A DNA stretch of 32,635 nt from positions 1 through 32,635 of the forward strand of contig JBBILZ010000026.1 in the NCBI GenBank assembly GCA_037444665.1. Direction: 5' to 3'. This document shows positions 1 to 32,635 of this stretch, in pieces. The notes under the pieces were generated by a model. It ran no database searches, was not told the origin of the DNA, and worked only from the letters and a program-made list of their open reading frames with translations. Numbering within the stretch: the first letter of the stretch is position 1; the number at the start of each line of letters is the position of its first letter. The position numbers and the translations under genes are program-made. This DNA comes from a candidate division WOR-3 bacterium (GTDB taxonomy: Bacteria > Hydrothermota > Tepidihabitantia > SM23-42 > JAOAFX01).

Positions 1-2
1 CC

Positions 3-386
3 CCAATTTACTGGAGGTTCCCAGTTTCCAGAAAACCAACCACTACAGCGCATCGCCACTACCTTCGGAACCTGAAAAGTAGTAAAGGAAATATATGGGT
101 TGACACTGGCAAGGGTATTTATCATCAACCAGGGTGGTCCGAACTGGAAATTATAGACATTCTCATCGTGAAACCAGTTGGATAGGTCTCCGGGCGCAGA
201 ATGGACATTTATGGGACCTACCTGATATGCCAAATGGCTAATTAAAATCGCATCTACAGATGAATCGTAAGATATAACATTGCCCATCTGGGTCCAGAGT
301 GCCTTTGCGCAAAATGACGAATCTATCACTATCTGGGCATAACCTGCAGAGATAATAGCGCAAAGGAATAGAATTCTTAACAACAT
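3..386 (-). CDS. Secreted hypothetical protein, N-terminal part (runs off the left edge)
   Basis: Not in the ORF track. ATG at 386 preceded by GGGAGG; translates MLLRILFLCAIISAGYAQIVIDSSF...GNWEPPVNWG with no stop; signal-peptide-like N-terminus (..GYA|Q). Confidence 0.75.
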   Translation of the reverse strand, partial: MLLRILFLCAIISAGYAQIVIDSSFCAKALWTQMGNVISYDSSVDAILISHLAYQVGPINVHSAPGDLSNWFHDENVYNFQFGPPWLMINTLASVNPYISFTTFQVPKVVAMRCSGWFSGNWEPPVNW

Positions 387-440
387 ATTTCGCCTCCCTT
401 CTACCAATAGTGAGTTATTTTTAAAGGGGGTGGACTATAA

Positions 441-653
441 TCAAAATGTCCACTCCTTATAATTTGGAGGACCCTCTACAATAGTTCCATTGATGCAAGT
501 TACCACTGGTATCTCTTGTCCAATGGGTGTCCAACTCTCACCACAATCAGTGGACTTAAAAAGACACCCGCCTGCAACAGCATAAATCGCCTCTCCTGCA
601 TAAAGCAGGGTGGAGCAAGCAAAAATGCTCAAACTTCCTATAATTTTCTTCAT
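441..653 (-). CDS. Small secreted protein with one BNR/Asp-box motif
   Basis: Strong SD (AAAGGAGG) upstream; signal peptide MKKIIGSLSIFACSTLLYA; KSTDCGESW fits the Asp-box S-x-D-x-G-x-x-W. Confidence 0.7.
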   Translation of the reverse strand: MKKIIGSLSIFACSTLLYAGEAIYAVAGGCLFKSTDCGESWTPIGQEIPVVTCINGTIVEGPPNYKEWTF

Positions 654-849
654 TTTAATCCTCCTTTAAGGCAGACGATTCAGGCTGAAAGCCGTTGTGA
701 TAAGGTCTTTGTCCGCCTTATCTCGGACAGCTCAACCACCTGGTGCCTCCCCAGAAGGATTAATTAATAATGAAGAATCGTAAGTAAGGTTAGGTAGCTT
801 ATCCCTATCCGGTTATTTCCGGTCATAAATTACCCTTTATTTATAATAT

Positions 850-877
850 ATTATAACTCAATTTCGTGAAATGTCAA
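850..877 (-). promoter_or_regulatory. Sigma70 promoter TTGACA-N16-TATAAT for the secreted-protein genes
   Basis: Perfect consensus hexamers on the minus strand (tgtcaa 872-877, attata 850-855). Confidence 0.7.
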
Positions 878-1048
878 GGGCCAGCAGCAAACTGAATTCT
901 CTCCACTTTTTTTTGACTCATTGTCTGGCTTTTGCCAGAATAGAATACGTCATAATGGAGTAGCGATTTTAATCGCATGAACCACTGGAAAATTATCTGT
1001 TAAAGAATTTTTGAGAAAGAAGAATGTCTGCCCCTACGAGAAGTAGGC

Positions 1049-2440
1049 TCAGGTGTTTATTATATGGATCGCCTTTTTATAAAAATTTTCTGCTGCCTCG
1101 CCAATGATTTCTGAGAGTGTGGGATGGGGATGTATGATTTCTGCCAGATCGCTGACCTTTAAATTTTTATCAATGGCGAGGGTTGCTTCGCCAATCAAAC
1201 TTGGTGATTCTGCGCCAAGGATGTGTATGCCTAAAATTCTGCCATCCTCTTCGGCAATAATCTTGATAAACCCTTCTGTCTCAAGCATAGATAAAGCCTT
1301 GCCTGAAGCACGATAAGGAAACCTGCCAATCTTTATTTTATAGTCCTGATTTATTGCTTCTTTTTCGGTTAAACCCACAGACGAGAATGGGGGAATGGTG
1401 AAGACGCAGGCAGGAATGCTATGCATTTTTTTTGTATTATTCAAACCAGCAATGATTTCCGCAACCTCAATACCTTGCTTTATAGCCTTGTGTGCTAATA
1501 ATGGCGGACCTGTAATATCGCCGATCGCAAAGATATTTTTTATATTTGTGCGATAAGAATCATCTATGACAATATAGCCTTTTTTGTCAATTTCCAAACC
1601 AAGGTCCTTAAATGCATAATCAGTTGGTCGCCTCCCTACAGTGATAAGAATTCTGTCAAATGTATCACTGATTATGTTATTTTGACATTTGATTTCTACA
1701 TTGATTTTTCCATTTAGAATTTTATGACTGCATACTGTGGAGTTCAATAATATTTCAATGCCCCTTTTCTTAAGTAACTTGAAGAGTTGCTCACACAATT
1801 CAGTCTCCATCCCTGGTAGAATCTGTTCCATTATCTCAACGACCTTGACTTTGCTACCAAGTGATGCATAGATTGTTGCAAGTTCAAGTCCACAGGCACC
1901 AGCACCCACAACAAGAAGATTTTGAGGAATGTCATTCAATTGCAATGCATCATCAGTATTGGTGATAAACTTTCCATCAAATTCAAAACCGGGTAAGGGG
2001 ATGATCTCGGTTCCTGTGGCAATCACAATAGTCTCTGCTTCAATCTGTTCAACCGTGCCATTATCTATCAATTCAATCTTATGCTCAGATAAGATTTTTG
2101 CCCTTGCCTTTTTCCAGATGACATTATTGCTCTTAAAAAGATATTCAATCCCGGTGCGCAGTCTTTTTACCACACCTTCGGTATGATTGCGGAGCACTGA
2201 TAGATCAAATCCTTGATTTTGAATCTTAAAACCGACCTTTTCTGCTTTTTTTAAATTGTCTGACAGTTCAGTGGTAAAGCTCAATGCCTTGGTAGGGATG
2301 CAACCACGATTCAGACAGACACCGCCGAGTTCTTTAGATTCAATGACCAGAACCTTTTTGTTTAATTGTCCGAGCCTGATGGCACAGGGATAACCACCAG
2401 GACCAGCACCGATAATCACAACATCGTATCTGTTATTCAT
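1049..2440 (-). CDS. lpdA: Dihydrolipoyl dehydrogenase (E3)
   Basis: GAGPGG FAD motif, GGVCLNRGCIP redox disulfide, second Rossmann GAGACG, C-terminal HPHPTLSE. Confidence 0.95.
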   Translation of the reverse strand: MNNRYDVVIIGAGPGGYPCAIRLGQLNKKVLVIESKELGGVCLNRGCIPTKALSFTTELSDNLKKAEKVGFKIQNQGFDLSVLRNHTEGVVKRLRTGIEYLFKSNNVIWKKARAKILSEHKIELIDNGTVEQIEAETIVIATGTEIIPLPGFEFDGKFITNTDDALQLNDIPQNLLVVGAGACGLELATIYASLGSKVKVVEIMEQILPGMETELCEQLFKLLKKRGIEILLNSTVCSHKILNGKINVEIKCQNNIISDTFDRILITVGRRPTDYAFKDLGLEIDKKGYIVIDDSYRTNIKNIFAIGDITGPPLLAHKAIKQGIEVAEIIAGLNNTKKMHSIPACVFTIPPFSSVGLTEKEAINQDYKIKIGRFPYRASGKALSMLETEGFIKIIAEEDGRILGIHILGAESPSLIGEATLAIDKNLKVSDLAEIIHPHPTLSEIIGEAAENFYKKAIHIINT

Positions 2441-2449
2441 ATATTTATA

Positions 2450-2478
2450 AGTATATTCAAGTTTTGGAGTATGGTCAA
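2450..2478 (-). promoter_or_regulatory. Sigma70 promoter TTGACC-N17-TATACT for lpdA (near-leaderless)
   Basis: Hexamers at 2473-2478 and 2450-2455; only 9 nt between the -10 and the ATG, no SD. Confidence 0.6.
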
Positions 2479-2565
2479 TAGGTTTGAAATTACAAGTGGA
2501 GAAAATTCAGGTTTGAAGAAGATTCTTTTTGGGTGGATACCATGTCTTGGAACTCTGCATTATTA

Positions 2566-2593
2566 TTGACTTTATTTGTATTTTGAATAGTAT
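2566..2593 (+). promoter_or_regulatory. Putative sigma70 promoter TTGACT-N16-TAGTAT for the cyclase pair
   Basis: Hexamers at 2566-2571 and 2588-2593; SD-like AAAGGTGA before ATG 2668. Confidence 0.5.
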
Positions 2594-2667
2594 TTAAAGA
2601 GATATTTTTTTCCCGTTTCTGAGGTTATATTTATAAGCATGTATTTAGAGAAAGGTGAGATATAAAT

Positions 2668-5600
2668 ATGTTTGAGCATAAAAGATTTGTTACAATTCTT
2701 TACGCTGATATATCAGGATTTACTGACTTGACGAATAAAATTGGTGCAGAGAAGACAACCGATTTTATTAATGAGTGCTTTAATACAATTGATGGAATAA
2801 TACACCGCTATAATGGGAGTGTAATCAGACATGAAGGAGATAGAGTAATGGCAGTATTTGGCTATCCACTTGGTTTTGGCGATGATTCCAGCAATGCTCT
2901 TATGGCAGGTTTAAAAATTAAAGATGAAATTAAAAAGATGAGATATAAAATTGATATTCATATTGGCGTTGGTTCAGGCACAGTTCTGGTTAAAGATAAT
3001 AAGGTTTATGGCCAGCTAATTGATGAAGTTTCACTCCTTGAAGAAAATGCGAAGAGAGATGAAATTGTAGTTAATAACACCTGTTATAATATTAATAAAT
3101 GCTTTTTTAATTTTATTGAAGAAGAAAATGGTTTTCTGCTAATCGGTGCAAAAGCAGGTGAAAAGGGGTCTCCTGTAATTTTTGATACCTACATTGATGA
3201 ATTTACTACATTTAATGACGCTATTTTTAAAACACCCCAGTTTATCTTTGTCTCGGGACAGAAAGGAGCAGGCAAGTCTACCTTTATCAGGTATTCTTTG
3301 ACCAAAATAAATACCAACAACCAACTAAATATATACGAGATAGATTTTATTGCGCAAAACACTACTTATACACCATTTCTCAATGTTGTTTCTAAAATAA
3401 ATCCAGATTTTGATTGTTCCCACAAAGCCAAATTAGAAGGCGAAGACTACCAGTTGAGATTGTTTCGCGAAATGGCTGAGTTATTATTATACTCTTGTAA
3501 AGAAAATCCACTGGTTCTTGTTTTAAGAAACTTTGATATCATTGATGGTGTGTCAACTTTATTTATAAAATATCTTGCAAATGCAATAAAAAATGAAAAA
3601 ATAATATTAATTTTTGAAACCCGCAAAAAAGAAAGTCAGTTGTTTGAAAAAACTTCTGTTATTAAAAATATAAATCTCACGACGATTGAATTAAAGCCGA
3701 TGAGTAACGATATTATTCTCAAGATTATTACCAATATTCTGAATAATTATGAATTTACGGACGATTTTAAGGAAAATATAGTGGCATTATGTAGCGGTAA
3801 TCCATTCTGTGCGGTGGAAGTGGCAAATTTTATAAAAGATTCATATGCTCCCGGGACCAAACTGAAAGAGATTCCGTTTGTCAATCACATTAGACAAATA
3901 ACCCAGGCAATAGTTGATACAATCCCGGAAAAATATCTCTCGGGATTGCTGATTTTGAGCCTCTGGGACGGTGAAATTGACCTTTTGCTATGTCACAAAC
4001 TTATACCGGATACCGAGGCATTTTTGAATTTTTGTCAGGATAAAAATTTGTTATACAATGATGGCAAAAAATTATATTTTAAATCACAATTGATTAAAAG
4101 GACAATTTTTTTATTTCTTTCTCGCAAGATGGCACAGGGTCTCCATTACAAAATAGCGCAGGCAATCAAATCATATAAAAATAGTTCGGAGAACTATGGA
4201 ATTATCGCTTATCATCTCAAGGAAGCAAATGCGCGGGATGAATCACTTGAATATTTAAATCGGTGGGCTGAATATCTGTGGAAAGAACACCAATATGAGA
4301 AATGTCTGACGGTCTTTAACGACATATTGGAATTTATTCCTGATGAACAAATAGAACAAAAGTTAGAATTATTGTTAAAACAGGTGGAATTGTTGAACAT
4401 TTTGGGATACCGAGAACAGGAATTGCAGGAAATTGAGAATACTTTCAAAATTGCCACAGAAAAGCATTGTGAACAATTTTACAGCAGAATAAGTTACGCC
4501 CGGGCGCGCTATCTTGAAGCAACATCTAATTACGATGATGCGCTTAAGATTTATAATGAATTATACAAGACATCGCAGGATATATCACTGCTTGAGAAGA
4601 TCGGGATAAATTATTATTATAAAAATGATTTAAACACAGCAATGGATATATTTAATCAGTTGATGACAATGCTTGATGCTACTGATAATTATCTTTTGCT
4701 GGGCACGGTTTTAAACGACCTCGGTTTGTGTTATTGGAAGAAAGGAGAGAAAGACCGTGCATTGTATTATTACTCAAAGGCAAGGACTAATCTTGAGAGG
4801 GCAAACGATACAGCGGGTATAAGTAGGGTTATCGTAAATGTTGCTAATGTTTACTACTATCTTGGTAAAATAGAGCAGGCCCTGGTTAACTATCAAGAGG
4901 TTTTGAAAATTGCCAATAAAACCAATAATTTAAGTCTCACTGCGCAGGTTCTCTCCAATATGGGTGGCATATATATCCAGCTCGGAGATTACGAAGAGGC
5001 ACTAAAAATTTTTAATGAAGCATTAGAGATTGACCGCAAAACTCTGAATCTTAAGGGCGAGGCGATTAGACTTTCTAATATCGGTTGCATTTATGGTTTA
5101 ATTGGCGATATTAATAAAGCCTTAGAAAATTTTCTTGAAGCCCTGCATCTTGATGAAGAGATGAAAAATCTCTCCGGTATGGCAATCCGCCTTGGGAATA
5201 TCGCAAATTGTTTTGTAGAAAACGGTGACTATGACCAGGCTATTGACTATTTCATCAGGGCGGTTACAATATCTGAGCAGATGAATTTAAAGGATTATCT
5301 TGCTTATTATAATACTTACCTTGGGCTTGCTTATCTCAAGTATGGACAATTAGAAAAAGCACAGATACATCTTCTTCGGGGCAAGGAATTTTCTCTAAAG
5401 GCGAAGACACCTTCCTATGAAATAATCGCCAGTTCAAACCTCAGTCTTTATTATCTTAAAATTGGAGATAATGCCAAGGCATTGGCAAGTTCTGCCTGGG
5501 CAATTGAAAATTTGTTAAATTTATCCAATTTTGAAGGGAATAAAGAGCAACTTTATTTTACTCATTATGAAATCCTGAGACAGATGGGTAAGACATCAGA

Positions 5601-5748
5601 AGCGAATAGATATTTAAAAATGGCTTATGATGAAATTATTAATAAGGCAAGTAAGATTGTCAGTTCTGATTTCCAGAAACAGTTTTTGAATGCTAAAAGA
5701 AACCAGGACATTATTGAATCATGGAAACAGGTAAAGAATCAAGAATAA
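2668..5748 (+). CDS. Class III cyclase + STAND-type P-loop NTPase + TPR protein, subunit A (metal-binding half; degenerate Walker B)
   Basis: YADISGFT and HEGDRVMAVF cyclase motifs, Walker A GQKGAGKST, SGNPF motif, many C-terminal TPRs (e.g. LSNMGGIYIQLGDYEEALKIFNEAL). Confidence 0.88.
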   Translation: MFEHKRFVTILYADISGFTDLTNKIGAEKTTDFINECFNTIDGIIHRYNGSVIRHEGDRVMAVFGYPLGFGDDSSNALMAGLKIKDEIKKMRYKIDIHIGVGSGTVLVKDNKVYGQLIDEVSLLEENAKRDEIVVNNTCYNINKCFFNFIEEENGFLLIGAKAGEKGSPVIFDTYIDEFTTFNDAIFKTPQFIFVSGQKGAGKSTFIRYSLTKINTNNQLNIYEIDFIAQNTTYTPFLNVVSKINPDFDCSHKAKLEGEDYQLRLFREMAELLLYSCKENPLVLVLRNFDIIDGVSTLFIKYLANAIKNEKIILIFETRKKESQLFEKTSVIKNINLTTIELKPMSNDIILKIITNILNNYEFTDDFKENIVALCSGNPFCAVEVANFIKDSYAPGTKLKEIPFVNHIRQITQAIVDTIPEKYLSGLLILSLWDGEIDLLLCHKLIPDTEAFLNFCQDKNLLYNDGKKLYFKSQLIKRTIFLFLSRKMAQGLHYKIAQAIKSYKNSSENYGIIAYHLKEANARDESLEYLNRWAEYLWKEHQYEKCLTVFNDILEFIPDEQIEQKLELLLKQVELLNILGYREQELQEIENTFKIATEKHCEQFYSRISYARARYLEATSNYDDALKIYNELYKTSQDISLLEKIGINYYYKNDLNTAMDIFNQLMTMLDATDNYLLLGTVLNDLGLCYWKKGEKDRALYYYSKARTNLERANDTAGISRVIVNVANVYYYLGKIEQALVNYQEVLKIANKTNNLSLTAQVLSNMGGIYIQLGDYEEALKIFNEALEIDRKTLNLKGEAIRLSNIGCIYGLIGDINKALENFLEALHLDEEMKNLSGMAIRLGNIANCFVENGDYDQAIDYFIRAVTISEQMNLKDYLAYYNTYLGLAYLKYGQLEKAQIHLLRGKEFSLKAKTPSYEIIASSNLSLYYLKIGDNAKALASSAWAIENLLNLSNFEGNKEQLYFTHYEILRQMGKTSEANRYLKMAYDEIINKASKIVSSDFQKQFLNAKRNQDIIESWKQVKNQE

Positions 5749-8700
5749 AACCCTGCGTTATACTTTTTGCTGAGATTACGCAAATTGATACTTGGTTAAG
5801 TGAGATTGATACAGAAGAGTATGCTGAACTTTTGGGTTCAATATTTGAAAAACTTGACAATGCAGTAAATCTGTATGAGGGGCATATTGATAAACATGAA
5901 GGTAGGGTTTTGATGGCGACATTTGGAGTACCGATTGCTCACGAGGAGGATTCAGAGAGGGCTGTTAAAGCCGGACTGCTTATGCTTAATCAGCTTATGA
6001 AACTCAATCAGGAATTAAAAAAGCCCGTTGGTTTACGGATCGGAATAAATTTAGGCAGAGTTTATGCTTCCCATGTTGGTTCAAAAATTAAAACCGAGTT
6101 TACCGTTATGGGAGATGCGGTAAATTTTGCTGCAAGGATTATGGAACATGCTCGTGATTTTGAATTGCTGGTGAGCGATGAAATTTACCAGATTGTCAAA
6201 CCTTTGTTTGAGTTTTCGGAACCGGTGAAGATTTTACCGCAGGGGGCAAAGCAGGAGATTACCGTATACAATGCACTACGTCAGCGCACTGGTTTTGTTA
6301 AACGAAGAGGGATTGAAGGGCTTTCATCACCGCTTGTCGGAAGAAAATTAGAACTTGACCTGCTTTTAAAGTTTATGGAAGAATTATTTTCTGGCAAAGG
6401 AAATGTAGTAATTATTCTGGGTGAAGCAGGAGTAGGAAAATCAAGGTTGCTTGAGGAATTGTTCACCAGGTCTCTGAGCATCGGCTTAGAGCGAGTCAAA
6501 AATATCAACTGGTGTATTAGCAGATGTTCACCCTACAAAGAAACGGGATATTATGCATTTTTGGAGATAATCAAACAAATTTGTGATATACAGATTACAG
6601 ACAGCGAGATGCTGGTGATGTCAAAACTATTAGCGACAATTGAAAAACTTGCAGGAGACCGTGCCGAAGATATTTTTCCGTATATTGCCAATCTTTTTGA
6701 TATAAAACTTGTTGCCAGGTATGAAGAGAAGATAAAATATCTCAAACCCGAAGAGGTAAAACTGCAGACCCAGAGCGCTATTAAAACATTAATGCAGGTC
6801 TATTCAGAAAATGAGCCGACTGTCTACTGTATTGATGATTTGTATCTTGCAGATGATATTACGCTGGAGACATTGAAATTTTTACTTGAATCTAAAAGTT
6901 TGGGTAAATCATTAGTTATTCTTGTGTCCAGACCAGAAAAGGATAAACCTTTCTGGAAGATAAAAGAAAGATTGAAAAATGAATTAACGCTAAAAGAGAT
7001 AATATTAAAACCTCTAACCGAAGGTGAGACAAAAGAATTATCAAAGAATTTACTTAAAATTCCTAAACTTTCTGTTGAGATAATTAATAAAATTGTCCAG
7101 GAGTCTGGTGGGAATCCTTTTTTTCTTGAAGAATTGATCAAACTGTTGATATCAAAGGGCTTTCTTTTCCGCCGTGGTAATGAATGGCTGGCAAGTGATA
7201 GAGAGCTTGAATTTTCAATACCTTATACTATTGAAGGAATAATACAGGCATCATTTGATTCACTGGATGAGAACCTCAGGGGAGTGCTTTCTGAAATTTC
7301 TGTGCTGGGTCGGACATTCAATAAGAAGATATTACAGGCATTTACAAAATACTGGGATAATCTGGATGGCTTTCTGATAAAATTGAATGAGTTGGGTTAT
7401 ATATACTCAAGCAATGACCAGGATTATGCTTTTAGCCATGCCCTTGTGCGAGAGGCAATATATAAAAGTATTCCAGAAAAACAATTAATGAAATTACATC
7501 TTGCAATTGCACAGGCAATTGAATCCTTGTTTCCTGAACGGCTCAGTGAATTTTATGATATTCTTTTTGAGCATTATAATCTGGCAAATGAAAAAGACAA
7601 AGCAGTATTTTACGCATTGAAGGCAGGCGAGAAATGTATTAAACAGTATGCAAATACAGAAGCAATTAGTTATTATCTATATGTGCTTAAAGAATTAAGT
7701 GCGGATTATCCTGATAAAAACCAGGTGGAATTTGAGACCTTGAAAAAATTAGGCGGGATATACCAGACTATTGGAAAAAGTGATGATGCTTTTGAAATTT
7801 ATAATAAGGCATTGCAATTGACACAATCTAAAAAAGAAAAGGCTATAATTTTGAATTTAATTGCTGATACTTATCAGCGTATTAGCGAATATGAAGAGTC
7901 TTTGAACTGGTATAACAAGTCGCTAAATCTTTTAATTGATTTTTCTGAAAAAGACAAAGTTGATACTTATCTCGGTATTGCCTGGATACATTACATCAGA
8001 GGTGATTTAAACATTGCTCGAGAATTACTGGAAAATGTTTCAAATAGCATAAAAGACCTGCCCGGCATTGAATTAAGGGAGAAAATGGCAAGGCTTTACA
8101 ATCAACTTGGTGCAATCTATTCTCACTCTGGTGAATATGAAAAATCTTTTGATGCCTATAATAAGGCATTAAAGTTATATGAGATACTTGAGGATATTCC
8201 TGGACAGGCAGTTATCTTTAACAATATTCATGGACATTATACCCGACTGGGAGATTATTACCGTGCTCTTGAATACTTAAATAAATCACTGGAGATTGAT
8301 TTGAAAACCGGAAATCTTCTTGCGCGGGCGATTGCAACTTATAATATTGGACATACATATTTGCAAATAGGAGACCTGGAAAGGGCAGAGGAAAAATTTA
8401 ATGAGTATCTTGAAATAAATGCAAGAATCAACAATCAGCTGGGCAATGGCTATGGAAATATGGGATTGGGTATTATATATCTGGAGCGTGGAGATTTAAC
8501 GAAGAGTGAAACTTTCTTTAAGAAAGCGTATGAAATCTTTGATAAACTGCAAAGTTTAGCAATGAAGAGAACTGTATCAATGTATCTTGCTGAACTGGAA
8601 TTAGAAAAATCTAACTTTGATGCATCTTTTTCTATGTATGAAGAACTGAAAAAAGAGTTTGAAGAAACCGTTGACCCGGATGATATACTGGATTGTATTA

Positions 8701-9038
8701 TGGGACAGGCAAATGTGAGGATAAAACAAGGAATATATGAAAAACGCCTTGCTATTGCCCATTTTAATGCAGCGTATGAACTTCTTAAACAGGCAGAAGA
8801 ATATATAAATAAGACGATGGTCAACATTGAAACTAAATTTATTATCTATTTTTATCTAACAGAAGTTAATTACTATCTGACAAAGACTGGCGAGGCAATA
8901 GAATATTTTAACAGGGCAGAAAATTTAGTTCAGGTTATGATATCAAAGATACCAGAAGGCGAACCCAGGCAGAAGTTTTTAAATAAAAGAGTTTTCCGCG
9001 AGTATATTGAATTTAAAGATAGAGTGAAATCCCGATAA
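5721..9038 (+). CDS. Class III cyclase + STAND-type NTPase + TPR protein, subunit B (purine/transition-state half)
   Basis: LRIGINLG and FTVMGDAVNFAAR cyclase motifs, LVGR, Walker A GEAGVGKSRL, Walker B CIDDLYLAD, GGNPFFLEE, FSHALVREAIY, TPRs; overlaps the upstream gene by 28 nt. Confidence 0.9.
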   Translation: METGKESRIKPCVILFAEITQIDTWLSEIDTEEYAELLGSIFEKLDNAVNLYEGHIDKHEGRVLMATFGVPIAHEEDSERAVKAGLLMLNQLMKLNQELKKPVGLRIGINLGRVYASHVGSKIKTEFTVMGDAVNFAARIMEHARDFELLVSDEIYQIVKPLFEFSEPVKILPQGAKQEITVYNALRQRTGFVKRRGIEGLSSPLVGRKLELDLLLKFMEELFSGKGNVVIILGEAGVGKSRLLEELFTRSLSIGLERVKNINWCISRCSPYKETGYYAFLEIIKQICDIQITDSEMLVMSKLLATIEKLAGDRAEDIFPYIANLFDIKLVARYEEKIKYLKPEEVKLQTQSAIKTLMQVYSENEPTVYCIDDLYLADDITLETLKFLLESKSLGKSLVILVSRPEKDKPFWKIKERLKNELTLKEIILKPLTEGETKELSKNLLKIPKLSVEIINKIVQESGGNPFFLEELIKLLISKGFLFRRGNEWLASDRELEFSIPYTIEGIIQASFDSLDENLRGVLSEISVLGRTFNKKILQAFTKYWDNLDGFLIKLNELGYIYSSNDQDYAFSHALVREAIYKSIPEKQLMKLHLAIAQAIESLFPERLSEFYDILFEHYNLANEKDKAVFYALKAGEKCIKQYANTEAISYYLYVLKELSADYPDKNQVEFETLKKLGGIYQTIGKSDDAFEIYNKALQLTQSKKEKAIILNLIADTYQRISEYEESLNWYNKSLNLLIDFSEKDKVDTYLGIAWIHYIRGDLNIARELLENVSNSIKDLPGIELREKMARLYNQLGAIYSHSGEYEKSFDAYNKALKLYEILEDIPGQAVIFNNIHGHYTRLGDYYRALEYLNKSLEIDLKTGNLLARAIATYNIGHTYLQIGDLERAEEKFNEYLEINARINNQLGNGYGNMGLGIIYLERGDLTKSETFFKKAYEIFDKLQSLAMKRTVSMYLAELELEKSNFDASFSMYEELKKEFEETVDPDDILDCIMGQANVRIKQGIYEKRLAIAHFNAAYELLKQAEEYINKTMVNIETKFIIYFYLTEVNYYLTKTGEAIEYFNRAENLVQVMISKIPEGEPRQKFLNKRVFREYIEFKDRVKSR

Positions 9039-9073
9039 TACCCTGTGCCGGATAAATAATAATTTAATTTTTA

Positions 9074-10642
9074 TTATCCCATCTCAATTAAATCTTTGAA
9101 AACCTGTAGTTTGCGGAGCCTTACTGGATGGCGTAATTTTCTCAGTGCCTTTGCCTCAATCTGTCTTACCCTTTCCCTTGTGATATTGAACATTCTGCCC
9201 ACTTCTTCAAGGGTCTTCGGTGCACCATTACCCAGTCCAAATCTGAGCCTGATAATTTTTTCTTCCCTTTTAGGAAGGTCTTTTAATATCTCATTGAATC
9301 GGTCCTTTAATATGGATATTGCTGCTGACCTTGATGGTGAGTCTGACATCGGGTCACTTATAAAATCACCAACAAAACTTGACTCTTCATCATCAATGGG
9401 TTTATCAAGCGATATGGGTATGAGTGAAATATTCTGTGCCATTCTTACCTTGTCGGTCGGCAGGTCAAGATGGTCAGCAATCTCTTCAATGGTTGGCTCA
9501 CGGCCCAAATCCTGTGTCATATCGCGCTGTGCTCGTGCTACTTTATTCATTGTATCAAGAATATGAGCGGGCACACGAACTGTCCTTGCCTGGTCACCAA
9601 TTGCGCGGGTAATTGCCTGTCTTATCCACCAGGTTGCATAAGTGGAAAATTTGTAGCCTTTACGATAATCAAATTTTTCTACCGCCTTTATCAGACCATT
9701 ATTTCCTTCACCAACCAGGTCTGCGAATTCAAGCCCTCTATTCACATATTTTTTGGCAATTGATATTACGAGTCGCATATTTCCTTCAATCATTCTTTGC
9801 CGTGAACGATTTATCAAATCTTCCCATTTTTCCACAATCTTTAATGATTCCTTCAATCTTTGAATATCGTTGCCAAGGTCGGCAAGCAATTTCTTACGTT
9901 CCTTTGTAAAGAGCTGGATTTCGTTCTGATTGCGCAACCTCGGTATAGTCTTTTCAATCTTTTCAAGGCGGATAAGATTGTCCTTGAATGACTGAATTGC
10001 ACTGTTTAAAGCACCGTGCTGAAGTGCAAGGATTGATAATTTTCTCAGAACCCTTTCTTCTTTTTCAAATATTTTCCATTCCATTGATTTAGAATGGTCT
10101 TTAGCACCCTTTTTATAAAATTTTACTAATGAATTGTAGTCTTTTTCAACTGATTTTACACGACGGATAAATCTTTGTCTTTCTGCCCAGAAGGTATGTT
10201 TATCCATTATTGCTTCAATTTCCACACGGGAAATCTGGTCAAGACTCTTCTTTCCTAATTCAACCTGTTTACAAACATCAAGGAGGGTATTGATTGCACA
10301 GGGGAAACGTAAGAACTGTCTTTCAATCATTCTGTATCCTGTTTCTATCTTAACCGCAAGTTCATACTCTTCATCTTTGGTGAGCAGGTCATAACGGGCA
10401 AGCTCTCTAAAATACGCTCTAATTGGTTCTTCTGCCTTGACCGTAGTTTTGGTTACTGTTGGTTTTGGAACTTCTTCCTCTTCACTCTGGACAATAACAA
10501 TGCCGTTCCGTGCGAGCATATCCAGAACTTCATCAATCTCTTCTGGTGTGACATTGTCTGGTATTAGATTATTAATGTCATTTATGGTTATCTTTCCTGT
10601 TTCTTTTGCTTTTTCAAAAATTTTCTGAGAATATTTTATCAT
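9074..10642 (-). CDS. rpoD: Primary RNA polymerase sigma70 factor
   Basis: Region 1.1, region 2 ([35 protein letters not shown]), region 4.2 ([20 protein letters not shown]); follows dnaG. Confidence 0.96.
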
Positions 10643-10651
10643 TTTGCTCCT

Positions 10652-12301
10652 TTATTTTTTAAGTAATTCTTTATATTTTTTTAAAGATTCATCATCGCCG
10701 GTCTTTATTGCTTCACTTATTTTTGATTTTATTGTTTGCCTCATTATATTCTTCTTGTAAAGACTGAGGGATTGAACAAAATCATCCTCAGTGATTTTTT
10801 CAAACTCAATAAGTGAAGCAAGTATCCGGTTTTTTAACTTATCTTCAATCTTCAAATCTACAATGTCGTGAACCGAAAAATTTTCATTTTTCAATAAAAT
10901 TTCATAAAGATTTTTAATTCTTTCATCTTTAAAATCATCAGCTGAAATAATCTCTTTTGCACGGGGAAAGTATTTGAGATTATTGAGGATCAGGATCATT
11001 AATTTTTCTTCGGTTGGCATAGTGGTTTTTGATGGCGGAGCAGGTTTTTCCTGTTTTGGTTTATCTAACCTCATACCCATTGTCTTTCTTATCAGGTCAA
11101 TCGGGATATCAAATACCCTTGATGTATGCTTCAAATATCGGTCAAATCTGATCGGGTCCTGAATTTTACTTATAATTTCTACAAGTTCTTTAATAAGGCT
11201 AACCTCATCTTCCACAGTCTGTATTTTTGTAGCATCCTTATAAAAGTTGAAAAAATCTGGAGCATTGTTGATAAGATTGGTCAAATTATCTACACCACTT
11301 TCTTTAATAAATTTATCAGGGTCATAATCTTGAGGTAGTGTTGTAATATGCACATCAACCTGGGCATTGATCAAAATGCCAATGGCACGCAGTGCAGCTT
11401 TTATTCCAGACATATCACCATCAAATAGTATATTCACTTTTCTGGCATAGCGTGAGAGTAATACTGCCTGATTTTCGGTCAGGGCAGTGCCCAGAGGTGC
11501 ACTGATATTTTTTATATTGTGCTGATAAAGGCTGAGCAGGTCAAAATATCCTTCTACCAGAATCGCCTCAGACTTTGCCCTTATCACTTCCTTTGCCTGG
11601 AATAATCCATAAAGAATCTCACCCTTTTTGAAGATGGGGGTCTCTGGAGAATTCAGATATTTTGGCTGTATGTAATCATCAATGCCCCTACCACCGAATC
11701 CAATTACTCTGCCAGAAAGATTGAAAATAGGAAAGATAATGCGGTCATGGAAGATTTCTCGGCTCTGGGACAAAAGCCCGGCCTGATTCAACCTATCAAT
11801 ATTAATTCCTTTCTGCCGCATAAAAGTAACCAAGCCACCAGAACTTGGTGCATAACCCAGACGGAAGTCTTTCACCTTTTCCATTTCAATCTTTCTTTCT
11901 TTTAAATAATTCTGTCCCCTTTTGCCGAGTTCTCCGGTAAGAACGAATGAATAATATTGAGCAGCAAATTCATTTACTTCATATAGTTCTTTATATTTCA
12001 AATTTTTTGTAGTATCAATTTCAATGCCAAGATTTTTTGCAAGTTTTCTTAATGCATCAGGAAAGTCAAGGTGTTCATACTCCATTAAAAAATTGATTGC
12101 ATTGCCACCTTTTTTGCAACCAAAACAATAATAGATACCCTTATCAGGACTGACATAAAATGATGGTGATTTTTCAGAATGGAATGGGCATAATGCCCGA
12201 TAATTCTTACCTATTTTCTTCAATTGAATATATTGAGAAATCAAATCCACAATATTGGTCTGCCTGATAATCTCATCTATTTTTTCTCGCTCAACCATCA
12301 T
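10652..12301 (-). CDS. dnaG: DNA primase
   Basis: CHC2 zinc finger CPFHSEKSPSF...CFGC, KYLNSPET, TOPRIM VEGYFD and FDGD, DPD. Confidence 0.97.
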   Translation of the reverse strand: MMVEREKIDEIIRQTNIVDLISQYIQLKKIGKNYRALCPFHSEKSPSFYVSPDKGIYYCFGCKKGGNAINFLMEYEHLDFPDALRKLAKNLGIEIDTTKNLKYKELYEVNEFAAQYYSFVLTGELGKRGQNYLKERKIEMEKVKDFRLGYAPSSGGLVTFMRQKGINIDRLNQAGLLSQSREIFHDRIIFPIFNLSGRVIGFGGRGIDDYIQPKYLNSPETPIFKKGEILYGLFQAKEVIRAKSEAILVEGYFDLLSLYQHNIKNISAPLGTALTENQAVLLSRYARKVNILFDGDMSGIKAALRAIGILINAQVDVHITTLPQDYDPDKFIKESGVDNLTNLINNAPDFFNFYKDATKIQTVEDEVSLIKELVEIISKIQDPIRFDRYLKHTSRVFDIPIDLIRKTMGMRLDKPKQEKPAPPSKTTMPTEEKLMILILNNLKYFPRAKEIISADDFKDERIKNLYEILLKNENFSVHDIVDLKIEDKLKNRILASLIEFEKITEDDFVQSLSLYKKNIMRQTIKSKISEAIKTGDDESLKKYKELLKK

Positions 12302-14246
12302 TTGCTCCTGGCTCTATTTCTTCGGGCTTTGCCCAGAAGAAAAGGTTATCAAATCCGATCTTATATCTTCCTTGATGCTGTGACAGCACCACACCTGCTT
12401 TATTAGAACCCCTTATCCTTACCATTTCACCAATCTTTGGATAGTATGGTTCTTTAGTCTCTTCTTTTAATTCTTCAGCAAAGACTTTTTTTGCTTCTTT
12501 GATAACATCTGGTTTTGGCCCTTCTTTTTTTAACTGTTTTATCAATTCATCAATTCTGCGTTTTGCCCTTATTAACTCTTTGTTATATTTTTCCTGGAGT
12601 GTGCTCATTTCTTTCTTCTTTTTTGTTTCCAGCACAGCAAGCTTTGATTCGTATTCGTTAATCAAAGAATCCAGACGGGTCTTTTGTTCCTGAACCGCTT
12701 TCAATTCTTTTGACAGACTTTCAAACAATTCGTTTAATGATGCTTTTTCTTTATCAAGATAGTTCATTGCCTTTTCAATGATTCCGTGATTAACTCCCAT
12801 CTGTGCGGCAAGCTTTATCGCATTGCTCGGCTGGGGAATACCAAGAATGAGTCGGTATGTGGGTTTATCAGTAAATTCCATTCCGGCATTGAGCATATCA
12901 TCCCTTTTGCTGACAAATATCTTCAAGCTTTCATTATGGGTCGTTGCCAGCACAGTATTATTTTTTCGGGCAAACTCTTCCATAATTGCAGATGCCAGTG
13001 CTGAGCCTTCTTCAACCGAGGTCTGATTCATCAATTCATCAAGAAGCACAAGATTATTGCCATTCTTTGCATTCAGGGCATATTTAATCTGCATTATATG
13101 ACCAGCAAATGTTGACAGGTCAGATTCAATACTCTGCTCATCACCAATATCCGCATATATTTCATCAAAGAAGGGGATGATTGTGCCTTCATCCGCAGGT
13201 ATAAACAGACCACATTTTGCCATCAGGGCAAGCAATCCCACAGTTTTGAGCACCACAGTCTTGCCACCAGCATTTGGCCCGGAAATGAGCAGGACCTTTT
13301 TATCGCCCGGCATCTGTAAATTTAATGGCACAACATCTTTTTTCAAATGCTTTAATAAAGGGTGGAAACTTTTTTTTATATCAAAATGGTCTCCGAAAAT
13401 AGGGATTGTGCAATTATAAGCATTTGCATAAGAAACCTTTCCAAATAAGAGGTCAAGTTCTGCAGCATAATCAATGTCTGATTCTATCTCCTGTATGGAA
13501 AATTTTACAATATTTGTCAGCGCCTTTAAAATGTTTATGATTTCATCCTGCTCTTTCTTTTCCAGTTCAACGAGTTCAGCACCAAATTCCACTATTTCCA
13601 CTGGCTCAATAAAAACAGTTTCTCCAGAATTTGAATAGGCATGAATAATACCATTAAGGTTCTGCTTCAGATTAGCCTTTACAGGCAGAACATACCTTCC
13701 ATTCCTTTCCACAATATTGGTTTCAGTAAAGAGATGGGATTGGGTCTCAAGCAGTCCCTGAAGAACGGTTTTGATCTGTCTATAGAGTGACTTTTTCCGC
13801 ATCCTTATTTTATAAAGTTTTGTTGATGCGTCGTTCCTTATCTCTTTATTTTCGTCAATTCTCAGGTTTATCTCCTCAATCAGTTTTTCATGGTTGTGGA
13901 ATTTGTTAAAGTATTCTTTTAACTTAGTTTCACGATAACGATTTTTCAATGTTCTTGTATGGATTAGAAAGAGCGATAGAATATAGAGCATTTCTGCAGG
14001 AAGGTATGAATAAACACTAAGGGCAGTGCTCAGTTCTTTCTGGGCAAAAGGAATATAAAAGTCCACTCTCTCGCCTGATTTTCTAATATCATCAATCCTT
14101 TTGAATTCAAATTCAGCAAGGACTTGAGAAGAAAACTGTTTAATATTCAGAGCCTTTAATTTTCCAGCCTGGGTCTGGCAGAATTCAGAAATTATATTAA
14201 GAACCTTTGGAAGTTCAAGAACCTGTTCTGCATGGGTTCTTTCTAT
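12291..14246 (-). CDS. mutS2: MutS2 family ATPase lacking the C-terminal Smr domain; start probably ATA at 14246 (ORF track uses GTG 14066)
   Basis: SGETVFIEP, Walker A SGPNAGGKT, DIGDEQSIESDLSTFAGH, LLDE, TTH, coiled coil and KOW-like end. The frame stays open for 60 codons upstream of 14066 and encodes the MutS2-type N-terminus (EQVLELPKVLNIISEFCQTQAGK). Confidence 0.88.
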   Translation of the reverse strand: MERTHAEQVLELPKVLNIISEFCQTQAGKLKALNIKQFSSQVLAEFEFKRIDDIRKSGERVDFYIPFAQKELSTALSVYSYLPAEMLYILSLFLIHTRTLKNRYRETKLKEYFNKFHNHEKLIEEINLRIDENKEIRNDASTKLYKIRMRKKSLYRQIKTVLQGLLETQSHLFTETNIVERNGRYVLPVKANLKQNLNGIIHAYSNSGETVFIEPVEIVEFGAELVELEKKEQDEIINILKALTNIVKFSIQEIESDIDYAAELDLLFGKVSYANAYNCTIPIFGDHFDIKKSFHPLLKHLKKDVVPLNLQMPGDKKVLLISGPNAGGKTVVLKTVGLLALMAKCGLFIPADEGTIIPFFDEIYADIGDEQSIESDLSTFAGHIMQIKYALNAKNGNNLVLLDELMNQTSVEEGSALASAIMEEFARKNNTVLATTHNESLKIFVSKRDDMLNAGMEFTDKPTYRLILGIPQPSNAIKLAAQMGVNHGIIEKAMNYLDKEKASLNELFESLSKELKAVQEQKTRLDSLINEYESKLAVLETKKKKEMSTLQEKYNKELIRAKRRIDELIKQLKKEGPKPDVIKEAKKVFAEELKEETKEPYYPKIGEMVRIRGSNKAGVVLSQHQGRYKIGFDNLFFWAKPEEIEPGANDG

Positions 14247-14437
14247 AGTTCCTCCCGCTGCCTTTTATATTCTTTTTTCTTTGCTGCAAGAAAGCGCCTT
14301 TTTCGTCTTTCGCTCGGTTTTTCATAGACTTCGTGTTTTTTAATAGCACGAAGAATACCTGCGCGCTCTACTGACTTACGAAATCGGCGCATTGCATTAT
14401 CAAAAGACTCGCCTTCGTACACAGTAATTTTTGTCAT
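14243..14437 (-). CDS. rpsU: 30S ribosomal protein bS21
   Basis: GESFDNAMRRFRK...YEKPSERRKR signature; strong SD AAAGGAGGTG. Confidence 0.97.
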   Translation of the reverse strand: MTKITVYEGESFDNAMRRFRKSVERAGILRAIKKHEVYEKPSERRKRRFLAAKKKEYKRQREEL

Positions 14438-14468
14438 CTGAGATTACACCTCCTTTCATTGATGACAT

Positions 14469-14499
14469 AAAAAAATATCAAAGGGATTACTCCCCTTGA
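14469..14499 (-). terminator. Terminator-like hairpin in the rpsU leader
   Basis: Minus strand TCAAGGGGA-GTAA-TCCCTTTGA (9-bp stem with one G-U, GNRA loop) followed by TATTTTTTT. Confidence 0.5.
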
Positions 14500-14578
14500 A
14501 CACCAAAATCTCTCATAAAAAAATAATAGATACCAAACTCAAGCAATTTAATCTAAAACTATAAGTCAATCTATATAT

Positions 14579-14606
14579 ATTATACTGAAAAATTGCAATT
14601 AGTCAA
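14579..14606 (-). promoter_or_regulatory. Sigma70 promoter TTGACT-N16-TATAAT for rpsU-mutS2-dnaG-rpoD
   Basis: agtcaa 14601-14606 and attata 14579-14584 on the plus strand. Confidence 0.65.
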
Positions 14607-14628
14607 GGGTAAAAATGCATTTTACCCC

Positions 14629-14656
14629 TTGATTTTTTTAAAATTCCGAGTATAAT
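14629..14656 (+). promoter_or_regulatory. Sigma70 promoter TTGATT-N16-TATAAT for lexA-dinB-dnaE2
   Basis: Hexamers at 14629-14634 and 14651-14656. Confidence 0.6.
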
Positions 14657-14662
14657 ATATAT

Positions 14663-14678
14663 GTAAACAAATGTTTAC
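14663..14678. promoter_or_regulatory. Candidate LexA operator (SOS box) GTAAACA-AA-TGTTTAC
   Basis: Perfect 7-2-7 inverted repeat at the predicted transcription start of lexA; AAAC-N4-GTTT core resembles GAAC-N4-GTTC. Confidence 0.7.
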
Positions 14679-14705
14679 TATAATTATAAATTTTAAGGGG
14701 GTTTT

Positions 14706-15269
14706 ATGATAAAGAACAGGAAAAAGCAGATACTTAAGGTAATTCAGGACTTTATAAGGGATTATGGTTATCCTCCAACTATTCGTGAGATTGCGCAAAT
14801 TGTTGGCTTAAAGAGCACCAAAGGTGTAAAGGTACATATTGATGACCTTGCCCGTGATGGATTAATAACAAAGATTGGGACAAAGGCAAGGGGTATAAAG
14901 GTTGAGCCAAAGAAGATACCTATTGTTGGTAGGGTAGCAGCAGGACTTCCAGAACTTGCTTTTGAAGAGATAGAAGGTTATTTTAATCCCTTGTCCTGGC
15001 AGGACTGTTTTTTATTAAAGGTAAAGGGTGATAGTATGGTAAATTGCCATATATATGAAGGTGACCTTGTGGTGGTGCATCCTGACAAGGTGGCAGATGA
15101 TGGTGATATTATTGTGGCGAATATGGATGGCGAGACGACCATAAAACGTTTGAAAAGGATAAATGGAAAATTTGTTCTCAAACCTGAAAATGATGCCTAT
15201 CCAGTCATAGACGAGTCATTTGAGATAATCGGAAGAGTGGTGGGGGTAATAAGAAAAATAAATGCCTAA
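14706..15269 (+). CDS. lexA: SOS repressor LexA
   Basis: GYPPTIREIA wHTH, cleavage site RVAAG, catalytic Ser (GDSM) and Lys (TIK). Confidence 0.95.
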   Translation: MIKNRKKQILKVIQDFIRDYGYPPTIREIAQIVGLKSTKGVKVHIDDLARDGLITKIGTKARGIKVEPKKIPIVGRVAAGLPELAFEEIEGYFNPLSWQDCFLLKVKGDSMVNCHIYEGDLVVVHPDKVADDGDIIVANMDGETTIKRLKRINGKFVLKPENDAYPVIDESFEIIGRVVGVIRKINA

Positions 15270-15316
15270 AAGTCCAAAATGCCTAAAAAAGGGATTGAAA
15301 CTCGGGATTTAAAGAT

Positions 15317-16471
15317 ATGTTTCTCTGCATTGACCTTGATGCCTTTTTCGTTTCAGTAGAAAGGGTATTGAACCCAGAACTCAAAGGTAAGCCTGTAGTG
15401 GTGGGTGGTCTGCCTGGTGAGCGCGGGGTGGTTGCATCTGCATCTTATGAAGCAAGGAAATCTGGTATAAGGTCCGGAATGCCTGTTGCTCGTGCATATA
15501 GACTTTGCCCTGATGCAATTTTTTTAAGACCCAGTTTCTCAAAGTATGAACTATTTTCAAAAAAGTTTGAGCAGATACTCTATAAATATTCTCCAGAGGT
15601 AGAAATGGTATCTATTGATGAGGCATTTGTTGATATCAGGGGCACAGAACGGTTATTTGGTCCACCCATTGACCTGGGGCAAAAGATTAAAAAAGAGGTC
15701 AATGAAGTATTGAACCTGCCCTGTTCAATAGGTATTGCCCGCACAAAACCGATTGCCAAGATTGCCTGTGATGAATCAAAGCCCGATGGTCTGCTATTTA
15801 TCAACCCTAATAATGAAAAGGATTTTTTATTTCCTTTACCAGTGAATGTTTTACCGGGCATCGGTCCAAAGACCTATGAGATTTTAAAGAATTTGAATAT
15901 CATTACAGTGGCTCAGTTTTTTAATACACCGGATTGGATTTTAGACACTGCCCTGGGTAATAATTGCCGAACAGTTAAATACTTTGTTAAAGGTGGTGAT
16001 TACAAGATTCTCCATAGTGTAAAATCTATGGGCCAGGAAACAACCCTTACACAGGATACAAAAAATTTAGCATTGATAACCAGTGTATTTTATAATCTCA
16101 TTGAATATGTATGCCAGCGATTGCGTGCAAATGGTATGAATACCCATTTGTGCACGATTAAACTTAGATTTTCAGATTTCAAGACTATTAGCCGTAGAGT
16201 AAATTTGCAGGTGGCAACAAATTCTCAACAAAAGGTCTATGAATCCTGTATGCCTGTATTAATGGAGATGTTGAAAGAGAACAAAAGGGTGAGGCTCATT
16301 GGTATATCATTTTCAAAATTTGAATTGAGTGGATTGCAAGCATCAATCTTTTCTAAGGAAGAGAACCGGTTAATTAGATTGAACTATGCACTTGATAGGG
16401 CACGCACAAAATTCGGCTTTTATTCTGTATTTCCGGCAAAGAACTTTATGTTAAGAAATGTTAATCTTTAA
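15317..16471 (+). CDS. dinB: DNA polymerase IV (Y family)
   Basis: IDLDAFFVSVE, SASYEAR, SIDEAF catalytic motifs, little-finger domain, clamp-binding-like QASIF. Confidence 0.93.
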   Translation: MFLCIDLDAFFVSVERVLNPELKGKPVVVGGLPGERGVVASASYEARKSGIRSGMPVARAYRLCPDAIFLRPSFSKYELFSKKFEQILYKYSPEVEMVSIDEAFVDIRGTERLFGPPIDLGQKIKKEVNEVLNLPCSIGIARTKPIAKIACDESKPDGLLFINPNNEKDFLFPLPVNVLPGIGPKTYEILKNLNIITVAQFFNTPDWILDTALGNNCRTVKYFVKGGDYKILHSVKSMGQETTLTQDTKNLALITSVFYNLIEYVCQRLRANGMNTHLCTIKLRFSDFKTISRRVNLQVATNSQQKVYESCMPVLMEMLKENKRVRLIGISFSKFELSGLQASIFSKEENRLIRLNYALDRARTKFGFYSVFPAKNFMLRNVNL

Positions 16472-16472
16472 A

Positions 16473-19247
16473 ATGTATATTCCTTTTTTCTATCACAGCA
16501 ATTATGGTTATGGTGGTTCTGATTTCAAAACCCTTTTTGAAGCCTTGAAAGAGTATAAAATTCCTGCCTGCGGGATTGTTGATGCCACATTCTTTGGACT
16601 CAACGAATTTTTAAATTTTGCAAAGGGATACAGGGTAAAACCAATCATCGGCTCAAGAATTTTTTTATCCGGTCAAGAACAGAGCAGGGAATTCAGTCCC
16701 GTGATTTCCGCATTTATTTACCTCTTTATAAAAAATAAAACAGGTTATACAAATCTGTGCCAGATTCTCACCCAATACGCTTTTAAAAATTTAACTCTGG
16801 AATTCTTAAAAGAACACTCACCTGGACTTGTGCTTGTATCAAATTATGAGAAGATACTTGATGAGTTATCAACTGCATTTTCTGATATCTATTTTTTATT
16901 ATCTCCGCATTCTGTTATCCTTTCCCAAAAAAGGATACCCATTATAGGAGGCAATGATATATTCTATGTCCGACCTGAAGAGCGTATGATTTACCGACTT
17001 TTATCACGGATAAAAAAATTTAAGCCCGAAGATATAGAAAATAGAATCAATTATTTAATCAACCCTGAAAGATTTATCAAACTATATTATCAATACCCTG
17101 AGGCAGTCAGAAATCTTTTTAAATTTGCTGAGATATGTGATTATACCCCTGCACCAGCACAATGGATATTTCCGAAGACAGAAAGGACGCTTATGGAAAT
17201 TATCAAAGCAAAATATCGTAATCTTAACAACGAAGAAAAGAGGCGTCTGGCATTTGAATACAGGATTATCAGGGAGATGGGATTTGAGCCATACTTTGTG
17301 TTGATTTACGAATTAAAAGAGTTTGCAAAGGAAAAGGGTATCGGGATGAATGTGCGCGGCTCAGCTGCTTCATCATTTATTCTATATCTTTTGGGTATCT
17401 CTATTGTTAATCCACTAAAATACAATCTACCGTTTGAGAGATTTTTAAATCAAAAGCGTAGTGAACCGCCAGATATTGATGTGGATGTAGAATATAACCA
17501 GCGCGAACACTTAATCAGTGAAATTTATAAAAAATTTGGTAATGATTATGTTGCCCGAATCAGTATGATAAACCGTTTTCAAACAAGGGCAAGGTTCAGG
17601 CATACAGCGCGTGCATATGGTATTTCAACATTGGAATTGAGAAAACTTAAAGAGCATTCGGGCGAGCAATTGATTAAAGATATAACCAGACTATCAACAA
17701 GGATTGATAATTATCCCTATTATTTTTCCTGCCATCCCAGTGGTATTGTTATCACGCCAGAACCAGTATTTAATTATGTCCCGCTCTATCCCAGCCCACA
17801 GGGTGCTATTACCCACTTTGATAAAGATGGTATTGGTATTACCGGTCTTGTCAAAATTGATATTCTTGGTGTTCGTGGTTTTCCTGAACTCTATCTTAAA
17901 AAAGAAGGCATAGATTTTAATGACCAATCAGTATACAGATTCATTGCTGAGGCAAAGACTATTGGCTGTTTTCAGATTGAGAGTCCGATGGTGAGGCAGA
18001 TTTTAAAAAGAATACGACCGAAAAACCTGATGGACATTGCCAATGCCATAGCCATAATCAGACCAGGACCAGCACAGGGTGGTATGAAGGAAAAATTTTT
18101 AAAACGGCTCAATGGTAAAGAGATTATTGATTGTATCAATCCGGTTCTGGATGAGATTTTAAAAGAAACACTCGGCATCCCTGTGTATCAGGAACAGATT
18201 CTGAGTATGGCAAACCGCTTTGCTGGTTTTTCTCTTGAGGATGCAGACCTTCTGAGGAGGGCAATAACCAAGGAACGGAATTCTGATTTAATAAATAAAA
18301 TCAAAAAAGGATTTTACAAGCAGGCATCAAATTTGGGTTATACTACACAGGAGATTGAAAAGGTCTGGCAGAGAATTTCTGCATTTTCTTCATTCGGTTT
18401 TAATAAGGCACACAGCATCACCTATGCCACCCTTGCCTATCTTTCTGCCTACCAGAAATTGTATAATCCCTTAGAATTTTTCTGTCGCTTGATAAATAAT
18501 CAAGGCGGTTATTATCCGCTCTATGCCTATATCAATGAAGCACGTAGATGGGGTATAAAGATGCTGGGACCGGATTTACATCAGAGTGGATATGGTTTTT
18601 CAATAAAAAATGGTTGTTTGCGCACCGGGTTCAATATGGTCAGAAATCTTTCCCTGCCAACAATAAAAAAAATAATAAAATTAAGGCCCTTCAATTCTGC
18701 AACAGAATTCTTTCTGCAGGTGCGACCGGATGTGGAAGAGGGTGTGAGTCTGATAAAATCCGGAGCACTTGACCTTTTTGGTTTATCCCTACCTGAATTA
18801 TATTTTTTACTATTACAATCATCTTTACACAGACACAGGTATACTCCATTGGCACAACAAAATCTTGTAAAAGAGGAATTTTTCCGAACATATTTTTCTG
18901 ATTTTACACAAAGACAAAAATTACAACAACAATTATCAGTGCTCAATTTTATTCCTGCTCAGCATATCCTTGAATTCTTATATCCAGAAAGGAAGATTCG
19001 GATTGTTGATATGAACCAGAAGCTGAATTCAAATCAATTGATTGGCTTGGTAATATCAAAGAGGACAATTCTTACGCAACACAACAAATTTTTATCTTTT
19101 TTCAGCGTTGATGATGAAACCGGTGTGCTTGATACTGTGTTATTTCCGGGTCAGTATCAGATTGAACCCACATTACCAGTAATCACAATAAAATATCCTT
19201 ATACCAGGCAAATAGATATTACTGATTATCCATTATTTTCTGAATAA
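16473..19247 (+). CDS. dnaE2: DnaE2-like C-family DNA polymerase alpha subunit with degenerate PHP domain (alternative start 16458)
   Basis: RGSAASS, FERFLN, PPDIDVD, HPSG, KIDILG, FQIES, YQEQ, FGFNKAHS; PHP metal ligands largely replaced; directly follows dinB. Confidence 0.85.
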   Translation: MYIPFFYHSNYGYGGSDFKTLFEALKEYKIPACGIVDATFFGLNEFLNFAKGYRVKPIIGSRIFLSGQEQSREFSPVISAFIYLFIKNKTGYTNLCQILTQYAFKNLTLEFLKEHSPGLVLVSNYEKILDELSTAFSDIYFLLSPHSVILSQKRIPIIGGNDIFYVRPEERMIYRLLSRIKKFKPEDIENRINYLINPERFIKLYYQYPEAVRNLFKFAEICDYTPAPAQWIFPKTERTLMEIIKAKYRNLNNEEKRRLAFEYRIIREMGFEPYFVLIYELKEFAKEKGIGMNVRGSAASSFILYLLGISIVNPLKYNLPFERFLNQKRSEPPDIDVDVEYNQREHLISEIYKKFGNDYVARISMINRFQTRARFRHTARAYGISTLELRKLKEHSGEQLIKDITRLSTRIDNYPYYFSCHPSGIVITPEPVFNYVPLYPSPQGAITHFDKDGIGITGLVKIDILGVRGFPELYLKKEGIDFNDQSVYRFIAEAKTIGCFQIESPMVRQILKRIRPKNLMDIANAIAIIRPGPAQGGMKEKFLKRLNGKEIIDCINPVLDEILKETLGIPVYQEQILSMANRFAGFSLEDADLLRRAITKERNSDLINKIKKGFYKQASNLGYTTQEIEKVWQRISAFSSFGFNKAHSITYATLAYLSAYQKLYNPLEFFCRLINNQGGYYPLYAYINEARRWGIKMLGPDLHQSGYGFSIKNGCLRTGFNMVRNLSLPTIKKIIKLRPFNSATEFFLQVRPDVEEGVSLIKSGALDLFGLSLPELYFLLLQSSLHRHRYTPLAQQNLVKEEFFRTYFSDFTQRQKLQQQLSVLNFIPAQHILEFLYPERKIRIVDMNQKLNSNQLIGLVISKRTILTQHNKFLSFFSVDDETGVLDTVLFPGQYQIEPTLPVITIKYPYTRQIDITDYPLFSE

Positions 19248-20542
19248 TTATTTGCGTATGATTCAGGTGTAATCTGTCTTCCGCCAATATTGTTGAATAC
19301 CGCATAGAAGAACTGCACCAAGCCGGGGTGAGCAATATCTCTTAATCGCGCAATCCTCTTGCAGATATTTGAGATTGAATAAAATTCTTTTTTCAGAAGG
19401 TGATAGCCCTTGATCAACTGTTCCACACTCATATTTTTAGGTTTGAATACAACTGTGGAATGATTGTATTTGCTCCAATCTTCAGTGAGGAGGCGACCTT
19501 CATCCTTTAATCGCTGATATAATCTTGTTCCTGGATAGGGCGTCAGAATATTGAATGTAGCAGTGCTAATACGAGTTCTGTATAAATAATCAATGCTATC
19601 TTCAAAGATATCATAGGTATCTTCATCCAGCCCAAAGACAAAGGAAGGATGGAAGAGAATGCCGGCGTCCTGAATCATTTTTACTGCATCAATATTTTCC
19701 TGCATTGTCTTAAGGGTCTTCTGAAACTTTGATGAGCCCTTTTTTGATACTGATTCTACTCCGATAAAGAGTCCGCGGCAGCCAGATTTGTGACAAAGAT
19801 TTAATAGTTCTCTATCGCGGGTAATATTGATTGTGCTCTGACCACCCCACTGGATCTTTAATGGTGCAAGTGCCCGGAATAATTCCTTTGCATATTTAGG
19901 ATTACCTACAACATTATCATCAAGGTTTAAAAAAATCTTTGACCCGGCATTTTCAATATCTTTTATAACATGGGCAATAGGCAGGTGTCTGACCTTTTTA
20001 CCAAAGACATCGCTCACTGAACAAAATTCACAATTATAAGGGCAGCCCCTTGTAGTAAAAAATCCGGGCCATTTTAAACCGAGGATTACAGGTTCTAATT
20101 TTAGGTCTCTTCTGGGAAGCGGAGATTTGCTCAGGTCAAAAGGACCAGAACGATATATTTTTTTGAGTTGATTATTTTTAAAATCATCAAGCACGGTTTT
20201 CCAGATGCCTTCTGCTTCGCCAATGACGACCGCATCTCCATATTTTAATGCCTCATCCGGCAAGACTGAAGCATGGATACCTCCGAAGACAATCTTTGTT
20301 CCTTTTTCTTTTAGCCTCTGAGCAATTTTATACCCGCGCGGTGCATTTGCGGTCATTATTGAAATTCCAGCAAGGTCATATTCTTTATTAAAATCAATGT
20401 CCTTTATCTGCTCATCAATTACTGTCAGTGCTATGTCAGGAGGCGTTAATGCGGCAAGAATATGTAGTGCAAGCTGCGGGATTTTTAATCCAATCGGTGG
20501 CTTCTTTTCTGAAGAACGGGGTGTTACAAGTAATAATTTCAC
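19226..20542 (-). CDS. B12-binding domain radical SAM protein (start probably GTG 20542, not 20614)
   Basis: N-terminal cobalamin-binding region (GGIHAS, GEAE), TRGCPYNCEFC cluster motif, TPYPGT; the longer ORF extension overlaps a promoter. Confidence 0.9.
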   Translation of the reverse strand: MKLLLVTPRSSEKKPPIGLKIPQLALHILAALTPPDIALTVIDEQIKDIDFNKEYDLAGISIMTANAPRGYKIAQRLKEKGTKIVFGGIHASVLPDEALKYGDAVVIGEAEGIWKTVLDDFKNNQLKKIYRSGPFDLSKSPLPRRDLKLEPVILGLKWPGFFTTRGCPYNCEFCSVSDVFGKKVRHLPIAHVIKDIENAGSKIFLNLDDNVVGNPKYAKELFRALAPLKIQWGGQSTINITRDRELLNLCHKSGCRGLFIGVESVSKKGSSKFQKTLKTMQENIDAVKMIQDAGILFHPSFVFGLDEDTYDIFEDSIDYLYRTRISTATFNILTPYPGTRLYQRLKDEGRLLTEDWSKYNHSTVVFKPKNMSVEQLIKGYHLLKKEFYSISNICKRIARLRDIAHPGLVQFFYAVFNNIGGRQITPESYANNYSENNG

Positions 20543-20547
20543 ATTTA

Positions 20548-20575
20548 ATAATAACCTTTTTATTGGTGATGTCAA
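20548..20575 (-). promoter_or_regulatory. Sigma70 promoter TTGACA-N16-TATTAT giving a leaderless radical SAM mRNA
   Basis: tgtcaa 20570-20575, ataata 20548-20553; GTG starts 5 nt after the -10. Confidence 0.6.
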
Positions 20576-20625
20576 GAGGGAGGGGATGCTGGAAAATTTT
20601 TGTAGTTGCCTCATTTATAAAGGAA

Positions 20626-20654
20626 TTGACATTTTATTTTTCCAGATGTATAAT
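20626..20654 (+). promoter_or_regulatory. Sigma70 promoter TTGACA-N17-TATAAT upstream of rtcA
   Basis: Perfect consensus hexamers at 20626-20631 and 20649-20654. Confidence 0.75.
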
Positions 20655-20661
20655 TGGGTCA

Positions 20662-20766
20662 ATGGATTCAATCAATACAATAAAAAATGAAATTGCTCGG
20701 TTAGAAAAAAATATTATCATTTGGCTGGACCAGCAGATGCTATACTGCATCTATATAAAATTGTAA
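20662..20766 (+). CDS. Possible leaderless 34-aa ORF or gene remnant (MDSINTIKNEIARLEKNIIIWLDQQMLYCIYIKL)
   Basis: ATG lies 7 nt after the -10 hexamer, at the expected +1; no recognised family. Confidence 0.3.
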   Translation: MDSINTIKNEIARLEKNIIIWLDQQMLYCIYIKL

Positions 20767-20794
20767 ATTAAGATTTTTGAAAAATGGGTGTGTG

Positions 20795-21814
20795 ATGTTG
20801 AAAATTGATGGTAGTTATTTAGAGGGTGGTGGTCAAATAATAAGAACTGCGATTGCCCTATCCACAATAACAAATACACCTGTCACGATATACAATATAA
20901 GAAAAGGTAGAGAAAGACCTGGATTAAAGCCGCAACACCTTGAAGGTATTAAGGCAGCAGCAAAGATATGTCAGGCAGAATTATCTGGTGCTCAACTTGA
21001 TTCTACAGATTTAACATTTATCCCGCAAAAGATTAGTGGTGGTTTTTATACCATTGATACCAGAACAGCAGGTGCCATTACACTAATCCTACAGCTTTTA
21101 ATACCCATTGGCATTTTTGCAGACAAAACTTTAAAACTTGATATTACAGGTGGAACGGCAGTTCCTTATAGCCCTAATATTTTATATTTTACCCAGGTTT
21201 TTTGTTATTATCTTAACAAGGTGGGAATAAATATCACAGCTGAGATAAAAAAACACGGTTTCTATCCAAGGGGCGGAGGAAATGTTGTAGTATATGTAAA
21301 TCCTAATAGACTTATACCCTGTGATTTCAATGAGCCTGGTCAGTTAAAAAAAGTTGAGGTCTTTGCGGTCTGTTCTAACCATTTAAAGAATGCAAAGGTA
21401 GCAGAGAGATTGATAATGGGTTTTCAGAATGTGTATGCAAAAATAAAGACAAAATATCAATATGTAGATACGGATTCTCCAGGTTGTTTTATTCAGGTAT
21501 GTGCCTTCTTTGAGAATTGTGTGCTCGGTTTTGATGGCCTTGGTAAAAAAGGAAAACCCGCAGAAGAGATTGGAAAAAGGGTAGGGGAGTTACTTAAATC
21601 TGCACTAAATAACCCGCCTGGTGCAGATGTTTATATGCTTGATCAGATAATACCTTACATTGCCCTTGTAGTTTCTACAACAGGTAGTTCAATTAAAATA
21701 AAATATTCTGAATTATCAATGCATACCCAAACCAATATGTGGGTGGTCAAACAATTCTTACCAGTGGAATTTGAGATACATCAGGATGTAATTGAATGCA
21801 GGAAAAAAATCTAA
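20795..21814 (+). CDS. rtcA: RNA 3'-terminal phosphate cyclase (start ATG 20795; track gives 20777)
   Basis: IDGSYLEGGGQIIR, RPGLKPQH, GGTAVPYSP, GFYPRGGG, DQI, catalytic His in SMHTQTN. Confidence 0.94.
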   Translation: MLKIDGSYLEGGGQIIRTAIALSTITNTPVTIYNIRKGRERPGLKPQHLEGIKAAAKICQAELSGAQLDSTDLTFIPQKISGGFYTIDTRTAGAITLILQLLIPIGIFADKTLKLDITGGTAVPYSPNILYFTQVFCYYLNKVGINITAEIKKHGFYPRGGGNVVVYVNPNRLIPCDFNEPGQLKKVEVFAVCSNHLKNAKVAERLIMGFQNVYAKIKTKYQYVDTDSPGCFIQVCAFFENCVLGFDGLGKKGKPAEEIGKRVGELLKSALNNPPGADVYMLDQIIPYIALVVSTTGSSIKIKYSELSMHTQTNMWVVKQFLPVEFEIHQDVIECRKKI

Positions 21815-21824
21815 AATTTAATTA

Positions 21825-23060
21825 TTAATTTTCGCCTTCTTCGTGATGATGTTCGTAATCTGCGCCGGGCCCTGCTTCCATTCTCTTGCCCGTCTTTAAA
21901 AAGTAGGCATAAAGTGGTGACATATTTCTTAATTGTATAACGATCGGTGGAAATTCATTCAGCACATAATCTACATCTTCATTTGAATTATATTTTGATA
22001 GGGTCATCAATACAGAGCCCTGGCCCACTGCTGGGTCAATGTTTATTGCCTGTAATACATGGGACATCTTTAATGTTCTTGAGGTGCAGGCAGAACCACT
22101 GGTTACATATATCCCTTTCTGGTCCAAAAACAACAGCATACCTTCACCTTCAACAAATTCTATAGAAAAGTTAATATTATTAGGCAGGCGATTTATTGGA
22201 TGCCCATTCAGGTAAATGTATTCAATTCTCTGTGGTAGTTCTTCAATCAATCTTTTCTGCAGTATTCTCATCTGTCTGACATTTGTATCCATCTCCTGTT
22301 TTGCTATTTCACAGGCTTTCCCAAATCCTACAATTGACGGAATATTCTCTGTACCAGCACGCTTTCCTGATTCCTGAATACCACCATCAATCTGGGGAAT
22401 GATGCGTATTCCTTTTTTGATATATAGTGCTCCTGCTCCTTTTGGTCCATAGATTGTTGCCGCAGCAAAACTCAATAAATCAACATTCATCTCTTTGACA
22501 TCAATGGGTAAAATACCGGCACTGGCAACCGCATCAGTGTGAAATAGAGCACCTGCCTGATGGCTTATTTCAGCCAGTTCTTTAATTGCCTGAATTGTTC
22601 CTATTTCTGGATTGGCATGCTGGATTGAGACAAGAATTGTATTACTACGCAGATTTTTCTTTAATTCATCAGGTGCAATGGTTCCCTGATTGTCCACTGG
22701 TAGATAAGTGATTTCAAAACCATCCTGACCTAATCTTTTTACTGATTGGAGAATAGAAAAATGTTCAATCTTGGAGACAATAATATGATTACCTTTTTGT
22801 CTGTATGCGCCAGCAACCCCTTTTATTGCCAGATTATTTGATTCTGAACCGCAAGATGTAAAATAGATTTCTTCGGGTCGGGCATTAATTAAATCAGCAA
22901 CCTGGCTACGTGCTTTTTCAAGGGCATCCTTTGACTTTTGCCCCAATGAGTGAAGACTCTGGGCATTGCCATAGTCATCTTTCAGATATGGAACAATGGC
23001 ATTAAATACCCTTTCATCCAATTTTGTAGCAGAACCATTATCAAGATAGACACTTTTCAT
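21825..23060 (-). CDS. IscS/NifS-like cysteine desulfurase homolog lacking the PLP-binding lysine
   Basis: YLDNGSAT, IEHFS, HTDA, RAGTEN, SGSACTS; the canonical SxHKxYGPKG reads AAATIYGPKG. Confidence 0.9.
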   Translation of the reverse strand: MKSVYLDNGSATKLDERVFNAIVPYLKDDYGNAQSLHSLGQKSKDALEKARSQVADLINARPEEIYFTSCGSESNNLAIKGVAGAYRQKGNHIIVSKIEHFSILQSVKRLGQDGFEITYLPVDNQGTIAPDELKKNLRSNTILVSIQHANPEIGTIQAIKELAEISHQAGALFHTDAVASAGILPIDVKEMNVDLLSFAAATIYGPKGAGALYIKKGIRIIPQIDGGIQESGKRAGTENIPSIVGFGKACEIAKQEMDTNVRQMRILQKRLIEELPQRIEYIYLNGHPINRLPNNINFSIEFVEGEGMLLFLDQKGIYVTSGSACTSRTLKMSHVLQAINIDPAVGQGSVLMTLSKYNSNEDVDYVLNEFPPIVIQLRNMSPLYAYFLKTGKRMEAGPGADYEHHHEEGEN

Positions 23061-23061
23061 T

Positions 23062-23568
23062 TTACTTTAACAAACAGGTTTTTAAATCTTTATTGGTCAG
23101 ACACTTTTTTAGATTGTTCAGGCGATTTATATCTTCTTGTGTTTCCTTTATCAATTTATTTATGATTTTCAACTCATTTTTGCGCACAAAACTTTTCATC
23201 TCGTAGAGTATAAGTAAAGAGTCTTTTTCATACGCTATTGCAGTATCAACTGCATCTGCATTTGTCTTAATGTTTTTTAGTATCTCTTTTTTCTTTACAT
23301 TATTGAATGTATGGCGGTTGAGCATTGCCTGGATATATAAAGAATATTCATCAGGATAGAGTTCAAATGGCTGGCACACTTCAATTTTGCTGAGAATTTG
23401 ATTAAGCATATTGATCTGTCCTGCCTCGCGTGCTGCAAGCCACTTGAATGTTTCTTTCACCTCACTTGATTTCGTTTTTGTAGCAACACGCTTATAAAAA
23501 TTAAGTCCTCTCTTTCTTGCTTCAATATTTATTTCAATAACTTCACTTGCACAAAAAAGGTTTGCCAT
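23062..23568 (-). CDS. Ferritin/rubrerythrin-like protein with degenerate diiron ligands
   Basis: Family pattern GLNFY...FKWLAAREAGQ...AIAYEKDS...LIKETQED recognisable, but both ExxH motifs are altered. Confidence 0.65.
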   Translation of the reverse strand: MANLFCASEVIEINIEARKRGLNFYKRVATKTKSSEVKETFKWLAAREAGQINMLNQILSKIEVCQPFELYPDEYSLYIQAMLNRHTFNNVKKKEILKNIKTNADAVDTAIAYEKDSLLILYEMKSFVRKNELKIINKLIKETQEDINRLNNLKKCLTNKDLKTCLLK

Positions 23569-23580
23569 GTTACCCTCCTT

Positions 23581-24792
23581 TTATAATAATCTTTTTTCAC
23601 CAGTAATCTTCTGGATTTCAGTAATATCCTGGGTCACTTCAAGGCATCCAAGATATTCACCTTTTTGATTACGGACCGCGAAATATCTTATATAGATTAA
23701 TTTCCCACCCATATTAATCCAGAATTCAGCAACATTTCTCTTGTTGTTGCGAAAATCATCAAGGATTTGATTTACTACATGAACGCTCTTTTGCGGGTGA
23801 CATTGCTGAACTTTGCGACCTATTACTGCCTTTGTGCGTGGGAAGACCCTTTCTTTTGTCTGGCTGAAATAGGCGACTGTATCATTGCGGTCAACAAAAG
23901 TTATATCAACGGGAAGTGAATTTAATGAGTTTTCAAGTTCTTCAATGGTAAAACTTCCAGTATCAAACTGAACACTATTTTCAGAAAGCACCGCAGATTT
24001 TTCCGGCTCTTTTTCTATTTTTTCTTTTTCAATCTCGGGAGTGAAACAGCAGTATCCAATCTCATCAAATTCTTTTTTAATTTCTTGCCATTCACCTACA
24101 CCTATTACATTCATTGCAGTTGGAAACAGGATATTATTTTCTTTATAAAAATGGCTTGCCAGTATCTCATTTATACTTACCCCGGTACCATCTATCTTTT
24201 GAACAAAATCAGAAAAAGTATGTTCTTCTTTTTTTTCAAGAATATTATAAAAATTTTTCTTTAATTCACGAATTTTGTTATGTTCTGACCACATAATTGC
24301 TGGTGGCTGGGTAATGCCATGTTTTTCAAGATAGGGGAAAAGGACATTCTCTTCTCTTAAATAGTGTTTTTCTGAATCTTTAAAATGCTGGGCAATATGT
24401 TCTAAAAAATCTATTTGCTCTTTTGCTTTTTCCCAGCCTTGCTTATTCTTCAATATAGCCACTGTATTTTTTATTTCATTTGCATATGAAAGGAGAATTT
24501 TATGTTCTTCCATAAGGATATTGATTGGATGACCAGGTGGTGCAATTGTTTTTTCTTTTTCCAGAGATTCTTTGAACATTGCAATATGGACATCGCAGAG
24601 TTTATGGATTTCTTCTACAGGCATCCCCTCTTTTATAAGTTCTTCCTCAATTCGCGCAATTTCTTCGGGACCGGCACCCTGTATGATGTTAGCAAATTTT
24701 GATTTAATATCGTTAAGGTTAGTACCACTATGCAATTTTCTTATCAACTCTTTTAATTGTTCCTTTTTGTTCTTTCCAAATACTTCACTCAT
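23581..24792 (-). CDS. DUF438 + hemerythrin-like + PAS domain protein
   Basis: EIARIEEELI..LCDVH (DUF438), GHPINILMEEH, HYLREENVLFPYLE, MWSEH, KENNILFP, PAS region LPVDITFVD..IGRKVQQCHP..LEVTQDI. Confidence 0.9.
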   Translation of the reverse strand: MSEVFGKNKKEQLKELIRKLHSGTNLNDIKSKFANIIQGAGPEEIARIEEELIKEGMPVEEIHKLCDVHIAMFKESLEKEKTIAPPGHPINILMEEHKILLSYANEIKNTVAILKNKQGWEKAKEQIDFLEHIAQHFKDSEKHYLREENVLFPYLEKHGITQPPAIMWSEHNKIRELKKNFYNILEKKEEHTFSDFVQKIDGTGVSINEILASHFYKENNILFPTAMNVIGVGEWQEIKKEFDEIGYCCFTPEIEKEKIEKEPEKSAVLSENSVQFDTGSFTIEELENSLNSLPVDITFVDRNDTVAYFSQTKERVFPRTKAVIGRKVQQCHPQKSVHVVNQILDDFRNNKRNVAEFWINMGGKLIYIRYFAVRNQKGEYLGCLEVTQDITEIQKITGEKRLL

Positions 24793-24807
24793 TGGAACTC
24801 CTTTCTT

Positions 24808-25068
24808 TTAAATTGTTACTACCTTATCAAATTCCATAATCAGGTCAACCAACCTGAAATAATCAACAGAATTTGAATCTATTTTTATTCCCCTTGCTTC
24901 TGCATCTGGCTCCATTACATAATTTTGACATACCAATTCAATATTATGTTTAGCAATATAAATGCCATTTTGAATAAAAACAACGCAGTCTGAGATATCA
25001 ATCAATCTTTTTAAAAATCTGATATTTTCCTGATTGGGTGTTTGACTGAAAAGGAAGAGAGTTCTCAT
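24808..25068 (-). CDS. DsrH/TusB family sulfur-relay protein
   Basis: FIQNGIY, DAEARGI, VDYFRLVDLI; third gene of a dsrEFH-like triad. Confidence 0.85.
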   Translation of the reverse strand: MRTLFLFSQTPNQENIRFLKRLIDISDCVVFIQNGIYIAKHNIELVCQNYVMEPDAEARGIKIDSNSVDYFRLVDLIMEFDKVVTI

Positions 25069-25070
25069 AT

Positions 25071-25421
25071 CTAAAAAGTTAATACTACATCTGCATTATT
25101 TATCATTTTTTTCAATTCTTCATATGAGATAATATTTGCTTTTACGAGTTCCTCAAAGTCCAGATTTCTCATTTGAATTGAGTCTTCTACAAGAAATAGA
25201 TTGATGTTATAATCAGTGATATTATTATAAACTTCGGAAATCGGTTTCATTTGAAGTTTTGCCGGAGATTGTCCTTTTATTGCCCCATAAACACCATCAC
25301 CGATAAGAATTAAGTCAACCTGGGTTTCAGAAAATGCAAGGCCGAGCCCGGCACGGAATGCCTCAGCACTTATACTGGAGCCATAGGGTGGCTTTGTGCT
25401 TAAGATAACAACTTTTTTCAT
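25071..25421 (-). CDS. DsrF/TusC family sulfur-relay protein
   Basis: KPPYGS, LIGDGVY, DSIQMRNL, C-terminal ADVVLTF. Confidence 0.85.
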   Translation of the reverse strand: MKKVVILSTKPPYGSSISAEAFRAGLGLAFSETQVDLILIGDGVYGAIKGQSPAKLQMKPISEVYNNITDYNINLFLVEDSIQMRNLDFEELVKANIISYEELKKMINNADVVLTF

Positions 25422-25789
25422 TCGCCCAATCCTAAGGTTATGAATCTATCACACTCTTCAATGATTTCGGCAAGGGTCGCAATGCCAGTCAATCTGGTGC
25501 CTTCAACCAATAGGTCACGCGTTAATCCGCGAAAATGGGCACAGTCACCACAGGCAACAATTCGTGCTCCTTCATCAGCCAGTTCTTTAAACATAGATGG
25601 AATATGCCTTTCACCAGGAGATTTGATATTTTTATTAAGGGCAACAACTGCATCAAGGTATAAAAAGATACTGACACCATAACCTTTTTTCAAAGCTGCC
25701 TTACTTAAATGATACGCAGTATCCAGATGTTCAAAAGTATATGGCCCAGCAGTTATTAAAAATCCGATTTTCTTTTTTTGAGCTTCCAT
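25418..25789 (-). CDS. DsrE/TusD family sulfur-relay protein
   Basis: AGPYT, IFLYLDAV, active-site ACGDCAHFRG, CDRFITL. Confidence 0.88.
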   Translation of the reverse strand: MEAQKKKIGFLITAGPYTFEHLDTAYHLSKAALKKGYGVSIFLYLDAVVALNKNIKSPGERHIPSMFKELADEGARIVACGDCAHFRGLTRDLLVEGTRLTGIATLAEIIEECDRFITLGLGE

Positions 25790-25797
25790 ATAAAATT

Positions 25798-26280
25798 TTA
25801 TATAAAGAGTGTAATCTGTGCCTTTGAGGCATGCTCAAGATAAGTGGCAACTCCCACAACATCTTTTATATTATCAATCAATTCTTCTCTTTTTAAGCCC
25901 ATTACATTCATTGACATTTCGCAGGCATAAAGATTCACACCGAGTTGATTCGCAATATCAATCAATTCAGGTAATGAGGCGACCTTCTTCTTTTTCATCA
26001 CATCCTTCATCATATTTGTGCCGATGCCCATCATATGCATTTTTGATAAAGCGAGTTTGTCAGCACCTCTGGGTAACATCATACCGAACATTTTTTCTAT
26101 AAATGATTTCCCTTTTACCTTCACACCGTCTTTTCGCAAAGCACTCAGACCCCAAAATGTGAAGAACATATCAACCCGCATCCCTGAAGCAGCACCTGTC
26201 GTCCCGATTATGAAGGCAGCAAGGCACTTATCAAGGTCGCCACTAAAGACAATTATGGAAACTCTTTCTTGTTCTGCCAT
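25798..26280 (-). CDS. DsrE2 (DsrE/DsrF/DrsH-like) family protein
   Basis: SIIVFSGDLDK, MFFTFWGL, LYACEMSM, GVATYL. Confidence 0.9.
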   Translation of the reverse strand: MAEQERVSIIVFSGDLDKCLAAFIIGTTGAASGMRVDMFFTFWGLSALRKDGVKVKGKSFIEKMFGMMLPRGADKLALSKMHMMGIGTNMMKDVMKKKKVASLPELIDIANQLGVNLYACEMSMNVMGLKREELIDNIKDVVGVATYLEHASKAQITLFI

Positions 26281-26289
26281 TGTTACTCC

Positions 26290-26520
26290 TTATTTATCTT
26301 TTCTAATATATGCTTTTATTAATTCCGGTGTTTCGTTGATTTGTACCAAGGTTTGTCCGGTCTTCCTGCACCAGGCTTCAACATCCGGAACAAAAGAGGG
26401 GTCAGATGCAAGAACTTCTAAAATTTCTCCTATTTTCATTTCCTTGATTGCCTGGGAAAGTTTTACTATGGGCATTGGACAGGAGAGCCCCCGGGCATCA
26501 AGTGTGCTATTAATATTCAT
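26290..26520 (-). CDS. tusA: TusA/SirA family sulfur carrier (start ATG 26520)
   Basis: LDARGLSCPMP motif, DVEAWC; SD GAGGTG before ATG 26520. Confidence 0.9.
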   Translation of the reverse strand: MNINSTLDARGLSCPMPIVKLSQAIKEMKIGEILEVLASDPSFVPDVEAWCRKTGQTLVQINETPELIKAYIRKDK

Positions 26521-26536
26521 AGAATCACCTCGGTTT

Positions 26537-26564
26537 ATTATAATGATTGCAATCGCAAAGTCAA
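26537..26564 (-). promoter_or_regulatory. Sigma70 promoter TTGACT-N16-TATAAT for the sulfur-relay operon, with palindrome GATTGCAATC in the spacer
   Basis: agtcaa 26559-26564, attata 26537-26542, palindrome 26545-26554. Confidence 0.7.
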
Positions 26565-26622
26565 TATCTATTAAAACCACCAAATTTCTTTAATATCCTA
26601 TGTTCTCGCAACTCATTTTTTG

Positions 26623-26650
26623 TTGACACCATATATAAAATATATATAAT
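26623..26650 (+). promoter_or_regulatory. Sigma70 promoter TTGACA-N16-TATAAT for the ACAD/ETF operon
   Basis: Perfect consensus hexamers at 26623-26628 and 26645-26650. Confidence 0.7.
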
Positions 26651-26845
26651 TGTCTGATTGCCTGGCAATTTATTTATGAGTTTCAAAGTGGTCAGTTATG
26701 GAGTGCTATCAGTAACTGACAAGGGCGGTAGCCTGTTCAAATAATAATTTGATGTGTGAAAAATGTGTGATGATTATCCTGCGACGCAATGTTGAAACGT
26801 GTTGCGAAACCATTCAACAATTAACGATTTTTTCAAAGGAGTATT

Positions 26846-27943
26846 ATGGCTTTGATAAAATTTAATAGTGAACAAAAATTAATTCAAAATGAGGTAAGAA
26901 AATTTGTTCTGCAAGAGATTGAACCAATATCTTCTGATATAGAAAAGAATGGCAAAATTCCTGAAGAAATCTTTAAAAAACTTGCTGAACTTGGGTTTTT
27001 GTATCCAATTATCCCGATTGAGCCTGGTGGTGCAGGGCTTGATAGTACGAGTCTATGCATTATAATTGAAGAGTTATCCCGAGCCTGTGGCTCTCTTGGT
27101 TTTATTATTGCAGTAAATAATGGACTTGTGGGGTTTGCATTGAATAAATACGGAAAAGAAAAATTTAAAACATATTCAAGCAGACTCACCAGCGGGGAAA
27201 TCGCCGGGTTTGATTATGAAACTGGAATACAAAACGACATTAAAATTTTGCAGGGCAATCCATTGAAAATCACTGGTAAAAAAAGATTTATGTTAAATGC
27301 TGATATGGCAAGTTTTGTATTACTGAATATCAACACCGAGAATAGGGATGCTTTATTCATTCTTGATAATTTGAAAGAAAAAACGAAAATCTCAAAACCA
27401 TATCTCCTCGGAATGAAATCAGCAGGGATTGCTGATGTTGTTTTTGACCATATTGAAATACCTGAGGATTTCTGTCTTATTCAGGGTGCTGATTATAGCC
27501 AGGTAATATCACAGATTAGAGAATACTTTTGTTTCTGCCTTTCAGCAGTCTGTTTGGGTATTGCTGAAGCCGGTCTTGAGGCATCCATAAAGTATGCAAA
27601 AGAGAGAAAGCAGTTCAATAAGCCTATTTGCGAATTCCCGATGGTTCAGGAGATGATTGCGGAGATGAAGATAAAGATAGAAGCCACAAGAAATCTCATA
27701 TATGATGCTGCAAGTAGATTTGACAATGGTGAGGAATGCGGGCTTGCGTGTAGTATTACCCAGGCGACCGCAACTGAGGCTGCAGTCTATTGCGGCATAA
27801 AATCTGTCCAGATTTTTGGTGGCTATGGCTATACAAAGGATTATCCAGTTGAGCGGTATCTCAGGGATGCAAAATCAATCCAGGTATTGAGCGGATTACC
27901 AAGTAAATTAAGAGAGAAAATCGCCCAGGAATTACTTATTTAG
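26846..27943 (+). CDS. Acyl-CoA dehydrogenase family protein, non-catalytic-type subunit
   Basis: ACAD pattern with YAKERKQFNKPI and VQIFGGYGY..VERYLRDAK, but no TEPxAGSD and no catalytic Glu (QVLSGL instead of IxEGT). Confidence 0.88.
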   Translation: MALIKFNSEQKLIQNEVRKFVLQEIEPISSDIEKNGKIPEEIFKKLAELGFLYPIIPIEPGGAGLDSTSLCIIIEELSRACGSLGFIIAVNNGLVGFALNKYGKEKFKTYSSRLTSGEIAGFDYETGIQNDIKILQGNPLKITGKKRFMLNADMASFVLLNINTENRDALFILDNLKEKTKISKPYLLGMKSAGIADVVFDHIEIPEDFCLIQGADYSQVISQIREYFCFCLSAVCLGIAEAGLEASIKYAKERKQFNKPICEFPMVQEMIAEMKIKIEATRNLIYDAASRFDNGEECGLACSITQATATEAAVYCGIKSVQIFGGYGYTKDYPVERYLRDAKSIQVLSGLPSKLREKIAQELLI

Positions 27944-27960
27944 AGTTGGAACGAAAGTTT

Positions 27961-28161
27961 ATGAAAAAAATCTGGGTTCATAAAGCCAGTTCATTTAGTT
28001 ACGCAAACAAATTTGATGACGAATATTATTTAAAAATGGGAAGTTATAAAAGATTAGAGACTGTGCAATACCTGAGGGAGTTATTGTTTAAATTTAGAAA
28101 AAGAAAAGATGAAGGTAGAAAAAGATTACGAAGATTTATTAAGATTATTCAACAAATTTAA
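27961..28161 (+). CDS. Small basic hypothetical protein, probable partner of the downstream nucleotidyltransferase
   Basis: ATG 27961; 66 aa; overlaps the next gene by 53 nt; D-x-x-YY..RLE pattern recalls small genes preceding such NTases. Confidence 0.6.
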   Translation: MKKIWVHKASSFSYANKFDDEYYLKMGSYKRLETVQYLRELLFKFRKRKDEGRKRLRRFIKIIQQI

Positions 28162-28558
28162 AGTTAAATATTGTATTATTGGAGCATTCGCGGTTGCCTT
28201 TTATGCGCGACCAAGATATACAAAAGATATGGATATACTTATTGATGCGACTGAATCAAATGCAAGAAAAATAGTGCAGGCACTTAACGAATTCGGGTTC
28301 AAGAGCCTGGCATTAAAACCTGATGATTTTATAAAACCCAACATTGTAATCCAATTAGGTTATGAACCAGTAAGGATAGACCTTATTACTTCAATATCTG
28401 GTTGCACATTCAACAAAGTCTGGAAAAACAGAAAAAAAGGATGGTACGGTAGAGAGCGGGTTAATTTTATTGGTCTTAAAGAATTGATTAAAAATAAGAA
28501 GATTTCTTCGCGGAAACAAGACAAACTTGACCTTGAAATTCTTAAAAAGATTCTTTAG
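28109..28558 (+). CDS. Pol-beta superfamily nucleotidyltransferase (DUF6036-like)
   Basis: IIGAFAV...RYTKDMDILI, RIDLI, C-terminal K..SSRKQDKLDL. Confidence 0.8.
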   Translation: MKVEKDYEDLLRLFNKFKVKYCIIGAFAVAFYARPRYTKDMDILIDATESNARKIVQALNEFGFKSLALKPDDFIKPNIVIQLGYEPVRIDLITSISGCTFNKVWKNRKKGWYGRERVNFIGLKELIKNKKISSRKQDKLDLEILKKIL

Positions 28559-28603
28559 AAAAGCAAATTCGCCAATGAAATTTTTTGGCAATATCCTTTG
28601 ATT

Positions 28604-28849
28604 ATGTATAACTGGTCGGTTGACGAAAAGAAATTTAAAAAAGAAGACCCAGAAGGATACAAAATCTGGCGTCTTGTGCAGATTATAAATTATGGAAGTC
28701 CGGGTGATAGGCTGGATAGAAAACAGGTCAAAAAGTACTGGTTTGAGATAAAAGATAGAATAGACCCGTTGTACAAAGAATTTTTGGAACTATTACTATG
28801 GCCGAGAAAAAAGAAAGTATTCTTACTCACCAGCAGAAAAAGATTCTAA
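28604..28849 (+). CDS. Small protein, probable antitoxin of the AbiEii-like gene
   Basis: WSVD...RLVQIINYG pattern (DUF6922-like, from memory); overlaps the next gene by 52 nt. Confidence 0.65.
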   Translation: MYNWSVDEKKFKKEDPEGYKIWRLVQIINYGSPGDRLDRKQVKKYWFEIKDRIDPLYKEFLELLLWPRKKKVFLLTSRKRF

Positions 28850-29475
28850 ATTTAGTGGCAGAAGCACCTTATTTTTATAAAAGATTCTATCTTGCTGGAG
28901 GAACTGCGCTTTCTGGATTTTACTTAAAGCACAGAATTTCAGAAGACCTGGATTTCTTTTCTGAACATCAGGAAGTCAATCACCTTTACATAATAAATTT
29001 TTTTAAAAATAGGGCGAGTTCTCTAAAATTAGAAAAAATTGAGACAAAAAGGGTTTTTGGCTTGTTAACTTTATTCTTCCATTTTTCAGATAGGAGTGTT
29101 CTGAAAGTTGATTTTAATTATTATCCATTTCCTCGCATTGAAAAAGGGACAAAGTATAAAAATCTTGAAATAGAAAGTAGCTATGACATTGCAGTGGATA
29201 AGGTACATACAATTGCTTTAAATCCCCGGGCTCGTGATTATATTGATATCTACTTTGTGATTAAAGAAAAGAAATACGATTTTAAAAAACTCCTCCTTGA
29301 TGCCAAAGCAAAATTTGATTGGGATATTTCGCCTATTGATTTAGGAGCAAGATTGCTTGAAGGTTCTAAGCTCAGCGATTATCCGCGAATGATTAAAAAT
29401 ATTTCCCATCGTGAATGGAAGGAATTTTTTATCAATGAGGCATTAAAATTAAAAGATGAAATTTTCAAAAAATAA
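28798..29475 (+). CDS. AbiEii/AbiGii family nucleotidyltransferase toxin
   Basis: FYLAGGTAL..HRISEDLDFF, KVDF, K..RARDYIDIY. Confidence 0.9.
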   Translation: MAEKKESILTHQQKKILNLVAEAPYFYKRFYLAGGTALSGFYLKHRISEDLDFFSEHQEVNHLYIINFFKNRASSLKLEKIETKRVFGLLTLFFHFSDRSVLKVDFNYYPFPRIEKGTKYKNLEIESSYDIAVDKVHTIALNPRARDYIDIYFVIKEKKYDFKKLLLDAKAKFDWDISPIDLGARLLEGSKLSDYPRMIKNISHREWKEFFINEALKLKDEIFKK

Positions 29476-29489
29476 TAAGGGTGGTGTCT

Positions 29490-30611
29490 ATGATTTTAAG
29501 CGAAAAACATAAAACATTTAGAGAAAAGGTGAGGGTATTTGCTGATAATGAAGTTGCGCCCAGGGCAAAGGAGATTGATAAAAAGGGCGAGTTTCCCTGG
29601 GACCTATTTAAGCGGATGGCAGAATTAGAACTGCTCGGAATTTATGTTCCAAAAGAATATGGCGGTGCTGGATTAGATGTTCTTTGTTATGCTATCGCGG
29701 TAGAGGAGATCGGCAGGGTCTGCGGCTCAACCGGTATATTCCTTGCTGCACATTCATCATTGGGTGTCTTTCCAATATACTATGCGGGTACTGAAGAACA
29801 GAAAAAGAAATGGCTCATTCCTCTAGCTCGCGGTGAAAAGATAGGTTCATTCGGTCTGACCGAACCCAATGCAGGAAGCGATGCTGCAGGCACCCAGACA
29901 AGATTTCAGCTCGTCGGCGACAAATATATCATCAATGGCACAAAACGTTTCATCACCTCAGGCCATATTGCGGATGTGATTATCTTCACTGCGACAAAAG
30001 ACCCAGCGCTCGGTTATAAAGGCATTTCAGCATTTGTAGTAGAAAAAGGCACACCTGGATTTATACCAGGAAAAGAAGAGGATAAACTCGGTCTACGCGG
30101 TTCAGTCACTTCTGAATTGATATTTGAGGATTGTGTTATTCCGAGAGAAAATATCCTGGGAAAAGAGGGTGATGGTTTTAAGGTTTTTATGGAGACCCTT
30201 GATGGCGGAAGAATATCAATTGGGGCTTTGGCACTCGGTATTGCCCAGGGTGCACTTGATGCATCAATTAAATTCGTTCAGGAGAATAATTTAACAAAGA
30301 ATCAGTCAATTCAATCAATGATTGCTGAGATGTCAACAGAGATTGAGGCAGCAAGATTACTTGTGTATCATGCTGCACAGTTAAAAGATGCAGGTCTGCC
30401 TTATTTGGAAGAATCAGCAATGGCAAAGTATTATGCCTCAACAATTGGTATGAAGGCAACGAGCATGGCAATAGATATTCACGGATTGCTCGGTATTACT
30501 GATGAATATCCGGTGGAAAGATTTTTACGTGATGAGAAATTGATGGAGATTGGCGAAGGTACGAGCGAAATCCAGAAGATTGTCATTGCCAGACAGATAC
30601 TGGGGAAATGA
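29490..30611 (+). CDS. Acyl-CoA dehydrogenase, catalytic-type subunit lacking trans FAD contacts (track start 29481)
   Basis: GSFGLTEPNAGSD, NGTKRFIT, KLGLRGS, IGEGTSEIQ present; RxQFGxPI segment missing and QIxGGYG changed to DIHGLLG. Confidence 0.92.
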   Translation: MILSEKHKTFREKVRVFADNEVAPRAKEIDKKGEFPWDLFKRMAELELLGIYVPKEYGGAGLDVLCYAIAVEEIGRVCGSTGIFLAAHSSLGVFPIYYAGTEEQKKKWLIPLARGEKIGSFGLTEPNAGSDAAGTQTRFQLVGDKYIINGTKRFITSGHIADVIIFTATKDPALGYKGISAFVVEKGTPGFIPGKEEDKLGLRGSVTSELIFEDCVIPRENILGKEGDGFKVFMETLDGGRISIGALALGIAQGALDASIKFVQENNLTKNQSIQSMIAEMSTEIEAARLLVYHAAQLKDAGLPYLEESAMAKYYASTIGMKATSMAIDIHGLLGITDEYPVERFLRDEKLMEIGEGTSEIQKIVIARQILGK

Positions 30612-30612
30612 A

Positions 30613-30672
30613 TGCAGTATCGCTGCGCTTGCAGTATCACTTTGTTTACAGGATCGTCCGCCACTGGCGGAC
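30613..30672. repeat. Left repeat arm: TGCAGTATC-type units at 17-nt period plus hairpin GTCCGCCA-C-TGGCGGAC
   Basis: Units at 30613, 30630, 30647 (TACAGGATC); palindrome 30656-30672. Confidence 0.85.
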
Positions 30673-30683
30673 TTGTTTAAATA

Positions 30684-31076
30684 ATGAAGTTTAAATACGA
30701 AGATTTGGAAATCTGGCGTTTGGCGGTAGATTTAATAAAAAAGATATATCAAATACTCAAGAAATTTCCTGAGGATGAAAAATATGATTTGGTCTCACAG
30801 GGGAAAAGAGCGATTGTCTCAGTTGCCTTAAATATTGCCGAAGGAAGTGGAAGGAAGACTGATAAAGATTTTAGTTTATTCATTAATCGCGCGATTACTT
30901 CGCTTCAGGAGAGTGATGCTGTGCTTAAGATTGGAATATCTTTAGGGTATATAACGAAAGATGATTATTTAGTTATTGAACCATTGATTAAAGAAGAGTA
31001 TTATAAGTTAATTGCATTTGATAAGACATTACTCAAATGCTCTGTAAAGCGCAGACGTTATTCTGTAAAAAAGTAA
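30684..31076 (+). CDS. Four-helix-bundle protein (23S rRNA intervening-sequence protein/bAvd-like family)
   Basis: YEDLEIW, FPEDEKYDLVSQ, SVALNIAEGSGR, SLQE, LGYI. Confidence 0.92.
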   Translation: MKFKYEDLEIWRLAVDLIKKIYQILKKFPEDEKYDLVSQGKRAIVSVALNIAEGSGRKTDKDFSLFINRAITSLQESDAVLKIGISLGYITKDDYLVIEPLIKEEYYKLIAFDKTLLKCSVKRRRYSVKK

Positions 31077-31080
31077 TTTG

Positions 31081-31175
31081 GCAAGCCGCAGGCGATACTG
31101 CAAATCCCGAATTTTGTTTCGGGATGATACTGCAAATCCGCCAAGAATTGTGGCGGATGATACTGCAATTACTGC
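31081..31175. repeat. Right repeat arm: three GATACTGCAA units separated by hairpin spacers
   Basis: Units at 31094, 31126, 31159; spacers ATCCCGAA-ttttgt-TTCGGGAT and ATCCGCCA-agaattg-TGGCGGAT; the unit is the reverse complement of the left-arm unit. Confidence 0.9.
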
Positions 31176-31197
31176 TATTTTTAAATTAGGAGGTATT

Positions 31198-32340
31198 ATG
31201 AACTTTGATTTAACCAATGAACAAAAGATGCTTCAGGACCAGGTGCGAAAATTTGCAGAAGCTGAACTTGCACCTTTAGCACCGGAAATTGATAAATCAG
31301 GGAATTTTCCCTGGGATAACATAAAAAAGTGCGCAAAACAGGGATTAATGGGTATAGTTGTGCCTGAAAAATATGGTGGTTCAGGACTTGATTTTGTATC
31401 CCTGGCAATTGCGATAGAAGAGATTTCCAGGGTTTGCGCTACAACTGGCGTCATTGTAGCAGTTAATAATTCCCTCTGTACCTATCCGATTCTCACATTT
31501 GGAACAGAAGAACAGAAACAGAAATACCTGCCACAATTATGTAGTGGTGAAAAGATTGGTGCAATCGGTATTACTGAACCGAATGCAGGAAGCGATGTAG
31601 CAGGAATGGAGACAACCGCAAAACTTGATGGGGATTACTATATTCTCAATGGCACAAAGCGATTTATCACCAATGGAACTGAAGCAGGAGTATATGTAGT
31701 ATTTGCCTATACAAATAGAGAACTGAAACACAAAGGTATGAGTGCATTTATTGTGGAACGTGGCACTCCTGGCTTTAGCCTTGGTAAGCATGAAGATTTG
31801 ATGGGAATCAGGGCAAGTGGAAATTGTGAATTGATATTTGAAGATTGTAAAATTCCACGGGCAAATCTTTTAGGCAAAGAAGGCGATGGATTTAAGATTT
31901 GTATGAATACCCTTGATGTTTCACGGGTTGACATTGGTGCCCAGGCGGTAGGCGTTTCTCAGGCAGCGCTTGAAGCAGCAATAAAATACTCAAAAGAAAG
32001 AAAGGCATTTGGACAGCCTATCTGTGAATTTGAGATGATTCAGTCAATGCTGGCAGAGATGGCAACCCAGATTCATGCAGCAAGGTTATTGGTCTACTAT
32101 GCGGGTTTTTGTAAGGATAAAGGGATGCCCAGATTCTCTAAGGAGTCTGCAATGTGCAAATATTATGCAGCAACAATTGCAGTAGATGTGACAAGAAAGG
32201 CAGTGCAGATTTTTGGTGGTTATGGTTATACAAAAGATTATGCAGTAGAGCGATTCTATCGTGATGCAAAAATATTAGAACTCTATGAAGGCACGAGCGA
32301 AATCCAGAAAATTGTGATTGCAAGAGAACTTATTAAATAA
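31198..32340 (+). CDS. Canonical short-chain/butyryl-CoA-type acyl-CoA dehydrogenase (start ATG 31198)
   Basis: SD AGGAGG; MNFDLTNEQ; all motifs intact: ITEPNAGSD, ERKAFGQPI, VQIFGGYGY, LYEGTSEIQ. Confidence 0.95.
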   Translation: MNFDLTNEQKMLQDQVRKFAEAELAPLAPEIDKSGNFPWDNIKKCAKQGLMGIVVPEKYGGSGLDFVSLAIAIEEISRVCATTGVIVAVNNSLCTYPILTFGTEEQKQKYLPQLCSGEKIGAIGITEPNAGSDVAGMETTAKLDGDYYILNGTKRFITNGTEAGVYVVFAYTNRELKHKGMSAFIVERGTPGFSLGKHEDLMGIRASGNCELIFEDCKIPRANLLGKEGDGFKICMNTLDVSRVDIGAQAVGVSQAALEAAIKYSKERKAFGQPICEFEMIQSMLAEMATQIHAARLLVYYAGFCKDKGMPRFSKESAMCKYYAATIAVDVTRKAVQIFGGYGYTKDYAVERFYRDAKILELYEGTSEIQKIVIARELIK

Positions 32341-32346
32341 ATAAAA

Positions 32347-32508
32347 TGCAGGATCGCTGCGCTTGCAGTATCGTTTCACTTGCAGATGACGCAGTATCAC
32401 TTCGTTTGTAAAAGACAGGTATGCAAGCCACACGCGATACTGCAAGTCCCAAAGGGACGATACTGCAAATCCGCCAAGAATTGTGGCGGATGATACTGCG
32501 ATTACTGC
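32347..32508. repeat. Second, empty copy of the TGCAGTATC/GATACTGCAA repeat element
   Basis: Left units at 32347, 32364, 32381 (degenerate), 32390; right units at 32436, 32459, 32492; 41 nt at 32459-32499 identical to 31126-31166. Confidence 0.9.
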
Positions 32509-32529
32509 TTTTTTAAGGAAGGAGGTCAT

Positions 32530-32635
32530 TTGAATATCATTGTCTGCATAAAAAGGGTGCCTCAGACTGCTGAGGCAGATGTAAAAGTTGATGTTTCAGG
32601 TAAGGATATAGTTAAAGACCGTCTCGCCTTTGATA
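32530..32635 (+). CDS. etfB: Electron transfer flavoprotein beta subunit, N-terminal part (runs off the right edge)
   Basis: SD AAGGAGG, TTG start, MNIIVCIKRVPQTAEADVKVD matches the EtfB/FixA IxVCIKxVP start; follows ACAD genes. Confidence 0.85.
   Translation, partial: MNIIVCIKRVPQTAEADVKVDVSGKDIVKDRLAFD

Follow-up and report, generated by a model that had tools for sequence, protein, structure and literature searches.

An overlapping gene pair from an uncultured bacterium probably encodes the complementary halves of one class III adenylyl cyclase

Can two genes that each encode an incomplete class III cyclase domain specify a single enzyme between them? The question is raised by a pair of genes, here called A and B, in a 32,635-nucleotide stretch of DNA (the whole of what was analysed, referred to below as the window) from an uncultured bacterium. 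Open reading frames, translations and Pfam matches indicated that gene A (2668-5748, plus strand; 1026 aa) and gene B (5721-9038, plus strand; 1105 aa) share an architecture made up of a class III cyclase homology domain (CHD), a STAND NTPase and TPR repeats. In A, the CHD (aa 6-151) lies at 2683..3120, the STAND NTPase core at 3229..3804 and the TPR array at 4423..5610 (TPR_12, 152.7 bits; TPR_MalT and others); in B, the corresponding parts, also on the plus strand, lie at 5742..6269 (aa 8-183), 6330..6920 and 7677..8858 (TPR_12, 133.5 bits; TPR_MalT and others). The stop of A and the start of B overlap by 28 nt (5721..5748, plus strand), as stated in an initial annotation made from the letters of the DNA, and an AGGA motif resembling a Shine-Dalgarno sequence precedes the B start at 5705-5708 (plus strand). 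Because the DNA is AT-rich, a scan of 2300-9300 gave little information: it returned 46 promoter-like sites where 28.6 would be expected, and 3 resembling terminators where the expectation was 4.2. The genes that flank the pair are housekeeping genes, and they differ from genus to genus.

In class III enzymes, which use two-metal catalysis, the catalytic domains pair head-to-tail, and each active site takes its pair of metal-binding Asp residues from one domain and its Lys, Asp or Thr, Asn and Arg residues from the other. Both A (51.5 bits) and B (71.8 bits) score above the 21.9-bit cut-off of the Pfam Guanylate_cyc profile (PF00211), and both have PDB matches to CyaB, CyaC and ADCY10. We read residue positions from alignments to the characterised cyclases CyaB (3r5g) and CyaC (1wc0) and to canonical paralogues from the same genome, and these alignments upheld the residue claims of the initial annotation. 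Specifically, A keeps both metal-binding Asp residues (D14 and D58), but where Lys, Thr, Asn and Arg belong it carries R54, K112, D119 and L123, and its arm has a gap of 8 residues, while B has K58, T128, N135 and R139 and carries E18 and R62 in place of the Asp pair. Both A and B have the sequence H-E-G before the second metal position, a motif that is rare (11/216 cyclase domains). Neither chain contains all six catalytic residues, since A is without the Lys, Thr, Asn and Arg and B is without both Asp residues; the full set is present only across A and B together.

As a point against a split site, P0049, a relative that is otherwise canonical, likewise has Arg in place of the Lys. His98 of A, which the initial annotation had flagged as a caveat, does sit at the position of the phosphate-binding Arg, but the suspicion of a defect did not stand: His is the commonest residue at this position among canonical members of the subfamily (62 of 82), so that, judged by these sequences, His98 is the family norm. 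With regard to specificity, Linder and Schultz reportedly define class IIIb by a Lys that comes 4 residues ahead of the second metal position, together with a Thr in an xTxxG motif ahead of VN...R. B fits this definition, since K58 and T128 align with the corresponding residues in CyaB and CyaC, and from this Lys/Thr pair alone we infer that the product of A and B together would be cAMP.

A survey of 41 related genomes identified A orthologues in 15, B orthologues in 14 and both in 13; across the phylum, 19 of 272 genomes have an A-type gene, and these belong to two families only. The initial annotation had proposed, as a check, a search for paired orthologues with the same complementary losses, and such pairs were found. 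The two metal-binding Asp residues, the Arg at the Lys position and the His are each present in all 15 A-type sequences, none of which has Asn at the Asn position, and the Lys, Thr, Asn and Arg are each present in all 14 B-type sequences, none of which has Asp at either metal position. The pattern holds without exception down to approximately 41-51% identity, and on the strength of this conservation the complementarity of the two residue sets is not a matter of chance. By comparison, the Thr and Arg positions in the dead half of A vary among the 15 A-type sequences. The charges at the opposite site are conserved as well (R54 and D/E119 in A; E18 and K/R62 in B), and all three modules of both genes are under purifying selection (dN/dS of 0.01-0.26 overall, 0.01-0.11 in the A CHD and 0.07-0.26 in the A TPR array).

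These findings bear on the possibility that the pair is not catalytic at all, and that both CHDs are pseudoenzymes that do no more than dimerise or bind nucleotide on behalf of a STAND/TPR signalling complex. Such a role would fit with the absence of essential residues from each domain taken singly, with the shortened arm and degenerate NTPase of A, and with the conservation of the pseudo-site residues. Nevertheless, invariance of exactly the six residues of the composite site, in sequences where the Thr and Arg positions of the dead half vary, is unexpected after loss of catalysis, and the low dN/dS of the A CHD likewise argues against this reading, which we consider unlikely. We favor instead the interpretation that A and B are probably the obligate partners in a heterodimeric class III adenylyl cyclase that has a single composite active site and a single pseudo-site, as the initial annotation had proposed, an interpretation supported by the computational tests that we ran (orthologue pairs, invariant half-site residues and a model of the A:B complex).

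The genetic linkage of A and B is consistent with this interpretation. In the window and at 12 of the 14 loci examined in relatives the two genes are adjacent, and every intact pair (13 of 13) has an overlap of precisely 28 nt. Because the length of the overlap is invariant, we considered a programmed -1 frameshift that would join A to B, but no slippery heptamer is visible within it. Where the pair is not intact, one genome (G011) has A broken into two open reading frames, another (G033) has suffered a single deletion that removed both genes and left an A-head/B-tail remnant, and a third (G017) has a lone B-like gene with no adjoining A, and this gene has also lost its Lys. The topologies of the A and B trees are congruent, with clade support of 99 and 100. 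In the tree, A forms a long branch, B is nested among canonical cyclase-STAND-TPR members and evolves 2-3 times slower than A, and the two are not sisters. Tandem duplication as the origin of the pair finds no support in this tree; the shared HEG motif hints at a possible common HEG-bearing ancestor for A and B.

The genome has approximately 13 cyclase domains, among which several are canonical and share the architecture of A and B, so cross-pairing with other paralogues is possible. A and B might then be modulators that are not dedicated to each other and that combine with canonical paralogues into one-site hybrids or act as dominant negatives, a scenario in which a B-like gene without A, as in G017, would be no surprise. 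However, strict adjacency, an unvarying overlap, congruent trees and joint deletion are not what this scenario would lead one to expect, and both the rarity of the HEG motif common to A and B and the conserved, complementary charges of the pseudo-site suit a dedicated pair. We judge promiscuous modulators to be quite unlikely.

It could also be that the enzyme is a homodimer of B, with Glu18 binding metal, and that A is a dispensable, diverged duplicate; B has the higher cyclase and NTPase scores of the two, and its slower evolution would be in keeping with this idea. The metal positions of B, however, are incompatible with the two-metal catalysis of class III enzymes: all 14 sequences have Arg or Lys at the second, and 2 of the 14 have Gln or Lys at the first. 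Moreover, purifying selection on A is strong, and in no case has A been lost singly. An enzyme made of B alone is thus highly improbable.

The NTPase modules of the two proteins differ. The NTPase of B matches AAA_16 with 63.1 bits (cut-off 32.6 bits), has Walker A (GEAGVGKS) and Walker B (IDD) motifs that are retained in 13 of 13 B-type sequences as well as in G017, and keeps the sensor SRP motif. The NTPase of A scores 28.4 bits, under the AAA_16 cut-off (an ATPase_2 match was also obtained), and so falls short of assignment as a STAND NTPase by this profile. A keeps its Walker A motif (GQKGAGKS), but it has R-N instead of the acidic pair of Walker B (across the A orthologues, RN, KN, QY or QS in 12 of 12), and the motif alignment shows loss of the sensor Arg motif. 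Because the hydrolysis motif is lost and the P-loop retained, A is, as far as its motifs indicate, a partly degenerate partner. The initial annotation had pictured a coincidence detector with two TPR sensors; this picture needs amending, because, with the Walker B acidic pair lost in 12 of 12 A orthologues, one sensor arm differs from the other. The Walker B loss in A, the status of His98 as the norm, the pseudo-site charge pattern, and the second split pair and fused form described below are new to this analysis.

STAND NTPases coupled to TPR repeats are a frequent layout of defence sensors, and PADLOC returned weak matches to PycC (top score 57.6 bits). We therefore considered whether the pair might be a Pycsar- or Avs-like anti-phage system in which a STAND sensor governs a cyclase effector that makes a non-canonical cyclic nucleotide. 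The PycC matches, however, reflect the shared fold only; PADLOC yielded TPR matches in addition to these and no match to its Avs or other STAND defence models. No conserved effector gene lies beside the pair, its housekeeping neighbors vary between genera, inheritance is vertical and congruent, and the Lys/Thr residues are of the adenine type. Membership of A and B in a known Pycsar or STAND defence system was accordingly rejected, and a defence function for the pair strikes us as very improbable.

A structural model of the catalytic domains is in line with the predicted heterodimer. The A:B model gave an ipSAE of 0.83 in 3 of 3 runs, against 0.01 for the best control. In calibration, the mark attained by A:B was reached by 2 of 215 mismatched pairs, compared with 116 of 157 solved complexes, although the A:B runs, unlike the calibration runs, used custom alignments and ligands. 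Contacts agree to at least 94%, pLDDT of the partners is at least 86, and the modelled interface includes residues 58, 128 and 134-135 of B and residues 54-57 of A. The model thus passes its controls, though the score may be a memory of solved cyclase dimers, which have a textbook fold.

Taken together, these analyses suggest how the pair might work. We infer that the A and B catalytic domains bind each other in the head-to-tail manner of every class III enzyme, and would form one complete site to which A contributes D14, D58 and His98 and B contributes Lys58 and Thr128, which would specify adenine, and Asn135 and Arg139, the putative transition-state residues. The opposite site at the interface would be a non-catalytic pseudo-site, the charges of which probably favor the mixed dimer over homodimers or else form a regulatory pocket. 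Translational coupling of the two genes would yield equimolar subunits. B carries an intact STAND NTPase switch and A one in which the P-loop is kept and the hydrolysis motif lost, and the STAND and TPR tails would presumably set the timing with which the catalytic domains meet.

In this division of labor A is C1-like and B is C2-like. The arrangement is reminiscent of mammalian soluble adenylyl cyclase (ADCY10), which is assembled from the same kinds of module (class III CHD, P-loop STAND and TPR) and has the same split into half-sites; in the full-length protein, C1-C2 comes first and a STAND-like NTPase and a TPR region come after it. Its C1 half, at residues 43-213, aligns with the A profile and its C2 half, at residues 287-422, with B; 'YGQLIDEV' of A aligns with 'IGQAVDDV' of C1, and A-R54 aligns with the C1 Lys that lies 4 residues ahead of the second metal Asp. 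CyaB (3r5g) is nonetheless nearer in sequence than ADCY10 to both A and B, and whereas soluble adenylyl cyclase has two complementary CHDs in one chain, A and B have one CHD each and are separate polypeptides with a STAND-TPR tail apiece. The bicarbonate-type pocket of soluble adenylyl cyclase has two basic residues, one being the Arg of 'DDVRLAQ' in C1. A pocket of this kind is not evident in A and was rejected as a candidate, as only one of these residues has an aligned counterpart and Ser122 of A takes the place of the C1 Arg.

One composite site and one degenerate pseudo-site are also found in the C1/C2 pair of mammalian membrane adenylyl cyclases (1azs, 1cjk) and in soluble guanylyl cyclase (sGC) alpha/beta. 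As in sGC, the A and B halves are separate gene products with a sensor region each, but they use STAND-TPR tails rather than the membrane anchors and G-protein control of the membrane enzymes or the H-NOX/PAS domains of sGC, and unlike these mammalian enzymes they are bacterial and are encoded by overlapping, translationally coupled genes. Canonical bacterial cyclase-STAND-TPR/HTH proteins, among which we take Rv0386 of M. tuberculosis and its like to belong, and which are represented here by the paralogues in the genome, have the same domain order as A and B; they hold all six residues in one chain (the DKD-TNR pattern) and are taken to be homodimers, whereas A and B split the set. The same genome also contains, in addition to the long+long A/B pair, a second split pair (long+short) and a fused C1-C2 form at C1:48590-51331. 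Half-site complementation is said to have been demonstrated by Guo et al. in 2001 by mixing complementary mutants of Rv1625c; in contrast to those engineered proteins, the complementation between A and B is natural, fixed and conserved. A full-text literature search that covered a minority of subscription journals returned no description of a natural bacterial class III cyclase divided between two complementary genes; a literature index counts the word 'heterodimer' three times in a 2004 survey of Actinobacteria (PMC2447327), so earlier speculation there is possible.

According to a 2022 review (PMC9552081, section 4), and to textbook accounts likewise, bacterial class III cyclases are symmetric homodimers with two active sites, and the one-site C1/C2 design is a eukaryotic innovation. 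The A/B pair would be an instance of the one-site design evolving in bacteria, within the cyclase-STAND-TPR family that includes human soluble adenylyl cyclase. In a bolder and rather doubtful version of this idea, A and B would make up a two-subunit logic gate with three fixed asymmetries: split half-sites, a live NTPase in B against a hydrolysis-dead, nucleotide-binding one in A, and pseudo-site charges that enforce the heterodimer and may bind an allosteric ligand in the manner of the forskolin and bicarbonate sites of animal enzymes. Because long+long, long+short and fused forms stand side by side in one genome, the lineage might on this account preserve successive stages from homodimer to split heterodimer to fused C1-C2, and if it does, the C1/C2 design would have arisen in bacteria and not in eukaryotes. 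That the evidence for the pair is computational tempers its value. To our knowledge, how the C-terminal region of soluble adenylyl cyclase controls its cyclase domains is still unsolved, and A and B would offer a simple, separable two-protein soluble system for studying the control of CHD pairing by the tails and for asking what a pseudo-site does.

Two overlapping genes on the plus strand of the window, A (2668–5748; 1026 aa) and B (5721–9038; 1105 aa), share 28 nt. A good Shine-Dalgarno motif lies upstream of A, and an AGGA occurs inside A, 12 nt upstream of the ATG of B. Both proteins consist of a class III cyclase domain, with Pfam scores of 51.5 bits for A (aa 6–151) and 71.8 bits for B (aa 8–183) that pass the cut-off of 21.9 bits, then a P-loop STAND NTPase (AAA_16), and lastly an extended array of TPRs, and they are collinear paralogues with 23% identity across their full length.

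Comparison of A and B with the solved enzymes CyaB (3r5g), Cya (2w01), and CyaC (1wc0), and with three canonical paralogues that the same genome encodes, indicated that A has both metal aspartates (D14 and D58), that R54, K112, D119, and L123 occupy its Lys, Thr, Asn, and Arg positions (those of the substrate and transition-state residues), and that its arm is shortened by an 8-residue deletion. In B the metal positions are E18 and R62, and K58, T128, N135, and R139 are all present. These alignments bear out every statement on the residues of A and B in the initial annotation. Its caveat that A has His98 where Arg is usual falls, as His is found at that position in 62 of 82 domains with the canonical residue pattern (drawn from the best 150 relatives) and Arg in only 10.

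Across 41 genomes of the same order, the source genome included, A-type domains (E ≤ 1e-47, 41–96% identity) occur in 15, B-type domains (E ≤ 1e-59) in 14, and the two together in 13. All 15 A-type domains have both Asp residues, Arg at the Lys position, and the His; their Asn position is Asp or Glu in 15/15 and Asn in none, their Thr position varies (K, D, E, N, or Y), and so does their Arg position (L, H, Q, R, Y, or M). The Thr and Arg positions of the dead half of A thus drift, and the other dead-half positions hold conserved replacement residues. B-type domains have Lys, Thr, Asn, and Arg in 14/14 and Asp at either metal position in 0/14, the first being E in 12, Q in one, and K in one, and the second R in five and K in nine. 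Precisely the six residues that one composite site requires are frozen. For unsaturated pairs, dN/dS in A is 0.01–0.11 in the cyclase domain, 0.10–0.23 in the NTPase, and 0.07–0.26 in the TPRs, and in B it is 0.04–0.15 across the three modules.

The two genes are also closely linked. At 12 of the 14 relatives' loci examined, B comes after A and the two overlap by exactly 28 nt; with the pair of the window, this holds for 13/13 intact pairs. In a tree built from the cyclase and NTPase region, the A and B sequences fall into two distinct, strongly supported clades (SH-aLRT 99 and 100) with matching internal topologies, the branches of A being 2–3 times longer than those of B. The source genome (2.54 Mb, 120 contigs) has 13 cyclase-domain matches.

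There are exceptions among the relatives. In one genome (G022) the contig terminates within A, and in another (G011) A is broken into two ORFs. In G033 (L060, 7776–8561, from contig C2) one deletion has brought A residue ~219 next to B residue ~1046, leaving a 262-aa chimeric ORF made of the first ~219 residues of A and the last ~57 of B; since one deletion spans both genes, A and B were lost together, and a search for a B-type domain elsewhere in that genome found none. G025 (L046, 1–5540, from contig C30) carries a triplet of A, B, and, 95 nt downstream, a second B-type copy whose first metal position is Lys. G017 (L059, 2002–5361, from contig C56) encodes a B-like protein (1119 aa; cyclase domain 47% identical) that stands alone; Thr, Asn, and Arg are present in it, but Gln takes the place of Lys and neither metal position is kept. 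Its gene adjoins an upstream transketolase gene, and no A-type gene lies within the 8.2 kb examined.

We modelled A(1–175) with B(1–200), ATP, and two Mg, using alignments made for this analysis, in three runs with three controls. The ipSAE was 0.83 in 3/3 runs and 0.01 for the best control, and this mark was reached by 116/157 solved complexes and 2/215 mismatched pairs; contacts agreed between runs by at least 94%, partner pLDDT was at least 86, and the interface comprised B residues 58, 128, and 134–135 and A residues 54–57, 114–119, and 122. As cyclase dimers are abundant among solved structures, the model shows likeness to a known dimer rather than binding of A and B. The second, pseudo-site carries a reciprocal charge pattern that is not random (A-R54 and A-D/E119 each in 15/15, B-E18 in 12/14, B-K/R62 in 14/14), and these charges may stabilise the mixed dimer and disfavour homodimers, or may form a regulatory pocket.

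The switch module is asymmetric as well. The A NTPase (3229–3804; AAA_16 score under the cut-off) keeps its P-loop, yet in all 12 orthologues examined the Walker B acidic pair is lost (RN, KN, QY, or QS in place of DD), as is the sensor Arg motif, whereas B and canonical relatives keep both. A is probably a nucleotide-binding, non-hydrolysing subunit.

Among 1.84 billion representative proteins, a search with an A-type domain profile recovered only seven A-type clusters (208–283 bits), with two-domain and canonical proteins below them. Within the phylum, 19 of 272 genomes have an A-type match (E ≤ 1e-73), all of them in two families of one order. The HEG motif common to A and B is rare (11/216 domains); beyond the A-type, four relatives carry it, with their other five catalytic residues canonical save at the Lys position (one Arg, one His), and three of the four lie near the B clade. 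The shared motif and the position of these relatives hint at a single homodimeric ancestor of A and B that bore HEG, although A and B are not joined in the tree.

A second complementary pair is encoded in the same genome (contig C9, 24238–28058; L061, 1739–5559). Its 1059-aa protein has a zinc-ribbon, a C2-like cyclase domain, a STAND NTPase, and TPRs, with the first metal Asp replaced by Asn and Thr, Asn, and Arg present; the 212-aa protein, starting 2 nt past that stop codon, has a zinc-ribbon and a C1-like domain with both Asp present and Lys, Thr, Asn, and Arg lost. An ORF of at least 646 aa with a weak HEAT/ARM-type match follows. Separately, ~215-aa ORFs matching the cyclase domain of A recur among relatives. 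On contig C1 (48590–51331; L062), one 913-aa open frame encodes C1-like then C2-like domains in tandem, by its sequence a fused soluble-AC-type form beside the two split pairs.

Elsewhere in the window, genes for LexA (14706–15269), a Y-family polymerase of ImpB/MucB type (15317–16471), and a DnaE2-like Pol III alpha (16458–19247) stand in a row (14706–19247) that looks like an SOS mutagenesis cassette. A DUF438-hemerythrin-PAS_10 protein gene (23581–24792) adjoins that of a cysteine desulfurase-type aminotransferase near DsrE-like genes, and homologues of an AbiEii-type nucleotidyltransferase toxin (28798–29475) and a 23S rRNA-intervening-sequence protein (30684–31076) are scattered among three acyl-CoA dehydrogenase genes.

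According to the review PMC9552081, bacterial class III monomers assemble to give two productive centres, and no fused dimeric form is known from bacteria. In searches of an incomplete body of literature, no paper that describes a natural two-gene complementary cyclase pair in bacteria came up. The split-site logic of A and B is shared with mammalian membrane AC C1/C2, soluble guanylyl cyclase alpha/beta, and soluble AC, and sequence comparison pairs A with the C1 half of ADCY10 and B with the C2 half. Taken together, sequence, conservation, linkage, and selection support the core interpretation of the initial annotation, an A:B heterodimer with one composite site. Rival readings weighed were that B alone is the enzyme, that the pair is a defence module or lacks catalysis, and that A and B pair promiscuously with paralogues. 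We infer that the two would bind as an obligate heterodimer with a single active site, A supplying the metal ligands and B the substrate-recognition and transition-state residues; that its activity would be conversion of ATP to cAMP, to which the Lys/Thr pair in B points; and that translational coupling would hold A and B at equal amounts and the STAND-TPR tails would gate their pairing.
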